Shown here piece after piece: positions 1 through 64,000 of a stretch of DNA of 64,000 nt. The translations under genes and the position numbers were made by a program. The DNA is taken from contig PZKD01000125.1 in assembly GCA_003034855.1 (NCBI GenBank), positions 19,521 to 83,520 on the forward strand. The letters are read 5' to 3'. The notes under the pieces are model-generated. The model saw nothing but the letters and a program-made list of their open reading frames with translations. It searched no databases and was not told the DNA's origin. How positions within the stretch are numbered: position 1 is the first letter of the stretch; each line of letters begins with the position of its first letter. This stretch comes from an archaeon SCG-AAA382B04 (GTDB taxonomy: Archaea > Halobacteriota > Methanonatronarchaeia > Methanonatronarchaeales > Methanonatronarchaeaceae).

Positions 1-933
1 TTGTGTTTTGATTGGTTCTCCTCCAAATACCTTGATTGAGTTAGCAGTTTTTTCTTTGTTATCGGTGAGCGCTATTATACATCCGCCTCCACCAGCGCCA
101 GTTATTTTAGAACCATATGCACCGCTTTCTCTTGCTGCATATATTAATTTTGAAAGTTTTAGGTTGTTTATTTTTATTGAATCTAGTATTCCTTGATTTA
201 TATTCATTAATTCTCCTATTTTCTCTAAATCTCTATTTTGAACTTCTTTTTGGCCTCTTTTTGTTATTTCTCCAATACTCGTGAATAAGTTATTTATAAT
301 TTCAGGGTATTCTTCTTTGAGTTGTTTTACTTGTTCCACTAATTGTTTGGTGTTGCTTGATTCTTGGGTGTAACCTATCACGATAGGTAATTTAGGAGTT
401 TTTTTCTTTTCTAAGCTTTTTCCTTTCTCTACTCGAGTTAAACCTCCCATTGTTGAGGTGAAAGTGTCACAGGGACTTGCACTACCTTGAACTTCTTTTT
501 CAACTTCATATGCTAGTTTGGATATTTTTTTTCGTGGTAGATTCAACCCATATAACTCATTAAGAGCTGATATAGTCGCTACTGTAACAGAAGCCGAAGA
601 CCCTAATCCTCCTCCAATGGGTAATTCAGTTCTTATTTTTAATTTTAAACCGGTCTTTTCACTTTTTATTTCAAAAATTTTTTTAATGGATTTTCTAATA
701 TAGTCTAGTTTTTTTATTTGCTTTTCAGGTATTTCGTTTCCTTCTTCCCCTCCAATTTTGAACTTCACTGATTCGAAACTCAAGTTTTTTGGAAGTATAG
801 TGATTCCTTCATTCTTTTTTTGTGCTTCTACGATTGTTCTTTTGTTTATAGCGCAAGCTAGCGCTGGATATCCATAAACTACGGAATGTTCGCCATATAA
901 GTATATTTTACCTGGAGCTGTTGCTTTTACCAT
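1..933 (-). CDS. mvk: mevalonate kinase (GHMP kinase family), C-terminal end cut by the window edge
   Basis: My own reverse translation from the ATG at 933 stays open to position 1. N-terminus MVKATAPGKIYLYGEHSVVYGYPALA, GHMP motif ELPIGGGLGSSASVTVA, and KITGAGGGGCIIAL. It is absent from the ORF track because it has no stop codon inside the window. Confidence 0.85.
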   Translation of the reverse strand, partial: MVKATAPGKIYLYGEHSVVYGYPALACAINKRTIVEAQKKNEGITILPKNLSFESVKFKIGGEEGNEIPEKQIKKLDYIRKSIKKIFEIKSEKTGLKLKIRTELPIGGGLGSSASVTVATISALNELYGLNLPRKKISKLAYEVEKEVQGSASPCDTFTSTMGGLTRVEKGKSLEKKKTPKLPIVIGYTQESSNTKQLVEQVKQLKEEYPEIINNLFTSIGEITKRGQKEVQNRDLEKIGELMNINQGILDSIKINNLKLSKLIYAARESGAYGSKITGAGGGGCIIALTDNKEKTANSIKVFGGEPIKTQ

Positions 934-945
934 TATAAAATCACT

Positions 946-1737
946 CTATTCAAAAACTATTGAAGCATAGCCAACTACTTGAGAGGTGTCTCCCGTTGCT
1001 TCTGCACTTGTTTTATATTCTAATAATTTTGAGTTAAGTTTATTTTTGTTTGCTAATTCCATAGAAACTCCTATAGGTCCATAACCACATATAGAGAGAT
1101 TCTTTTCCTTTATTAACTCAAAAAATTTTTTAGTGTTTTTTTGTTTTATTTTTTCGATTGCTTCCTCATCTTGTTTACGCGCTATATTTTTTGGCTGGTA
1201 ATGTGAAAAATCGCTGCTGCTTATTATCGCAACATCTTTTCCTCTTTCGGTTATTTTAATAATTCTCTGAGATAGTTCTTTAACTATCTCTAAATCTTGA
1301 ATTGATAACATGATAGGAACTATTTTGAAATCCTTTTTTAAATATTGAAGAATTGGTATCTGAACTTCTATTGAATGTTCTCCCATATGTGCTTTTTCTT
1401 CAACTATACCTACTGTTTTTAATTCCTCATTCACATCTTGATCTACCTCTATTTCTCCTAGTGGAGTTTCCCATTTTTGCTGTGAAATGGATATGCCTGT
1501 TCCGGTTCCTTGGTGGCTTGGCCCAATAATTATGTATGTTTCAGCATCTCTTAGAGCCGATATTGATCTGGTAGCTACGTCTCCAGAGAACCTATATCCT
1601 GCATGGGGTGAAACAGTTGCTTGTGCTTCCTTTTCTTTTGTTTTTTCTGGGATTTGAGTGATATAGCTTTCTATTTTTTGTTTAATTTCTTTTTTTGTTC
1701 TAGGATAGAACCTGCCTGCAACTACTGCTCTTCTCAT
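946..1737 (-). CDS. MEMO1-family protein (AmmeMemoRadiSam system protein B)
   Basis: 263 aa. N-terminus RRAVVAGRFYP, plus SPHAGYRFSG and GEHSIEVQIPIL motifs typical of the MEMO1 family. It holds the conserved position between rps2 and mvk. Confidence 0.8.
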   Translation of the reverse strand: MRRAVVAGRFYPRTKKEIKQKIESYITQIPEKTKEKEAQATVSPHAGYRFSGDVATRSISALRDAETYIIIGPSHQGTGTGISISQQKWETPLGEIEVDQDVNEELKTVGIVEEKAHMGEHSIEVQIPILQYLKKDFKIVPIMLSIQDLEIVKELSQRIIKITERGKDVAIISSSDFSHYQPKNIARKQDEEAIEKIKQKNTKKFFELIKEKNLSICGYGPIGVSMELANKNKLNSKLLEYKTSAEATGDTSQVVGYASIVFE

Positions 1738-1777
1738 TTGCTTACTTAAAATATTTTGTTCCTATTTGATTTAAGTT

Positions 1778-1827
1778 GTGAACTACCCCTACCTAACTCA
1801 CTTCGCTTGTGAGGAAGGGGCTTCCTG
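1778..1827 (-). repeat. IS end module (tnpB 3' side, RE-like) forming an imperfect hairpin
   Basis: Sequence gtgaactacccctacctaactcacttcgcttgtgaggaaggggcttcctg. ctcac(1797-1801) pairs with gtgag(1809-1813), and cccct(1786-1790) pairs with agggg(1816-1820). It overlaps the tnpB stop codon. Confidence 0.6.
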
Positions 1828-3010
1828 TTTCTATGACGAAGCTTGCAGACACATCTCTAAAGTTGGTGTCCGTAGAGGCTTCAGTCTCCACAGGCGTGAC
1901 TTTGGCTCGTCCCTCGCCTAAACTTTTTTCTAAAATATTCTGTGCAGCATTATAGTCTCTATCCGTTTTATATCCACAACTTGGACAGCTATGTTCTCGT
2001 TGCCATAGGGGCTTATTGGTTTTAACACCACATTGGGAGCATTTTTTGCTAGTATCTTTTGGGTCAACCAGAACTACTTCTATACCAGCACTCTCAGCCT
2101 TGTACAGAAGCAACTGGATGAACTTCCTCCAACCAGAATCAAGCGTGTTCTTGCTATTCATCTTGCCCTGAACCATGCTAGAGATGTTCAAATCTTCCAA
2201 CACTATTCTATCGTATTTATTGACATAAGCATTAGACAACTTATGGAGAAAATCCATACGCCTATTTTTCACCTGTTCATGAAGTTTGGCCACCCGCTTT
2301 CGCTGTTTCTTGTGGTTGTTACTCCCCTTCTCTTTCCGGCTTAAATTTCTCTGGGCTTTCTTTAATTGTTCTTCGGCTTTCTCCACATTCTTTGGATGTT
2401 CAACTCTGTTACTATCACTATCAACAATAAAATTCTGGATACCAAGGTCAATACCTACAGCTTCAACGTCATCAGAGTTAACTGAGTTCTGTTTTTCTGT
2501 TTCTTGTTCGGTTTGGAAGATTGCGTACCATTCACCAGTGTTGTTTCTTTTGATAATTACGCCTTTGGCTTCTTCTTCGAGTTCTCGATGCAACTGAATC
2601 GGTATCTTCCCTATCTTCGACAACCTAAGTTTATCCAATCGGTTCTCTGTCCTTTTTAGCTTGAATCCTGACTGATTGTACTCAATAGTCTTAAACCATT
2701 CCTCCCCCTTACACCGTAGTTTCCCAACTTTATATCCATTCCTTTTCTGCTCAGATAGAGATTTGAGGTTGTCGTATAGTTGTTTTAGCACCATTTGTAG
2801 GACTTTGCTGTGAACCTGTTTTAATTCAGTCCACTTTTTCTTGAGTTTTGGAAGTTGTTTCTGAAGTTCGTAGCGAGAAGGTGTTTCGTCTTTCTTGTTT
2901 AGTTTTTCAAGGAAGTGGTTGTAGACTTGTCGACATAGGTCAAGATTTTTCTCTAGCACCTTCTTATCTTTTTCTGAAGGATAGAGACGATACTTATAAC
3001 TCAAATTCAT
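1793..3010 (-). CDS. tnpB: TnpB (IS200/IS605-family OrfB, RNA-guided DNA endonuclease class)
   Basis: 405 aa. N-terminus YKYRLYPS. RuvC-I GIDLGI, RuvC-II VLEDLN, zinc finger CSQCG...CPSCG, RuvC-III DRDYNAAQNI. All catalytic residues appear intact. Confidence 0.9.
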   Translation of the reverse strand: MNLSYKYRLYPSEKDKKVLEKNLDLCRQVYNHFLEKLNKKDETPSRYELQKQLPKLKKKWTELKQVHSKVLQMVLKQLYDNLKSLSEQKRNGYKVGKLRCKGEEWFKTIEYNQSGFKLKRTENRLDKLRLSKIGKIPIQLHRELEEEAKGVIIKRNNTGEWYAIFQTEQETEKQNSVNSDDVEAVGIDLGIQNFIVDSDSNRVEHPKNVEKAEEQLKKAQRNLSRKEKGSNNHKKQRKRVAKLHEQVKNRRMDFLHKLSNAYVNKYDRIVLEDLNISSMVQGKMNSKNTLDSGWRKFIQLLLYKAESAGIEVVLVDPKDTSKKCSQCGVKTNKPLWQREHSCPSCGYKTDRDYNAAQNILEKSLGEGRAKVTPVETEASTDTNFRDVSASFVIETGSPFLTSEVS

Positions 3011-3120
3011 TTTTCCATTTCTTCTTCTATTTTATTCCTAACAAATTTGGAGAGATTTATTGCGTTTTTTTCAAGCCACTCCTCGTGCTTCTCTTTTATA
3101 GTTATAGATTTCGTCTTCAT
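3007..3120 (-). CDS. 37-aa ribbon-helix-helix-like micro-ORF, translationally coupled to tnpB
   Basis: My own translation: MKTKSITIKEKHEEWLEKNAINLSKFVRNKIEEEMEK. The pattern is a beta-strand (SITI) followed by two helices, as in CopG/RHH proteins. Its TGA stop overlaps the tnpB ATG (ATGA at 3007-3010). Confidence 0.5.
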   Translation of the reverse strand: MKTKSITIKEKHEEWLEKNAINLSKFVRNKIEEEMEK

Positions 3121-3163
3121 CTTTACAATATAATTATTATTTTTATTGTTTATAAAGTTTGTA

Positions 3164-3211
<48 letters not shown>

Positions 3212-3230
3212 ACCAAACAAGTTAAAAAAA

Positions 3231-3854
3231 TTAGAGTTCAGCTTCGAAGTCTTCTATTGAGTATTTGAATTTTTCTTCGTCGCTTAATCTTCCTTGTTGT
3301 TTTACTGTTTCTCTTGCTAATAACCAATAGACTGTTGCTAGTGCTTTTCTTCCCTTGTTGTTTGTGGGTATCACTAAGTCAACGTTGGATATCATGTTGT
3401 TGCTATCGCATAGTGCTACTACTGGTATTCCTGATGTGTTTGCTTCTTTTAGAGCTTGTTTATCTCCTATTGGATCAGTTGCTAGTAATACTTCTGGTTC
3501 TACGTATGATTCTAGGTTTGGGTTGGTTAGTGTTCCTGGGATCATTCTATCGACTATTGATTTTCCCCCAACTATTTTTGCAAATAGTTTTGCGGGTTTT
3601 TTACCGTATTCTCTGGCTGAAACTACTAATATGTCAGATGGATCAAATTGTGAAAAGAATTTTGCTGCTGTTTTTATTCTTTTGTCTGTTTCTTCTATAT
3701 CAAAAATGTATAATCCATCTTCTCGTGCTTTGTAGATGAAGTCTTCTATGTCTTTGGTTTTATGTTGGGTTCCTATATGTACTCCTGTTTCGAGATACTG
3801 TTCTGGTTTAATAAGTGTTTGAGTTCCTTCTTCGACCATTTCGATTTCTTCCAA
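3231..3854 (-). CDS. rps2: 30S ribosomal protein S2 (uS2)
   Basis: 207 aa with a recognisable uS2 sequence ([10 protein letters not shown]..., [15 protein letters not shown]). Sits in the eno-rps2 context. Confidence 0.95.
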
Positions 3855-3863
3855 TTTAACACC

Positions 3864-5099
3864 TCATGTTTGTAAGTTTGTTAATCCTATATTGCTTTTT
3901 TCTTCAATCCTAATCAATTCATTTAATTTTGCAGTTCTTTCTCCATTTACTGCTCCACATTTTATTATTTCTGATGTAGCTACGGCAAGATGTGCGATTG
4001 ATGTGTCTGTTGTTTCTCCTGATCTATGTGAAACTGTTATTTTATAGTTGTTTTCTTTTGCTAATTTTATTGCTTCTATTGTGTCTGTTAGTGTCCCTAT
4101 CTGATTTGGTTTAATTAGGACTGTGTTGGCTGATTTTTTATTAATTCCTTCTTGTATCCTATTTTGATTTGTTACGAATAAGTCATCTCCACAGATCAAC
4201 ACATCTTTGTTTATTTTATCTTTTATCTTGCTAAAACCTTCAAAATCTTCTTCCTGTAAGGGGTCTTCTAGATATTTTATGTTATATTCTTCTACTAATT
4301 TTTTCATAAATCTTATTTGTTGATTTGTTTCTTTGTTTTCGCTTCTTCTGTATTCATAGTTTTTTCCATTCCACATTTCACTAGCCGCTACGTCTATGCC
4401 TAGTCTTATTTTGGCGTTTTTTCTTTTTTCGATCTTTTCAGTTGATTTTTTTAGTATATCTAATGCTTCTCTGGTTTTTAATGATTCTACCCATCCGCCT
4501 TCGTCTCCTTTTCCACCGCTGAATGATTTATTTTTTTCTTCTAGTATTTTTTTTATTTGATGATGGACCTCTGCGTTTGAGATTATTGCTTGTTTTTCAG
4601 ATTCTACTTTTGTTGGTAGTGTTAGGAATTCTTGTATTTCCGTTGCTCCTTTTCCTGCATGTTCTCCTCCCTCGATCATGTTTCCTAGAGGTAATGGAAG
4701 GGATGGTTCGGTATCTGCAAGTTCTGTTAAGTATTCATAGTATGGAATTTGTTTTGTTTTTGCTGCTAGTTTTGAGGTGGCCATTGATAATGCTATAGCC
4801 CCATTTCCTCCTAGTTTTGAAAAATTATCCGTGCCATCTAACTTTTTTAATTTTTGATCTATTTTTTGTTGATTTGAAGGATCTAGGCCTACAAATTCAT
4901 TTTTATTATCTCGAATCGTTTTTATTGTTGAATCAACACCTTCTTTTGGGAATGCGGTTGCTTCAAATTTTCCAACACTTGCTCCACTAGGAGAGGAAAC
5001 CCTCCCAAGTTCTCTTTTAGATTTGACTTCTATTTCTATTGTTGGTTCTCCTCGGCTATTAATGGTTTTTCTTGAATGTATGTCTTTTATCTTTGTCAT
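3864..5099 (-). CDS. eno: enolase
   Basis: 411 aa. N-terminus SRGEPTIEIEV, C-terminal SHRSGETTDTSIAHLAV motif. Confidence 0.95.
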   Translation of the reverse strand: MTKIKDIHSRKTINSRGEPTIEIEVKSKRELGRVSSPSGASVGKFEATAFPKEGVDSTIKTIRDNKNEFVGLDPSNQQKIDQKLKKLDGTDNFSKLGGNGAIALSMATSKLAAKTKQIPYYEYLTELADTEPSLPLPLGNMIEGGEHAGKGATEIQEFLTLPTKVESEKQAIISNAEVHHQIKKILEEKNKSFSGGKGDEGGWVESLKTREALDILKKSTEKIEKRKNAKIRLGIDVAASEMWNGKNYEYRRSENKETNQQIRFMKKLVEEYNIKYLEDPLQEEDFEGFSKIKDKINKDVLICGDDLFVTNQNRIQEGINKKSANTVLIKPNQIGTLTDTIEAIKLAKENNYKITVSHRSGETTDTSIAHLAVATSEIIKCGAVNGERTAKLNELIRIEEKSNIGLTNLQT

Positions 5100-5113
5100 A
5101 TTCTAAGGCCTAA

Positions 5114-5317
5114 TTATGAAAGTTCACCAAAAAAGTGGTGTTTTTGTTCTTGTTTCCTTCTTACTGTTATTGGTATTACTTCTTTTTCAAGTTCCTTTTG
5201 TGCTATTTCGATTGGTAGCATCTCTTCGTTTGCATCTATTAGGGTTGGAGCTCCAAGTGAGATTTGGAGTGCTCTTGCACCAATTATTCTGGCTCTCTCA
5301 AATTTATTGTAATTCAC
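5114..5317 (-). CDS. rpoK: DNA-directed RNA polymerase subunit K (Rpo6)
   Basis: 67 aa. FERARIIGARALQISLGAP is the RpoK/omega-like signature. Confidence 0.9.
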   Translation of the reverse strand: MNYNKFERARIIGARALQISLGAPTLIDANEEMLPIEIAQKELEKEVIPITVRRKQEQKHHFFGELS

Positions 5318-5408
5318 TTTTAAGACACCTCTATTATAAAAGGAGTTATCACGCTTTCTAACTTAGTTGTTTGAATTTAAAAAATTTTTGTTATTTTTTC
5401 ATTGCCCT

Positions 5409-6068
5409 TCAGCTTATTAGTATCTCACATTCTACTATTATTTTTTTGGAAAATTTTGTATAGTTTCGTATCTTTGTCCTTCTTTTCTTGTTTATTTTAC
5501 TACCAAATTCGTGGTAATTTTGTGGGTTATTGAATCTTAAAAAAAATATCTTACAGGTCCGATAAGGATATTTTGCTAGGTCAGAATTAGTTATTTTTTT
5601 TATCTCTTCCATTATTTGACTCAGATTTTTTTCCTTTAGATCCAATAGCTCTATAAAGTTCTTGTTTTCTTCTAATTTTTTAATTAAGTCTTTTTGTTCC
5701 TTTTTTTTATTAATTAATTTTTCTAATTTCTTAGTTAAAAAAGAAGTTTGTTTTTTACTGAGATCATAATTTTCTTTTTGGGAATAAATTTTATTATATA
5801 AGTCTTTTATAGAAAATTCAAATTCTATCAAAGAAATTAGTAGGTTTTTTATTTTCTTATTTGTATTAATTTTAGTTTTTTCATCTTTATATATGCCTAA
5901 ATTTGTTATTAGTTCTTTTAAGATATCTTTATTTTCTTTAGTTTGGTTTAATATTTTATCTAGTTCTTTACTGTGCTTTTTTAATTCTTTATTAGATAAT
6001 TGTTCAGCTAGTCTTTGAATTTTAGACTCTATTTTATGAGCTTTTTTTAATTCAGTTTTTAGTTTCAT
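5409..6068 (-). CDS. hypothetical Lys-rich coiled-coil protein
   Basis: A 219-aa open frame in very AT-rich DNA, which is unlikely by chance. Heptad-like K/E/L/I composition. No motif I recognise. Confidence 0.35.
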   Translation of the reverse strand: MKLKTELKKAHKIESKIQRLAEQLSNKELKKHSKELDKILNQTKENKDILKELITNLGIYKDEKTKINTNKKIKNLLISLIEFEFSIKDLYNKIYSQKENYDLSKKQTSFLTKKLEKLINKKKEQKDLIKKLEENKNFIELLDLKEKNLSQIMEEIKKITNSDLAKYPYRTCKIFFLRFNNPQNYHEFGSKINKKRRTKIRNYTKFSKKIIVECEILIS

Positions 6069-6097
6069 TTATTTCTCTTCTTTTTTTTAATATTAAG

Positions 6098-6225
6098 CGC
6101 TGGGGAAGGGATTTGAACCCCCGAGTGCCGTTAGGCACACTGGCTTTCTTGAACTTCCTATTAGTTCTCAAGGCCAGCGCCTTTGGCCCCATATATGTGG
6201 TTGGGCCGGACTTGGCTACCCCAGC
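6098..6225 (-). tRNA. tRNA-Ser(UGA), 128 nt, with two putative introns (D-loop and anticodon loop)
   Basis: Reverse complement reads GCTGGGG TA GCC...GGC G CTGGC CTTGAG..A GCCAG TGTGCCTAACGGCACTC GGGGG TTCAAAT CCCTT CCCCAGC G. The long variable arm marks a type II tRNA. It is about 42 nt longer than a mature tRNA-Ser. Confidence 0.75.
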
Positions 6226-6265
6226 TTCTAATGTAAAAAATAGGAAAATAGTGAAGATATTTGTT

Positions 6266-6577
6266 TTAGTTTTGGATTACTAGTTCTATATGCACACCGT
6301 CTGGGACTTGAAGCCGCATTAGTTGTCTTAGAGCTCTTTCATCGCTTTCGATGTCTATTAGTCTTTTGTGTATTCTCATCTCCCAGTGTTCCCAAGTGGC
6401 TGTTCCTTCTCCATCCGGTGATTTTCTTGTTGGGACTTCTAGTTTTTTAGTTGGTAGAGGTATTGGTCCACGCATTTCCACATCTGTTCTATCTGCTACT
6501 TGTTGTATCTCCTCGGTTACTCCTCTTATTTTTTCTGTTTCTGTTCCGTTAAGCCTGATTCTGGCGCTCTGTTTCAC
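6266..6577 (-). CDS. rps10: 30S ribosomal protein S10 (uS10)
   Basis: 103 aa with uS10 sequence. Lies downstream of tuf, as in archaeal str-like clusters. Confidence 0.95.
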
Positions 6578-6592
6578 TGTATCACCAATTTT

Positions 6593-7864
6593 TTATTCTC
6601 TTTCTTCGATGTCCATCACCATTCCTGCAGCAATGGTTTGTCCCATATCTCTTATTGCGAATCTTCCAAGTTGTGGAATTTCTTTTACTTTTTCGATTAC
6701 TAGCGGTCTTTGTGGTTTAACTTCTACTATTGCTGAGTCTCCTGATTTTATGAAATCTGGGTTTTCTTCTTTTACTTCTCCGCTTTTTGGATCCATCTTT
6801 TTCTCGATGTTTGTTATTGTACATGCGATTTGGGCTGTATGTGCGTGAAATACTGGGGTGTATCCTGCGGTTATTGCGCTTGGGTGTTGTAGTACAACTA
6901 TTTGGGCTTTGAATGAGTCTGCTACTGTTGGTGGGTTACTTGTATGTCCAGCTACGTCTCCTCTTCTTATTTCATCTTTTCCTACTCCTCGTACGTTGAA
7001 GCCTACGTTGTCTCCTGGTCCTGCTTCTGGAACTTCTTCATGGTGCATTTCTATGCTTTTTACTTCTCCTACTTCACCACTTGGTTGGAAACTTACTTTG
7101 TCTTCTGGGTTTAGTTTTCCTGTTTCTATTCTTCCAACTGGAACTGTACCTATTCCGCTTATGCTGTATACATCTTGGATTGGTATTCTTAGGGGCAGAT
7201 CCACTGGTTCTTCTGGTTTATTTAGTGAGTTTAGTTCTTCTAGTAATGTTGGGCCATCGTACCATGGTGTTTTATCAGTTTTCTCTGATATGTTTCCGCC
7301 GTTTAGTGCGCTTACTGGGATGTATTGTACGTTATCTGGATCGAATCCTATTGTTTGTAGTAATCCGTTTACTTCGGATTTTACTTGTTCGAATTTGTTT
7401 TCTTCCCAATCTACTAGGTCCATTTTGTTTATCGCTATTGATAATTGGTTTATTCCTAGTGTTTTTGCTAGAAAGATGTGTTCTTTTGTTTGGGGTTTTA
7501 CTCCTTCACTTGCATCAACTACGAGTGTTGCAGCATCTGCTTGAGATGCTCCTGTTATCATATTTTTTACGAAGTCTTTGTGTCCTGGACAATCGACAAT
7601 TGTGAAGTTGTAGTTGTCGGTGTCGAATTCTTTGTGAGCAATGTCGATAGTTAATCCTCTTTCTCTCTCTTCTCCTAATGAGTCCATTACCCATGCGAAT
7701 TCGAATGTACCTTTTCCTTTTTCTTCTGCTTCTTTTTTGTATTCTTCTATCACATGTTCTGGAACGTTTCCGGTTTCGTAGAGTAGTCTCCCTACGAGTG
7801 TAGATTTACCATGATCGACGTGTCCTATAAGTGCTAAATTCATATGGGGGTTATCATTTGACAT
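6593..7864 (-). CDS. tuf: translation elongation factor 1-alpha
   Basis: 423 aa. [10 protein letters not shown]-loop, DCPGH, NKMD. Confidence 0.97.
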
Positions 7865-7887
7865 ATTATTAATACCTCTTTAAGCTT

Positions 7888-10800
7888 CTATTCAGATTTT
7901 GGTGTTTCAACCTTTAAACCTTTTCTCTCTCTAATTTGTTTAATTAAGTCATCCCGAATACTGGTTGGGACTTCTTCAAAATCAGCAGGTTCTGTGCTCC
8001 ACATAGCTCTTCCTTCTGTTGCTGATCTCAATTCTCCAGCAAAGCCAAACATTTCGGCTACTGGAGCTTTTCCGTTTATTTCTGTTAAATCTCCTTGTTG
8101 ACTCATGTTTTCTATTTGGCCTCTTCTACTCTGTACTTCTCGAGATGCTCCTCCCATTGTTTCTTGTGGTGTGTTGATGTAGACTTTTTGCATTGGTTCT
8201 AGGAGGGTTGGTTGTGCATTTAACATTGCTGAATGTATTGCTTTTCTCACAGCGGGTATAACTTGAGCTGGTCCTCTGTGAACGGCGTCTTCGTGGAGTT
8301 TTACGTCATCTAGTTTAACTTTTACTCCTCTGCATGGTTCCTCTGCTAATGGCCCTGAATCCATTGCGTCTTCGAAAGCTTCTAGAACTAGTTCTATTGC
8401 TTCTCTTAGGTATTGAACTCCCTTTGTTGCATCTACAAATGCATTGTTGTTATGTAAGGATATGACGTTTTTTGCTTCATCTTTGTCCATTCCTCCTTCC
8501 ACTAATTGCTCTCTCCTTTTAGCTTCTGGGAGGTCCATTGTAACATCACCCTCTTTTGATTTTTGAACCACTTCATCTGGTAGTGATTCAATCTCTATGT
8601 AGAATTTGTTGTGACCGTTGGGTGATCGTGCTTCAATTGGTCCAGCACTTCCTTTTACAGATTCTCTATATACAACAATGGGTTCAGAGGTTTCAATTGG
8701 AACTCCTTTATCTCTTTCTATTCTATGAGTAACTACTTCTAAGTGTAATTCTCCCATCCCACTGATTAGGTGTTCTCCTGTCTCTTCATTGATCTCAACT
8801 TCCACGGTTGGGTCTTCTTTGCTGACTTGTCTTAGAACCTCTATTAGTTTTGGAAGATCATTCATGTTTTTAGCTTCTACTGCTACTGTAACCACTGGCT
8901 CACTTATGTGTTTTATACTTTCGAATGGAGTCATTTCTTGTTGTGAGACAGTAGAACCAGCTATTGCTTCTCCTAGTCCTGTTATTGCCGCTATGTTTCC
9001 TGCTGGAACTTCTTCAACATTAACTCTATCTGGCCCCATGAAGATTCCTACTTGCTGGATTCTATGGGTTCCAGGAACACCATTCATCTGAACATCCATC
9101 CCTTCTTCAAGCTTACCAGAAAAAAGTCTACCTGTAGCTACTTCTCCCGCATGTGGGTCAACAGAAATATCTGTTACCATAAAAGCTAACTCTCCATCTG
9201 CATCTGCTTCAACCATGGATTCTCCAACTTCACTATCTAGTTTTCCATCCCAGATTGTTGGTATCCTGTATTCTTGTGCTTCAAGTGGATTTGGTAAATG
9301 TCTAATAACCATATCTAAAACAATTTGATGAATTGGAGCTTTCTCGTGAAGTTTTTTATGCTCCTCTTCACTACATAGGCCTATTATGTCTTTGAACGTG
9401 ATTCCAGTGCTTTCCATATAAGGAAAGCTCAGAGCCCAGTTGTAAAGTGCTGAGCCAAAAGCCACACTTCCATCATTTACACCAACTTTCCATCTCTTGG
9501 CTCTTTCTTCATCTTCAATCATCCCACCAACTAAGCTATTCACTTCATCTATCACACTGATGAATTTTTGCTGCATCTCTTTTGCTGAAAGCTCTAATTC
9601 ATTAATTAGCCTATCAATTTTATTGATAAACAAAACAGGTTCTACATTTTCCTTTACAGCCTGTCTCAAAACAGTTTCTGTCTGAGGCATACATCCCTCA
9701 ACTGCATCAACAACTACAACTGCTCCATCTACAGCTCTCATAGCCCTAGTAACATCTCCTCCAAAATCAACATGGCCTGGAGTGTCTATTAAATTAATCA
9801 AATGGTCCTCTCCATCAAAATCATGAACCATCGAAACATTGGCTGCATCAATCGTAATTCCACGTTCTTGTTCCTCCTCATCAAAATCCATAAATAACTG
9901 CTCCCCAGCCAATTCATCAGAAATCATTCCTGCTCCAGCCAGCAAATTGTCTGTTAATGTTGTGTTGTGAACTATTATTCCCTCTGCAACGAAGTTGTGG
10001 TTTTCTTTTATACCAAAATCGTAGACTTCCTCACCTTTTTTTGTGTTTATTGACTCGATTTCTATAAATGAGGTGTCTGCTTTCGCGATTGATCTTAATC
10101 TGTTGAGGATTTGATGACTGTTTTCTGTTCTTGATGAGAATTTTTTAGTGATTTTTTGAAGTGAAAGCTTGGTTAGTCCAACGTAATTGTTTTCGTAATT
10201 GCAATAAGATTCAAACACATCTTTTTGTGATAAACCTAGGTCTTCTCTTATTTCCTCTAGTTTGGATCCATCAATTGGGATTTTGTCTACTTTTGCTGAT
10301 CTCGCTTTTTTTGTTAATTCTTCTAGTTTCCTTCGTTTTTCCTTGGTCTCAAAGCCTATTTCTTTGAAGTTTTTTAGAGAAAGCTTTCCAGCAATATATA
10401 GGGTTTGGTTGTTGTGGTTTAGCTTGGTTGCGATGTCAAAGTGGTGAAGGAGTTTTTGTAATTTTTCTAGCATTTCTTTACTTGCTGAAACTACCGATAC
10501 AGCGGATCTATTTGGTTCTATGGTTCCGTCTGCGTCTAAATATCCTTTTATGAATTCTTTTTTCAATTTCTTCAGTGATTTGAAGACGAATGAGTTTATA
10601 GAAATATTATGTGATTTGGATTCGGTTGGATAATTAAAGGCATTTTCTAGTATTTTCTTTAGGGTCTTACCCCCAACTTCCATTCTGTCTACTCTTCCTT
10701 GGTATTCTCTTATGTTTGGCTCTAGTCCTAGCTCGCTAGCTTTTGATTTTATTGTTTTTTTAGCGTCTTTGGAGTTGTTGGTTATGGTTCCCTCTAGGTC

Positions 10801-11640
10801 TCCATCACCAAAGAAGAAACCTGCTAGGTAATAGAGAGGAGAAAGGTCCTTAGGTAAATTTATTTCTAGTGATGAATGCTCTCCTTTTGAGTTCCGTCCT
10901 CTGTAATTAATTGATTCAATTGAATTATATAGTTCTTCATAATCTATATCTAAGTATTCACAGGCTTCTAATATATATCTTAATCTGTATTGGCTTCTCC
11001 ATATAGCATGCTTAAAGGAACCTAGTTTTAATTCACTGGAAATGTTTTCATATATCTCTTTGAAATCTTCTCCATAAATTCTAGCGTTGAAGTTATCTGT
11101 AACATTTACAATGAAGCCGTAGTCATTTGATAAAGCTTTCAATAATTGTCTTTTCTCATTAAAATTGTTTTTAGAAAGCGTTTTTCTAGCTCCAACTATT
11201 GTTTCTTTTTCATTTAAGTTTCTTGCTTCTTTAAATTCCATATATCCTTCTTTTGAGAGAGTCAAAAACTTGTGTTCTGGTGTTGTTTTTAAGTTCTTAC
11301 CATCAGAAGTTTTTATTTCAACTAATTCGTCTGTATGTTTTTTTGTTGCATATATTACCTCTGATTCAACTATTTCTCCTTTAGTTTTATCCAGAGACGA
11401 AACGCTTATGTTTTCTTTTGGAACATATCCATCGTATTCTTGTTTTTTCTCACCTGTTCTCTTTATTTGTTCATATAATTCTTTTGACTTGATTACTTCA
11501 CCACTTGCCAATGATATCTCTGTGTTTGGTGAAACGCATTTCCCGTGGTCGATGTGTGCAACAATTCCTATGTTCCTTATTTGTTCTCTTTGGCTCATTA
11601 ATTCCTTTACTTTTTTCACCATCTGTTTTTTTCGTCCCAT
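7888..11640 (-). CDS. fusA: translation elongation factor 2 (aEF-2) interrupted by an intein
   Basis: 1250 aa. The extein parts AHIDHGK / [12 protein letters not shown]...DTPGHVDF...NKIDR are contiguous EF-2 once residues 35-559 are removed, leaving a 725-aa extein. Confidence 0.95.
9964..11538 (-). mobile_element. EF-2 intein with LAGLIDADG homing endonuclease domain (525 aa)
   Basis: Starts with Cys directly after DHGK and ends ...IIVHN, followed by Thr. LAGLIDADG-type motifs [11 protein letters not shown] and [11 protein letters not shown]. Confidence 0.9.
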
Positions 11641-11645
11641 TGTAT

Positions 11646-12203
11646 CTACCTCGCTGCTTTAGCTACTCTTTCTTTTTCTTCTTTCTTTGAGACGGCGTAG
11701 CTGTCCATATCTGATTTTGATGCTTTTATTATTTCATCTGCTAGGCAGTCTACGATGTCTTTTTTGTTTTTGAATGAGTTTTGTTTGGCTCCTTTTGCTA
11801 TTAGCATTAAGGCGGTGTTGACTCTTCTTTGTGGGGAGATGTCTATTGGTTTTTGTATTGATATTCCTCCTTGTTTTAGTCTGACTGTTCCTTCTCTTGG
11901 GCCTGCGTTTTCTATTGCGTTTACGAGTAGTTGAACTGGGTTTTCTCCTGTTTCTTGGTGTATTTGGTTGAAGGCTTTTTTGACTATTCGGTATGCTCTG
12001 TATTTTTTTCCGGTGTTTGTGTGTGTTCTCATTAGTTTGTTGATTAATTGTTCAACTATAGGGATGTCTGACTTGAATTTTTGATTGGATTTTCTTCCTC
12101 CTGAGTAAGGTACTACTACTGGTTCTAGATTGATGTATCTCTCTAGTCCTTTATCTGAGACTTCTATTTCTGAGAGATCGTATTTTTCGAATAGTTTTGT
12201 CAT
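11646..12203 (-). CDS. rps7: 30S ribosomal protein S7 (uS7)
   Basis: 185 aa with uS7 sequence, in the rps12-rps7-fusA order. Confidence 0.95.
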
Positions 12204-12207
12204 GGTT

Positions 12208-12636
12208 TTACCTCATTGGTTTCTCGATATTTCCTCTTACTAGTTCTTCTAAGGAAACTCCGTTTACTTTTACTACCTTGAATCTGACGCCTGGGATATC
12301 TCCCATTGATCTACCCATTCTTCCTCCGATTCCTTCAATTATGACTTCGTCGTGTTCGTCTATGTATGATATTGCGTTGTCACCTGGGCAAAAGGCTGTT
12401 AGTTGTCTTCCGTTTTTGATTAATTGGACTCTTACACATTTTCTTATTGCGGAGTTTGGTTGTTTTGCTTCTATTCCAACTTTTTCTATAACAATTCCTG
12501 AGCCTTGTGGAGCTCCTTCTAGTGGATCTGCTTTTTCGTCTAGGTTAAGCATTCTTCTTTGGTAATTTTTATCGCTCCATCTATGTTTTTGTCTATCTTT
12601 TTTTAATTTTCTAGCTGCATGTTTTCCTTTTCCCAT
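12208..12636 (-). CDS. rps12: 30S ribosomal protein S12 (uS12)
   Basis: 142 aa. [15 protein letters not shown] motif. Confidence 0.95.
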
Positions 12637-12719
12637 TTTATCAACCTTAATTTTTAATATTGCTATATTGTTGCGTTTTTAGAAACTTTTAGTTAAATAA
12701 TATTTTTGGGAACTTATTT

Positions 12720-13151
12720 TTATTCTATTACTATATCTCCTATATTGTAGTGTCGGTTTGCTAGTGATTTGGCTTTTTCTATGTTTTTTCCCTTTTTTCC
12801 TATTACTAGGCCTTTTTTGTCTTCCTTTACTCCTAGTTTTGCTACTTTTTCTTCTCCATTATCTTCTATTTCTACTTCTTTTACTTCGGCTGGTGAAAGT
12901 GAGTTTTTTATGAACTTTTCTGGATTTTCTGAAAATTCAACCACTTCTACTGACTTGCTCAATGTGTTTTTTACTTTTTTTATGTTTGTTCCATTTTTCC
13001 CTATTGCTAGCCCCATCTCTCCTTCATTTACGACAAATATGATCCTGTTATTATCTTCGTCTACTATACAGTCTCTTGCACCTGCTCCGGTTAGACTTTC
13101 AAATAGTGCTATATACCTTATTTCGTCTGATGAAAGTTTTACTTCACTCAT
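12720..13151 (-). CDS. nusA: archaeal NusA-like termination factor (two KH domains)
   Basis: 143 aa. GxxG KH motifs (IGKNGTNIKK, IGKKGKNIEK). Lies between rpl30e and rps12. Confidence 0.85.
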   Translation of the reverse strand: MSEVKLSSDEIRYIALFESLTGAGARDCIVDEDNNRIIFVVNEGEMGLAIGKNGTNIKKVKNTLSKSVEVVEFSENPEKFIKNSLSPAEVKEVEIEDNGEEKVAKLGVKEDKKGLVIGKKGKNIEKAKSLANRHYNIGDIVIE

Positions 13152-13458
13152 TTACTCCACCTATTCTTTGTATTCCAAGTATCCCAGATTTACCTGGTTC
13201 ATTTATTGACATTGCGGCTATTGAGTGGGGTCTTCCACTTATTTTGCCTAACTGATAGTTATTGTATTTTGTTTCAATTATTTTTATCCCATTTTCTTGT
13301 GCTTTTTCATTAATTTCCAAATTAATTTGTCTAGGACAGTTTTTTGCTAAGATCACGAGTTGTGATTCTTCATTTTCTATTGATTTTATGGTTTCTTTTG
13401 ATCCAATTTTCACTTTTCCTGTTTTTATCGCGTCTTCTATTGCTTTTTCGAAATCCAT
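13144..13458 (-). CDS. rpl30e: 50S ribosomal protein L30e (eL30)
   Basis: 104 aa, L7Ae/L30e-fold sequence. Lies immediately downstream of rpoA''. Confidence 0.9.
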   Translation of the reverse strand: MDFEKAIEDAIKTGKVKIGSKETIKSIENEESQLVILAKNCPRQINLEINEKAQENGIKIIETKYNNYQLGKISGRPHSIAAMSINEPGKSGILGIQRIGGVNE

Positions 13459-13460
13459 TT

Positions 13461-15953
13461 TTATTCCTCCTGTTCTTTCATTTGAAGGTCAACAATTCCT
13501 GTTCCAAGTTCAATTGGTTGTCCAACTATAACATTTTCGGGAACTCCTTTAAGCTCATCCCTTTCTCCTCTTTTCCCAGCGTCAAGTAGATGGTTCACAG
13601 TAACTTCAAATGCAGCTCTTGCTAGAACACTTTGTTTTTCTCCACTTACTCCATGGCGGCCAATTGCTCTTAGTCTTCCATCATTTGTCATTAAATCGGC
13701 GACCAACATTATGTGTCTTATATCTACCTCAAGACCTTGTTCATCCAATGTGTCAGTTGCTTCATTTATTAATGCTCTTCTCGCTCCTTCTATTCCTAGT
13801 GTATCATAAACCTCATGTAGGTCATTTGTTTTTGTTTTGGATGAATCAACTCCTTCTAGGCCTAATACTTCTTTGAAAGCTGATCCTTCTGTGTAAATTG
13901 TGTATTCTTCTCCTTCTTTTCTAATAATAACTCTGCTTATACCTTCTATTCCAGCTACCTTTATTTCTTTTAGGTCTTCGACTAGTCTCAATATCTCTCT
14001 ATATGAAGAGGAAGATGGTCTAACTATGTAGTTTTCTCCTTCTTCTGTAACTGAATCGTCTGCAGTGTTTTCAACTTTATCAATTACTTCTTCTTCAGAA
14101 ATTTTCTTCTTACTGAGTGTTTCATCATCAAGGTTTATTAGTATGCGCATTTTTGAGAAATCTGTTTCCATATCTGCTATGTCTTCGAGTCTTGTTTCTT
14201 CTATTTTCCAACCAATTTCTCTGGCTTTATTTTTGTCGCTTGCATATTCTTCCTCTAGTTTAATAGTCATCATTGGACTAGAAGGTGTTTTACGAGCATC
14301 AACAATCTCAATAAGCCTAGGCAATCCTAATGTAACGTCTATTTCTGCAACTCCCGCATAGTGGAACGTTCGCATCGTGTTGTGAGTTACTATTCCTTGT
14401 TTTGTTGTGAAGTTTTCAGTGTCTTTTACACTGAAGTCATATACGTAGTTTCTTGTTGGTTTGATTTCTTTGATTTGGGTTATTTTGTCCCATATTACTT
14501 CGCTTTTTGCTGCTTCTTCTAGTTCTTTGATTTTTTGTTCAACTTCCTCTGAGTTGGCTTTTTGTTTGAATTCTTTTATGTATTTTTTGAGTGTTTCTCT
14601 TCCGATTTTGTCTCTTTTGTGGAAGTTGTTTATTCTTCTTGTTGGGGTTCCTATTTTTTGTGAGATTTCTTTTATTAGTTCACCTGTTCCTGGGATCATG
14701 TCGATGTATTCTTGAGTTGGTTTTTCTTTGATCTGATTAATTTCTTTGTTCTTTTCTTGTTGTGTGAATCCAATTTTTTGTTTGAATTTGTGTGCGTTTT
14801 TATGTGATAATATTAGTGTGCTTTGTTTTTTATCTGTGTTCTTTGTTGAAAATATTCCTAAGCGATTTAATAGGAGGGATATTCCGTTTATTAATTCTTT
14901 TGATCTTGAGCTAACTCTAATCATGTCCTTTTCTGGGTTTATGTTTCCATTGCCATCGAAATATCCTCTTAGTAGTGCTGCGACAAAATCATCATATGCT
15001 GAGTATGCGAATTCGGGGATTTTTTTGTTTTGTGATCCAGTACCACATGTTTTTTCTAATAGATTTAAGAGTTGTTTGGAGTTTAATCGGACGTCGTGTG
15101 TTTCTGAGTAACCTTTTGAGTGTTCGTATTCGTTGTAACTGAATCCGAATCTTTCTGCGATTTTTCTTATCTTTAGTTGGATTTGTTGGTTTCTATTTGA
15201 TGTGTTAACAAATTGTTTTGTGCAGTTTCCTTCTGCTAGATAGATCCCTATGAACCAACCGAATTCTTTGTCTAGTTTAATTTGTTTTGGTAATTTTTTC
15301 TTAGCCCATTTTTGGTTGATGTATTCGGTTGTTTCTAGTGTTTGTATACAATTGTGTTTTAATTTCTTTATTGAAGGGATTCTGTCTCCCTTTTCTAATT
15401 CGCTTCCTGACTTGGTTTTTATCTCATTATTTTTCCTGATCAAGAATGAGTGTGAATCTGTAGCCTTAATTTTTCTTCCTGAAGACGTTTTTATTTCTAA
15501 TATTTTTTCTGGTGCTGGGTGGCGACTACATTCTTGTAATTCTTTCCATTCAACTTTTTCGTCTTGGGTTAGCGATGGAACTTTGTAGTTTTGATTTGAT
15601 ATATCTACAACTTCCCATTCGTCTTTTTCCCTAGCTTCTTGGCTTAGTATTTTGTTATCAATGATTTCCCCGATTTTTTTGGTTTTTATTTCTTCGTTTT
15701 GCTTTATTATGACTTCTTCTTCGTAATCTATACTCATCTGTGTTCCGGGTTCTCCTATTGATTGTGCTGCTATTGTTCCGACTGGTTCTCCGTATTCTAC
15801 TTGTTTTTGTTCGAATCTTTGTTCGGTTTCTTCTAAGGCTTCTTCTAATTGTTTTTCTGTTAGGTTTTTTTCTTGTGCCTTTTGTTTTAGTTTTTTGAGT
15901 ATTTTTGGTGGGAGTTCTTCTTTGTAGTTTTGGAGTTTTTCGTCTAGGCTCAT
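13461..15953 (-). CDS. rpoA2: DNA-directed RNA polymerase subunit A'' interrupted by an intein
   Basis: 830 aa. The exteins QSIGEPGTQM / TMRTFHYAGVAEIDVTLGLPRLIEIVDAR join to the canonical A'' sequence, giving a 378-aa extein. Confidence 0.95.
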   Translation of the reverse strand: MSLDEKLQNYKEELPPKILKKLKQKAQEKNLTEKQLEEALEETEQRFEQKQVEYGEPVGTIAAQSIGEPGTQMSIDYEEEVIIKQNEEIKTKKIGEIIDNKILSQEAREKDEWEVVDISNQNYKVPSLTQDEKVEWKELQECSRHPAPEKILEIKTSSGRKIKATDSHSFLIRKNNEIKTKSGSELEKGDRIPSIKKLKHNCIQTLETTEYINQKWAKKKLPKQIKLDKEFGWFIGIYLAEGNCTKQFVNTSNRNQQIQLKIRKIAERFGFSYNEYEHSKGYSETHDVRLNSKQLLNLLEKTCGTGSQNKKIPEFAYSAYDDFVAALLRGYFDGNGNINPEKDMIRVSSRSKELINGISLLLNRLGIFSTKNTDKKQSTLILSHKNAHKFKQKIGFTQQEKNKEINQIKEKPTQEYIDMIPGTGELIKEISQKIGTPTRRINNFHKRDKIGRETLKKYIKEFKQKANSEEVEQKIKELEEAAKSEVIWDKITQIKEIKPTRNYVYDFSVKDTENFTTKQGIVTHNTMRTFHYAGVAEIDVTLGLPRLIEIVDARKTPSSPMMTIKLEEEYASDKNKAREIGWKIEETRLEDIADMETDFSKMRILINLDDETLSKKKISEEEVIDKVENTADDSVTEEGENYIVRPSSSSYREILRLVEDLKEIKVAGIEGISRVIIRKEGEEYTIYTEGSAFKEVLGLEGVDSSKTKTNDLHEVYDTLGIEGARRALINEATDTLDEQGLEVDIRHIMLVADLMTNDGRLRAIGRHGVSGEKQSVLARAAFEVTVNHLLDAGKRGERDELKGVPENVIVGQPIELGTGIVDLQMKEQEE
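14379..15734 (-). mobile_element. RpoA'' intein with LAGLIDADG domain (452 aa)
   Basis: Begins with Ser (SIDYEEEVII) and ends GIVTHN, followed by Thr. Motifs FIGIYLAEGN and LLRGYFDGNGNI. Confidence 0.9.
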
Positions 15954-18900
15954 CTATTTTTCCTCCCTTACTTTGTTTATTACATCATCTAGGTCTACTG
16001 CTTCTCCTCGGTGACTGGTTGTGGGGTTTATTCCATCTTCTCCGTAGTCGAATTGTATTATGTCGTCTGCTGTGTTTCTTACTGTACCATCTGGCCCTAT
16101 TTTTAGGTCTTGAAGGGCGTTTATGAGTCTTCTTTGCATGTATCCTGATTGTGCTGTTCTAACTGCTGTGTCGACTAGTCCTTCTCTTCCTCCCATTGAG
16201 TGGAAAAAGAATTCTGTTGGTGTTAGACCTTGTTTGTAGCTTGAATGGACGAATCCTCGGGCGTCTGCTCCTAGGTCATTTTTCTTGAAGTTCGCTAAAG
16301 TTCTTTCTTCATAGCCTCTGTTTATTCTTTCTCCTCTAACTGATTGTTGTCCTACTGCTCCTGTCATTTGTGTTAGGTTTAGCATGCTTCCCCTTGCTCC
16401 TGATACTGCCATTACTACGCCTGAATTGTCTAGTCCTAGGTGGTTACTTGCTATGTCTCCTGCTTTATCTCTTGCATTTCCTAATGTTTGCATTACTTTC
16501 ATTTCAAGTGTTTCTTCTATTGATCTTCCTGGTATTGGTTCTAGTTCTCCTCTTTCGTATGTGTCCACTAGTTTGTCTACTTCTTTTTCGGCTTTTTCTA
16601 TTACTGTGCTTATCTGTTTTTCGGCTTTTTCTGGGAGGTCTTCTTCTTCTATTCCTATTGAGAAACCTAGTTTTGTGATTGCTCTTACTGCTATCCTTGT
16701 TACATCATTTAGGAATTCCACTGCCCTTTCTACTCCGTATTCTCTTATTATTCTGTCTAGTATTTTTCCACTAAATGCTCCAAATGCTTTTTCGTCTATT
16801 GCTCCACTTTTTAGTTCTCCATCTTCGATTTTCACGTATGCTTCGTCTTCACATTCTTCTTCGTCACATTCCGCACAGTTTTTGCAATGTGAGCCTTTGA
16901 ATGCCATGTTGAGGTCATCAGGTAGGATTTGGCTGAAAATTGTTTTTCCTGTCCAGTATTCTTGTCCATCTTCTTCTCCATCTGGTTCTGGTAATTTGAA
17001 TTTGTCTGCTCTTCTTAGTAACTCGATTGCGTCGTCTTTGTTGAATTTTTGTCCTTTTCTTGTCATTATGTACGATCCTGATATGTGGTCGTGTATTCCT
17101 CCAATTATGGGTGCTCCGAATCTAGGTGAGAGCATTTGTGTTTGAACTTTCATTAGTAACTCTGCTTCTGCTCTAGCTTCTTCTCCTTGAAGTACGTGGA
17201 GATTCATTTCATCTCCATCGAAGTCTGCATTATATGGCGGACAGTTGCTTCCAACAAATCCATTTGTTATGAATCGGTGTGCCTCATCAACTGTCGTAAC
17301 ATCATAAACCTGTTGATTTCTAGCTGTTTCTATGTCAGTGACTTCTTCCCAAATCAGTCCTTCGTCTTCATCTGCTATACGTTTCTGTTTCCATTCATCG
17401 AACGAGGGGAATTCCATTGGTCTAGGTTGTTCGACACTCTGGCTCCTCCATTGGTATAGTTGGTGTGTGTTTCTTCCTTGTGCCCCAGCTATCTGTTTTA
17501 TTTCACCATATTCGTCAGCAGCTCTGGTTCTTTTTGCAAGCTCTTTAAGTCGATTCAACTCATTTTGTTTCTCAGAGAGATAAGCATAGGCTATACGTGC
17601 TTCAGAATCAGCTGAACTATTGTAGGTGTATCCAATTCGCCCAAATAATCCTTTGAGTGATTTAAGGTTGGCCTCTAGTTCGGCTGTGAGAGTTTTGGAG
17701 ATACTTCCATCTTTCCTGCGGTTTCCGGAGTCAACTCGGACATTGGAAATGCCTGTTCCAAATTCATGAAGTAGTTTATCGATGTCTGAGAGGAACCTTT
17801 TACCGGAATCAAGAACTTCTTCAGTTTTTGCGACCTTGAAGACTGGTTGTTTAAATAACTTTCCTTGTCTTTGCTTGGGTTTTCTTAACTCAGAACCAAA
17901 GTATGCACTTAAGAAAGCTCTTTTAACTGCCTTAGGTCCATCCATCACCCAGTCAGGTACTGGGAATTGAGTTGTTGTCTTTTCTCCAGTTGGAACTCCA
18001 AGTGCTTTCATAAATGATACAAATGGTTTATTCCGTAACTCAAATGATAAAATGCTTCCATTTACTTGAAGTGTTGAACCATCTTCTTGAGTGATTGTCC
18101 CATTACTTTGTTTCTTTCGTGGCTCCTCAGGATCGAATCCAAGGAGATTCAAGTCTTCTCTTATCTTTTTGAGGTCCTTTTCCTGGGTCCAGAATACTGC
18201 TCTTGCTTTATAGTCATCAAGTATAAGTGTTCCATCACCAAATAAATGACCTGATAACCTTGCTGCTGCTACACCTTTTCTTGAATGAATATCAAACGGT
18301 AGAAGGTGACTTAAGGTTTCGATTGTGTGTTTTGTATATGATTTATCAGGAACAGCATGTCGAATATCTTCTTTTCTAACGAAAATTTGTTCATTTTCTT
18401 CAGGAGAAAAAGTTGGTAGTTCAATTGGCTTTTTCAATAGTTCGTCTCCTTTCTCTAGTTCTTCAACAGGCTTGAGTCCCTCTTTCGTTTGAAGAGGATG
18501 ATCAGATGTGGCAGTGATTGTTTCAGAAGGGGTTTTAATTTTGTGAACAGTTGCACCATATTCTGTTGGATCTAATGACCAAAAGTTCTGGAGGCCAGTG
18601 AGGCGAATTTCTTTTTCCTCTGGATCATAAGTAGTAACTTTTTCATTTTCCCAGTTATTGGATAGTTCAGCGATTGGTCGAGTATATCCACCGCAGTCTA
18701 CGCTGGTATCACCTGAAACGCAAACACATAAGTTAAGTCTAAATGTTTTGTATGGCATTACTTTTACTTTATGTGCCATTATGCTCATTCGATGTAGCGA
18801 TGGTTGTCTGTTGAATAATACAATGTCGTCGTTTTTTAGGTGTCTGTCGATTCTCCAGCCTACTTCTACGTTTTTAGCTATGTTTTCTCGATTTTCTTCT

Positions 18901-20057
18901 GTTATTTTTTGTTTTCTTCCATCGGATCTTCTTACGTAATTTGCTCCAGGATGGTTTTCTGGGCCTCTTTTTACAATTTCTTTTGCTTTTTGTTTGTTTC
19001 GTTCTGTTACTTCTAGAGGAATTGTTAGTTCTTTGGCTATTTGTTCGGGAACTCCTACTTCGTTTATCCCTATGTTTGGATCTGGTGATATTACGGTTCT
19101 TGCTGAGAAGTTGACTCTTTTTCCTGAGAGATCGTTTCTGAATCTTCCTTCTTTTCCTTTTAGTCTTTGTGATAGGGTTTTGAGGGTTCTTCCTGATCTG
19201 TGTCGTGGGGGTGGGATGCCTGAAACTTCGTTATCGAGGAATGTGGTTACGTGGTATTGTATAAGTTCCCATAGGTCTTCTATCACTAGTTGAGGTGCTC
19301 CTGCTTCTCTGTTTTCTTGGAATCTTTGGTTTATTCTTAATATGTCTACGAGTTTGTGTGTTAGGTCGTCTTCTGATCTTTGTCCTGATTCTAGTGTTAT
19401 GGAGGGTCTTATTGTGACTGGTGGAACTGGAAGTACTTCTAGAACCAACCATTCTGGTCTTGCTTTTTCTGGGTCCATTCCAAATACTTTGGTATCTCTG
19501 TCAGGAATTTTTTCTAGCCATTCTTTAACGTCTGTGGGTGTTAGTTTTTCGTCATCCTCTTTGAATGTGCTTGGTTTTTCGAAATCTATGTCTATCTGTT
19601 CTTCACCGCAATACATGCATTCTTTTGTTTTTCTTGCTTCTTTCAACACCTCTCTTACTATGTCTTCGGTTGGTTCCTTCATGTCCTTTAGTTCTTGGAT
19701 TTCTTTGAGGTATTCTTCTTTTTTAGTTTCTGATAATAGGAGTTTTCCACATTCTCTACATGTGGCTCTTAGGATTTTTCTTATGTTTCTTGCGTATCCT
19801 ACGTGTATTACAGGGGCTGCTAATTCTATTCGTCCAAAATGACCAGGGCATTCACCTGGTCTTCCTCCACAGGTTTTGCATTCTAAACCTGGGTCTATTA
19901 CACCTAGTCTTCGATCCATTAACCCCATTTCTATTGGGTATCCATCGTCATCGTATGTGTCAGGTGTTATTATTTTTGTAACACTCATTTTTCGGATTTC
20001 TTCTTGTGATAATAATCCAAAATCAATACTTCCAATTTGTTTTGTTGGTGTGCTCAT
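15954..20057 (-). CDS. rpoA1: DNA-directed RNA polymerase subunit A' interrupted by an intein
   Basis: 1367 aa. The exteins ...TFRLNLCV / CPPYNADFDGDEMNLHV rejoin to the catalytic NADFDGD region, giving an 874-aa extein. Confidence 0.95.
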   Translation of the reverse strand: MSTPTKQIGSIDFGLLSQEEIRKMSVTKIITPDTYDDDGYPIEMGLMDRRLGVIDPGLECKTCGGRPGECPGHFGRIELAAPVIHVGYARNIRKILRATCRECGKLLLSETKKEEYLKEIQELKDMKEPTEDIVREVLKEARKTKECMYCGEEQIDIDFEKPSTFKEDDEKLTPTDVKEWLEKIPDRDTKVFGMDPEKARPEWLVLEVLPVPPVTIRPSITLESGQRSEDDLTHKLVDILRINQRFQENREAGAPQLVIEDLWELIQYHVTTFLDNEVSGIPPPRHRSGRTLKTLSQRLKGKEGRFRNDLSGKRVNFSARTVISPDPNIGINEVGVPEQIAKELTIPLEVTERNKQKAKEIVKRGPENHPGANYVRRSDGRKQKITEENRENIAKNVEVGWRIDRHLKNDDIVLFNRQPSLHRMSIMAHKVKVMPYKTFRLNLCVCVSGDTSVDCGGYTRPIAELSNNWENEKVTTYDPEEKEIRLTGLQNFWSLDPTEYGATVHKIKTPSETITATSDHPLQTKEGLKPVEELEKGDELLKKPIELPTFSPEENEQIFVRKEDIRHAVPDKSYTKHTIETLSHLLPFDIHSRKGVAAARLSGHLFGDGTLILDDYKARAVFWTQEKDLKKIREDLNLLGFDPEEPRKKQSNGTITQEDGSTLQVNGSILSFELRNKPFVSFMKALGVPTGEKTTTQFPVPDWVMDGPKAVKRAFLSAYFGSELRKPKQRQGKLFKQPVFKVAKTEEVLDSGKRFLSDIDKLLHEFGTGISNVRVDSGNRRKDGSISKTLTAELEANLKSLKGLFGRIGYTYNSSADSEARIAYAYLSEKQNELNRLKELAKRTRAADEYGEIKQIAGAQGRNTHQLYQWRSQSVEQPRPMEFPSFDEWKQKRIADEDEGLIWEEVTDIETARNQQVYDVTTVDEAHRFITNGFVGSNCPPYNADFDGDEMNLHVLQGEEARAEAELLMKVQTQMLSPRFGAPIIGGIHDHISGSYIMTRKGQKFNKDDAIELLRRADKFKLPEPDGEEDGQEYWTGKTIFSQILPDDLNMAFKGSHCKNCAECDEEECEDEAYVKIEDGELKSGAIDEKAFGAFSGKILDRIIREYGVERAVEFLNDVTRIAVRAITKLGFSIGIEEEDLPEKAEKQISTVIEKAEKEVDKLVDTYERGELEPIPGRSIEETLEMKVMQTLGNARDKAGDIASNHLGLDNSGVVMAVSGARGSMLNLTQMTGAVGQQSVRGERINRGYEERTLANFKKNDLGADARGFVHSSYKQGLTPTEFFFHSMGGREGLVDTAVRTAQSGYMQRRLINALQDLKIGPDGTVRNTADDIIQFDYGEDGINPTTSHRGEAVDLDDVINKVREEK
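17244..18722 (-). mobile_element. RpoA' intein with LAGLIDADG-like domain (493 aa)
   Basis: Begins CVSGDTSV and ends NGFVGSN, followed by Cys. Motifs LSGHLFGDGTL and FLSAYFGSEL. Confidence 0.9.
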
Positions 20058-20070
20058 TTTTATACAACCC

Positions 20071-21885
<1,815 letters not shown>

Positions 21886-21887
21886 CT

Positions 21888-23438
21888 TTATACACCGCTT
21901 CTTTCTATTTCTTCTACTCCATAGTCAAGGAGTAATTGTTTTACTCCTTCTTCTGGTGCTCCTTTTGTGAGTTCTACTGCCATTGCGTAGTTTTTAACCA
22001 ATCCACAGTTTGGTCCTTCTGGTGTTTCGCTTGGACAGATTCGTCCCCAGTGTGTGGGGTGGAGATCTCTTGCTTCGAAATGTGGTTGTGATCTGGATAG
22101 TGGAGACACTACTCTTCTTAGATGAGCTAGTGTTGCCATGTGGTCTGTTCTATCTAATAGTTGAGCTACTCCCGTTCTTCCTCCAACCCATTCTCCTGTT
22201 GCCATTGCTGATTGTAGTCTTTGGGTTAGTACATCAGGTCTTACTGCTGTTTTTACTCTTAGTTCCCTATTTCTTGTGTTAGCTCTTTCTAATTGGTATT
22301 TTATGTCTTTGGATAACCTATTGAAGCTTACTCTGAATAGGTCTTCCATTAAATCGCCTGAGAGTTTTAGTTTCTTATTTGCATAGTGGTCTTTATCATC
22401 TTCTTCTCTTCTTCCTAGTGCTAATTCGAAACATGATTCTGCCATTCTCCCTAAATAATGGGCTTTTAGTACCCTATCTTCCTCATCATTGCCTATGTGG
22501 GGTAAGAGGTAATGTTCTAGAACGTAGTTTGCTCTTCTTAATCTATATTCTTCAGCTTGACCTGCTGCTACTCTTTTTCCTATATGATCTATTGCTTCCT
22601 CTTGATCCTCAATTTCTGCTTCTTCTAGATTTTCCAACATAAATTTCATTATCTCGGGGTCATCCGAAACTGCATTTGAGATTTCTTGATCAGTTTCTAG
22701 GCCTAGTGCCCTCATCAGAGTTATAAAGTTTATTCTTCCGGATAATCCAGGAAATGATACTTCTAATATCCCTTCTCTTCCTCTTTCAACTATGATTAGG
22801 GCTCTGTATCCTTCTCTTTTTGAAAATGTTTTTGCTACCTCGATTTGGTCTCCATATCTGTCGTTGAATTCTACCATTATTCTATTGGGTGCGAGGTCTT
22901 CCAGTGTTACGAGAACTCTTTCTGAGCCATTTATTATAAAATACCCGCCAGGGTCTTTCGGATCTTCTCCATTTTTGATTAGCTCTTCTTTTTCTATGTT
23001 GTTTAGGTTACATGGTTTTGATCTTAGCATGATTGGAAGTTCTCCTATTTCTACCCATTCACCTGCTCCTTCTTCTTCATTCTTTACTGGAAACATTTCT
23101 AGTTCTATTGGAGCTGCATAAGTAAGGTTTCTTAATCTTGCTTCTGATGGTATTAATTTGTTAGTTGATCCATCTGCTTCTATTACACTAGGTTCTCCTA
23201 TTCTTAATTGTCCTAATTTTACTTCAAAACTCTCTATGCTTTCTTCTTCTTCAATATCTGTTTCTATTACTCCATGTTCATCTATTACTCTTTGAAGTCC
23301 TTTGTCAATGAAGTTGTTAAATGATTCTATGTGATGACTTGCTATTCCCTTCTCTTCTAAATATGCGTCAGTTAAAATAGATCTTTTCAAAATATGCCCC
23401 CATTTATTCTTTTCTATCAATAACGTATCTATAAACAA
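21888..23438 (-). CDS. rpoB2: DNA-directed RNA polymerase subunit B''
   Basis: 516 aa, the N-terminal half of RpoB. The track start overlaps rpoH by 35 nt. An in-frame TTG at 23390 (giving [15 protein letters not shown]), 14 nt after the rpoH stop, is an alternative start. Confidence 0.95.
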
Positions 23439-23652
23439 TTGCTTTTCCAGCTGTTGAGCTCTCTCTTGTTATCTTTAAAACATCTCCAGGTTCTGCACCA
23501 ATTTCTTTAACAACAGGATCATTTCTTAGTATTTTTGGTAGATCGTCTAAATCGATGTTCTTCCGATCTATGAGTTCTTCTTTCTCATCTTCCGACATTA
23601 TTTCATGTTTTGGAACAGCCTCATGTTCCATAACTTCATACTCTTTGCTCAT
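23404..23652 (-). CDS. rpoH: DNA-directed RNA polymerase subunit H (Rpo5)
   Basis: 82 aa. HEAVPKHEI...LPKI...DPV...GAEPGDVLKITR is the RpoH signature. It is the first gene of the rpoHBA operon. Confidence 0.9.
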   Translation of the reverse strand: MSKEYEVMEHEAVPKHEIMSEDEKEELIDRKNIDLDDLPKILRNDPVVKEIGAEPGDVLKITRESSTAGKAIVYRYVIDRKE

Positions 23653-23678
23653 CTTATCCTCCTATATATTGCTCTAAA

Positions 23679-23752
23679 CGGGCTCGAGGGGATTTGAACC
23701 CCTGGCCGTCTGGTTAAAAGCCAGACGCTCTGCCAAGCTGAGCTACGAGCCC
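23679..23752 (-). tRNA. tRNA-Lys(UUU)
   Basis: Reverse complement reads GGGCTCG TA GCTC AGCTTGGCA GAGC G TCTGG CTTTTAA CCAGA CGGCC AGGGG TTCAAAT CCCCT CGAGCCC G, a clean cloverleaf. No CCA is encoded. Confidence 0.95.
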
Positions 23753-23988
23753 TATATTTTAAATTACATACCCTTAGCTTACTTCTGCATAATTCGGCAC
23801 AATTTTTTTGTAAAACGAGAGACTAGCATGCAAACCTTAGCTTTCGTTCTTTCCATTATTAAAACTTTTTACTAATTAAGTCTTTTCAATAATTTTTAGT
23901 TTATACTTTATGAATTTTTTTCTCTTTTTTCTATTTTTTATTGAACCATCCACAAAATTTTTATGTAGGTTATTGTGGTTTGATAGAA

Positions 23989-24017
23989 AACTAGAGGGTA
24001 TTTTACTACCTCTAGTT
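23989..24017. repeat. perfect 9-bp inverted repeat (aactagagg N11 cctctagtt) upstream of hypC
   Basis: Read directly from the sequence. It lies about 80 nt upstream of the hypC ATG, inside a 345-bp intergenic region. Confidence 0.5.
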
Positions 24018-24097
24018 CTATTGAAAAGTTAATAGGCATATAGGCATTAGTAATTTTAATTTACTTGTAACGAAATAATTGTTGTAGAGTTGAAAAA

Positions 24098-24322
24098 ATG
24101 TGTGTAGGTGTTCCTGGGAAGATTTTAGAAATAGAGGAAAATGAAGCAATTGTAGATTTTGAAGGAACCAAGCAAAAGGTTAGAGTTGACCTAATTGACA
24201 ATGTAGAGGAAGGAGATTACATCCTTAATCATGTCGGTCATGCAATTGAGGTTTTACCGGAAAAAGAAGCTAAAGAAAGATTGAAGTTATTTAGAGAATA
24301 CCTTGATTCCCTTGAGGAATAA
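24098..24322 (+). CDS. hypC: [NiFe] hydrogenase maturation chaperone HypC
   Basis: 74 aa. N-terminal MCVGVPG with the essential Cys2. Confidence 0.9.
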   Translation: MCVGVPGKILEIEENEAIVDFEGTKQKVRVDLIDNVEEGDYILNHVGHAIEVLPEKEAKERLKLFREYLDSLEE

Positions 24323-24326
24323 TTTG

Positions 24327-25394
24327 ATGGACAAAGAAAAACTTGCTGATAAATTTTCTAAAAAAATCAAAGAAATCACACCTAGCAGAGAAGTCCGAGC
24401 AATTCATATCTGTGGAACTCATGAGCAAGCTATAACCCAATATGGTTTGAGGTCTCTGTTGCCTGACAACTTTGATTTAACTATGGGTCCCGGATGCCCA
24501 GTTTGTGTAACACCTGCTAGGGAAGTAGATGAAGCTATTGAGCTAGCTAAGCAGGGGGTTACTATTGCTACTTTTGGTGATATGTTGAATGTTCCAGGAA
24601 GTGAAGAGAGCTTATCCGATGCCAGATCAGAAGGAGCTGATGTTAGAGTTGTATATAGTATTAACGAAGCACTTAAAATCGCTAAGGACGTAGAAGAACT
24701 AGTTTTCTTCGGAATCGGATTCGAAACCACAGCACCAACTAATGCAGCTATTTTAAAATCCAATCCTCCTGAAAATTTCTATATTCTATCTTCCCACAGA
24801 TTAATTCCCCCAGCAATGGAATTATTGGTTGATATGGATGTTAACTTCGATGGCTTCATTGCACCGGGTCATGTTTCTACAATAATTGGTAAGGAACCTT
24901 ACGAGGTTTTTGCCAATAAATATGATGTGCCTACTATTATAACTGGTTTTGAGCCTCTTGACATTTTATTTGGTGTGCTCAAATTTTTTGAGCAAATAGA
25001 TAGTGGTGAAACTAAAGTTGAAAATGCCTATGAAAGAGCAGTTCGAGATAAGGGCAACCAGAAAGCTCAAAAAATGATGACTGAGGTTTTTGAAGTATTT
25101 GATGCAAAATGGAGAGGTATTGGCGAAATACCTAATTCAGGATTGAAACTAAGTGATGAATTTAGAGAGTTCGATGCTAGAGAGAACTTTGAAATTGAAC
25201 TTGGAGAAAGTAGGGATATACATCCTGGTTGTAAATGTCATTTAATTCTAACTGCGAGAGGGACTCCAGAAGATTGTGGGCTTTTTGGTGATGAATGTAC
25301 TCCTCAAGACCCTCATGGTCCTTGCATGGTTAGTGATGAAGGCGAATGTAACATTTGGTTTAGGTATGGTAGAAGACCCAAAATGGATATCTAA
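24327..25394 (+). CDS. hypD: [NiFe] hydrogenase maturation protein HypD
   Basis: GPGCPVCV and PGHVS motifs. I prefer the ATG at 24327 (preceded by gaggaa) over the track's TTG at 24303, which overlaps hypC. Confidence 0.9.
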   Translation: MDKEKLADKFSKKIKEITPSREVRAIHICGTHEQAITQYGLRSLLPDNFDLTMGPGCPVCVTPAREVDEAIELAKQGVTIATFGDMLNVPGSEESLSDARSEGADVRVVYSINEALKIAKDVEELVFFGIGFETTAPTNAAILKSNPPENFYILSSHRLIPPAMELLVDMDVNFDGFIAPGHVSTIIGKEPYEVFANKYDVPTIITGFEPLDILFGVLKFFEQIDSGETKVENAYERAVRDKGNQKAQKMMTEVFEVFDAKWRGIGEIPNSGLKLSDEFREFDARENFEIELGESRDIHPGCKCHLILTARGTPEDCGLFGDECTPQDPHGPCMVSDEGECNIWFRYGRRPKMDI

Positions 25395-25397
25395 TTT

Positions 25398-25778
25398 ATG
25401 CATGAATTTAGTATTTCTAAGGAAATAGCTATGAAGGTTAAAAAAGTTGCTCAACAAAAAGATGCAGATCATGTTAATAAAATTAATTTAAGAATTGGTA
25501 AATTATCACATTTAAATGTAGATCAACTTGAATATTGCTTTAAGACTATTGCTAAGGGGGATGAGTTGTTAGATAAAACCAAATTAAATATAGAAGAAAA
25601 AAATATTGAAGTAGAATGTAGTTGTGGCTATGAAGGACAAGTTGGGGATGAAATTAAAAAATTGTCCTCTTTAGCTAATCATTTGAAATGCCCTAGTTGT
25701 GGGAATTTAAATCCATCCATAAAAAAAGGTAAGGAAATTTTTGTCAAAGACATAAAAATTGTGAGGGAAGATGAATGA
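25398..25778 (+). CDS. hypA: hydrogenase nickel-insertion protein HypA
   Basis: 126 aa. N-terminal MHE Ni-binding motif and zinc site CSCG...CPSCG. Confidence 0.85.
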   Translation: MHEFSISKEIAMKVKKVAQQKDADHVNKINLRIGKLSHLNVDQLEYCFKTIAKGDELLDKTKLNIEEKNIEVECSCGYEGQVGDEIKKLSSLANHLKCPSCGNLNPSIKKGKEIFVKDIKIVREDE

Positions 25779-26794
25779 AAGAGGACATTATTAAAATGGA
25801 GCATGGTGCTGGTGGAGAATTGATGGAGGGTTTAATCAATAGTAGTATTCTCGATAATCTTAGAAATAATTCTGCGGGGGGAATCGGACTTGAAGAGTTG
25901 GATGATGGAGGTACAATTCCTCTTGGAGATAGACACCTCGTCTTTACAACGGATAGTCATGTTGTTAAACCACTTTTCTTCCCTGGAGGAAATATAGGTA
26001 AGTTGGCTGTTTCGGGAACTATTAATGATTTATCTGTAATGGGTGCTAAACCACTTGCTCTGACTTGTAGTCTAGTTATCGAAGAGGGTTTTAGTGTTGA
26101 AAAATTAGATGAGATCATTTCCTCTATGAATGAAGTTTCTGAAAATTCTGATGTTCCAATTATAACAGGGGATACTAAGGTTTTAGCAAAAGAGGAACTT
26201 GATGATGTTGTTATTAATACTGCTGGAATTGGGATAACTAAGCAACCTATTAGTGATTGCAATTTGAAAGAAGGAGATAAGTTAGTTTTGAATGGCTCTA
26301 TTGGAGATCATGGATTATCTATAATGTCTTTCAGAGAAGGTTTTACTTTTGAGTCTAATTTAGAGTCGGACGTTCAGCCTCTCAATAAATTGATAAGAGA
26401 ATGCTTAGATACTGGTGGAGTTAGAGCGATGAAGGATCCCACTAGAGGAGGACTTGCTAACACTTTAAACGAGATGGCATCGAAATCTGATAAAGGAATA
26501 TTGATTGAAGAAGAAAAAATTCCAATTAATAAAGGAGTTAGATCTGCAGGTGACATCTTAGGGATAGATCCTTTAGAAGTTGCTAATGAGGGAAAAGTTG
26601 TTATGGTAATAGAGAATGGTTTTGAGGATGAGATAATTGAGATAATGAATAATTATTGCTCTAATAACTGTGAACCTGCTGTTATTGGAGAAGTTATTGA
26701 TGAAGAGAAAGGAAATGTAGTTTTAAAAACAGAAGTTGGTGGAAAGAGGTATGTGGAAGCCCCTGTGGGCGATCCTGTTCCTAGAGTATGTTGA
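25775..26794 (+). CDS. hypE: hydrogenase maturation protein HypE
   Basis: 339 aa, AIR-synthase-like fold sequence. C-terminal PRVC with the terminal Cys typical of HypE. Confidence 0.9.
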   Translation: MKEDIIKMEHGAGGELMEGLINSSILDNLRNNSAGGIGLEELDDGGTIPLGDRHLVFTTDSHVVKPLFFPGGNIGKLAVSGTINDLSVMGAKPLALTCSLVIEEGFSVEKLDEIISSMNEVSENSDVPIITGDTKVLAKEELDDVVINTAGIGITKQPISDCNLKEGDKLVLNGSIGDHGLSIMSFREGFTFESNLESDVQPLNKLIRECLDTGGVRAMKDPTRGGLANTLNEMASKSDKGILIEEEKIPINKGVRSAGDILGIDPLEVANEGKVVMVIENGFEDEIIEIMNNYCSNNCEPAVIGEVIDEEKGNVVLKTEVGGKRYVEAPVGDPVPRVC

Positions 26795-26843
26795 TTTCTC
26801 CTCTTTAGATTCTGCCGGAATCCTAAAAATGGCTGATATTTTC

Positions 26844-28145
26844 CTATGATAATTCTTTTTTGCTAATTATCTCTACGTCAGTGGGTTTTTTTGCTATGCT
26901 TCCTTTTTTTATTCCTACCAATCTTTTGACATTGTTATCTGATGATACGTCTAGTAATCGTTGTGTTGTTACTCCATCAAAGATTATGGTGTGGATGGTG
27001 TTTTTGCTTTTTTTTATTCTATTGGTAAGTTCTCTTACTGGTATTTCTTCGATTTCTTCTTTGTTTTTGTCTAATAGCTTGGCTTTTAATGTGCCTTCTA
27101 GTTCATTCAGATATTTTTGATAATCCTTTTGTTTTTTTTGTGTTTCTGTTGACTCTGTTTTTTGTTGATCTTTTTCTTGAGTTTCTTCTGTATCTTTGGA
27201 AGGTTCAGGTTTTTGTTTTTTCGATACTCTTCTTTTTAATCCTTTTTTGGCTTTTTGAAGAATCTTGCTCTTCTCTTTGTTTGATTCAGCAGTTTTTACT
27301 CTTTGTTTTTCTGTTTTTTGGTTCCTTTTCTTTATCTCTTCAGATTTTTCAACGGGAACTTTTTCTTTCAGTAATCTTTTTATTTCTTCGTGATTTAGTT
27401 CTTCTACTTGCTTTCCCTCTGGTGCTCTAGCAACATTATCTATGTCTGCTCTTTGTGTGAGTTCTTTTAGTATTAAGTCTCCTCCTCTATCTCCATCCAA
27501 AAATGCGGTTACTTTTTTTTGTTTGCAGAGTTCTTCTATTTGATCTGGCATGTCTGTTCCTTCAATGGCTATAGAGTTTTTTATTCCATTATCTAAGAGG
27601 TTTAGGACATCTGATCTTCCTTCAACTAAAAGGATAGCGTCTGAGCTTTCTACGTTGGGTCCTGCGTTTAGTCCTTTGTGTGAGGTTATTGCGCTTTCAC
27701 CGAAGGATCTCTTAACGGTCTTTGAGATTTCTCTACTATCCATGTCATCTTCAGCAAACATGTTTTCCAGTATCTCTTTTGCTCTATCAACGATTTTGTC
27801 TCTTTTACTTTCTCTTACGTCTTCTACATCTGTTACCCCTATGTTTGCCTTACATGGCCCTATCCTGTCTATTGTTTCTAGTGATGCTGCTAAAACTGCT
27901 GTTTCTACTTTGTTTAGGCTTGAGGGAATTAGTACTTCACCTTTCGATTGTCCATTGTCAGAGTCAATATTAACTTTTATTCTTCCAACTCTTCCGCCTT
28001 TTTGTAGTTCTCTTAGGTCTGATTTTTCACCTATTAATCCCTCTGTTTGGCCAAAAATAGCACCTACTACATCTGGTTTTTCTACTACTCCATTTGCTTG
28101 AATTTGAGCATGAATTAAATATTTTGCTTCTCCATGATTCTGCAT
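26844..28145 (-). CDS. dnaG: archaeal DnaG-like primase (Toprim domain) with a K/E-rich insertion
   Basis: 433 aa. N-terminus YLIHAQIQANGVVEKPDVVGAIFGQTEGL, Toprim motifs LLVEGRSD and DGDRGGDLI. Confidence 0.85.
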   Translation of the reverse strand: MQNHGEAKYLIHAQIQANGVVEKPDVVGAIFGQTEGLIGEKSDLRELQKGGRVGRIKVNIDSDNGQSKGEVLIPSSLNKVETAVLAASLETIDRIGPCKANIGVTDVEDVRESKRDKIVDRAKEILENMFAEDDMDSREISKTVKRSFGESAITSHKGLNAGPNVESSDAILLVEGRSDVLNLLDNGIKNSIAIEGTDMPDQIEELCKQKKVTAFLDGDRGGDLILKELTQRADIDNVARAPEGKQVEELNHEEIKRLLKEKVPVEKSEEIKKRNQKTEKQRVKTAESNKEKSKILQKAKKGLKRRVSKKQKPEPSKDTEETQEKDQQKTESTETQKKQKDYQKYLNELEGTLKAKLLDKNKEEIEEIPVRELTNRIKKSKNTIHTIIFDGVTTQRLLDVSSDNNVKRLVGIKKGSIAKKPTDVEIISKKELS

Positions 28146-28322
28146 AAATAAACCTCCCTATGGTGGGAATTAATGATTTAATTAATTTAGAACAAAAACT
28201 CCTAAATGAGGAATTTTTTCGTAAAGATAAAGATTTATTAAACATAAATATAGCTCCCACTTTTGCGTTATCTACTTTACTCTAAATTATTATAAAATAT
28301 TTGATTAGTTTTGTTAATGTCT

Positions 28323-28793
28323 TTAGTTTTTAGAAAAATCTTTTTCTATCTCATCAAATATCCTTTGCTTTACTTCAGGAATAGCTTGTTTTACTTTCTC
28401 ACTCAAATCCATTGACAGTTCTCTACCCTTCAAATCACCTATCTCTACTCCTATAACTTTTATTTCAGGATCTATTCCTAACTCTTGTCCAATCTGTAAT
28501 GCATCAATGAAGTCTATGTCGTGTGCACTTAAACTGAGATTTTCATATTCTGGTACTTTTTCTCCATCTAATTCTATTACTTCACCTACTTCTTCTCCTA
28601 GATTCAAGGCATCGATTACTATTATTTTTTCTTTTTGTTCCATAAAATTTAGTATATTCAGTCCAGCTGTTCCTCCATCAATAACCTCTATTTCTTTAGG
28701 TATATCTTGCTCTATTTCTCGGATTACTTGTATACCTATGCCGTCATCTCCTTTTATTAAGTTGCCTAATCCTATGATTGCTACTTCACTCAT
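28323..28793 (-). CDS. hydrogenase maturation endopeptidase (HyaD/HybD/VhtD family)
   Basis: 156 aa. IGLGNLIKGDDGIGIQV motif. It is the last gene of the hydrogenase operon. Confidence 0.85.
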   Translation of the reverse strand: MSEVAIIGLGNLIKGDDGIGIQVIREIEQDIPKEIEVIDGGTAGLNILNFMEQKEKIIVIDALNLGEEVGEVIELDGEKVPEYENLSLSAHDIDFIDALQIGQELGIDPEIKVIGVEIGDLKGRELSMDLSEKVKQAIPEVKQRIFDEIEKDFSKN

Positions 28794-28851
28794 TTTTTAA
28801 TCAAAATAGGTTTTTAGAAAAATAAAATAAAAAAAGAAAAGATTAGATTTT

Positions 28852-29595
28852 TCAATCCTCTTTCTTTACTTTGGTGTATGCAGTTTTGGATGGATTTTCT
28901 TTTCCTTTGTAGAACATGGCTTTTGAGTATTCCCAAGCATTTGGATCTGCTAGATTTATCCATGCGTGGAATATTACCTCAAATACGAAGTAATATGCTG
29001 CTAATACATGGAGTGCTCTATTTACTACTAGCCAATTGGCTTGAGGAGCGAAGAATTGTATTATGTTCTTGGTGATGGAGTTGATTATTTCGACTATCCA
29101 AGAGAGTTGCCCAAAGTGACCTGCTTGATTCCATAGTACAAATCCTGTGAGGAAGATTATGAGGATAAAAATTCCCTCTATCATTATGAATGGTTTCCAG
29201 AATGGTGCGTGTTTTGTTTGATGTTTTTCCTTTTCTTCGTTATAGATGCTGAAGGGTTCGTATTCTGAAAGCCCTACATAACTGAGTATGGTTTTCTTCA
29301 TTCTACGTAAGTCGCTGCGTGTTATGAAATACATTCCAGCTTCGCCTTCAAAAACCAAGTTTAGTATATTGTATACTAGTACTATCCAGGCAAATAGTAG
29401 AACTACAGCAAACCAAGTGTGTAGTTCTCTAGCAAAGGCCCTTGTTGGAAATAGCCAATCAAGATAGGTTCCACCATAATGTATGTAAAACCCAGTGAGT
29501 ATTAATAAGATCACTGAGATTAAGTGGAACCAGTGTTGAACCATTTCGTTTATTTTGTATCTCTCTATCAACCCCTCGTCTTCACCCATTAGCAT
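28852..29595 (-). CDS. Ni/Fe-hydrogenase b-type cytochrome subunit (HyaC/VhtC-like)
   Basis: 247 aa, four predicted TM helices with conserved His residues (QHWFHL, HTWF, HVLAAYY..HAW). Lies immediately after the large subunit gene. Confidence 0.7.
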   Translation of the reverse strand: MLMGEDEGLIERYKINEMVQHWFHLISVILLILTGFYIHYGGTYLDWLFPTRAFARELHTWFAVVLLFAWIVLVYNILNLVFEGEAGMYFITRSDLRRMKKTILSYVGLSEYEPFSIYNEEKEKHQTKHAPFWKPFIMIEGIFILIIFLTGFVLWNQAGHFGQLSWIVEIINSITKNIIQFFAPQANWLVVNRALHVLAAYYFVFEVIFHAWINLADPNAWEYSKAMFYKGKENPSKTAYTKVKKED

Positions 29596-31313
29596 CTCCT
29601 CGTTTCAAATTTGTTCTTTTCACCATTTGGTCCAATTGTGTGACATGCACAAGCTATACATGGATCAAAAGATCTAATTGTGTGGAATATTTGAACTGGG
29701 TTTTCGGCTGTCTCAGGTAAACTACCATTTTTTGGTCCAATGCTATTTACTGCTTGTTCGTATGGCCCCATCTTTCCATCTGCTCCTCGTGGGGACATAT
29801 TCCAAGTTGTTGGAACAACTGCTTGGTATTTATCTATGTTTCCATCGCTATCTGTGCTTGCGTAGTGTAGTAATGCTCCTCTTGGTGGTTCCCACATTCC
29901 TAGTCCCTCACTGTTCTTACCTGCTTCCCAATCAGGTTCGTTGTAGAAGTTTCCGCTTTGATCTATCATTGTTACCCATTCCAAGACCTTGGGAACTAAT
30001 ACCATTAGGTTTTGGAATCTTGCTACTTCTCTTGTGAAGGTGTTTACTGGACTTAAGCCCAATTCATGTAATCTTAGTGCTATTGCTGGAACTAGGCCAG
30101 TTGGGTCATCTATTACCATCCTTGCTAGGGGTCCTACTTCTGCGGGTCTTCCATTGTATCGTGGTGCTTTTGACCATGTGTATTTTTTATCTGCTTGATA
30201 TGTTTCGAAGTCTTCATCAGTTAGATCTGTTAGTGGTTTTGTGCTTTCTGATGATGGATGGCCTCCTGTGCCATCTTCATAGAATGAGTTTTTTACATCC
30301 TCTCTTATTTGGGATGTATCTACTGGATCTGGTTCTGTAATTGTAGCTGGGTCTTGTAAGTCAACTACTCCTGGTGAAAGATATGGTTCATCATTCCATT
30401 CTTCCCAGCAACCGTAACTTAATAATAAGTCATTAGTAATTCCGTATCTATGCATCCTTAGATTTGGTCCTCCTTGAAGAGCGTTTAGAGCACCATATTT
30501 TAATAGTAGAGGCACATCTCCAAGTCCTGAGATTCCATTTTGGTCTTCTATTCCATTAATCCATTCCAGGATGTCCGCTAGTGGAGTGGAACTGCCGGCC
30601 CATTCTTCTGCTAGATCAAACCAAGCTGTGTATGGGATGGGGTTGTTTGGTCTTCCCAATGCAACTTTTTCTACGAAATCAACAGCTCTTTGCCAAACAC
30701 TGGCAAATTTAGAAACATCTGCTTCTTTTGGTACATAACTTATTCCACCTGGCTGGAATGTTCTTGGATGTGGAGACATTCCGTTTATTATTCCTGGTAC
30801 CTTTGCTACTTCTTTTCTTGTTTGAACAGCTTTTAGATAAGACTCTCCTGGTCCATTTGGGTCATTTATTGCTGCAAATCTATTTACTAATTCTTTTCTC
30901 AGTCCTGAGAATGGTGCTAATATTCCATCATCTGGATCTGTGTATAGTGGATTGGCTAGATCCGGTAGCCATAATGCATAGATTATTTCTGCATGATCTT
31001 CTATTGCTTGAGCTCCATTTGCTATATTTCGCATTAAACGTCCTTGTTTTGGCGGTTCGACATCATATAGTTCTTCTAATGCTCTTGTTGAGGTTGTGGC
31101 ATGTGCAAGGTAGCATACTCCACAGAATCTGCTAGAGATATGGATTGCGTCAGTTGGTTCATGGCCTTTGATAATGTTTTCGAAATTTCTGAATAATGTT
31201 CCAACACTGTATGGTGAACCATCTACTACATTTCCATCTTCATCTATTTCTGCTCTTACTTTTAGATGTCCTTCTATTCTTGTTAAAGGATCAACTACAA
31301 CTTCTTTTGACAT
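29589..31313 (-). CDS. [NiFe] hydrogenase large subunit (group 1, membrane-bound type)
   Basis: 574 aa. RIEGHL, N-terminal RFCGVC, C-terminal DPCIACACH followed by a 16-aa tail of the kind removed by the endopeptidase. Confidence 0.95.
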   Translation of the reverse strand: MSKEVVVDPLTRIEGHLKVRAEIDEDGNVVDGSPYSVGTLFRNFENIIKGHEPTDAIHISSRFCGVCYLAHATTSTRALEELYDVEPPKQGRLMRNIANGAQAIEDHAEIIYALWLPDLANPLYTDPDDGILAPFSGLRKELVNRFAAINDPNGPGESYLKAVQTRKEVAKVPGIINGMSPHPRTFQPGGISYVPKEADVSKFASVWQRAVDFVEKVALGRPNNPIPYTAWFDLAEEWAGSSTPLADILEWINGIEDQNGISGLGDVPLLLKYGALNALQGGPNLRMHRYGITNDLLLSYGCWEEWNDEPYLSPGVVDLQDPATITEPDPVDTSQIREDVKNSFYEDGTGGHPSSESTKPLTDLTDEDFETYQADKKYTWSKAPRYNGRPAEVGPLARMVIDDPTGLVPAIALRLHELGLSPVNTFTREVARFQNLMVLVPKVLEWVTMIDQSGNFYNEPDWEAGKNSEGLGMWEPPRGALLHYASTDSDGNIDKYQAVVPTTWNMSPRGADGKMGPYEQAVNSIGPKNGSLPETAENPVQIFHTIRSFDPCIACACHTIGPNGEKNKFETRRC

Positions 31314-31316
31314 AAT

Positions 31317-32513
31317 TTATTCCTCCTCTTCTTTTTCTCCAAATGCTATTCTTTTTATTGCGTGTGCACCTATACCAGCTGCTGTGATTACTGCACCTGC
31401 TTTTGCGAAGTCTCCTACATCAAATCCTAAGATTGATGGTAAGCCTTCTATAGGTTCGTTAAATGGCCTAAATGCTTCTGGAAATCCTGGTTGAGTACAT
31501 CCTATGCAAGGTCCACCGCTTTCCATACAATAAGTGTTGTGACCGTGCCATTGTTGTTCTGGGCAGTTTGCATAAGTTACTGGTGCCTTACATCCTAGTT
31601 TCCAAAGACAACCATCATCACTATATGTTTCGGCGAAGTTTCCTCTGCCGTATTCTCCTCTTCGTGTGCATGATTGGTGTTCTATTTCTCCAAACATGTC
31701 GAGTGGTCTGTGATATTCGTCTACCCAACCTCCTATCGCATCTGGAGTGGGTATTCTGTTAAGTAGTGCTGCTACTACAACGGGCATAATCCATTCTGGT
31801 GAAACTGGGCATCCTGGGACGTTTACTACTGGATAACCAAGTCCTGATTCATAATCTGCTCCTAAGTATCCTCCTAACTTCTTTTTATTGAGTTCTCCGT
31901 TTTCTTCTACACCGAATTGTAATCCTTTAGCTCCTGTTACATCATGTCCATTTGGTGCTCCGGGAATTCCTCCCCAGCAGGCACATGCTCCTACTGCAAC
32001 GGTGAGTGATGCGTTATCTGCTGCTGCGTCTAGATGTTCAATGAAGGGTTTGCCTCCTATTCGTAAGAAGTTCCCATCCATTTTGTCTTGAACTGCTCCT
32101 TCAACAACCAAGATATAATCTTCATCTCCATGGACAATGTCTTCAAATTGTTTTAGAGCATTGTAGTCTTCATCCACTGATTCTCCATCAACTTTAACTC
32201 CTGTTTGGTAACCAATTACTTCGTGATAGGCAACATCTACACTTACTCCATCCACTCCAGTAACAGCTTCAACTATACTTGGTTCTTCAGCATTTAAAAG
32301 TGAAATTGAACATCCTGCGCATTCTGCTCCAGATAACCAAACTAGCTTTGTGCTTGATTGAGCTAGGGCAGGTTCTACATTATCTATTAGCGTTGAAACT
32401 CCTAATGCTGATGCTGTTGCAAATGAAGCTTTTAAAAAGTCTCTTCTATTAATATCTAACAGGTTCAGGTCTTTGAGTTCTTTTTCACTTAAATCACTAA
32501 AATCTCTACTCAT
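31317..32513 (-). CDS. [NiFe] hydrogenase small subunit with twin-arginine signal and C-terminal anchor
   Basis: 398 aa. Tat motif NRRDFLK, Fe-S cysteine clusters, hydrophobic C-terminal helix AGAVITAAGIGAHAI. Confidence 0.95.
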   Translation of the reverse strand: MSRDFSDLSEKELKDLNLLDINRRDFLKASFATASALGVSTLIDNVEPALAQSSTKLVWLSGAECAGCSISLLNAEEPSIVEAVTGVDGVSVDVAYHEVIGYQTGVKVDGESVDEDYNALKQFEDIVHGDEDYILVVEGAVQDKMDGNFLRIGGKPFIEHLDAAADNASLTVAVGACACWGGIPGAPNGHDVTGAKGLQFGVEENGELNKKKLGGYLGADYESGLGYPVVNVPGCPVSPEWIMPVVVAALLNRIPTPDAIGGWVDEYHRPLDMFGEIEHQSCTRRGEYGRGNFAETYSDDGCLWKLGCKAPVTYANCPEQQWHGHNTYCMESGGPCIGCTQPGFPEAFRPFNEPIEGLPSILGFDVGDFAKAGAVITAAGIGAHAIKRIAFGEKEEEE

Positions 32514-32529
32514 ATTCTAAAAAACCTCC

Positions 32530-32561
32530 TTGTTTCTTTCACTCTTTGTTTCTTTCACTCT
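32530..32561. repeat. perfect tandem duplication (2 x 16 nt, ttgtttctttcactct) in the hydrogenase leader
   Basis: Read directly from the sequence. On the coding strand it abuts the AGGAGG Shine-Dalgarno sequence of the small-subunit gene. Confidence 0.9.
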
Positions 32562-32742
32562 TTTCTCCCCTTATACCTTAGGGTAACAATATTGGTTTAT
32601 ATAATTTATGGATTTCTCATCCCAAAAGAACCAATTGGTATCTAAAAATACTCTTATTTTGTTTACTTCCTAAATTAAAAGAGTTAGGTAATCTCTAGGC
32701 CATAAGGTTTTTAAGTACAAATTCTGGGTTTTTATGGTATCT

Positions 32743-34026
32743 TTAGTCAATCATCCTACCAATTTGATCTTGAAAAACACCATCCTTGTAAATTACCTTG
32801 CCTCTAAGAATGGTTTTTTGTGGAAATATAGCTTCTTTACCCTGATATGGTGTCCAATTACATTTTGAATGCATCTTATTTTTATCTATCTTTTCAATTT
32901 CGTTGAAATCCATTAAAACTAAATCTGCATCTCTTCCCTCTCTTATAGAATCCTTATTTAGGCCAAAAATATTTGCAGGTTTTTTAGATATAGCTTCTAT
33001 TAGTCTACTTAGGCCTAAATTATTTCTCTTAACCTGGTAGGCCATAAGAGGATACATCGCTTGTACTCCAGGTACTCCCGATGGTGATTTCCAAAATTCT
33101 TGGTTTTTTTCATCTAGTGTATGTGGCGCATGATCTGAGGCCAAAATATCGATTTTATTAGCTCTAAATAATTTCCATAACCAAGCCCTATTTTTAGATT
33201 TCCTAATAGGTGGATTTGTCTTTAAAAAAGATCCTTGTTCTTCAAAATCCTTTTTTTCAAAAAATAGGTGATGAGGCGTAATTTCAGAAGTATTATTTGT
33301 CCGAGCTATGATTTTAGCACCTTGTTTGGTGGTGATATGGCAAAAATGTAAGTCCTGTTTTTGTGTAATTTTCAAAATTTCGTTTATGGCTCTTGTTTCA
33401 GCTGATTTAGGCCTAGATTGGGGGTAGTTAATTTTGTCTCTTTCTTCAAATCTTTTTTTGCCTTTTTTTAGAACTCCCCTGTCTTCCGCATGTATACAGG
33501 CTTTTTTATCTAATTCATTTATCTCTGAAAGAATTTGATTTGCTTTTTCATGAGGTAACCCCAATTTACCTCTTTGGGTGTAAAATATCTCACCAAAAGC
33601 AGATACTCCTCTCTTGGCAAGACCTTTTAAATCAGAATCCTCGGTTGCCGCTCCATTTATTCCAAAATCTACGAAGGATTTCTTTTCAGCTCTTTTTTTC
33701 TTTTTATCAAACGCTTCCTTGGTTTTAATAGGTGGGTTCGTGTTTGGGTGATCAAATACTGTTGTAACTCCTCCAGCTGCCGCTGCTTTACTCCCAGTTT
33801 CCCAATCCTCCTTGTGTTTTTCTTTAAAATCTCTAAAATGAACATGAACATCTATACCTGCAGGTAAAACAATACATCCTGTAGCATCTATTTCTTCTCC
33901 TTTTAATCCTATTTTTTTGATATTAGTTATCTTACCATTTTCTATTCCTATTTCTGCTTCAATTAATCTATTTTCGTAGAGTATTCTGCCATTTTTAACT
34001 ACCTTCATCGATTTCTCGCTCCTCAA
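32743..34026 (-). CDS. pyrC: dihydroorotase (amidohydrolase superfamily)
   Basis: 427 aa. DVHVHFRD metal-binding motif and ASDHAPH. An alternative start (MKVVKNG) lies at 34008. Confidence 0.85.
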   Translation of the reverse strand: MRSEKSMKVVKNGRILYENRLIEAEIGIENGKITNIKKIGLKGEEIDATGCIVLPAGIDVHVHFRDFKEKHKEDWETGSKAAAAGGVTTVFDHPNTNPPIKTKEAFDKKKKRAEKKSFVDFGINGAATEDSDLKGLAKRGVSAFGEIFYTQRGKLGLPHEKANQILSEINELDKKACIHAEDRGVLKKGKKRFEERDKINYPQSRPKSAETRAINEILKITQKQDLHFCHITTKQGAKIIARTNNTSEITPHHLFFEKKDFEEQGSFLKTNPPIRKSKNRAWLWKLFRANKIDILASDHAPHTLDEKNQEFWKSPSGVPGVQAMYPLMAYQVKRNNLGLSRLIEAISKKPANIFGLNKDSIREGRDADLVLMDFNEIEKIDKNKMHSKCNWTPYQGKEAIFPQKTILRGKVIYKDGVFQDQIGRMID

Positions 34027-34591
34027 TTAATCCATTTGGGGTTTTCTCTGAGAATACTTGGCCTTCAAATTTAAAATAGTCTACTTCTTCATCCAACCAT
34101 GAATCTGGTTGTAATCCAGCTTTAATTGCTGTTTGAGATAAAAATTCAACTTCATCCCAATTATTGTCAACTGGAACTTGGGGCAACAACAACCCCCTTC
34201 GACTATCTGAGGAGGCTATTAGTCCATGTTTCCCTATCTCTATTTTTTGAGCTCTATCCCTTGAATCTCCTCCTATCTTTTTAGGTTTTGTTAATACTGT
34301 TACCTCAATAGTTATCTCATCAATTTCTTTTTCTTCTAAAGGTGGGAACCTTGGATCATTTAGGGCAGAATCTTTTGATGCTTCTATTATTCCTTTTTTA
34401 AGGATTTGATTGGGGTATGGTCTGCCTATACAGCCTCTTAGCTCTCCTTCTTTTTCTATTGTTACAAAAACTCCTCTTTTATTTTCAAAACTAGGTGATA
34501 ATTCAATTTCTTGGTTTATTTCTCGGAATTCTGATTCGATAGAATTTCTTGCTAATTTGACTGCTTTTTTTCCTTCTTCTAGAGAAAGCAT
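33995..34591 (-). CDS. AMMECR1-domain protein (AmmeMemoRadiSam system protein A)
   Basis: 198 aa. LRGCIGRPYP and DPRFPP motifs. Confidence 0.85.
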   Translation of the reverse strand: MLSLEEGKKAVKLARNSIESEFREINQEIELSPSFENKRGVFVTIEKEGELRGCIGRPYPNQILKKGIIEASKDSALNDPRFPPLEEKEIDEITIEVTVLTKPKKIGGDSRDRAQKIEIGKHGLIASSDSRRGLLLPQVPVDNNWDEVEFLSQTAIKAGLQPDSWLDEEVDYFKFEGQVFSEKTPNGLIEEREIDEGS

Positions 34592-34820
34592 TTTTTCTCC
34601 TCTTTAGTAACTTCTTTTTCCTGATTGATTATTTTTACTTTTTTACAAGGACATCTCTTTGAATATAATATGAGATAGAGGGTTTTCATCTTCTTTGGAA
34701 TAAAGAGACCTTCTTATGAAACAATTTAACTCTAAATATTGTTTTTGGATGTATAGATAGATATAAGTGGATGAAGGAAGTATTGGAAATAGAAATATTT
34801 AAAAAAAGTTGTGATAATTT

Positions 34821-34982
34821 ATGACAGTTAGATGTACTTCATGTGGTATAACCATTTCTGGAGAAGCTTATACCTCCTTCCCTTGTCCAGAGAATGGAAA
34901 TGAGGAAATAGTTAGGTGCAAAGAGTGTAGGAAGCAAAGTAATAAATATAAATGCCCAGAATGTGGATTTCTAGGACCGTGA
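34821..34982 (+). CDS. 53-aa zinc-ribbon protein that commonly precedes archaeal EF-1beta
   Basis: My own translation: [53 protein letters not shown]. It has CxxC pairs and lies 6 nt upstream of the EF-1beta gene. Confidence 0.6.
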
Positions 34983-34988
34983 TATCAA

Positions 34989-35255
34989 ATGGGAAAAGTC
35001 GCTGCTAAGATTGAGGTAATGCCCAAAGATGCTGAGACCAATCTTAAGAAGGTTAAGGAACAAATTTTGTATAATCTCGAAGATGTGGATATCAGAAGTG
35101 TAGATGAAGAAGATGTAGCATTTGGCTTGAAGAAATTAATGATGACTATTGTTGTAGCTGATGATGAAGGCGGGACAGAAGAAGTGGAAGAAAAGATTAG
35201 AGAATTGGACGATGTGGAAAATGTTACTGTCAAAGATGTTAATAGGCTAATGTAA
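34989..35255 (+). CDS. translation elongation factor 1-beta
   Basis: 88 aa. MGKVAAKIEVMP...AFGLKKL sequence typical of aEF-1beta. Confidence 0.9.
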   Translation: MGKVAAKIEVMPKDAETNLKKVKEQILYNLEDVDIRSVDEEDVAFGLKKLMMTIVVADDEGGTEEVEEKIRELDDVENVTVKDVNRLM

Positions 35256-35257
35256 TC

Positions 35258-36157
35258 TTATTTTTCTAATAATTTTATTAGAAGAGCTTTTTCGGTATGT
35301 AATCTGTTTTCGGCTTGCTCATAAATAACTGAGTGTTGACTATCCACTAATTCTCTCTCTATTTCTCTCCCTTTGATGGGCATACAGTGCATTATTATTA
35401 CGTCATTTTCTGCTATTTCTACTAATTCATTTGTGATCTTGAAGCCTGAAAAGTCTTTTATTTTGGATTTATTCTCTTTTTCTCCTGTTGAAAACCATAC
35501 GTCGGTGTAGAGTACATCTGCATCTTTAGCTACTTCTTTAGGTTCGTTTGATATTTTTAATTCTCCTCCAAGTTCTTTTGCTTTTTGTATTATCTCTTCA
35601 TCCGGTTCATATCCTTTTGGAGTGGCTACTGATGTCTTAATATTCATTAAAGAATTTGCTAATATGTTTGAATGGCAAACATTGTTGCCATCACCAATCC
35701 ATCCAAATTTTAGATTTTTTAAGTCTTTTTTGTATTCTTGGATTGTTTGCAAATCCGCTAGAGCCTGACAAGGGTGATATTTTTTGGTCATTGCATTTAT
35801 TATTGGTATTTTTGAGTTTTTGGCTAATTCCTTTATTTTTTGGTGGTCTAGTGCTCTTATAGCAACGGCATCTAGGTATTTTGATAAGACTCTGCCTGTG
35901 TCTTTTAGTCCTTCTCCTCTTGCTAGTTGTAATTGGTTTTGGTCCATAAAGATGGAGTTCCCGCCTAGTTCAGAGATTCCTACTGAAAATGATATTCTCG
36001 TCCTGGTGCTTGGGGTTTCAAAGAATAGTCCAATATTAGTATCGTCTAACTTGTGATGGGTTTTTTTCTTTTTTCTCTTTTCTTTGAGAGCAGATGAGGA
36101 TCTCAAAAGATTTTTAATTTCTTCTTTTTTTAGGTCAGTTATTTTTAGAAAAATCAT
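35258..36157 (-). CDS. argF: ornithine carbamoyltransferase-like carbamoyltransferase
   Basis: 299 aa. [21 protein letters not shown] and HCMPIKGRE resemble the OTCase motifs (DxxxSMG, HCLP) more than the ATCase motif (HPLPR). Confidence 0.65.
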
Positions 36158-37548
36158 CTTCTTATTTTTCTGATGTTTTGTATGCTTTCATTTATGTGTT
36201 CTTCTGAGGCTATATCCCATCTATTCCATAGGGCTCCATCTATTTTTTTAATTCCATTTAATGAGATTTCTCTAGCTTCTTTTATTGTATCAGAAACTCC
36301 TACAGTGCAAATAGATCTTGATGTGCCTGCTTTTATGGTTTTATCTTTTTTTATGAGATTCCCCTGGTGTATTTTTAGTTTATTTCCATATTTGTTTTGT
36401 TTTAGTTCATATAGTTCTTTTAATTTAACTGTCTTATTTCCAGAGTATTTTTCTCTAGCATTTCCATAAGTTGGTGGAACAGCGTAGGTTAGAGCTGTTC
36501 TTTTGTCCTTAAAGTTGAGTTCATTTAGGTTTTCTTTTAGGATTCTTATGCATACTTCGACTAAATCGTTTTCTAGTAGTGCCATTATGTTTTGACATTC
36601 AGGGTCACCGAACCTACTGTTGATTTCGAATAATTTGACTCCGTCGCGGGTGCAGATGTATCCCACATATAGTGGTACTCCTCTTAGTTGTTCTCTAGCA
36701 CCTTCTTTTCTGAGTTTTTTGAAAACTTGAGTTGCTATGTTTATTCCTTCTTGCCAGTCTCTTTTTTCCATGAATGGGAGTTTTGTCTTTTGGGTGGAGT
36801 ATGATCCCATTCCACCAGTGTTTGGTCCTAATCCTCTGTCGAAGGCTCTTTTATAGTCTCGAACTGGTGGTGTTGGAACTAAGTTTTTTCCATCTGATAT
36901 AAATTGTATACTAAATTCTTCGCCTCGGACTTTTTCTTCTATTATTACTTTTCCACCTTTGAGGTTGGGAAGGAACCAATCTTCGATTAATTCTTTTCTC
37001 CTATGGAAGTGGTCACCATAAACTCCTACTCCTTTACCTGCAGTAGGTGTATTTGGTTTAACTGCAACTTCTATTCCGTTTTCATCGAGCCAATTATTCA
37101 GGTCCTCTTTTGCTTGGTTGAGGTTTGAGTAATCTTCTTTAGAAAAGATTTTGTATTCTGGATTTGCCTCGGGATAGACCTCATCAATAAGTTTTCTCTG
37201 TCTTACTTTGCTTCCTTCTAATGCATAATCTGATGTTGGACAAATCACTCTTATATTGGTTTCTTCTTCTATTTTATCTCTCACACCGGCAATAATTGGA
37301 TCTTCTGGACCAACGATTCCAAAATCAATATCTTCTTCGTGGTTTTTTGCAAATTTCACTAAGTTGTCTACTGATAGTCCAGTTTTTTGGTGAGCTCCAT
37401 CTGTTTGTTTTGCTTTCTCAATTAGGTATGGGTTCTTTTGCTTATCCGCTATAAATAGTTTTGTTTCTCTATCTGAATCTAATAATTTGTCTACAATTGA
37501 TGTTGCTCTTGAGCCGTAGGCAACAACCATTATTCCTATTTTTTCCAT
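36154..37548 (-). CDS. purD: phosphoribosylamine-glycine ligase
   Basis: 464 aa, ATP-grasp organisation. [10 protein letters not shown] and [11 protein letters not shown] motifs. Confidence 0.75.
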
Positions 37549-38085
37549 CTAATTTCCCCCATCTTTTACTAAATCCTTTGATTCAAATATTGGGATTAAT
37601 TCAACCCCATGTTTTTTTAATAACTCTTTTGCTCCTTCCCCTCTATCAACAACGACTATAGATTTTTTAATTTCAACGTTTTGTTCTCTAATTATTTTTA
37701 TTGCATTTAGTAATGAGTTACCTGTTGTGGTGACGTCTTCAATCATCACTACGTCATCATTGGGATTAAATTCTCCTTCTATTCTCTCCTTGGTTCCATA
37801 TTCCTTTTTTTGCTTTCTAATCATGATGTATGGTTTTTTTGAATAGATTGAAGCAGAAACAACTAAGGGAATTCCACCAAGTGCTACTCCAGCTAATCTG
37901 TCAGCATCTTCTAGTTTTTCCGATATTTCTTTTCCTATTAGTTTGATAAACTCTGGAAAAGTGCTTGCCTTTTTGATGTCTATGTAATAATCGCTTTTTT
38001 TGCCTGAAGATAATTTAAATTCCCCAAATTTTAATGCTCCTGTTTTTTTTAGTATTTCTTTCAGTTTTTGTTTTCTTTGTTCCAT
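37549..38085 (-). CDS. pyrE: orotate phosphoribosyltransferase
   Basis: 178 aa. GALKFGEFKLSSGKKSDYYID and the PRPP motif VVMIEDVTTTGNS. Confidence 0.9.
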   Translation of the reverse strand: MEQRKQKLKEILKKTGALKFGEFKLSSGKKSDYYIDIKKASTFPEFIKLIGKEISEKLEDADRLAGVALGGIPLVVSASIYSKKPYIMIRKQKKEYGTKERIEGEFNPNDDVVMIEDVTTTGNSLLNAIKIIREQNVEIKKSIVVVDRGEGAKELLKKHGVELIPIFESKDLVKDGGN

Positions 38086-38223
38086 TTACCTATCCCCCTT
38101 GGGTGCACACTCTAGGCAAACACCCATCATTCTTCTGAAATGAGTCGAACAAACTGTTTTCTCACAGATTATGCACGTATGTTTGGATTTTATTTCTTTT
38201 CCACATATTTCGCAGCTTACCAT
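38086..38223 (-). CDS. 45-aa Cys/His-rich (double zinc-knuckle) micro-ORF
   Basis: My own translation: MVSCEICGKEIKSKHTCIICEKTVCSTHFRRMMGVCLECAPKGDR. Its ATG overlaps the carS stop (ccATGgTAA) and its stop abuts the pyrE ATG. Confidence 0.5.
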   Translation of the reverse strand: MVSCEICGKEIKSKHTCIICEKTVCSTHFRRMMGVCLECAPKGDR

Positions 38224-38750
38224 GGTTCTTCCTTTTTTCCTAATTTGTATCCCACATAGTTAATAAATAAATGGATTATTGGAGTCAGAATAAAGATTAT
38301 GAGTATATAATTAATGGTGAAGGTTTCATAAAACCAGTTTTTGTGTAATAACCGAGTCAAAAATAGTGCACCTATCAAGAAATCCAGTTGGTCAAATAGA
38401 GGGAAGGGATAGCCTCTTTTAAGTCCAATTCTCCTTTTAATGAAACTGAATAGGCTATCTCCCACCATGGATCCAATAGCTAATGATGCTATTATTAATA
38501 TGTTTTTATCAAAACCTAGGAGGCCGACTTTTTCAGAGAGAAAAATTTGGATTATTCCAATAGCTATTCCCGCTAAAGAGCCGCCTATAAATCCCTTAAT
38601 TGTTTTTCCATCACCCAAAATCCTCTTTCCATCAATGAAATTTTTTCTAAGATCCAAGGGAGTTTGACCCTGAAATAAAACTGCTGACGAATTTGGAACA
38701 TAGGCGGGTATAACTAACCATATTGCCGAGATAATTGAACCAATCATCAC
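38217..38750 (-). CDS. carS: CDP-archaeol synthase
   Basis: 177 aa, polytopic. PAYVPNSSAV and GKRILGDGKTIKGFIGG motifs of the CarS (DUF46) family. Confidence 0.8.
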   Translation of the reverse strand: MMIGSIISAIWLVIPAYVPNSSAVLFQGQTPLDLRKNFIDGKRILGDGKTIKGFIGGSLAGIAIGIIQIFLSEKVGLLGFDKNILIIASLAIGSMVGDSLFSFIKRRIGLKRGYPFPLFDQLDFLIGALFLTRLLHKNWFYETFTINYILIIFILTPIIHLFINYVGYKLGKKEEPW

Positions 38751-38870
38751 AACTTATCTTTGAAGGAAACAAATTTAAGGTTTATGTCTCTCTCCAAATA
38801 AATCATAAAAATGATTAATAGGATCAATAAATAAAGGTATTTATTAAACACCACAAAGAGAGGGGGTAAT

Positions 38871-40400
38871 TTGCTACCGAAGAAAACTACATCGATTTGT
38901 CCTGAATGTAAAAAAACTATTGATGCGGAAATTTTTGAAAAAAACGATGAAGTTTGGATAAAAAAAGATTGTTCTGAACATGGACACTTCGAGGATATTT
39001 ATTGGTCAGATGTTGAGATGTACAAGAGGGCTCAGAAATATCAGAATGATAACATAGGAATTAAAAACCCTCAAGTTGATGTGGATGAAGGATGTCCCCA
39101 AGATTGTGGTCTTTGTGATATCCATAAAAGTCAAACCTCACTAGCCAACATTGATTTGACTAATAGGTGTAATCTAGATTGTGGTTTTTGTTTTGCACAT
39201 GCCCAAGCCAAGGGATATGTCTACGAACCCTCTTTTGACCAAGTAGTTGACATGTTAAGGATGTTGAGAAACGAAAAACCTGTTCCTACAACAGCAGTTC
39301 AGTTCTCTGGTGGCGAACCCACCATGAGAGAAGATTTACCTCTTATCATAGAAAAAGCAGATGAATTGGGTTTTAATCAAATCCAAATAGCTACTAATGG
39401 AATAAAATTAGCTACTGACGAAGATTTAGCTGTTAAATTACTTGATGCTGGATTAAATACAGTTTATTTACATTTTGATGGTGTTAGTGAAGAAACTGAA
39501 CCTTACTTAAATGTTAGGAAACAGGCTATTGAGAATTGTAGAAAAGCAGGTTTAGGGTTGGTTCTTGTCCCTACTATAATCAAAGGTAAAAATGATGATG
39601 AAGTTGGAGATATAGTGAGATTTGCAGCTCAAAATGTTGACATAATTAGAGGAGTTAACTTCCAACCTATCGCATTCACAGGAGCAGCTACTAAACCAAA
39701 AGAAGAGAGGAAAAAAGAAAGATTCACCATTCCTGATCTAGGTGAAAAGCTAGAAGAAGGAACGGATGGGCGAATTAAAAAAAGTGATCTATACCCAATT
39801 CCTTCTGTTGTAAGTATCTCAAGGGTGATTGAAGCATACACTGGCAAACCAAAAGTTGAATTCTCTTGTCACCCAAATTGTGGCGCCGCAACCTATACCT
39901 TTGTAACAGATGATGGATTATTACCTATAAATCGATTTGTAGATGTCAAACAATTCTTCAATTCCCTAGAAGAAATCACTAGCGACCTAAATAATGGTTA
40001 CTTACCAAAGATTTCAGGTAAACTAAGTAGGTCAAAAGCAATAGTAAAAGCTGTTAGAGCACTAAACAAATCTATTGATCAAGAAAAACAACCAGAAGGA
40101 TTAAAACTGGGTGAAAGGTTAAATAAGGTCTTAAAAGAACATACCTATAACGCTTTAGGAAAATTCCATATGGAATCATTATTCATCGGTAGCATGCATT
40201 TTCAAGACAACTATAATTATGACTTAGAAAGATTAAAGAGATGCGTTATACATTATGCAACACCCGATGGAAGGATAATCCCCTTCTGCGCATACAATAG
40301 TGGTCCAACCTATAGAGAAAAAATAGAACAAAAGTTTAGTGTTCCATTAGAAGAATGGGAAAAAGAAAAAGGAAAAATAGAAAAATACGAGGATAAATAG
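38871..40400 (+). CDS. radical SAM protein with N-terminal Zn-ribbon, COG1964-like; candidate tetraether lipid synthase (Tes/GDGT-MAS)
   Basis: 509 aa. CPECKK...CSEHGH N-terminal metal site and the CNLDCGFC radical SAM motif. Its size and architecture match MJ0619-type enzymes, and it is divergent from carS. Confidence 0.55.
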
Positions 40401-40402
40401 CT

Positions 40403-40624
40403 ATGTTTCCAAATGATAAAATAAAAGAACTAGTCAATAGTAAAATCAGAGTAGAGATGAAAGGAGAAGATTTAATCCTTGAAGGAAGATTAAGAGCAGC
40501 AGATGATTACATGAACATTCTCTTAGAAGACACAAAAGAAGTAGAGGATGAAAAAGAAAAAAGAGCTCTTGGATCAGTTTTACTAAGAGGTAACAACATC
40601 ATTTACATGGAAAAAATTGCTTAA
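40403..40624 (+). CDS. Sm-like archaeal protein (LSm)
   Basis: 73 aa. Sm1/Sm2 motifs ([35 protein letters not shown]). Confidence 0.9.
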
Positions 40625-41082
40625 TCCAAAGATTCAAATACAAGTTCTATAGCTTGTTCTGGGCTTTGCGCCTTTTGAATGAATTTATGCTTAGCTAAGT
40701 GTTCTGAAAAACCGCTGCCTAGTCCAATTACCTTTTTACCGATCTTTTTAGAAATAGCTATTTCAGATAATGTTCCATATCCTCCTTTTATTGAGATTAA
40801 TGCATCCGAACTCTTTGCTACAAGCACATTTCTGGCTTCACCCATACCACTAACAACCACATAATCGACATATTGATTTGCATCTTCTTTTCTATCAGAG
40901 GGAATTATTCCAACAACCTCACCACCAACCTCACTACATCCTCTCGAAGCAGCTTCCATAACACCTCCAAGACCACCACAAACCAAGGTAGCTCTCTTTC
41001 CAATCAATTTTCCAACTCTGTAAGCTAATTCTTTAGTTTCAGAATCAGCTCTTCCAGAGCCAATGACACCAATTTGAACCAT
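40621..41082 (-). CDS. TIGR00725/LOG-family protein
   Basis: [13 protein letters not shown]...[14 protein letters not shown]...PGGYGTLSE-like motifs. I start it at the ATG at 41082, which is preceded by gagagga. The track's upstream extension runs into the GC-rich RNA island. Confidence 0.8.
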
Positions 41083-41109
41083 ATTTATCCTCTCAAATTT
41101 TTTATAGTA

Positions 41110-41495
41110 GAGTATGGCAGAAAACCCCATGGCAAGCCGTGGGGATGAATGCCACACTTAAGTTGAAGTTGAAATGTTGGAGGAGAGCAACCTCTCCAAC
41201 AAGGTTTAAAGCTCCCTTTGTTGGCTGATAAGGCCATCTCCACATTGATGTGGGGGAGGTTCCCATCGCCAATGTTGGGACAGGCATTGAGACCATAGTG
41301 ATGTTGCACACCTAGGGACCACGATGTCGGTGTATTTCGTCCACTATGTTTTCCAAAGCCCGGTGGCTTGGGAGGCACCCACAGGGTGTTTGTCAAACAC
41401 ATAGCTCCGAACATAGCTCTTCTGCCACTTCCCTAAAGTGACATCGCATATGGCTAATCTCCTACCAAGCCCCGTCCCTTGGGGCAGAGTAGTTG
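41110..41495. ncRNA. GC-rich, helix-dense island: candidate large structured RNA of unknown class (strand unresolved)
   Basis: 33/60 G+C in 41341-41400 versus 18/60 in 41521-41580. There are many local and long-range helices (see finding). The overlapping ORFs have non-proteome-like composition. Confidence 0.5.
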
Positions 41496-41569
41496 ACTAA
41501 TACCAATATATTTTCTTGACGATACATTTATTATATACTTAAAACCAATATCTTTTGGTGGAATTAGCG

Positions 41570-41851
41570 ATGGAAACTCGTGACATGTTTTTAGCCTTCT
41601 TAATGGTTATATCTGTGATTGTTTTCTCATACGAATGGTTAACCACATTTTGGGGTCAATCAAATTCACTAATCGTGTTATCCGCAATTACACTTGTAGC
41701 ATCATTAGCTCTAATGATCCTATCTTTGAACAGTAAGTTGGATAAGATGGAAAAAAGGATTGATGAGAAGGAAAGATCATTGAGATTTAATATACAGAGC
41801 TTTGAAGAAGAAGTGGATGATAGATTAGATTCAATCAAGAAAAAGCTCTAG
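41570..41851 (+). CDS. hypothetical small membrane protein (two TM helices plus coiled-coil tail)
   Basis: METRDMFLAFLMVISVIVF...LIVLSAITLVASLALMILSL, then a K/E-rich tail. I prefer the ATG at 41570 over the track's TTG at 41555. Confidence 0.5.
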   Translation: METRDMFLAFLMVISVIVFSYEWLTTFWGQSNSLIVLSAITLVASLALMILSLNSKLDKMEKRIDEKERSLRFNIQSFEEEVDDRLDSIKKKL

Positions 41852-41992
41852 ACAAGATCTATGAACAAATAGAGCTATTCAGGTTGTTTTTTAATGTCGC
41901 TAAGCTCTCTAATTTTACAAATAAAATAAATATATTGGTTTAATCAGTAAAAAACAATTATAAAGGTTCAAGAACCGAACAAACTGTTAAAG

Positions 41993-42065
41993 GGCCGGGA
42001 CCGAGAATCGAACCCGGGTCGTGGCCTCCACAGGGCCACAGGATAACCATTACCCTATCCCGGCC
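41993..42065 (-). tRNA. tRNA-His(GUG) with genomically encoded G-1
   Basis: Reverse complement reads G GCCGGGA TA GGGT AATGGTT ATCC T GTGGC CTGTGGA GCCAC GAC CCGGG TTCGATT CTCGG TCCCGGC C. It has the 8-bp acceptor stem typical of tRNA-His. Confidence 0.9.
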
Positions 42066-42098
42066 ATTCAAAATCAAAAAATGAGACAAATATCTAAT

Positions 42099-42494
42099 CT
42101 AATTCTGGCCAACGCCTTCTGTGTAATCGTTTTTACAGCCAATGTCTAATTGGGAAGCCTCAAAGGAGTTTTCTGAAACCAATTTACCCGTTGCTTGAAC
42201 TGTTTTTCCTTCATCACTTTTTATTGGTCCGCCGGTTTTGTCAGTTGTAACCTGTATTTGGATACTTGGATCATCTTTGTCTCTTAGGGTGAATTTCATT
42301 CCGTTTTGGGTTGGTTCAACTGAATCTTCTTTTATTATCCCCATAGCTTGGACAGTTTTATCCATATAGGTAGTTTTGTTCTCCATTAGTTCTTTTACGG
42401 TTACTTTATTCTCTTGGGCTAGTGGGGCTCCTGAAAAAGCGAGGAGAAGGGCTATACCTATTGCTGCAAGCCCTAAGATGATTTTTTTATTCAT
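42099..42494 (-). CDS. ccmE: cytochrome c maturation heme chaperone CcmE, CxxxY variant
   Basis: 131 aa. N-terminal TM anchor, OB-fold-like body, C-terminal GCKNDY (Cys120..Tyr124) in place of the bacterial HxxxY. Confidence 0.75.
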   Translation of the reverse strand: MNKKIILGLAAIGIALLLAFSGAPLAQENKVTVKELMENKTTYMDKTVQAMGIIKEDSVEPTQNGMKFTLRDKDDPSIQIQVTTDKTGGPIKSDEGKTVQATGKLVSENSFEASQLDIGCKNDYTEGVGQN

Positions 42495-42618
42495 TTCTCT
42501 CTAACACCCTTATTTTTTCTTTGATTCTGTTTTGTTTTGTGGTTATGTAATACATATATCCAAATAGGATGATCCAAGTTATTAAGTTGGCAGCTAGGAG
42601 GTAATATAATTCATTCAT
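42487..42618 (-). CDS. ccmD: CcmD-like small membrane protein (43 aa)
   Basis: My own translation: MNELYYLLAANLITWIILFGYMYYITTKQNRIKEKIRVLERNE. Single TM helix plus a basic tail. It overlaps the ccmE start by 8 nt and lies between ccmC and ccmE. Confidence 0.5.
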   Translation of the reverse strand: MNELYYLLAANLITWIILFGYMYYITTKQNRIKEKIRVLERNE

Positions 42619-42653
42619 CTTCTATAACCTTTTTTGTCCTTATTTATACTAAT

Positions 42654-43325
42654 TTATTCGGTGTTGGTTCTTCTTCTATTTTTCTCTATCATTTGTACCT
42701 CGTCATGTGATTCAAATGTGTTTTTTCTTATTCTGAGAATGTATGTATAGAGTATTGTGTATGCTATCACTCCCACTATTAATCCATTTGCTATTGTTGA
42801 GGATATACCTCCTCCACCAGTTATTGGTTGAGGGTGTAAAGATATGGTTATTGACAAATATGATATTGGAACGCTTATGAATGCTATTATTCCGTAAACT
42901 GCGGATAATCTTGCTTTTCTCTCTTCACTCAAGGATCCTCTAAGAGTTAGATATGCCACATATATTATCCATGTGACTAATGTTGTTGTTAGTCTTGGAT
43001 CCCATCTCCACCAGACTCCCCATTCAGCTCTAGCCCAAATTGAACCTGTTATTAGAGTGAGAGCTGCAAATATTACTCCTATTTCTGCAGAAGCTGCTGC
43101 ATAATTGTCATATTTCCTATCTTCTTTTTTTAGATAAAATATGCTTGAAATCATTACTATGAAGAATGCTAAGTAGGCTATCCAGGCTAAAGGTACATGG
43201 AAAAACAACATCCTATATATGTCACCATTTTGTTGGAAGAAAGGTGATTTAATTAGAAAAGAGATTACTATTAGTGTTGAAATTGCTATTAGTGATAGAA
43301 TTCCTAGTGCTTTTTCTTTTTCCAT
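42654..43325 (-). CDS. ccmC: heme exporter/lyase subunit CcmC
   Basis: Trp-rich motif WGVWWRWDPRLT. I prefer the ATG at 43325 (MEKEKALG), 1 nt after the ccmB stop. The track uses the TTG at 43337. Confidence 0.9.
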   Translation of the reverse strand: MEKEKALGILSLIAISTLIVISFLIKSPFFQQNGDIYRMLFFHVPLAWIAYLAFFIVMISSIFYLKKEDRKYDNYAAASAEIGVIFAALTLITGSIWARAEWGVWWRWDPRLTTTLVTWIIYVAYLTLRGSLSEERKARLSAVYGIIAFISVPISYLSITISLHPQPITGGGGISSTIANGLIVGVIAYTILYTYILRIRKNTFESHDEVQMIEKNRRRTNTE

Positions 43326-43326
43326 C

Positions 43327-44007
43327 TTATCCCTCAATTACATAATTAAATGATAAAGCCGAAACCGTAAAGAAGATTATGTCATATGCGACCAAAATTC
43401 TTACCCAACCCCAAAATTGTCCATTTGCCGTTATTATGGATAATGTTGCTTCTACTGCTCCTATTATTATTGGAACTATGACAGGAAATAATAATACGGG
43501 TAATAACATTTCTCGTGTTTTAGTGTTCACTGAAACTGCTGATAACAGAGTTCCTACTGATACAAATCCAAATGTTCCTACAATAGTTATTAAAACGAAT
43601 TTTAGTGGACTTGTTATTATTTGGCCAAAATTGAATAATACTACAAATACTATTAGTGTTAATATTTCCATTATTGACATAAAGATTAGATTAGCTATTG
43701 TTTTTCCTATGTATATTGCGGACCAGTCTGTTGGTGCTAGCATCATTCCTTGAAGACAGCCTCTGTCTTTTTCTGAGATGAATGATCTTCCTAGTCCTAA
43801 CATACCGGCGAAGGTGAATGCTATCCATAAGACACCTGGAGCTATGGATTGAGTCATTTCTTGGTTAAACGTTCCAAATGCAAAGCTTGAGATTAATATA
43901 ACTAGTATTGAAAATATTAGCATTGTGTTGAGCATTTCTTTCATTCTCAGCTCGATGATTATGTCTTTCCAAACTATTGATTGAACTTTTTTTAGGTATT
44001 CATTCAT
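43327..44007 (-). CDS. ccmB: heme exporter membrane subunit CcmB
   Basis: Six-TM ABC-2-type permease between ccmA and ccmC. I prefer the ATG at 44007 (MNEYLKK), which overlaps the ccmA stop by 8 nt. The track start at 44067 overlaps it by 68 nt. Confidence 0.8.
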   Translation of the reverse strand: MNEYLKKVQSIVWKDIIIELRMKEMLNTMLIFSILVILISSFAFGTFNQEMTQSIAPGVLWIAFTFAGMLGLGRSFISEKDRGCLQGMMLAPTDWSAIYIGKTIANLIFMSIMEILTLIVFVVLFNFGQIITSPLKFVLITIVGTFGFVSVGTLLSAVSVNTKTREMLLPVLLFPVIVPIIIGAVEATLSIITANGQFWGWVRILVAYDIIFFTVSALSFNYVIEG

Positions 44008-44716
44008 TCTGTTGAACCTTCTGGTTATATATCTGTTTGAGTTCTTCGAATCCAATTTCTTCAGCATTTGCTTTGTACACTATTTCACCATCTACAAGAA
44101 TTGCCACTTGGCAGCATAGTTTTAGGCCTCTTTCAAGATTGTGAGTGGTTTGTAAGATCGTTCTGTCTTCAAATTTATCGAGAATTTGTTCTAGGGTTTC
44201 TGCAGCATGTTGATCTAATCCTGTGTAAGGTTCATCTAATAATAACACTAGTGGATCATGGAGCAATGCTCTAGATATAGATAATCTCTGTCTCATCCCC
44301 CTTGAAAAATCGGCGACCCGATCCTTTTCTCGATGTTCCAATCCTACTTTTTTTATTAGACTATTTATTCTCTTATCTAGGTTTTTTACGTTGTAGAGTT
44401 TTCCATAGAATTTTAGGTTTTCTTCAGCTTTTAAACCGTCATATAGATGTGTTTCATGTGATATAACTCCTATTTGGCTTCTTGCCCTCACCGGGTTGTT
44501 TAAAACGTCTATATTGTTTATTTTAGCTTCTCCAGAGCTAGGTTTCATTAAAGTTGAAAGAATTCTTATAAGTGTAGTCTTACCAGCTCCATTTGGACCA
44601 AAAAGTGTTAAAAAGTTATCTACTTTTAGATTAACTTGGTTAAGTGCGGTTGTCAGTCCAAAGTTTTTGCTTAGTCCTTTTATCTCAATGATTTTGGGTT
44701 TCCTCCTATTCTTCAA
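44000..44716 (-). CDS. ccmA: heme exporter ATP-binding subunit CcmA (ABC ATPase)
   Basis: 238 aa. Walker A GPNGAGKTT, signature FSRGMRQRLS, Walker B LLLDEP. Confidence 0.85.
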   Translation of the reverse strand: MKNRRKPKIIEIKGLSKNFGLTTALNQVNLKVDNFLTLFGPNGAGKTTLIRILSTLMKPSSGEAKINNIDVLNNPVRARSQIGVISHETHLYDGLKAEENLKFYGKLYNVKNLDKRINSLIKKVGLEHREKDRVADFSRGMRQRLSISRALLHDPLVLLLDEPYTGLDQHAAETLEQILDKFEDRTILQTTHNLERGLKLCCQVAILVDGEIVYKANAEEIGFEELKQIYNQKVQQNE

Positions 44717-44795
44717 TAAATTGTAAGTATATTAAGGAGTTAATACTAACAAAGTTTTTTTCTTATTTGAAAATATAGGTTGGGTTGAATAAGTT

Positions 44796-45251
44796 ATGGA
44801 TGAAGTCGACAAAAAAATATTAGATAGGATTCAATCCGATTTTCCTTTAGAGAAAAAACCCTTTGAGAGTTTAAGTGAAGAGCTTGGTGTTGGTGAAGAG
44901 GAGTTAATTAATAGAATAAGGGAGTTATTGGATGAGGGATACATTAGGAGAATTGGTCCTATTATAAATTCTAGGAAGATTGGGATGGTGGGAACTCTTG
45001 TTGCGGTGAAGGTTTCTGAGGATAGGGTTAAAGATGTTGCTGATTTTGTCTCTCAGTATTCAGAGGTAAGTCACAATTATAGGCGAGAACATGATTACAA
45101 TGTTTGGTTCACTATTTCTGCTGAGTCACGTGAGCGTATTGATGAAATTTTGGATGAGGTTAGTGAAAAAAGTGGTGTTGAAGAGATTATTGATTTACCT
45201 TCTAAAAGGATGTACAAGATTGGAGTTAGTTTCTCGTTAGCGGAGGAATAA
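44796..45251 (+). CDS. ahbA: siroheme decarboxylase subunit AhbA (Lrp/AsnC-like NirD/L family)
   Basis: 151 aa. N-terminal HTH (DKKILDRIQSDFPLEKKPF) and a C-terminal SHNYRR-type domain. Paired with ahbB. Confidence 0.8.
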   Translation: MDEVDKKILDRIQSDFPLEKKPFESLSEELGVGEEELINRIRELLDEGYIRRIGPIINSRKIGMVGTLVAVKVSEDRVKDVADFVSQYSEVSHNYRREHDYNVWFTISAESRERIDEILDEVSEKSGVEEIIDLPSKRMYKIGVSFSLAEE

Positions 45252-45254
45252 AGG

Positions 45255-45731
45255 ATGCTTGATTTGTCTGAGAAAGAAAGAAAGCTTTTGGTTGCGACTC
45301 AGGATGGTGTTCCGTTAGAAAAAAATCCGTTTGAAAAAATTGCTAGGGATTTAGGTCTCTCTACTCAAGAGGTTATAGAAACCTATAAGCGATTATTGGA
45401 TGAGAACAAAGTTAGGAGATTCGGTGCCTCCATTGCTCATAGAAAGGTTGGTGTATCTGTTAATGCTATGATTGTGTGGGATGTTCCTAATGAGGAGGTT
45501 ATGGAGATTGGTAAGAAAATAAGTTCTTTTGAAGAAGTTTCTCATTGCTATGAGAGGCCTAGAAAGAAAGATTGGAACTATAATTTGTTCACTATGGTTC
45601 ATAGAAAGAGCAAAGAGGAGTGCGAAGAAATTGCTCAAGAGATCTCAAATGAAGTTGGAATAGATGAATATGAAATGTTATATAGTTCAGAAGAATTCAA
45701 AAAAACTGGAGTGAAGATTCCTAAAAGATGA
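45255..45731 (+). CDS. ahbB: siroheme decarboxylase subunit AhbB (NirG/H family)
   Basis: 158 aa paralog of AhbA (LLVATQDGVPLEKNPF ... VSHCYERP). Confidence 0.8.
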   Translation: MLDLSEKERKLLVATQDGVPLEKNPFEKIARDLGLSTQEVIETYKRLLDENKVRRFGASIAHRKVGVSVNAMIVWDVPNEEVMEIGKKISSFEEVSHCYERPRKKDWNYNLFTMVHRKSKEECEEIAQEISNEVGIDEYEMLYSSEEFKKTGVKIPKR

Positions 45732-46354
45732 AGCCGATTATTGTTTCTTTCGAGAATAAGAAGGTAGTTATTTTTGGAGGTGGAAAGGTAGGTAGAAGAA
45801 AGGCTAAGTTTTTTGAAGACGAAGCTCGTGTTTTGGTTATTAGTAAAGATTTCGTTGAGGGTTTTGAAGAACTAGATGTGGATCTCATTGAAAAAGAGAT
45901 AGGTGTTGATGAAATTGATGGATACATCGCTGATGCTTTTTTAGTTGTTACGGCTACTGATAACGTTGAGTTAAATAAAGAAATAGCTGATAGGGCTAAA
46001 CGAAGAGATGTATTGGTTAATAGAGTAGGGGAAGAAAGAGGAGATGTGATTTTGCCATCTACTATACAAAACAATTTTTTAATAGCTATATCGACACTAG
46101 GGAAAAGTCCAGGTTTTTGTAAATTCTTAAGGAAGGATTTAGAGCAATATTTGGGAAAAGAATTCGATTTGATGGTTAGGTTACAAAGTGAGATAAGAGA
46201 AAAACTTAAGGAAACAATTGATTCACAAGATAAAAGAAGAGAGATTTTGTGGAAGATTTTGGAGGATGAAGAGATTTGGGATTTATTAGGAAAAAATTTT
46301 TACGACAAAGCGGTAAATAGAAGTGAGAAAATCATAGGAGAGGAAGATGGTTAA
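45728..46354 (+). CDS. precorrin-2 dehydrogenase / sirohydrochlorin ferrochelatase (SirC/CysG N-terminal type)
   Basis: 208 aa. Rossmann motif VVIFGGGKVGRRK. Lies between ahbB and hemA. Confidence 0.8.
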   Translation: MKPIIVSFENKKVVIFGGGKVGRRKAKFFEDEARVLVISKDFVEGFEELDVDLIEKEIGVDEIDGYIADAFLVVTATDNVELNKEIADRAKRRDVLVNRVGEERGDVILPSTIQNNFLIAISTLGKSPGFCKFLRKDLEQYLGKEFDLMVRLQSEIREKLKETIDSQDKRREILWKILEDEEIWDLLGKNFYDKAVNRSEKIIGEEDG

Positions 46355-47609
46355 TGTCTTAGAGATGGTGGTGTCTCATAAATGGGCAGATGTGGAAGAA
46401 TTGGAATGCGCCACTTTAGGTGACTCTAAATCTGTTATAAATGAACTGTATTCTAAGCCTGAAATCGAGGAATGTGCTATTATTAGTACATGTAACCGTG
46501 TAGAATTAATTGTTGTTCCAAATACCTCTTTAAAAAGAGCTAGATCAATATTAAAAGAATTTGCTCAACCCAGGGTTGATATAGACTTGGATGAGATAGC
46601 TAGGTTTTTTGCTGGAGAAAAATTACTTAGGCATCTATTGAGGCTATCCGCGGGTCTTGAGTCTCTGGTGGTAGGAGAAGACCAAATACTTGGACAAGTA
46701 AAAGACTTATATAATGAGGCAAAAGATAATGATACACTTGGTCCAGTTTTATCTTTAGCTTTTGAAAAAGCTATTAATATTGGAAAAAAGGTTAGAAACG
46801 AAACAAAGATTAATGATGGATTTGTCTCAATGGGTTCAGTGGCTGTTGATTTAGCTGAGAAGATTCTAGGAGATCTGGAGGATAAGAAAGCTCTATTAGT
46901 TGGAGCAGGTGAGATGGCTTCAATCATGGCTAAGTGTCTAAGAGATCGAAACATCGAAGAGTTGATAATTACTAACAGAACTCTTGAGAGGGCCAAGGAG
47001 CTCGCTAAAGAAGTTGAAGGAAAACCAATTGGGTTTGACGAATATGGTGATTATCTTTCAGAAATTGATATTTTGATGACTGCTACTGGAGCACCTCATC
47101 CTATAATCAAAAAAGAGGATTTGGAAAAAAACAAAAAAAATGATTTGGTCATAATTGACATTTCTAATCCTAGAGATGTTGAAGAGGATGTTAGTGATTT
47201 AGAAAACGTTTCTTATCATGATATTGATGGATTAAGGGGAGTTACTGAGCAAAATAAGAAAAAAAGAGAACAAGAGGCAAGACAAGCAGAAGAAATAATT
47301 GCAGAGGAGCTTGATAATTTATTGGATCAGTATAAAGAAAAGGAAGCGGAAGATTTAATTGCTAGCTTACATGAAAGGGCGCATAAAATACGTATTCGAG
47401 AAAGAGATAAGGCATTGAATAAGTTATCTCTAAATAACGAAGACAAACAAATTATTGAGGATTTAACTAGGTCTATCGTTAACAAAATATTGTCTGATCC
47501 AACCCATCACCTCAAAAGAGCTGCCTCAAATGGAAACAAAGAAACCCTGGAATCGATGTATGAAATGTTTAACCTGAGGGAAAAAGATGAAGACTCTGGC
47601 AGTAACTAG
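46347..47609 (+). CDS. hemA: glutamyl-tRNA reductase
   Basis: 420 aa. STCNRVE active-site motif, GEDQILGQVK, and the NADPH site LVGAGEMA. Confidence 0.95.
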   Translation: MVNVLEMVVSHKWADVEELECATLGDSKSVINELYSKPEIEECAIISTCNRVELIVVPNTSLKRARSILKEFAQPRVDIDLDEIARFFAGEKLLRHLLRLSAGLESLVVGEDQILGQVKDLYNEAKDNDTLGPVLSLAFEKAINIGKKVRNETKINDGFVSMGSVAVDLAEKILGDLEDKKALLVGAGEMASIMAKCLRDRNIEELIITNRTLERAKELAKEVEGKPIGFDEYGDYLSEIDILMTATGAPHPIIKKEDLEKNKKNDLVIIDISNPRDVEEDVSDLENVSYHDIDGLRGVTEQNKKKREQEARQAEEIIAEELDNLLDQYKEKEAEDLIASLHERAHKIRIRERDKALNKLSLNNEDKQIIEDLTRSIVNKILSDPTHHLKRAASNGNKETLESMYEMFNLREKDEDSGSN

Positions 47610-48354
47610 GCCTAAAAATTCATTAAAGGAATCCAAGAAAATCGTAGATGAATTTGGATTCGATTTTTATGCTGCTCCTACTATCGATTTATTTCCAAAG
47701 GAAAGTGAGGATCTAGAAAAACTTAAATTTAATATAAAACAGGGAAAAGCTGATTTTGTAATTTTTACTAGTAAAAATGGAACTAGGTTCTTTTTTGAAG
47801 AATTAGGTGGTGGTGGATTAATCGAAGAATTAAATAAAATTAGAACTATTGCGATTGGTCCAAAAACTGCTAAAAAATTAAAGAAATATTTGGATGAAGT
47901 AGAAGTTCCCAAAAAATATTCTTCCTCAGGTTTGGTGAACTATCTTAGTGGTGAGGTAAAAGGTAAGATAGTGGAAATTGCAAGAAGCTCACATGGTAGT
48001 GAGATTTTGGTTGAAGGATTAGAGCAAAACAATGCAATTGTCCATGATGTTTCTTTATACGAGATAGGTCTTCCAAAAGACACCTCCAAGATAAAGGAAC
48101 TGATTGAGAAAACATTGAATAAAGAAATAGATGTGTTAACCTTCACTAGTAAAATGACTTTCGTTAATTTCATGAAGGTTGCACAGGATTTAGGGAAGAA
48201 AAATGAATTAATTGAGGCACTGAATGATGTAACTATTGCAGCGATTGGTGAGCCCACTAAGAGTAAAATTAATGAATATGGAGTGAGTAATGTAGTTGCC
48301 CCTCAAGAATATACTTTTAAAAATATGATAAACACGGTGGTTAAAGAAAATTGA
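47587..48354 (+). CDS. hemD: uroporphyrinogen-III synthase
   Basis: 255 aa HemD-like two-domain sequence (FTSKNGTRFFFE, FTSKMTFVNF). Follows hemA. Confidence 0.8.
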   Translation: MKTLAVTRPKNSLKESKKIVDEFGFDFYAAPTIDLFPKESEDLEKLKFNIKQGKADFVIFTSKNGTRFFFEELGGGGLIEELNKIRTIAIGPKTAKKLKKYLDEVEVPKKYSSSGLVNYLSGEVKGKIVEIARSSHGSEILVEGLEQNNAIVHDVSLYEIGLPKDTSKIKELIEKTLNKEIDVLTFTSKMTFVNFMKVAQDLGKKNELIEALNDVTIAAIGEPTKSKINEYGVSNVVAPQEYTFKNMINTVVKEN

Positions 48355-49538
48355 TAATATTCTCAAAATTATTAGGAGATAAAGCAACTGTTTATGATGC
48401 TTTAAGAGCTCAAAAGAGAAAATCAAAAAACGCTGATGATGACTTGATTAGGTTTTCAAGTGATATCAAACCTGTTGTTATGTGGAATATTACGAGAAAT
48501 TGTAATCTAGCTTGTGAACATTGTTATTTAGATGCAAGAGAACCACATCCAGATGAATTAACCAAAGAAGAAGGTTTTGATTTTATTGATGATTTAGCTG
48601 AATTAGGAGCTCCAATGGTTATATTAACTGGTGGAGAGCCATTAGCAAGTGATAACTTTTTTGATTATGCGAATTATGCTAAAGAAAAAGGACTTAGAGC
48701 TGTTGTATCTACCAATGGGACAATGATAACTCCTGAAGCAGCTGAAAAAATGAAAGAGGCTGATATGAGATATGTTGGTGTAAGTTTAGATGCGGGAACA
48801 CCTGAAAAGCATGATGAATTTAGAGGAATTGAAGGATCATTTGAAAAGGCTGTTCAAGGAATTAGAAATGCTAGAGATGCTGGCTTAAGAACAGGAGTTC
48901 GCTTAACATTAAACAAAATGAATTGGGATGAGGTTCCAGATTTAATGGACCTAGCTCTAGAAGAGAATATTCCAAGGTTCTGTATCTATCACTTAGTTCC
49001 TACGGGAAGAGGCGAGGATATTATGGATATGGATATCACTCTAGAGCAACGTAAAAAGGTCTTGGATTACTTATTTGACAAAACTCTTGAGTTGAGAGAT
49101 CAAGATATTGAGATCTTAACAACCGATTCCCCGATGGATGGGGTTTATATCCTTGAAAGAATGAAAGAAGAAGGTTTCAGTGAAGAGAGAATTGAGAAAT
49201 CTAGGAAATTATTAGAGTTATCTGGAGGATGTTCTATTGGTAAGAAGGTTGCCAATGTAGATTATTTAGGAAATGTAAATCCATGTCATTTTGCTCCACA
49301 AAAGAAGGTTGGTAATATAAGGGAAAAGAAGTTTAGTGAAATTTGGAACGAAAACCCCAACGAGTTGCTGTGTGAGTTACGAAGTAAAGAAGAAAAATTA
49401 ATGGGTAAATGTGGCCAATGTGAATATAAAGACCTTTGTGGGGGATGTAGACAAAAAGCATGGTTCGATTCTGGTAGTTTCTTATCAGAAGATCCACAAT
49501 GCCTATATGATCCAGAAAAAGAAGAATTAAAATACTAG
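48351..49538 (+). CDS. radical SAM/SPASM enzyme of the alternative heme pathway (AhbC or AhbD, NirJ-like)
   Basis: 395 aa. CNLACEHC radical SAM motif and the C-terminal Cys cluster CGQCEYKDLCGGCR. It is the last gene of the ahb/hem cluster. Confidence 0.75.
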   Translation: MIIFSKLLGDKATVYDALRAQKRKSKNADDDLIRFSSDIKPVVMWNITRNCNLACEHCYLDAREPHPDELTKEEGFDFIDDLAELGAPMVILTGGEPLASDNFFDYANYAKEKGLRAVVSTNGTMITPEAAEKMKEADMRYVGVSLDAGTPEKHDEFRGIEGSFEKAVQGIRNARDAGLRTGVRLTLNKMNWDEVPDLMDLALEENIPRFCIYHLVPTGRGEDIMDMDITLEQRKKVLDYLFDKTLELRDQDIEILTTDSPMDGVYILERMKEEGFSEERIEKSRKLLELSGGCSIGKKVANVDYLGNVNPCHFAPQKKVGNIREKKFSEIWNENPNELLCELRSKEEKLMGKCGQCEYKDLCGGCRQKAWFDSGSFLSEDPQCLYDPEKEELKY

Positions 49539-50554
49539 AAGCTATCTAGGGTGGCTTGATTTCTAATATCTGAAATAGATTTTTCTAGTCTTTTTATTCC
49601 TTTATTTACTCTATTTTCTGAAAAATCACGTTCATCGCATAGAAATTTTTTCATTTCACTGTTCTTGGGCTCATTCCACTCTATCTCGTATTCTTCACTG
49701 ATTTTTGGGTTTAAAAATATTTGTTTTATTTCTTTAACGTTATCAATTGATTCGTCAATTTCTGCTAAAACAGTATCGATGTTTTGGTGTTCTTTTATTT
49801 TTTTAAGAGCTGTTTTAGGTCCAATTCCTTTTATTCCTTCGTTATAATCTGTTCCAATTAGGATAGCTATTTCTATTAGTTGTTCTTTGGTTATTTCTAG
49901 TTTATTTAGGCTTTTTTCTAAATTAAATCGTTCTAGGTTTACTTCAACATATCTGTCTTTTCCGGGGAGTTTTCTTTTTCCTGTTATTGTTAGGTTTTTA
50001 ATTAGATATGGAGAACCGAATAATAATGAATCAAAATCTTGGGATCCTACTGCATAACTGTCTTCTTCTTTAACCATATGTGCTGCTTGGGCCTCTCCTT
50101 CGGATGGAGCTTGGACATAGGGAACCCCCATGTAATCTAGAAGTTGTTTAGAATTCTCAACCATCTCTTTATTTAACTTTGAAGATCTAATAGCTTTTTT
50201 ATAGGCTTCTTTATCTTTTCCTTTTTGTTTTGCTTCTTTCCATTCTTTCTTAGCTGTTTTTCTTGTATTTTTTCTCTCTTTTAGGGTTTTATTTTTTAAT
50301 TCAGGTGGTTTTCCGTCAAACACAAAGATTGGTTCTAGTCCTTTCTCAAATAAATTGATTGTTCGATAAAAGAGACCAGAGAAGTGTGAAGTTGTTCTTC
50401 CCTTTGAATCTTTTAGAGGAGTCCCATTTGGTTGTCTGATTATAGAAAGAAATTGATAAAGAGTGTTGTATGCATCTATAGCTATTTTTTTTCCATGTAA
50501 TCCTTCAAACTCGATTTCTTGTTTTTCGAGTAAATCTCCAATTTCTGTTCCCAT
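49535..50554 (-). CDS. fen: flap endonuclease 1
   Basis: 339 aa. N-terminus GKKIAIDAYNTLYQFL, XPG-I region, and a C-terminal PIP-like QATLDSF. Confidence 0.95.
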   Translation of the reverse strand: MGTEIGDLLEKQEIEFEGLHGKKIAIDAYNTLYQFLSIIRQPNGTPLKDSKGRTTSHFSGLFYRTINLFEKGLEPIFVFDGKPPELKNKTLKERKNTRKTAKKEWKEAKQKGKDKEAYKKAIRSSKLNKEMVENSKQLLDYMGVPYVQAPSEGEAQAAHMVKEEDSYAVGSQDFDSLLFGSPYLIKNLTITGKRKLPGKDRYVEVNLERFNLEKSLNKLEITKEQLIEIAILIGTDYNEGIKGIGPKTALKKIKEHQNIDTVLAEIDESIDNVKEIKQIFLNPKISEEYEIEWNEPKNSEMKKFLCDERDFSENRVNKGIKRLEKSISDIRNQATLDSF

Positions 50555-50659
50555 CTTTTGTATCTATTTTTTTCTAATCAATAAAAGAGTTTCACAAAAC
50601 TAAGTGGTTAAGCGAAAGTATTATGATTTTTAAAAAAACAATTTTTTACCAGAAAAGGT

Positions 50660-51841
50660 ATGGACGACATACTTAGAGACGAATTGAATAAGCCTACTGT
50701 ATTTAAAGATGAAGAGCCTCTTCAATTCGAATATGTTCCAGATGAGTTACCTGAAAGAGAAGAAGAGCTTCGGAAGCTGGTTAGAGTGTTTAGAGATGTT
50801 ATCGAAAAGAGAGTTGGCTCCACTCAAAGCGCCCTAATAACAGGAAAGGTGGGAACTGGAAAAACAGTTTTATCTAAGAAATTTGGAAAGATGATAGAAG
50901 ACAAAAAGGGATTTGATTACGTCCATATTAACTGTAGGAGATATAATACTGCTGCTTTGGCAATAACTCAGGTTCTCAGAAATTATGACGAAAAATTCCC
51001 TGAGAGAGGTTATAGTGTAGAAGAGATGCTGAGATCATTATTTAATATGTTAAAAGTTAGAGACAAGTATTTGTTTTTAGCACTTGACGAAATCGATTTT
51101 TTAGTTGGTAAAAGCGGTCCAGAGATATTGTATAATCTATCTCGGATATCTGATGACTCTGTAGGTGATTTCAAAAACAGAATATCCATTATCTACATAT
51201 CAAGGGACACATCTTTTAAAAACAAGCTTGATGAGAGCACAAAAAGCACATTGAGAGATAATCTCATCGATCTAAGCCAATACAATAAGAGTGAATTAAT
51301 CTCGATATTAAATCAGAGAGTAAAATTGGCTTTTAATCCTGGAACAGTCTCTGATAATTCAGTTGAACTAATAGGAGATATTGCTTCTGAATGGGGTGAT
51401 GCTAGATTTTCTATAGAATTACTATGGAAAGCTGGAAAAAAAGCAGATTCAGAAGCTGAGGAGAGAGTTACTCCAGAACATGTGCGATGGGCGAAGGCGG
51501 AAACCCATCCGGAGATTAGAGAGGAAATTTTAGAGGATTTATCTAAGAACCATTTGTTTGTTTTATTAGCTATTTCTAGGTTGCTCAAGGGAACTGAAAA
51601 AGCATATGTAACCACTGGAGAAGTTAAGGAACATTATAAAATGGTTTGTGAGGAATACAAAGAAAAAGCTAGGGGCCACACACAGTTTTGGCATTATCTC
51701 AAGGAAATGGGTAATTTAGGTGTTATAGATTCCTCTATCAGTGGTGAAGGTGAGAGAGGCACTACTACAATGATTTCTTTACCTGATATCCCAGCAAAAA
51801 TGCTTGAAGAAAAAATTGAGAGATACCTACAATCTAAATAA
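50660..51841 (+). CDS. cdc6: Orc1/Cdc6 replication initiator
   Basis: 393 aa. Walker A GKVGTGKT, Walker B LALDEID, C-terminal winged helix. Confidence 0.95.
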   Translation: MDDILRDELNKPTVFKDEEPLQFEYVPDELPEREEELRKLVRVFRDVIEKRVGSTQSALITGKVGTGKTVLSKKFGKMIEDKKGFDYVHINCRRYNTAALAITQVLRNYDEKFPERGYSVEEMLRSLFNMLKVRDKYLFLALDEIDFLVGKSGPEILYNLSRISDDSVGDFKNRISIIYISRDTSFKNKLDESTKSTLRDNLIDLSQYNKSELISILNQRVKLAFNPGTVSDNSVELIGDIASEWGDARFSIELLWKAGKKADSEAEERVTPEHVRWAKAETHPEIREEILEDLSKNHLFVLLAISRLLKGTEKAYVTTGEVKEHYKMVCEEYKEKARGHTQFWHYLKEMGNLGVIDSSISGEGERGTTTMISLPDIPAKMLEEKIERYLQSK

Positions 51842-52474
51842 GTTAGAAAGAGAATTGTAGAAGAATATTAAGCTAAACAGGAGTAATATTATTGCACTTG
51901 CATATGCAATTATGTATTCTAATTTTTGGAATTTTTGCTTTGCTAATTTGAGAGCTAGAGGAAAAGAAACAATCCAAATTAATATTCCAAGAAAAAGCCC
52001 AAAAACGATTAATGGTGTCCCAGTGTTTATTTGGTAACCTATTGTTCCAACACTTCCAGGTTTGAGTAATGCTATTCCTGCTGAGAGCCACCAAATTATT
52101 TGATATGGGTTTGTAATAGCTAATACAAAAGTTTTCTGGAAACCTTTGTCTTTTTTTCCTACTTCTTCACCTATTAATGCTTTGTTAGCGTTTTTTATTG
52201 ATTCATATGCAAAGTAAAGCATTAAAAACCCCCCTATTCCTAATAATATTCCATGTATTGTGTTTGATTCTGTTACGATTGTAGTTAAACCAATTAGGCT
52301 AAAAACTAAAAAACAAAAATCAGCTGTCATCGCACCTAGTCCTGCTTTAAACCCGCTTTTCCAACCGCCTAAAACACTTTGCTCAGCGATGATTGCGTTC
52401 ATTGGTCCTGGTGGTGCAGCTAGAGATAATCCAAGTAACAGTCCTCCAAGTAAAGTGGTTAGAGTGTTCAGCAT
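51827..52474 (-). CDS. LysE/RhtB-family amino-acid exporter
   Basis: 215 aa, six TM helices. N-terminus LSLAAPPGPMNA typical of the LysE family. Confidence 0.8.
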   Translation of the reverse strand: MLNTLTTLLGGLLLGLSLAAPPGPMNAIIAEQSVLGGWKSGFKAGLGAMTADFCFLVFSLIGLTTIVTESNTIHGILLGIGGFLMLYFAYESIKNANKALIGEEVGKKDKGFQKTFVLAITNPYQIIWWLSAGIALLKPGSVGTIGYQINTGTPLIVFGLFLGILIWIVSFPLALKLAKQKFQKLEYIIAYASAIILLLFSLIFFYNSLSNLFRL

Positions 52475-52484
52475 TTTTATTCTT

Positions 52485-53180
52485 TCAGATTGGTTTTACG
52501 TAAATATCTTTTGCAACTTTTTCTTCTAATGCTATGTCGGATTCATTGATCTTTACTATATAAGCTGGGTTTTTTTGGTGTAGAATTATTTTGCTCCCTG
52601 GACCTATGTCGTAGGAGAGTAGTTTATTAAGTCTGTCATGTTGTTCTGTTCTAACGTAAGCTACTTCGACTTTTTCTCCTACTTTTGTCTTATTTAATGG
52701 TTTTACTGCTGGAGCAAGTGACTCTTTTTCGGTTGAACAACAATTTCCTTTGGGAATTGGCATTCCGTGTGGACATTCATCTGGGTGTCCTAGTAATGTA
52801 CATATCCTGTCGGCTACTCCTTCTGAAAGTAAATGTTCCCATTCACATGCTGGTCTTTCAATTTCGTCTTCAGTCATTGATAATACATCAAACATTAATC
52901 TTTCTGCTAGTCTATGTCTTCTCACTATGTTTCTTGCTGCCTCCTCACCTTTATTGGTTAGTTCTAATTCATTTTCTTGAATATAGCCTTTTTTTCTGAG
53001 CTCTGAGATAACTTTGTCTTCCATCTGGTTTCTGTATCTTTTTCTAAATCGTCCTTTATGTCTTGGAGTTCCCCCTTTTCCTTTAAATCTGTCTTTAAAT
53101 TCTTCTTGACCAATATCTTCCTCTTCCAGAGTCCATAATATCTCTAATGCTTCATCCATTTCTTTTTCAGAAACTCTCAT
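52485..53180 (-). CDS. DtxR-family metal-dependent regulator fused to a C-terminal FeoA/SH3-like domain
   Basis: 231 aa. ALEILWTLEEE, RRHRLAERL, ECPHG metal-site region, and a C-terminal VGEKVEVAYV...FeoA-like domain. It is the last gene of the feoB operon. Confidence 0.75.
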   Translation of the reverse strand: MRVSEKEMDEALEILWTLEEEDIGQEEFKDRFKGKGGTPRHKGRFRKRYRNQMEDKVISELRKKGYIQENELELTNKGEEAARNIVRRHRLAERLMFDVLSMTEDEIERPACEWEHLLSEGVADRICTLLGHPDECPHGMPIPKGNCCSTEKESLAPAVKPLNKTKVGEKVEVAYVRTEQHDRLNKLLSYDIGPGSKIILHQKNPAYIVKINESDIALEEKVAKDIYVKPI

Positions 53181-53320
53181 TATGCATCACCTGTTGGTAT
53201 TAAATCATAACTACAATTTGGGCATTTTATTTGTTTACAATTTCCTGCTAATGGACAACTTTTGCAAGCTTTTTCGTCTGGTTCTTCAAACTTATGTCCA
53301 CATAGGGTACATTTATACAT
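53180..53320 (-). CDS. 46-aa zinc-ribbon micro-ORF
   Basis: My own translation: MYKCTLCGHKFEEPDEKACKSCPLAGNCKQIKCPNCSYDLIPTGDA. It starts 1 nt after the feoB stop, and its TAA overlaps the downstream ATG (TAATG). Confidence 0.5.
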   Translation of the reverse strand: MYKCTLCGHKFEEPDEKACKSCPLAGNCKQIKCPNCSYDLIPTGDA

Positions 53321-53321
53321 T

Positions 53322-55274
53322 CTATAGAACTCCTAGTATTCTGCTTATTTGATTTATTAATCCAGCTATAAAGAAAGCGAATGGAATTATAAATCCAACG
53401 ATGGCAAGCGCTGTTTTAACCCCTCTCTCTTTTATGATTATTATAAAATTAGCTACACATGGAACAAATAATGTGATTGCTACTGTTGCTATAAACGTCT
53501 GAATTGGTAATAACTGTGTTTGAGCTAAGTCTAAGATACCTGCCGCCGCAAAATCTCTTCTTATAAATCCTAATATGAATATTTTGGTTGTTTCAGGGGG
53601 TAGTCCCATCCATCCACTAACGATTGGTCTTAGTAATTGTCTGACCTTTAACAATACTCCCGTAACCTCTGCTACTCCAATTAAAAATGTTCCCAATAAG
53701 AATATTGGAACTACTTCTGAGAGGAACCATTTAACTCTATAATATGTTTTTTTGATTATGTTTTCTAGTTTAGGTATTCTTAGCGGTGGAAGTTCCATTA
53801 TGAAGTCTCCTTTTTCACCGGGCAGTATCTTAGAAGCTAGCCAAGCCACCAGTAATAGCTGTGATGCTATCAACACTATCCATAGATACATGAAATAAGG
53901 GGGTAATAAGGCCATTATTGCGAATATTACCCCTAGTTGAGCTGAGCATGGAATTCCTAGTGCTAGCATGAGTGTTGCGATAATTCTTTCTTTTTTTGTG
54001 TCTAATGTCCTGGTTGTCACTGTTGCCATTGTATCGCATCCGAATCCTAGAACCATTGGTAATACTGCTTTTCCATTTAACCCTATTTTTCTAAATAATT
54101 TATCAGCAACGGCTGTTAGTCTTGGTATATATCCACAGTCTTCTAGTATTGAGAATGCTAGGAAAAATGTGGTTATTATTGGAAGGATTAGTGCTATTGA
54201 CCAAGTGATTCCTATTGTAAATACTCCAAAGTCCCCTACTAATATCTCGGATATTGCTCCTTTACCTATTGAGTGGATTACAAGGTCTCTTATGTATGGG
54301 TTTATTATTTTCCCAAATATATCAACTTCTAGAAAATCTACTAGCACCTGGGCACCTAGGTATCCTACGAACCAATACACTAGGTATAGGACTCCTAGAA
54401 ATATTGGTATCCCAGTTATTGGGTTCATTGTTAGGTTACTGATTTTTTCTCTAAGGGGAGTGTTTTTGAGTTTTTGTTGGTTAACGTATTGATCGAATAA
54501 TTCACTAGATTTTTTTCTGATTTTTTGGTTTATTATATATGCTAGATCTCTTGAATAATTTTCTTGAGCTTTTAAATATATTTCATATGTTTTTTGAGCT
54601 TTTTCTTCCCCAAAATTATTTTTTATGTAACTATCCATCTCATTTGGTTCTAAGAGATATAATAAACCTATACCTCGGTTTTTAAATATTTCTTTGAATT
54701 CATTGAGTGCTTTTTCTATTTTTTCTGGATATTCTACATCTATTTGTGGTTTTTTGGCGTTCTCAATTGTTTTCTTTAGGTTTGATATTCCTCTTCTTTC
54801 TGTTGCTGCTGTTTTTACTACTGGGATTCCAAGTTTTTTTGATAGGGCTTCCGTTTCTATTTCAATTTTTCTTGATTCTGCTTCATCTATCATGTTTAGA
54901 TCTAGGATCATTGGTGTTTCGAATTCTTTTAGCTGTAAAAATAGGTTTATTGCTCTTTTTAGGTTTTTAGAGTCGGCTACTTGGATTATTTTTTCTGGGT
55001 TTATGCCTGAAATTATGTCTCTTGCTACTTTTTGGTCTTCTGATAGTGGTGCTAGTGAATCGGTTCCTGGTGTGTCTATTATTGTTCTTTCTTTTCCTCT
55101 GAATTTTCCTTTTCCGTGTGATATTTCTACTGTTGTTCCTGGGTAGTTTGAGACGTCTCGGTATTTTCCGGTTAATGTTGAGAATACGACGGATTTTCCT
55201 ACATTTGGATTTCCTACTAGTGCAAGTGTTTCGTCGGATTTTTTCAGTCCTAGTTGCTTCTTTGAATACTTCAT
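53322..55274 (-). CDS. feoB: ferrous iron transporter FeoB
   Basis: 650 aa. N-terminal G domain GNPNVGKS, DTPG, followed by a polytopic membrane domain. Confidence 0.95.
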   Translation of the reverse strand: MKYSKKQLGLKKSDETLALVGNPNVGKSVVFSTLTGKYRDVSNYPGTTVEISHGKGKFRGKERTIIDTPGTDSLAPLSEDQKVARDIISGINPEKIIQVADSKNLKRAINLFLQLKEFETPMILDLNMIDEAESRKIEIETEALSKKLGIPVVKTAATERRGISNLKKTIENAKKPQIDVEYPEKIEKALNEFKEIFKNRGIGLLYLLEPNEMDSYIKNNFGEEKAQKTYEIYLKAQENYSRDLAYIINQKIRKKSSELFDQYVNQQKLKNTPLREKISNLTMNPITGIPIFLGVLYLVYWFVGYLGAQVLVDFLEVDIFGKIINPYIRDLVIHSIGKGAISEILVGDFGVFTIGITWSIALILPIITTFFLAFSILEDCGYIPRLTAVADKLFRKIGLNGKAVLPMVLGFGCDTMATVTTRTLDTKKERIIATLMLALGIPCSAQLGVIFAIMALLPPYFMYLWIVLIASQLLLVAWLASKILPGEKGDFIMELPPLRIPKLENIIKKTYYRVKWFLSEVVPIFLLGTFLIGVAEVTGVLLKVRQLLRPIVSGWMGLPPETTKIFILGFIRRDFAAAGILDLAQTQLLPIQTFIATVAITLFVPCVANFIIIIKERGVKTALAIVGFIIPFAFFIAGLINQISRILGVL

Positions 55275-55276
55275 AT

Positions 55277-55295
55277 TTAGGTTATCCTAATTTTT
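55277..55295. promoter_or_regulatory. iron-box-like palindrome (TTAGGTTATCCTAA...) abutting the feoB start codon
   Basis: TTAGG-N4-CCTAA inverted repeat. It matches the first 14 nt of the DtxR/IdeR consensus TTAGGTTAGCCTAACCTAA with one mismatch. Confidence 0.6.
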
Positions 55296-55324
55296 TGGTT
55301 AAAATTTGTTAGAGATTAATTATT

Positions 55325-55714
55325 TTAATCAAAATCAATGTCTTCAATATTTTCTCTAATATCCTCTAACAATTTTTTTAATTGACTTGTAGTTTGATCA
55401 GTTAGCTGGTGTTCGATTCTGCATGCATCAACCTCTGCTTTTTCTTCTGAGACACCGATGAGTTCTAGTAATTCTTTAATAGATTTATGGGTTTTTATTA
55501 CCTTTTCAGCTATCTCTTTTCCTTCTTGACTTAATCTAACTCCCTCGTATTTTCGGTAGCTTATGTATCCCTTATCTCGAAGTTTTTGAAACATCTCTGA
55601 GACACTGGGTTGTTCTACGTCTAGTTCATTTGCTATTTGTTTTGTCTTTACGGGTTTTTCTCCTCTAAGTTTATAGATTGCTTCGAGGTAATCTTCCATG
55701 CCCTCACTAACCAT
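55325..55714 (-). CDS. DtxR/MntR-family metal-dependent transcriptional regulator
   Basis: MVSEGMEDYLEAIYKL... HTH plus dimerisation domain. I prefer the ATG at 55714. The track's upstream extension (to 55786) is hydrophobic or odd and would overlap the divergent gene. Confidence 0.8.
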   Translation of the reverse strand: MVSEGMEDYLEAIYKLRGEKPVKTKQIANELDVEQPSVSEMFQKLRDKGYISYRKYEGVRLSQEGKEIAEKVIKTHKSIKELLELIGVSEEKAEVDACRIEHQLTDQTTSQLKKLLEDIRENIEDIDFD

Positions 55715-55724
55715 AGCAACATTA

Positions 55725-55743
55725 TTAGGTTGGCCTAACTTAT
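55725..55743. promoter_or_regulatory. iron-box-like palindrome (TTAGGTTGGCCTAACTTAT) in the divergent dtxR / CaCA promoter region
   Basis: 16 of 19 positions match the DtxR consensus TTAGGTTAGCCTAACCTAA. It lies 11 nt upstream of the preferred dtxR ATG. Confidence 0.65.
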
Positions 55744-55779
55744 AAAGTTTAAGGTAGGCTAAAAATAAAAAATCACCTA

Positions 55780-56793
55780 ATGACACAAATACTCCTACTA
55801 ATAGGATTGACTATAATATCCACCACAATAGTCTGGAAAGGAAGCGAAATACTTGAAGAAACAAGCGAAAAACTTTCGATATATTATGATTTACCAAATA
55901 TAGTTCAAGGAGCAATGATTGCGGCTATTGGTTCAAGCTTCCCCGAATTATCAAGCACGGTGCTATCAACAATCCTACACAACCAATTCGAACTAGGTAT
56001 ATCCGTAATTGTTGGATCAGCCATATTCAATATCCTCGTAATTCCAGGAATATCTGGGATATATTCAAAAGAAAGCCTAGAATCCAATAAAGAGCTTGTT
56101 TACAAGGAAGCCCAATTCTACATGTTGGCTGTCGCAACATTACTTTTAACTTTTTCTTTCTCAGTTATATACAACCCAGCACCAGGAAAAGAGTTGCTAG
56201 GGCAATTAAATAGGCCACTAGCCTTTCTACCTGTAGGCATGTACTTAATTTATGTTTTTATACAGTATCAGGATAGTATGGACTACGAATCAGATAGAGA
56301 TAAATCAAAAATCAATCCGAAAAAGAGCTGGATCTTATTAGCTGTGAGTCTATTCCTAATAGTTGTTGGAGTTGAGGGTTTATTAAGAGCAGCGATAGGT
56401 TTGGGAGAACTATTGAATACCCCAAGCTTCATCTGGGGGCTAACGGTTATAGCGGCTGCAACTAGTATATCGGATACATTTATAAGTGTTAAATCAGCAA
56501 AAGAAGGTAATGCCATAACAAGTCTAGCAAATGCATTAGGAAGTAACACCTTTGATTTATTAGTGGCTATACCAATTGGTGTATTAATTGCAGGAGAAGC
56601 GATTGTTAATTTTGGTAGAGCCTCCCCACTTTTTGGGGTTTTGATAGGTGCTACCTTAATTTTATTTGTAATTACTAGAACGAAGTTGGAAATAACCAAG
56701 AAAGAATCTTATCTTTTACTTTTGATCTATGTGGGATTTGTTGTGTGGATGGTATTAGAGACAATTGAGTTAGTATCTTTGATAGGGTTATAG
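55780..56793 (+). CDS. Ca2+/Na+ antiporter (CaCA family, YrbG-like)
   Basis: 337 aa, two internal alpha-repeat halves (GSSFPEL..., ATSISDTFIS...), about 10 TM helices. Confidence 0.85.
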   Translation: MTQILLLIGLTIISTTIVWKGSEILEETSEKLSIYYDLPNIVQGAMIAAIGSSFPELSSTVLSTILHNQFELGISVIVGSAIFNILVIPGISGIYSKESLESNKELVYKEAQFYMLAVATLLLTFSFSVIYNPAPGKELLGQLNRPLAFLPVGMYLIYVFIQYQDSMDYESDRDKSKINPKKSWILLAVSLFLIVVGVEGLLRAAIGLGELLNTPSFIWGLTVIAAATSISDTFISVKSAKEGNAITSLANALGSNTFDLLVAIPIGVLIAGEAIVNFGRASPLFGVLIGATLILFVITRTKLEITKKESYLLLLIYVGFVVWMVLETIELVSLIGL

Positions 56794-57198
56794 GTCATTT
56801 TTTGACAAAAATTGTTCTATTTTCTTCTTAATATTTTTATAAATCTCTCTAGTTTGCTCAAGATTCTGATTCTTTGGATCTTTGATGTCCCAATCAATCG
56901 TTTCAACTTCTTGATTTGCCGGGCATAATCCTTTGGAACTGCATCCCATTGTTATTATGTAATCCATTTGTTTTAGTTCTGAGTATGTGATTTGCCGTGG
57001 TGATTTATTCCTAATTGGGTGTTCTTTTTCTTTTAATACTTTTTTGACGTTTGGATGAATCGCGTTGGAAGGGTTAGTGCCTCCTGAAATTACGTCAAGA
57101 TCAAGTTCCTTTTTTTCTTTTATCTTGTTCGCTATCAATTCTGCCATTTGGCTTCTTCCAGCATTTTCTACACAAACAAAAGCAATTTTTTTTGTGAT
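56788..57198 (-). CDS. arsC: arsenate reductase, LMW-PTP type; start codon uncertain
   Basis: The first ATG (57147) lies downstream of the catalytic P-loop KKIAFVCVENAGRSQ, which is encoded in frame at 57148-57192. A second Cys pair is at GCSSKGLCP. The end coordinate assumes an ATC start 7 nt after an AGGTG. Confidence 0.7.
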   Translation of the reverse strand: MTKKIAFVCVENAGRSQMAELIANKIKEKKELDLDVISGGTNPSNAIHPNVKKVLKEKEHPIRNKSPRQITYSELKQMDYIITMGCSSKGLCPANQEVETIDWDIKDPKNQNLEQTREIYKNIKKKIEQFLSKNDL

Positions 57199-57213
57199 TT
57201 TAATACACCTTTT

Positions 57214-58140
57214 TTAGAAGATCGAATTTAGAAATAGGCCCATTAAGATGATTCCAGTTGAGATTACTAGGGCATATGCCGTGATTAATTCCTTCTTCAT
57301 TACCTTTTTGAGTAAAACGAATTCTGGTAATGATAGTGCAGCTACTGACATCATGAAGGCGATTGATGTACCTATAGGTAAGCCTTTGCCAATTAGGCTT
57401 TCTACTACTGGTATTACTCCCATTATGTTGGTGTATATGGGAACCCCAACTACTACGGCTGCTGGAACAGCTAGATTTCCAGTTAAATAACTTGTGATTA
57501 ATTCTCTTGGGACGTATCCATGTATTAATGCTCCTATCCCTACGCCAATTATCACGTATGGCAGTATTGAAGTCACTATATTTGTTCCCTCTCTGAAAGC
57601 CTGTTTAATCCTGTCTTTATGATTTGTATCTGTCTCGGGGTTGGTGTTTCCAAAATTGAATTCTCTAACATATTTTTGGAAACCTAGTTTTGTTAGGGCG
57701 ATTCCTCCTAGTATGCCTATTAGTATTCCCCCTATTAGGTATATGGCTGTTATTTTCCAGCCAAGAACACCGAATAAGACGATTATTGCTGCCTCGTTTA
57801 TCATTGGAGAGGTAACTAAAAAGGTGATTGTCATCCCAAAGGGAACACCTGCACTAACAAATCCTAAAAAGATGGGGATTGTGGAGCAAGAGCAGAACGG
57901 AGAGACTATTCCTAGTAAAGAAGCTGCGAGGTAGCCTATTATACTATGTTTGTTTTCTAAATAGTTTCTTATTTTTTCTGGGGAGATGTAGGTTCTTAGA
58001 TAGCCTATTCCAAATATTACAATTAATAGGATAAAGGTTATTTTTAGTGTATCATAAATCCAGAAGTTAAGTGCTTCTGCAGCTTTACCTGTTACTCCTA
58101 GATAATCAACTATGTAGTTAGCTATCTGTTCGAAGACCAT
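57214..58140 (-). CDS. COG0701/ArsP-like permease
   Basis: 308 aa, polytopic, with the SPFCSCSTIP motif. Lies in an ars operon next to redox-active disulfide protein 2. Confidence 0.75.
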   Translation of the reverse strand: MVFEQIANYIVDYLGVTGKAAEALNFWIYDTLKITFILLIVIFGIGYLRTYISPEKIRNYLENKHSIIGYLAASLLGIVSPFCSCSTIPIFLGFVSAGVPFGMTITFLVTSPMINEAAIIVLFGVLGWKITAIYLIGGILIGILGGIALTKLGFQKYVREFNFGNTNPETDTNHKDRIKQAFREGTNIVTSILPYVIIGVGIGALIHGYVPRELITSYLTGNLAVPAAVVVGVPIYTNIMGVIPVVESLIGKGLPIGTSIAFMMSVAALSLPEFVLLKKVMKKELITAYALVISTGIILMGLFLNSIF

Positions 58141-58143
58141 GTT

Positions 58144-58383
58144 TTAGAAGATTATTTCTTCAAGTTCTTTTTTTGAGGGGGCAGATCCTTTTACTTTTAT
58201 TTCGCCGTCTATCTCAATTGCAGGGGTGGACATTAGTCCTTTACTAGCTAGTTTAGTTAGGTCTTCAATTTTTTCTACATTTATTTGGTTTTGTTTTTTA
58301 TTTTCTTTAATCACTTCTTCTATGTTTTCTTTTAGTTTTGAACATTTTTTACAACCGCTTGATCCATATACTTTTATTTTCAT
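58144..58383 (-). CDS. thioredoxin-fold redox-active disulfide protein 2
   Basis: 79 aa. MKIKVYGSSGCKKCSKL with a CxxC motif. Confidence 0.8.
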   Translation of the reverse strand: MKIKVYGSSGCKKCSKLKENIEEVIKENKKQNQINVEKIEDLTKLASKGLMSTPAIEIDGEIKVKGSAPSKKELEEIIF

Positions 58384-58386
58384 ACT

Positions 58387-58662
58387 TTATACCTCCTCAA
58401 TGATTTTTAAGAGTTTTTTCATCTTATTTGGGTGTTTTATTTTGCCTTCTACTCTTTTCCCTTGTTTTCTTGTTTCTATTAGGTCTGATCTTTCGAGTTT
58501 TTTGAAGTGTCTGTATATCACTGATCTGTCTCTTTGTATCGTGCTCTCTAGTTCGCAGACACAGGTGAATTCGTTTTTTTCTAGTAGTTTTTTGATTAGT
58601 TTTAGTCTTGGCTTTGATGATAGAGCTTTAAATTTTTGTTGCATCTGTGCACAACTTTGCAC
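58387..58662 (-). CDS. arsR: ArsR/SmtB-family transcriptional repressor
   Basis: 91 aa. CVCEL metal(loid)-binding motif within the wHTH. It is the first gene of the ars operon. Confidence 0.85.
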   Translation of the reverse strand: MQSCAQMQQKFKALSSKPRLKLIKKLLEKNEFTCVCELESTIQRDRSVIYRHFKKLERSDLIETRKQGKRVEGKIKHPNKMKKLLKIIEEV

Positions 58663-58734
58663 TAATGTTTATTAAAACTTAGGGAAAACCAAACAAAAAA
58701 AATAAACCTTCTCACCCTCTATGTACTTAACCAA

Positions 58735-59634
58735 ATGGATTTATCCTCAGTTCAACAAGAAATTCTAAACGCACTAATCGCGTTATTTCAAGAAAAAAAA
58801 GAAGCCATAAAGGGACAAAATATAGCTTCATCCATAAAAAAACAACCCGGAACCATAAGAAACCAAATGCAGTGGCTAAAAGCACTTAACCTCATCGAAA
58901 GTGTTCAAGGTCCAAAAGGAGGATACAAACCAACATCAAAAGCATACAGCGCTCTCGACCTAGCAAGCTACCAAGAAGGAGAAACAGTAGACATATTCAA
59001 AAAAGGAAAAAAAGTAGAAGGCGCAACCATAATAGAAATAGACCTAACCACAATCCCCCAACCAGATGTATGTAAATCCGAAATAAAACTCATCGGAGAT
59101 GTAAGAAAATTCGAACAAGGAGACGACATAAGTATCGGACCAACCCCCGTAAACAATCTCTTCTTCAAAGGAAAAATAAGTGGAAGAGATGACGTAAACA
59201 ACAAATTAATAATGAAAATACAAGAAATACACTCAATTCCCAACATCCCTGTAGAGGACATAGCATCAAAAGATGTCGTCACAATCTCCCCAAATGATTC
59301 TGTGATGGAAGTCGTTAACTCATTTGTAAAACATGATATACGAGGAGCACCAGTAGTTGACGAAGAAGAAATAATTGGAATGATAATATACAGTGACGTT
59401 GGAGAAGCATTAATAGAAGATGAAGAAACTAAGGCAAAAGATTTTATGAGGGACACCATAACCATAGATTTCGACGAACCATTAATCTCTGCTGTAAAAA
59501 AATTCAGAAAACACCAAGTCAACAGAGTAGCAGTTGTCAAAGATGATGAACTAGTTGGAATAATAACATACACAGATGTATTAAGACGACTAACAGCTAT
59601 AGGAATTGATTACTACCAAGATAAAGACATATAA
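58735..59634 (+). CDS. wHTH plus CBS-pair domain protein
   Basis: 299 aa. N-terminal winged-helix-like region (ILNALIALF...IRNQMQWLKALNLIE) and two C-terminal CBS repeats. Confidence 0.8.
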   Translation: MDLSSVQQEILNALIALFQEKKEAIKGQNIASSIKKQPGTIRNQMQWLKALNLIESVQGPKGGYKPTSKAYSALDLASYQEGETVDIFKKGKKVEGATIIEIDLTTIPQPDVCKSEIKLIGDVRKFEQGDDISIGPTPVNNLFFKGKISGRDDVNNKLIMKIQEIHSIPNIPVEDIASKDVVTISPNDSVMEVVNSFVKHDIRGAPVVDEEEIIGMIIYSDVGEALIEDEETKAKDFMRDTITIDFDEPLISAVKKFRKHQVNRVAVVKDDELVGIITYTDVLRRLTAIGIDYYQDKDI

Positions 59635-59667
59635 TGTATTATTGGATCAAAAAAACCCTAAAAGCAA

Positions 59668-60942
59668 ATGAAGAAAATATTAATTTTTTCTATTCTTTTA
59701 GTTTTAATCACAACCTCTGGTTGTATCTATCTAGAAAAAGATAGCAACGGAGACAGATTACCAGATTCACAAGAAAAAGAGATAAGTCCAGATCTCATCA
59801 TGAAAGATACGGATCAGGATGGACTAAATGATTCAGTAGAACACAGATTAGGAACAGAGATAAACAAAAGCGACTCAGACAATGATTCTCTTAGTGATGG
59901 AGAAGAAGTCCATGAATATGGAACTGATCCTCTAAAAAAGGACTCCACCAAAGATGGAATAGATGACGGGTTTGCAATAAGATATGATCTGGATCCAACA
60001 AAAAAATACTATAAAAATTTTTCATTAATTTTGAATCAAGTTAAAGATGAATATAGAGACTATGTTGCTCAAGCAGCAATTCCAAAATTAAATGAAACAG
60101 AAAAAAATAATCTTGATGTCTTTATAGGGCTTAATAAGTCTTCTAGAAACCTCCTATTAGAAAAAAACATTGTTTTTTCAGGGCTTGATTGGGATATGGA
60201 TGGTTATCTAAATTATAACGATTCAAGTCCTCTTTCTCCTAACGATGTCGATGAAGATGGGATATTAGATGGATTTTATGACAAAAATATGAATGGTGAA
60301 TTCGATGGAGATGATTTAGTGGGGGAAAGAGGAGATAGAGATGGTGATGGAGGATTGAAAGAAGCAGAGGTAGGTAAAAAAGATCTTTTTGTTGAAATAG
60401 ATTATATGGAATCTATAAATCATTCAAACAAACCTAGAGAAGAAGCAATAAATAAAGTGAAAAAGTTTTTTGCAAAAATACCGGTTGAGGGAAAAAATAA
60501 TTCAACTGGAATAGATTTACACGTAAAGATTGATGGTGAATTAGGTCACAAGGAATTAACTTGCTGGGAGGAAGTGATTCCTGAGCATTATTACAATAAC
60601 TTTAGCGAACAAAGAAGAGGTGTTTTTCATTATGCGGTTTTTGTCCATAACCTCACACGTGGTAGTAGGGAAAAAAATGTCTCTGGATTAGCGAGATACG
60701 AAGGTGACACGAAGGCTGTAGCTTCTCATTCTTTCCTAGATAATGAAGAATTAGTGATTAAATTTCAATCAGAGGTTTTTTGTCATGAATTGCTCCACAA
60801 TCTAGGAATTAGCCACAACGATAAGCAAAATTCGTTGATGGAGATGTGGGATAGAGAGGGGGATTACATAAAACCAGAGATAGAATCTATTGAAAAAGAA
60901 TTAAATAAAAAAGGATATTATGGGTCTATTTTTGTTAACTAG
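59668..60942 (+). CDS. lipoprotein with thrombospondin-type-3-like Ca-binding repeats and a metzincin zinc motif
   Basis: 424 aa. Lipobox LITTSGC; D-rich repeats (DTDQDGLNDSVE, DSDNDSLSDGEE); HELLHNLGISH (HExxHxxGxxH) at 60784-60816, followed by SLMEM. Confidence 0.7.
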   Translation: MKKILIFSILLVLITTSGCIYLEKDSNGDRLPDSQEKEISPDLIMKDTDQDGLNDSVEHRLGTEINKSDSDNDSLSDGEEVHEYGTDPLKKDSTKDGIDDGFAIRYDLDPTKKYYKNFSLILNQVKDEYRDYVAQAAIPKLNETEKNNLDVFIGLNKSSRNLLLEKNIVFSGLDWDMDGYLNYNDSSPLSPNDVDEDGILDGFYDKNMNGEFDGDDLVGERGDRDGDGGLKEAEVGKKDLFVEIDYMESINHSNKPREEAINKVKKFFAKIPVEGKNNSTGIDLHVKIDGELGHKELTCWEEVIPEHYYNNFSEQRRGVFHYAVFVHNLTRGSREKNVSGLARYEGDTKAVASHSFLDNEELVIKFQSEVFCHELLHNLGISHNDKQNSLMEMWDREGDYIKPEIESIEKELNKKGYYGSIFVN

Positions 60943-61712
60943 ATTTTATTGATGGCTTTTTTCATCTCCTCTACGTAATTCTTTATTTGTTCTAAGCTGT
61001 GGTTTTTTTGTATTTTTTCTACTATTGCGCTTCCAACGATAACTCCATCGGCACCTGCTTTTATTGCTTTTTCAGCGTGTTTTGGTTTGGATATCCCAAA
61101 TCCAGCTGCTATTGGTAGATCTGTTGTTGATTTCACTTTTTGGATGGTTTTTCTAGTGTTTTCTAGGAATTTTTCTTTTTTTCCTGTGACACCTAATCTT
61201 GTTATTGTGTAGATGAATCCCTCTGATTTTTTTTCTATTTTTTTTATTCTCTCTTTAGTTGAATTGGGTGAAACCAAGAATATTTGGTGAATGTCTTTTT
61301 GTTTTGATTGAGTTAAAACTTCATCTGATTCTTCAATGGGCATGTCAGCTATTATTACGCCATTTATTTTGCTTTCTTTAGCTTTTTCGTAAAAAGTATC
61401 TATTCCTTGGTTATAAACAATGTTATAATAGGTTAATACTACTATTGGTATGTCTTTGTATTTTTTTATTTCTTTTACTAGTTTGAAAATTTGTTTTACT
61501 TCAAATCCGTTTTTTAGTGCTCTAGAATACGCTTTCTGTATGGTTGGTCCATCTGCTGCTGGATCTGTATATGGTATTCCTATTTCTAAGACATCTGCAC
61601 CTGCATCTATTAGTGCTTTTGCGGTTTCTAGGCTTTTTTGATAGTTTGGATCTGCTGCTACTATGAAGGGTATGAATGCATTGTTTTTGAATGCTTGACT
61701 TATCTCATTCAA
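60939..61712 (-). CDS. trpA: tryptophan synthase alpha chain
   Basis: 257 aa with TrpA sequence ([29 protein letters not shown]). Confidence 0.95.
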
Positions 61713-62838
61713 GATTACTCACCTCTCTTACATCTTTGTCTCCTCTGCCAGATAGGTTTATTATAACGATGTCATCTGGGCTTAAGTCGTTTTGTATCTT
61801 TGGTAATTGGGCTAGGGCATGACTTGATTCTAATGCTGGTATTATTCCTTCTGCTTTTGATAGTAATTTGAATGCTTCAAGAGCTTCTTCATCGTTTGCT
61901 GTTTTGTAATTTATTCTTTCTTTTTGGTTGTACATTGAGTGTTCTGGTCCTATTCCTGGGTAATCGAGACCTGCTGCGATGCTTTCGGTTTCTTTTATTT
62001 GTCCCTCTTCTGTCTGTAATAGTTTTGACATGCTTCCATGGAGAGTTCCTTTACTTCCATTAGTTATGGAGGCGCTTCCCTCTGCTTCGATTCCGGTGAG
62101 TTTTACATCTTTGTCTACGAATTCGTGGAAGATGCCTATTGCGTTGCTTCCTCCTCCAACACATGCTATGATTCGATCTGGGAGTGAATTTTCTTTTTGT
62201 TGTATCTGTTTCTTTGTTTCTTTCCCAATTACACTTTGAAAGTCTCTAACTATTTCAGGGAAAGGAGATGGACCTACCACTGAGCCAATTAGGTAGTGTG
62301 TGTTTTCTAATTCTTTTACCCAGGCTCTAAGAGCTTCGTTTACTGCATCTTTTAATTTAGCTTCTCCTGTTGTCACAGGATTTAGTTTTGCCCCGAGCAA
62401 CCTCATTCTGTAGGCGTTGAGTTTTTGTCTCTCTAGGTCTTTTTTACCCATAAATATCTCTGTTTCTAGTTCCATCTTGGCTCCTGCCATTGATGTTGCT
62501 ACTCCATGTTGTCCTGCTCCAGTTTCAGCTATTATTTTTTCTTTCTCCATGTGTTTCGCTAAAAGTGCTTGGCCTAGGGTGTTGTTTAATTTGTGAGCTC
62601 CTCCATGAAGGAGGTCTTCTCTTTTTAGGTATATTTTGCACCCAAATTTTTGGGATAATTTTTCTGAATAAGTTAATGGTGTTGGTCTACCCGCATATTC
62701 CTCTAATATTTCTCTAAATTGTTCTTGGAATTCTGTTGAATTTTTTATTTCTGTATACTCTTTTTCAAGCTCTTCTAGTGCTGGTATTATCGGTTCTGGA
62801 ACAAATTTTCCTCCAAATTCATCGAATCTATCTTTCAT
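61705..62838 (-). CDS. trpB: tryptophan synthase beta chain
   Basis: 377 aa. HGGAHKLNN (PLP lysine) and GGGSNAIG motifs. Confidence 0.95.
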
Positions 62839-63407
62839 GCATTTATTCCTCTTTTAATTAGTTTTTCAATTTTTTTGGGATCCTTCTTTTGATTTGGTTT
62901 TTCTATTCCTGAGGAAACATCAATTGCATAAGGACTTAATTTAGTTACTACCATCTTAATATTGTGTGGTGTTATTCCCCCAGAAACAATTACTGGTTTA
63001 TTTATTTTATCTATTAATTTTTTATATTCTTCCATTGGAAACATTTCGCCTTTTCCATGGCTTTTATCCAAAAGAATAGCGTCAAATCTGTCTATGTTAT
63101 CTAATTCATCTTTTCCTGAAATCCCTCGAACGAGATATTTATCTGTTTGTACTTCGGGATCAGAATATATTTGAATTGCATCTGGTTCTATTTCCTTTAT
63201 CTGTTCTATTGATCGTTTACTTGCATCTTCGGTAACACAAACTTTTTTTGTATAAGGTCCAAGAGAATTGAATATCTCTCTAGCTCTTTTTAGTTCTATT
63301 GCTCTCTTTGTAGAAGTATTTACAACTACCCCTATACCATGGGCCCCATATTTTTCAGCTATCCTTGCATCTTCTTTATTTGTTATTCCACATATTTTTA
63401 GGCGCAT
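62835..63407 (-). CDS. trpF: phosphoribosylanthranilate isomerase
   Basis: 190 aa. N-terminus LKICGIT, and SGGI near the C-terminus. Lies between trpC and trpB. Confidence 0.9.
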
Positions 63408-64000
63408 TTTAGTTCCTCAATCTTTTTATGGAGATTATTTGATTTCATTAAAGCTGTTCCAACTAAAAAACCGTCACAATAACCTTCTAGTTTTCTAATA
63501 TCTTTTTTAGTTCTTATTCCACTTTCTGATATTATTTTTATCTCTTCTGGTATCTTTTTAGAAAATTTTTTAGTTTTTGAAAGATCTATTTCTAGTGATT
63601 CGAGGTCTCGGTTGTTTATACCTATAATATCGGTTTTTGTATTAAGAGCTATATCTAATTCTTTTTGGTTTTTAATTTCCACTAATGGATCTAAATCCAA
63701 TTTTTTGGCTAGATCCACAAAATTATCTAGTTTTTCACCAAGTATAGAAGTTATTAATAGTATAGAATCTGCTTTTTGTTTTTTTGTGATATATAGCTGT
63801 TTTTTATTAAAAATAAAATCTTTTCTAAGTATTGGGCCATCAAATAATTCTCTTACTTTAGATATGTTCTGAATTGATCCGTTGAAGTAATTTTTTTCGG
63901 TTAGAACTGATATTGCACTAAGATCTTTCATCTCTTTAATTAGTGATTTAATCGGTTTTTTAGTTATCTGACCTTCATTAGGAGAAGAATATTTTATTTC
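63398..64000 (-). CDS. trpC: indole-3-glycerol-phosphate synthase, N-terminus beyond the window
   Basis: The frame stays open upstream of the track ATG (63931) to position 64000 and encodes EIKYSSPNEGQI, the conserved E-x-K-x-x-SPS-x-G motif. ISVLTE follows it. Confidence 0.9.
   Translation of the reverse strand, partial: EIKYSSPNEGQITKKPIKSLIKEMKDLSAISVLTEKNYFNGSIQNISKVRELFDGPILRKDFIFNKKQLYITKKQKADSILLITSILGEKLDNFVDLAKKLDLDPLVEIKNQKELDIALNTKTDIIGINNRDLESLEIDLSKTKKFSKKIPEEIKIISESGIRTKKDIRKLEGYCDGFLVGTALMKSNNLHKKIEELKCA

Follow-up and report, generated by a model that had tools for sequence, protein, structure and literature searches.

Small genes for ribbon-helix-helix (RHH) or Arc proteins have been found beside tnpB, including in elements that consist of arc and tnpB only; some of the Arc-like repressors are 50 aa or fewer in length, and they often go unannotated (bioRxiv 10.1101/2023.11.20.567912; bioRxiv 10.64898/2026.09.24.754181). 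Bacterial Arc has been shown experimentally to bind and repress an IS605 promoter (bioRxiv 10.64898/2026.09.24.754181). For archaea, an RHH/MazE-TnpB group is already published, for which an antitoxin role was proposed together with an AlphaFold co-fold (Altae-Tran et al., PNAS 2023, PMC10691335). An earlier sequence-only reading of the locus described here took a tiny RHH gene upstream of tnpB to be a departure from the standard IS200/IS605 layout, a view that these three publications on RHH-TnpB pairings have put out of date.

The pair that we describe lies in a window of 64,000 nucleotides (the whole stretch of DNA that was analysed) from a halophilic, methanogen-related archaeon that shares its family with Ca. 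Methanohalarchaeum thermophilum. In our preferred reading, to which we give a probability of roughly 0.6, a micro-gene encodes a minimal RHH DNA binder, stands first in an RHH-tnpB operon within a mobile element that lacks tnpA, and acts as an Arc-like autorepressor. The same estimate covers the view that the 37-aa protein is a DNA-binding domain alone and a remote relative of the N-terminal domain in CcdA-type proteins. The features of the locus are collected in Table 1.

Table 1. Features of the RHH-tnpB element and its insertion site, in window coordinates.
Feature	Position	Strand	Basis
Whole element (1,446 bp), from left end through candidate promoter, RHH gene and tnpB to right end	1775..3220	-	Empty-site comparison
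TTTAAC 5' of left end, candidate TAM	3221..3226	-	Recurs at other copies
Left-end subterminal hairpin (CTTCCCTTCCTC...AGGTGGGGGTG)	3170..3206	-	Sequence and fold
TATA-box-like TTTATAAA	3149..3156	-	Read from sequence; 28 nt upstream of RHH ATG
Imperfect 12+12 palindrome (ACAATATAATTA / TATTTTTATTGT), candidate operator	3125..3149	.	Repeat search; 83% complementary
RHH-type micro-gene, 37 aa	3007..3120	-	ORF, homology, selection, prediction
ATGA, overlap of RHH stop and tnpB start	3007..3010	-	Sequence; translational coupling
tnpB, 405 aa	1793..3010	-	Pfam HTH_OrfB_IS605, OrfB_IS605, Cas12f1-like_TNB
Right end, subterminal hairpin overlapping tnpB 3' end, terminus ...GGTAGGGGTAGTTCACAAC	1775..1821	-	Sequence and fold

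The element belongs to the IS200/IS605 family and is of the tnpB-only (IS1341-like) kind, with the RHH gene in addition. Its limits were read from a comparison with related genomes: the insertion is absent from the site between rps2 and a Memo-like gene in three of these (G003, G001 and G002), a gap of 51-59 nt separates the two genes in G003 and G001, against 1,493 nt in the window, and the flank TTAAATCAAATAGG (1761-1774) has its counterpart in the empty site of G003. A left-end-like hairpin had been noticed upstream of the micro-gene, and it is real. It shares CCCTTCCTC...TTAGGTxGGGG with the hairpin at the right end. The left end is identical at 72 of 84 positions to that of a second element (G000:C67:89k) and is recognisable in copies in G003 and G001, while the element at G000:C67:88k ends in the same right-end terminus (…GGTAGGGGTAGTTCACATC). 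The sequence TTTAAC, which lies 4 nt after the rps2 stop codon, is a candidate target-adjacent motif (TAM); it (or TTAAC/TTTAAA) precedes the same left end in G003, at five loci in G001 (L025, L028, L031, L033 and L038) and at two in G000 (C67:89k and C100:56k).

Because it is a bounded element with matching end hairpins, and because it separates rps2 from a Memo-like gene where relatives have the two side by side, we conclude that it is mobile and not domesticated. Domestication of TnpB, which had been raised as a possibility for this locus, is not borne out: it is rejected on account of the empty sites in relatives, the intact ends and the canonical catalytic triad, to which can be added the multiple copies of related elements in G001 and the Y1 TnpA genes in the genome. 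These last (PF01797) number four matches in G000 and 24 in G001, and a Y1 TnpA encoded elsewhere in the genome could mobilise the element in trans. In one G001 copy, the remains of a tnpA gene directly precede the RHH-tnpB pair. As for TnpB itself, the protein has a canonical RuvC D-E-D triad (GIDLG, LEDL, DRDYNAA) and a CxxC...CxxC zinc ribbon, and aligns over its full length to ISDra2 TnpB (8bf8/8h1j, E=1.3e-41), with the three triad motifs placed against GVDVG, TEHL and DRDENAA, the motifs in which ISDra2 TnpB carries its own triad. In Rfam, at E<=1, no family of guide (omega) RNA or of any other kind matched positions 1400-3400.

The ORF of the micro-gene, translated on the minus strand as MKTKSITIKEKHEEWLEKNAINLSKFVRNKIEEEMEK, is exactly the one given by the sequence-only reading, and its stop does overlap the tnpB start: the ORF ends ...GAA AAA TGA, and the tnpB ATG lies within that ATGA, so that 4 nt are common to both. 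A length of 37 codons is not significant on its own, as the nearby DNA is rich in ORFs of 25-50 codons; what makes this ORF significant is that it is conserved. The family to which it belongs comprises 843 representative clusters (at 50% identity), and gave 205 matches in a clustered protein database, in a search whose query alignment was headed by a 40-aa paralogue. The contrast between synonymous and non-synonymous change, on which the case for a gene had been staked, is present at the homologues, with dN/dS mostly 0.05-0.16 (for pairs with unsaturated synonymous sites), and differences at the three codon positions number 572/299/1034, a third-position excess. There is clear purifying selection. 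A Trp and an N-L-S motif are invariant in 92 family sequences, drawn from distant archaea of very different GC content. This is a genuine, conserved gene. Its named relatives are all from haloarchaea or Methanonatronarchaeia; those in Ca. Methanohalarchaeum thermophilum and Natrialba magadii carry the annotation "hypothetical protein", and standalone paralogues with no linkage to tnpB also exist. The sequencing runs that contain the sequence are all DNA metagenomes from brine or seawater, with no RNA run among them.

The association with tnpB is just as regular. Homologues stand 5' of tnpB in the same genome, in all four genomes of the order and in haloarchaea; the coupled arrangement recurs at the tnpB loci of relatives, where a survey had been proposed. 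Up to 17 matches lie in G001 (14 in a stricter search), nearly all of them directly upstream of TnpB-like genes, which are of two types; in several of these copies an intact RHH ORF lies next to a decayed tnpB. In the phylum sample the family is carried by 35 of 401 genomes and by 25 of the 121 sampled genera, cultured haloarchaea such as Natrialba magadii among them, and tnpB is immediately downstream in 21 of 23 parsed haloarchaeal loci. In Natrialba magadii the gene after the homologue Nmag_2315 encodes a TnpB that has all three Pfam domains of the window's TnpB and is 42% identical to it. Stop and start overlap or abut, at about -16 to +6 nt, in almost every other copy as well, which supports translational coupling of the RHH gene and tnpB as a pair.

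An RHH fold for the 37-aa protein is supported, not proven. The CopG/Arc-like pattern seen by the sequence-only reading stands as regards the sequence pattern and the predicted secondary structure, but fold searches with the 37-residue model were empty. Of the 92 family members, 64 match Pfam CcdA (PF07362) over profile positions of about 1-45 of 71 (best E=3.9e-6), and CcdA is the only curated family that they match. Most of these matches are below the curated cut-off of 22.4 bits: tnpB-linked members score 13.7-16.9 bits and two standalone paralogues exceed the cut-off, at 25.0 and 27.6 bits. Searched against Pfam, the window's own 37-mer gave no match. The best AlphaFold2 model, computed from the 92-sequence alignment, has a pLDDT of 91.5 and predicts an extended segment at residues 1-9 followed by helices at 10-18 and 23-36; the other four of the five models have pLDDT values of 54-65, and DSSP calls no strand in the monomer. 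Foldseek gave 0 matches in the PDB and nothing significant in BFVD (best E=6.3) for this model, which is probably too short for the method. A profile search of PDB sequences returned no RHH protein, only chance matches to lipases, and an hhalign comparison of the family profile with an approximate CopG sequence aligned only the strand, with a probability of 2.8%. The protein ends at residue 37, and has no segment corresponding to the C-terminal toxin-binding part of CcdA.

Between the left-end hairpin and the ATG lies the TATA-like box, and an AT-rich box is found at an equal distance from the ATG in other copies; we take this to be the likely promoter. The palindrome that we consider a candidate operator sits between this box and the RHH start codon. 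A 9-nt periodicity is also seen in the 42 nt upstream of the start, with z=+2.5 in the window and a mean of z=+2.0 over 24 haloarchaeal copies, a statistic that overstates the independence of those copies because they are related by descent. In such AT-rich DNA, the palindrome and the periodicity are weak evidence for an operator on their own. Two comparisons among copies also count in favour of an operator. The repeat unit upstream of the start differs between groups of copies that have different RHH N-terminal/strand sequences. A second type of small ORF also occurs behind the same left end, and there the sequences are alike as far as the TATA box and differ from that point to the ATG. This second type has no Pfam match, no homologues in a word-index search and a low-confidence AlphaFold2 model.

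The mechanism that we infer, from the position of the promoter through dimerisation and DNA binding at an operator to repression, would run as follows. Transcription would begin at an archaeal TATA-type promoter that, at 28 nt from the ATG, should give a leaderless or near-leaderless mRNA, and tnpB would be translated by termination and reinitiation at the ATGA overlap. An RHH dimer would bind repeats or a palindrome downstream of the TATA box and ahead of the RHH ATG and repress transcription of the RHH gene and tnpB, so that the protein probably turns down the element's own promoter. Guide RNA would be lowered too, since it is processed from the tnpB transcript. The outcome would be that expression of the nuclease is kept low, as by the bacterial Arc proteins of IS605 elements. 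The regulatory role suggested from the sequence alone is still the best reading.

An antitoxin-like or anti-nuclease role is the alternative that survives best, and we consider it unlikely. The RHH protein would here bind TnpB, or the TnpB-guide RNA complex, and block target binding, making a toxin-antitoxin or addiction pair. The hypothesis has been published, with its co-fold, for the archaeal group cited above, and it would suit a family whose nearest Pfam relative is the antitoxin CcdA and whose tight operon coupling would fix the stoichiometry. However, these proteins of 37-40 aa reach no further in the alignment than the N-terminal, DNA-binding part of CcdA and lack the toxin-binding tail, and the TnpB of the window is canonical, unlike that of the published group, whose RuvC-III is rearranged (Asp to His). 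The copies in G001 in which the RHH ORF is intact although the adjoining tnpB has decayed could also be read in favour of an antitoxin, but survival of the smaller ORF is expected when it presents a mutational target ten-fold smaller. Moreover, the same RHH type is found with three divergent TnpB types, and behind one end family the two unrelated small ORFs and at least two TnpB types are seen in every one of the four possible pairings; such mixed pairings argue against a co-evolved protein-protein interface.

A more speculative idea, to which we give slightly less credence again, is that the RHH micro-protein directly brakes the TnpB-guide RNA nuclease, alone or besides repression. An addiction pair of toxin-antitoxin type, with an RNA-guided nuclease at its core, would in that case travel on a mobile element whose active site is canonical. 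A related idea at the same level draws on the four pairings: promoter, operator and repressor may form an exchangeable cassette, swapped between nuclease lineages by archaeal IS605 elements.

Lower still we place a role as an accessory to transposition, in which the protein binds duplex DNA at the left and right ends of the element, near the hairpins, and modulates guide-RNA biogenesis or the steps of excision and integration that TnpA carries out, while leaving transcription alone. Such a role is among those listed by Zedaveinyte et al. (bioRxiv 10.1101/2023.11.20.567912). It would fit the distance of about 50 nt between the RHH gene and the left-end hairpin and the joint travel of left end and RHH gene across TnpB types, but exchange of the small-ORF type leaves the hairpin the same and changes the promoter-proximal stretch between the TATA box and the ATG. 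IS200/IS605 TnpA works on single-stranded hairpins, whereas RHH proteins read the major grooves of double-stranded DNA, and the experimental precedent is for repression of a promoter. Finally, that the ORF has no function as a protein, being a chance ORF or a uORF that delivers ribosomes to tnpB while constraint on left-end DNA or RNA conserves it, is very improbable: short ORFs are frequent in the region and the window peptide has no Pfam match of its own, but the low dN/dS and third-position excess, the invariant residues in so wide a range of archaea, the standalone paralogues and the CcdA matches of relatives all speak against it.

Under the preferred reading of an Arc-like autorepressor, an archaeal and widely distributed family would join the recently recognised transposon-encoded RHH regulators of TnpB. 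A gene of 37-40 aa that has no functional annotation in the records consulted is a regular component of these elements, and the tnpB-only elements of halophilic archaea are worth checking for it during annotation. The locus offers a compact candidate archaeal repressor-operator pair for biology and for tool-building, and the cultivable haloarchaea that carry the family could show whether expression of archaeal TnpB limits itself as it does in bacteria.

Compared with known systems, the element has traits of archaeal tnpB-only IS200/IS605 elements (the IS1341 group, such as haloarchaeal ISH/ISHwa; PMC3119063), namely subterminal hairpins at both ends with no terminal inverted repeats, a zinc-ribbon TnpB, many diverse and often decayed copies, and tnpA elsewhere in the genome; the descriptions of such elements that were consulted make no mention of a small upstream gene. 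To CcdA, the RHH antitoxins of type II toxin-antitoxin systems, the 64 family members align over the N-terminal RHH DNA-binding segment, mostly below the Pfam cut-off and with the window's own protein not among the matches, and the family lacks the C-terminal toxin-binding region and a CcdB-like partner. The RHH/MazE-TnpB group (PMC10691335) is likewise archaeal, and its operons also place tnpB straight after a small gene for an RHH (or AbrB/MazE) protein. In that group, however, the catalytic site is rearranged (RuvC-III Asp to His), the locus is described as non-mobile and the pair was read as toxin and antitoxin, whereas the window has the canonical D-E-D triad, a bounded element and an insertion polymorphism. 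Membership in the group is rejected, as the rearranged RuvC-III and the immobility that define it are both absent here.

A close likeness is to the Arc-like RHH repressors of IS605/IS607-family elements and IStrons (Zedaveinyte et al.; Moon, Zedaveinyte, Wiegand & Sternberg), where a tiny RHH gene lies beside tnpB inside the transposon, as here, and where repeated or palindromic sequence overlaps the element promoter, as the candidate repeats in the window would. The likeness is one of size, location and proposed role; the family in the window is archaeal, and its profile similarity is only to CcdA. Repression of transposon genes is shown there and proposed here. The published Arc-like repressors come from bacteria, with E. 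coli as the test host, whereas the window is from an archaeon and its predicted promoter is of TATA type, and many Arc systems have arc/tnpA divergent from tnpB, whereas the RHH gene of the window is co-directional with tnpB and overlaps its start. As RHH-TnpB pairings were described between 2023 and 2026, the pair in the window adds one more example to a known kind.

The 37-aa ORF upstream of tnpB is unremarkable in length on its own, and it is comparative data that show it to be a protein-coding gene. The small gene is present in all four genomes of the order. The genome holding the window (G000; 1.42 Mb, 35.5% GC) has two paralogues overlapping the starts of TnpB-like genes as well as a decayed copy, and Ca. 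Methanohalarchaeum thermophilum (G001) gives up to 17 matches (14 with a stricter search), nearly all immediately 5' of TnpB-like genes. Two of the G001 small-protein copies are identical to Candidatus Methanohalarchaeum thermophilum proteins, which puts the window's host in that organism's family (Methanonatronarchaeia). A database profile built from 15 copies matched 205 proteins among 5.8 billion sequences, and those with a named source all come from archaea, among them Methanohalarchaeum, Natrialba, Haladaptatus and Halorubrum. The profile also matched 843 clusters in a search of 1.84 billion representatives. We see that the ORF is kept at homologous tnpB copies, as the sequence-only reading expected of a real gene, with low dN/dS and an excess of third-position changes. 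Across eleven intact copies, codon-position differences were 572/299/1034, dN/dS was mostly 0.05-0.16 for pairs with unsaturated synonymous sites, and dN was only 0.2-0.6 for more distant pairs, where synonymous sites were saturated. An alignment of 92 small proteins, whose hosts range from AT-rich to GC-rich, shows no variation at Trp15 or at the Leu-Ser of an N-L-S motif and very little at Asn22.

Reading of the minus strand confirmed the ORF and its ATGA overlap onto the tnpB start. The tnpB product matches the Pfam families HTH_OrfB_IS605, OrfB_IS605 and Cas12f1-like_TNB, and aligns over its full length with ISDra2 TnpB (8bf8/8h1j, E=1.3e-41), with the catalytic Asp, Glu, Asp motifs and the CxxC...CxxC ribbon all kept. 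Enolase and rpoK are also among the neighbours of the pair, and this gene neighbourhood marks the host as an archaeon. The distance from rps2 to the Memo-like gene is 1,493 nt in the window, compared to 51-59 nt in G001 and in G003, a genome of the same genus, and a flank match to G003 places the right end of an inserted element at 1775. In several other copies, the same left-end sequence follows TTTAAC or a close variant of it. A hairpin module is common to both ends, and the right-end terminus GGTAGGGGTAGTTCACA(A/T)C recurs in a second element on the window's contig. Y1 TnpA genes are present in both G000 (4 matches) and G001 (24 matches), and one G001 copy of the RHH-tnpB pair has a tnpA remnant directly 5' of it. 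The gap relative to relatives, the common ends, TTTAAC and the Y1 TnpA genes together indicate that the pair lies in an element that is mobile now or was recently, so domestication of TnpB, which had been raised as a possibility, is not supported.

The window 37-mer itself has no Pfam match. Among its 92 relatives, however, 64 have matches to CcdA (PF07362), in its N-terminal DNA-binding segment, a ribbon-helix-helix (RHH) domain, and standalone paralogues exceed the Pfam cut-off for CcdA. AlphaFold2, run with the 92-sequence alignment, predicted an extended N-terminus (residues 1-9) and two helices (10-18 and 23-36), which in the model is the topology of an RHH monomer; the strand of this fold pairs only in the dimer. 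The best model had a pLDDT of 91.5 and the remaining four 54-65. Fold and profile searches of solved structures matched nothing, probably because the protein is so short. The RHH fold is therefore well supported but not demonstrated, and the regulatory role suggested by the sequence-only reading is likewise supported, with function inferred.

Two loci lie outside this arrangement. At G000:C56:39007-39420, a standalone 58-aa paralogue with a CcdA match above cut-off adjoins a divergent ORF that likewise matches CcdA at its N-terminus (E=5.5e-7); here two RHH-type genes stand side by side with no tnpB. On a JGI metagenome contig (Ga0373630_0009143, 340-6190), the 37-aa homologue P0012 comes first after a phage-type integrase, with a series of small ORFs lacking Pfam matches behind it. 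This locus resembles a virus or plasmid that has integrated, so members of the RHH family also occur outside TnpB elements.

Across the phylum, the small gene was found in 35 of 401 sampled genomes (25 of 121 genera). A TnpB gene lies directly 3' in 21 of 23 parsable haloarchaeal loci, with -4 to +6 nt from stop to start (e.g. GTGA overlaps or TAGATG). In Natrialba magadii, only 3 nt separate Nmag_2315 (49 aa) from the gene behind it, which encodes a 419-aa TnpB with 42% full-length identity to that of the window. In genomes of the order, the TnpB proteins encoded next after the small gene are of three divergent types: the window's ISDra2-like type, T3 (beginning MKAEKTI...), and a 435-aa type with Gly at the position of the RuvC-II Glu. 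This substitution is seen in G000 in the 364-aa T3 TnpB at C67:88134-89227 (LIVLGDL) and the 435-aa protein at C2:27406-28713 (FVGDL), a change that resembles the rearranged groups published as 'RIIr'. In G003, by comparison, the T3 orthologue retains Glu (LIVIEDL).

A second small ORF, unrelated in sequence to the RHH gene, occupies the same slot at the T3 gene on the window's contig. It overlaps the TnpB start and is preceded by TTTAAC and the same left-end hairpin, the two left ends being identical at 72 of 84 positions. Its sequence pattern is also strand-helix-helix; it has no Pfam match, a word-index database search returned no homologues, and its AlphaFold2 model was of low confidence (pLDDT 66). 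Behind a single family of ends, both small-ORF types are found with both TnpB types, giving all four combinations. The window's element and this T3 element match as far as the TATA box; from just past it they differ, through to the ATG and in the small ORF itself. These two observations make a small protein acting on DNA likelier than one in a co-evolved complex with TnpB.

Most TnpB genes lack the small gene: about 4 of 11 TNB-domain matches in G000 are preceded by a small ORF of one type or the other, and about 14-17 of 87 in G001 by one of the RHH family. The G001 genome as a whole carries a very heavy IS200/IS605 load (87 TNB-domain and 24 Y1 TnpA matches), many copies having frameshifts or stops, and intact small RHH ORFs are retained beside several decayed tnpB copies. 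In G000, a frameshifted TnpB occurs on two contigs with identical search scores (C1:213777-214980 and C50:2649-3852), reflecting either recent duplication or a repeat in the assembly, and neither copy has a small ORF of either type 5' of it.

The spacing of the TATA-like box, with no Shine-Dalgarno sequence before the small-gene ATG, suggests a leaderless or near-leaderless archaeal transcript. An imperfect palindrome, a candidate operator, lies between TATA box and ATG, and in haloarchaeal copies, being GC-rich, this part of the sequence shows its structure more clearly. There (loci L061-L087), the ~40 nt upstream stretch has three tandem ~9-bp units directly 5' of the start codon, such as ATACGCATA-G-ATACGCATA-ATACGTATG. 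Period-9 autocorrelation averages z=+2.0 across 24 copies (window: +2.5), and the repeat unit varies among copy groups whose proteins vary in N-terminal/strand residues (CGCATA with VVRRKNI, CGTGCATA with TVKRKTI, TTTGTGTA with VATRKNI); the copies in both comparisons are not independent. This pattern is what would be expected of an RHH operator overlapping the promoter, and may reflect co-variation of operator and repressor.

Features of the RHH-tnpB element and related copies (window coordinates unless a genome and contig are given; C67 is the window's contig)
Feature	Location	Strand	Remarks
Memo-like gene	946-1737		neighbour
Flank TTAAATCAAATAGG	1761-1774		matches G003 intergenic sequence
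IS200/IS605-type element	1775-3220		1,446 bp; encloses RHH-tnpB pair
Right-end hairpin	1783-1821		module common to both ends
tnpB	1793..3010	minus	405 aa; start ATG inside ATGA formed with small-ORF stop
Small ORF	3120..3007	minus	ATG AAG ACG ... GAA AAA TGA; product MKTKSITIKEKHEEWLEKNAINLSKFVRNKIEEEMEK
Palindrome	3125-3149		imperfect, 12+12
TATA-like box TTTATAAA	3149-3156		28 nt 5' of small-gene ATG
Left-end hairpin	3170-3206		module common to both ends
TTTAAC	3221-3226		directly before element left end
rps2	3231-3854		neighbour
Paralogue	G000:C100:7672-7815		overlaps start of TnpB-like gene
Paralogue	G000:C2:27255-27413		overlaps start of TnpB-like gene
Decayed copy	G000:C2:20478
Second small ORF MPTLYIRDLTEEEKKKLDIAKAKSDANTWKEFILELVEDEG	G000:C67:89161-89283	minus	41 aa; about 5.6 kb past window's right edge
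Second-ORF copy	G000:C100:56154-56270		precedes TnpB 56-62% identical to window's
Second-ORF copy	G001:C1:335144-335257		precedes T3 TnpB

The layout had been thought non-standard, but RHH/Arc genes beside tnpB are already published. Arc-like RHH ORFs adjoin TnpB in IStrons and IS elements (Zedaveinyte et al. 2023, bioRxiv 10.1101/2023.11.20.567912). Bacterial IS605 Arc proteins, some of them unannotated and of <=50 aa, bind and repress the transposon promoter, and the set studied includes arc+tnpB-only elements (Moon et al. 2026, bioRxiv 10.64898/2026.09.24.754181). By analogy, the window's small protein probably acts as a repressor too. An archaeal RHH/MazE-TnpB group with a rearranged RuvC-III, apparently immobile, was proposed to be a toxin-antitoxin pair (Altae-Tran et al. 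2023, PMC10691335); the window pair lacks both defining features, the altered catalytic site and the immobility. Our literature search found no paper specifically on the small-protein family of haloarchaea and Methanonatronarchaeia. The window's case is set apart from the bacterial Arc systems by its host domain, its promoter type, a gene order that is co-directional and overlapping, and its protein lineage. In short, the kind of element is already known, and this RHH family is an added case.

Follow-up and report, generated by a model that had tools for sequence, protein, structure and literature searches.

The GC-rich island in the 64-kb window (the whole 64,000-nt stretch of DNA from archaeon SCG-AAA382B04 analysed here) is best read as a miniature IscB element of the IS200/IS605 family, 387 nt long and on the minus strand (41111..41497), from which the nuclease gene is gone while the omega guide RNA (HEARO type) has been kept; we put the probability of this reading at about 0.88. 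The omega RNA of the island is structurally intact and has been overlooked by the Rfam threshold and by genome annotation alike. It belongs to a known class of RNA, here in an unusual setting, and is not a riboswitch-like switch. Four points are of modest note: the host is archaeal, a host promoter has probably been captured ahead of a guide located outside the element, an IscB is co-resident, and the HEARO threshold under-covers such RNAs. Their reach is limited: the understanding of IscB/HEARO systems is unchanged by them.

The island stood out from its surroundings in both composition and folding. Positions 41111-41497 have a GC content of 50.9% as compared with 35.6% for the whole 64-kb window, and when all 64 kb were scanned, 300-nt segments with a GC fraction of at least 0.47 had their starts confined to 41073-41253, in agreement with the first-pass annotation of this DNA, which had described the region as the only long non-tRNA stretch with roughly half G+C. 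The 41085-41500 region was predicted to be more stable than all of its dinucleotide shuffles on the minus strand (z -3.5) and likewise on the plus strand (z -3.9), placing it in the extreme tail of a background fold scan (n=160 segments, mean z -0.28, sd 1.17, 5th percentile -2.34). These z-scores, together with the conserved fold described below, support the earlier description of the region as a large, helix-dense structured RNA.

GenBank lists a "hypothetical protein" here, C9439_07775 (41085..41414, minus strand), with a further minus-strand ORF nested inside it (41102-41311), and the annotated frame is indeed open for 109 codons, stopping 2 nt ahead of the start codon of the neighbouring LOG-like gene. 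That it codes for a protein is nevertheless extremely improbable. When 5.8 billion clustered proteins were searched by a word index, the sole match of ORF 41085-41414 was itself, HMMER against 1.84 billion representatives returned itself and translated tandem repeats and nothing else, and Pfam gave zero matches in any of the six frames of the island. We looked for a conserved protein homolog of 41085..41414, as of the other ORFs of the island, and found none among ~15 billion proteins in total. The product would be rich in W, C, H, P and G and contain only two acidic residues, and its DNA is homologous to non-coding RNA regions that carry other short ORFs, just as spurious, in other genomes; comparable 57-58 aa ORFs are called on top of the omega RNA in the related loci L216-L219. 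Both minus-strand ORFs, which overlie the conserved RNA, are therefore regarded as spurious, the non-coding character claimed for the region is upheld, and the C9439_07775 annotation should be replaced with an ncRNA or mobile-element feature.

At the gathering score, Rfam recognized two tRNAs in the whole window and nothing else. When cmscan was run with permissive filters (E <= 10) on 40950-41650, the best match was to HEARO (RF02033), at 41254..41497 on the minus strand, covering model positions 1-211 of 211 with 21.9 bits and an E value of 0.025. The gathering score of RF02033 is 83 bits, which the island does not reach; omega RNAs adjoining intact iscB genes in four related loci (L158, L216, L219 and L220) scored 56-70 bits and are also below it, indicating that the cutoff under-covers this subgroup. 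HEARO serves IscB nucleases as their omega RNA and is found upstream of iscB, bounded by the transposon end (PMC10055086); Meers et al. accepted HEARO matches down to 15 bits for degraded copies, and the RF02033 model does not include the downstream stem-loops (PMC10055086). The 83-bit cutoff thus leaves a blind spot, as a whole subgroup of these omega RNAs, several from archaeal genomes and beside an intact iscB, scores 56-70 bits and is overlooked by automatic annotation together with its gene-less derivatives.

The HEARO core signature of the island, CACCCTGTGGGTGCCTCCCAAGCCACCGGGCTTTG, comprises helix 9 and its loop (41354..41388, minus strand) and gave a 19-position pattern, consisting of the positions at which the island agrees with the conserved HEARO consensus. 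This pattern found seven matches in viral contigs, 7/7 being genuine HEAROs (82-153 bits), typically with a 419-437 aa IscB-like ORF within about 60 nt downstream, and 120 loci in metagenomes. With the signature masked, the island matched the metagenome locus L158 collinearly, at 81% over 75 nt and 71% over 100 nt. L158 carries a HEARO of 59.8 bits that is followed after 54 nt by a 397-aa IscB (RRXRR 7e-64, HNH). In the pairwise alignment, the homology runs from AGTCAAC/GTCAA (41497/41498) to about 41225, which is roughly 25 nt before the position of the L158 iscB start codon, with large gaps in the hairpin tips and at one optional hairpin. Using the L158 IscB as a query led to further loci of the subfamily, several in archaeal genomic contexts, with a HEARO directly upstream of each iscB. 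An nhmmer profile of the four iscB-adjacent omega RNAs (L158, L216, L219 and L220), from which the island was left out, had a sole match in the 64-kb window, at 41497-41226 on the minus strand (E 9.2e-40, 130.6 bits).

The first-pass annotation had been unable to place this RNA and had found in it neither RNase P nor SRP RNA. The latter observation was correct: RNase P RNA (types A, M and T) and archaeal SRP RNA were absent from the window at the gathering score and from 40950-41650 even at E <= 10. The former did not hold, as the nhmmer match (E 9.2e-40) and the covarying fold identify an IscB omega RNA. A GC-rich island with strong fold z-scores and no Rfam family at the gathering score could also be a large structured RNA of a new class, or an RNase P or SRP RNA that has diverged strongly, but we give this reading a negligible probability given the homology to IscB omega RNAs (E 9e-40) with a covarying fold in common, the lack of any RNase P or SRP match at E <= 10 and the absence of the island from the nearest relatives.

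The omega RNA scaffold (41222..41497, minus strand, ~275 nt) was delimited by the nhmmer match, the fold and covariation. As a reference fold, we used that obtained with RNAalifold from the four reference omega RNAs alone, which contains 81 pairs. Thirteen of these correspond to a single hairpin that is cleanly absent from the island, and 63 of the other 68 form standard pairs in it, leaving five that do not, while shifting the 3' partners by 1-3 nt left only 24-33 standard pairs. Six island pairs differ on both sides from every reference and still pair, and eight further ones show a one-sided change that keeps standard pairing. Across the whole alignment, 97.4% of the cells were paired and 23/81 pairs had changed on both sides, as compared with 38-48% paired cells in slid controls. 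The island is 71-73% identical to the L158, L216, L219 and L220 omega RNAs over ~262 shared positions, while these are 80-88% identical among themselves. Two of its five broken pairs fall in the last stem-loop, and the broken pairs and greater divergence allow for some relaxed evolution. The missing hairpin is no sign of decay, since it is also absent from omega RNAs beside intact iscB genes in two other loci (L211 and L215, 112-115 bits).

The conserved fold comprises helix H1 (41497-84/41466-57), two long-range helices, H4 (41454-52/41270-68) and H7 (41408-04/41281-77), and helices H2, H5, H6, H8, H9, H10 and H12 (within 41222..41497), in addition to two 3' stem-loops outside the Rfam model, H14 (41250-41) and H15 (41235-22), all on the minus strand. 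The helix sequences of the 3' stem-loops are wholly different between the island and its relatives, e.g. CCACA/UGUGG versus CCGC/GCGG and CUGU/ACAG. Since the conserved fold holds 11 G.U pairs on the minus strand, this is the strand of the island RNA, and the earlier argument that G-T pairs favour the plus strand was not sustained.

Of the complementary segments listed in the first-pass annotation, those checked are present where it had placed them (41115-22/41420-27, 41175-82/41194-201, 41289-300/41342-53, 41322-28/41440-46, 41386-92/41394-400 and 41196-202/41218-24), as are the TGTTGG copies at 41175, 41219 and 41273 and CCAACA at 41196. Of the helices proposed there, five coincide with helices conserved in homologous RNAs: 41469-73/41481-85, the palindrome at 41386-400, 41294-300/41342-48, 41125-32/41137-44 and, in the last hairpin, the outer stem. 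The conserved fold does not include the long-range pairing 41322-29/41439-46, the "terminal" pairing 41116-22/41420-26 or two further ones, 41353-60/41365-71 and 41376-80/41384-88; their bases are engaged in other ways by conserved, covarying helices. The proposed TGTTGG/CCAACA switch is unsupported: the copy at 41273-41278 is part of a conserved motif, CCAACAUUGGCGAUG, the long-range partner of GUUCGG in helix 7, and the other copies lie in a non-homologous linker.

The boundaries of the element were set by comparison with related genomes. In the two closest relatives (L081 and L082), an AF_1457-family gene and a LOG-like gene diverge from an uninterrupted spacer of 96 and 110 nt, respectively, while in the window the two genes lie ~490 nt apart; removing 41111-41497 and joining the flanks gives 100 nt that align end to end with the L081 and L082 spacers. 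Since both relatives have an uninterrupted ~100-nt spacer at this place, comparison of the sequences identifies the island as an insertion. In Ca. Methanohalarchaeum thermophilum (L083), this spacer is occupied by an IS200/IS605 element encoding TnpA and TnpB, indicating that the site accepts elements of this family. We found no TnpA in the window, and its TnpB gene is at 1793-3010; an origin of the island as a relic of a TnpB gene or a TnpB omega RNA was rejected, the island being dissimilar to the TnpB region of the window and to the TnpB element of L083. A classical MITE was rejected as well, as terminal inverted repeats and a target duplication were both looked for and none was found. No second copy was found in the window, in plasmids and phages (blastn) or in viral and metagenome contigs (ORF-derived patterns).

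On one side, the element is followed directly by the host LOG-like/SLOG cluster-4 (TIGR00725) gene (40621..41082, minus strand; Pfam LDcluster4 5e-41), the product of which is 100% identical to the protein recorded for archaeon SCG-AAA382B04 and 66, 65 and 55% identical to its counterparts in L081, L082 and L083, respectively. On the other side lies the divergent AF_1457-family gene for a small membrane protein (41570..41851, plus strand, ATG at 41570), the orthologs of which in L081-L083 carry PF27291. Between this gene and the element there is a TATA-like box, TATATAATAAAT (41526..41537, minus strand), which contains a block, TAATAAA, conserved in the spacers of the relatives, is about 25-40 nt upstream of the omega RNA scaffold and, judging from this conservation, is likely the ancestral promoter of the LOG-like gene. 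In the minus orientation, in which the first-pass annotation had seen a leader of the LOG-like gene, the island thus sits between the likely ancestral promoter of that gene and the gene itself. The link that had been suggested to a nearby Sm-like gene did not hold; the Sm-like and radical-SAM genes are syntenic with LOG in relatives lacking the island, and the Sm-like gene is thus a coincidental neighbour. In reference genomes, the LOG-like protein had only ~50%-identical homologs, mostly bacterial.

The end of the element opposite to the scaffold start is formed by a hairpin (41111..41157, minus strand) with a UGGCA/UGCCA outer stem, a UUCAU/UUUUC internal loop and a CCCCACGG/CCAUGGGG inner stem. 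In all the relatives, the iscB stop codon is immediately followed by a hairpin that consists of an outer stem, an ATTCATC/TTCT internal loop and a C-rich/G-rich inner stem, and in the alignment the layout of the 41157-41111 hairpin is the same. A covariance model (R1) built from six relatives, with the island left out, had 41157-41111 as its only significant match in the window (30.7 bits, E ~1e-5, 14/14 pairs standard), the next-best scoring 12.3 bits, while a sequence-only HMM for the end hairpin gave no significant match (E 12). On the evidence of this model, the hairpin is homologous to that found after the iscB stop in the relatives. The model is subfamily-specific, with zero matches in 20 iscB-less metagenome HEARO loci. 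An H/ACA-like RNA, raised by a SNORA79 match (23.8 bits, E 0.13), was rejected because the pocket-to-ACA spacing is wrong and the hairpin is accounted for as the end of the element.

Between the scaffold and the end hairpin, at the place of iscB (~1.2 kb in complete elements), the island has a 64-nt linker (41158..41221, minus strand) containing an orphan hairpin (41176-41200). The alignment to L158 fades to noise in it, and comparison with seven relatives showed it to resemble neither iscB nor the iscB flanks, in DNA or in protein; an iscB remnant was sought there and dismissed, the linker offering at most a faint '...LQF..*' C-terminal codon echo that is not significant. Both element ends are thus kept with no protein gene between them, which makes the island a gene-less IscB element, complete apart from the ~1.2-kb nuclease gene and PATE-like in its layout. 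PATE-like protein-less IS200/IS605 derivatives with omega RNAs have been described in Geobacillus stearothermophilus (Meers et al., PMC10055086), and such elements often encode omega RNAs used in trans (PMC10055086). Like them, the island is short and has both transposon ends and an omega RNA, no protein gene and a nuclease of the matching family elsewhere in the genome; unlike them, it is archaeal (from an SA1/Methanonatronarchaeia-related single-cell genome) and IscB-type, and one copy was seen.

Its homology and fold place the island in the HEARO/IscB omega RNA family, although it fails the gathering score and is not adjacent to iscB. The second of these is what defines it as a gene-less derivative, and the first is common to genuine iscB-adjacent relatives. 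It shares with HEARO (RF02033) the same core and fold, that is, the 5' GUCAAC stem enclosing a hairpin, the two long-range helices, the CACC...GCUNUG hairpin and the CCAACAUUGGCGA tail. It also has the 3' stem-loops seen in the iscB-adjacent RNAs of the subgroup, and starts at the element boundary with a variable flank upstream at the guide site. It differs in its low score against RF02033 (21.9 bits), in lacking one optional hairpin and having shorter hairpin tips than its closest relatives, and in the LOG-like gene that lies 140 nt downstream of the scaffold end (41222) instead of iscB. The L158, L216, L219 and L220 omega RNAs have the same helices as the island, with compensated changes, but each is 25-70 nt upstream of an intact iscB of 397-406 aa and has an extra P1-internal hairpin. 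TnpB omega RNAs and sotRNAs (Halobacterium IS1341-type; RF03065, RF02998) belong to the same superfamily of transposon-encoded guide RNAs. TnpB omega RNAs, however, overlap tnpB at its 3' end and have the guide on their own 3' side, and the island is dissimilar to the TnpB of the window and of L083.

The scaffold start GTCAA (41497) lies no more than one or two bases from the insertion boundary set by L081 and L082 (41497/41498), and the bases upstream of GTCAA are different in every locus. From published IscB biology (PMC10055086), the guide position would correspond to the 16 nt of host flank 5' of the scaffold, AAAUAUAUUGGUAUUA (41498..41513, minus strand). The gene after the island is LOG-like/SLOG with no iscB adjoining, so that the classical HEARO context is absent. 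Another contig of the same organism (70 kb, as compared with the 90-kb contig of the island) encodes P0165, a protein of 404 aa that is mis-named in GenBank, has an RRXRR domain (5.6e-65) and an intact HNH and is 64% identical to the L158 IscB; to judge by these features, the genome of SCG-AAA382B04 holds an intact IscB of the same subfamily. The solo omega RNA, immediately downstream of a likely host promoter, and this IscB form a pair for testing trans use, and the same pair bears on how a guide located outside an IscB element comes to be transcribed.

We propose that the element inserted between the LOG-like gene and its own promoter and that iscB was lost from between the ends. The host TATA box, ~35 nt upstream, probably drives transcription of the omega RNA, and the transcript would consist of a short flank-derived 5' guide, then the scaffold, then the end hairpin, probably reading on into the LOG mRNA. 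The start predicted from the host TATA box is about 10 nt upstream of the scaffold. Guides of characterised IscBs are ~16 nt, longer than the ~10 nt predicted in this way. P0165 may load the island RNA in trans, as proposed for PATE-like elements, and an IscB loaded in this manner would cut empty copies of the insertion site, which would favour retention of the element. By analogy, use of the omega RNA in trans by the IscB of this genome today is a tentative proposal that we rate somewhat below even odds.

The element may instead be a dead relic, iscB-less and with no present function, its omega RNA undecayed and either passive in the LOG transcript or terminated before it, a reading to which we give nearly an even chance. 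The nuclease gene is not adjacent, a single copy was seen, and the island is more diverged than the other members of the subgroup, with 5 pairs broken, 2 of 5 in the last stem-loop; furthermore, of the 72 HEARO-signature loci with sufficient sequence, 20 have no long ORF downstream, showing that orphaned copies are common. Against this reading, 93% of the pairs are kept at 27-29% sequence divergence, compensated pairs included, and the genome holds an intact IscB of the same subfamily. Much of the divergence of the island probably dates from the time when the RNA still had its own nuclease, which weakens the argument from pair retention.

That the element has been retained as useful, whether as a host-promoter-driven, guide-only RNA for P0165 in trans or as an omega RNA exapted as a leader gating the LOG-like/SLOG gene, we consider unlikely. 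An exapted cis-acting 5' leader, which would control the LOG-like gene by attenuation at the terminal hairpin and U-tract or by occlusion of the ribosome-binding site, is in our view very improbable, as the relatives do without such a leader, expressing LOG from a ~100-nt spacer, the omega RNA fold explains every conserved feature of the island, and leader-specific structure shows no independent conservation. The position of the element, between the TATA-like box (41526-41537) and the Shine-Dalgarno sequence and ATG of LOG, nevertheless fits such a role, since the LOG mRNA is most likely read through it, and the MFE fold pairs UCUCA near 41290, weakly, with UGAGA of the Shine-Dalgarno region.

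The omega RNAs of four metagenomic or archaeal IscB loci were located directly 5' of an intact iscB gene, at positions 3744-4036 of L158, 1152-1446 of L216, 1003-1292 of L219 and 1181-1432 of L220. These RNAs scored 56-70 bits against the Rfam HEARO model, as compared with a gathering score of 83 bits, and gene callers placed spurious ORFs of 57-58 aa over them. This omega RNA subgroup, which includes archaeal loci, is overlooked by automatic annotation. A full-length IscB of archaeon SCG-AAA382B04 (P0165), with RRXRR and HNH domains and encoded on another contig (70,212 nt), is called 'paclitaxel/taxanoid biosynthesis susceptibility protein TS1' in GenBank, an evident mis-annotation.

HEARO was also found on two IMG/VR viral contigs. 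On the minus strand of L084, two tandem copies (3455-3891) were found 5' of one single iscB, and on the minus strand of L090 a weak match (48.8 bits, 6777-6944) was directly followed downstream by a 1412-aa non-IscB ORF, whose N-terminal start, MIHTHVHTKYSL, looks like that of a PHP / DNA polymerase.

Within the island, a further hairpin on the minus strand, GUUGGAGAGG..CCUCCAAC (41176-41200), was present in the linker that separates the omega RNA from the end hairpin, and no counterpart of it was found in any of the relatives. Candidate origins are a remnant of iscB or a sequence made by deletion.

The orthologous spacer between the AF_1457-family and LOG-like genes of Ca. Methanohalarchaeum thermophilum (L083, MSDW01000002.1) was occupied by an IS200/IS605 element consisting of a Y1 TnpA fragment and a 358-aa TnpB (3599-4857), and an additional TnpB fragment was present at 1359-1727 of the same contig. 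Elements of the IS200/IS605 superfamily seem to have landed in this spacer repeatedly. The window itself carried an apparently intact solo TnpB gene (405 aa, 1793-3010, minus strand; OrfB_IS605, 2e-29; Cas12f1-like TNB, 2e-25; HTH_OrfB), which lies between a Memo-like gene and the gene for ribosomal protein S2 and has no TnpA in its vicinity. The omega RNA belonging to this TnpB is expected to overlap the 3' end of tnpB, at a predicted position of ~1740-2000.

In the background scan, the lowest fold z-score (−4.6, 23501-23900, plus strand) is probably explained by the tRNA-Lys at 23679-23752 (minus strand), and the 400-nt segment 1101-1500 (plus strand) was another outlier (−4.0). A very AT-rich patch (19% GC, 5601-6000) was observed within ORF 5409-6068, whose 219-aa product had no match in a Pfam search, and the plus strand of the intergenic stretch after this ORF was also a fold z-score outlier (−3.85 at 5901-6300).
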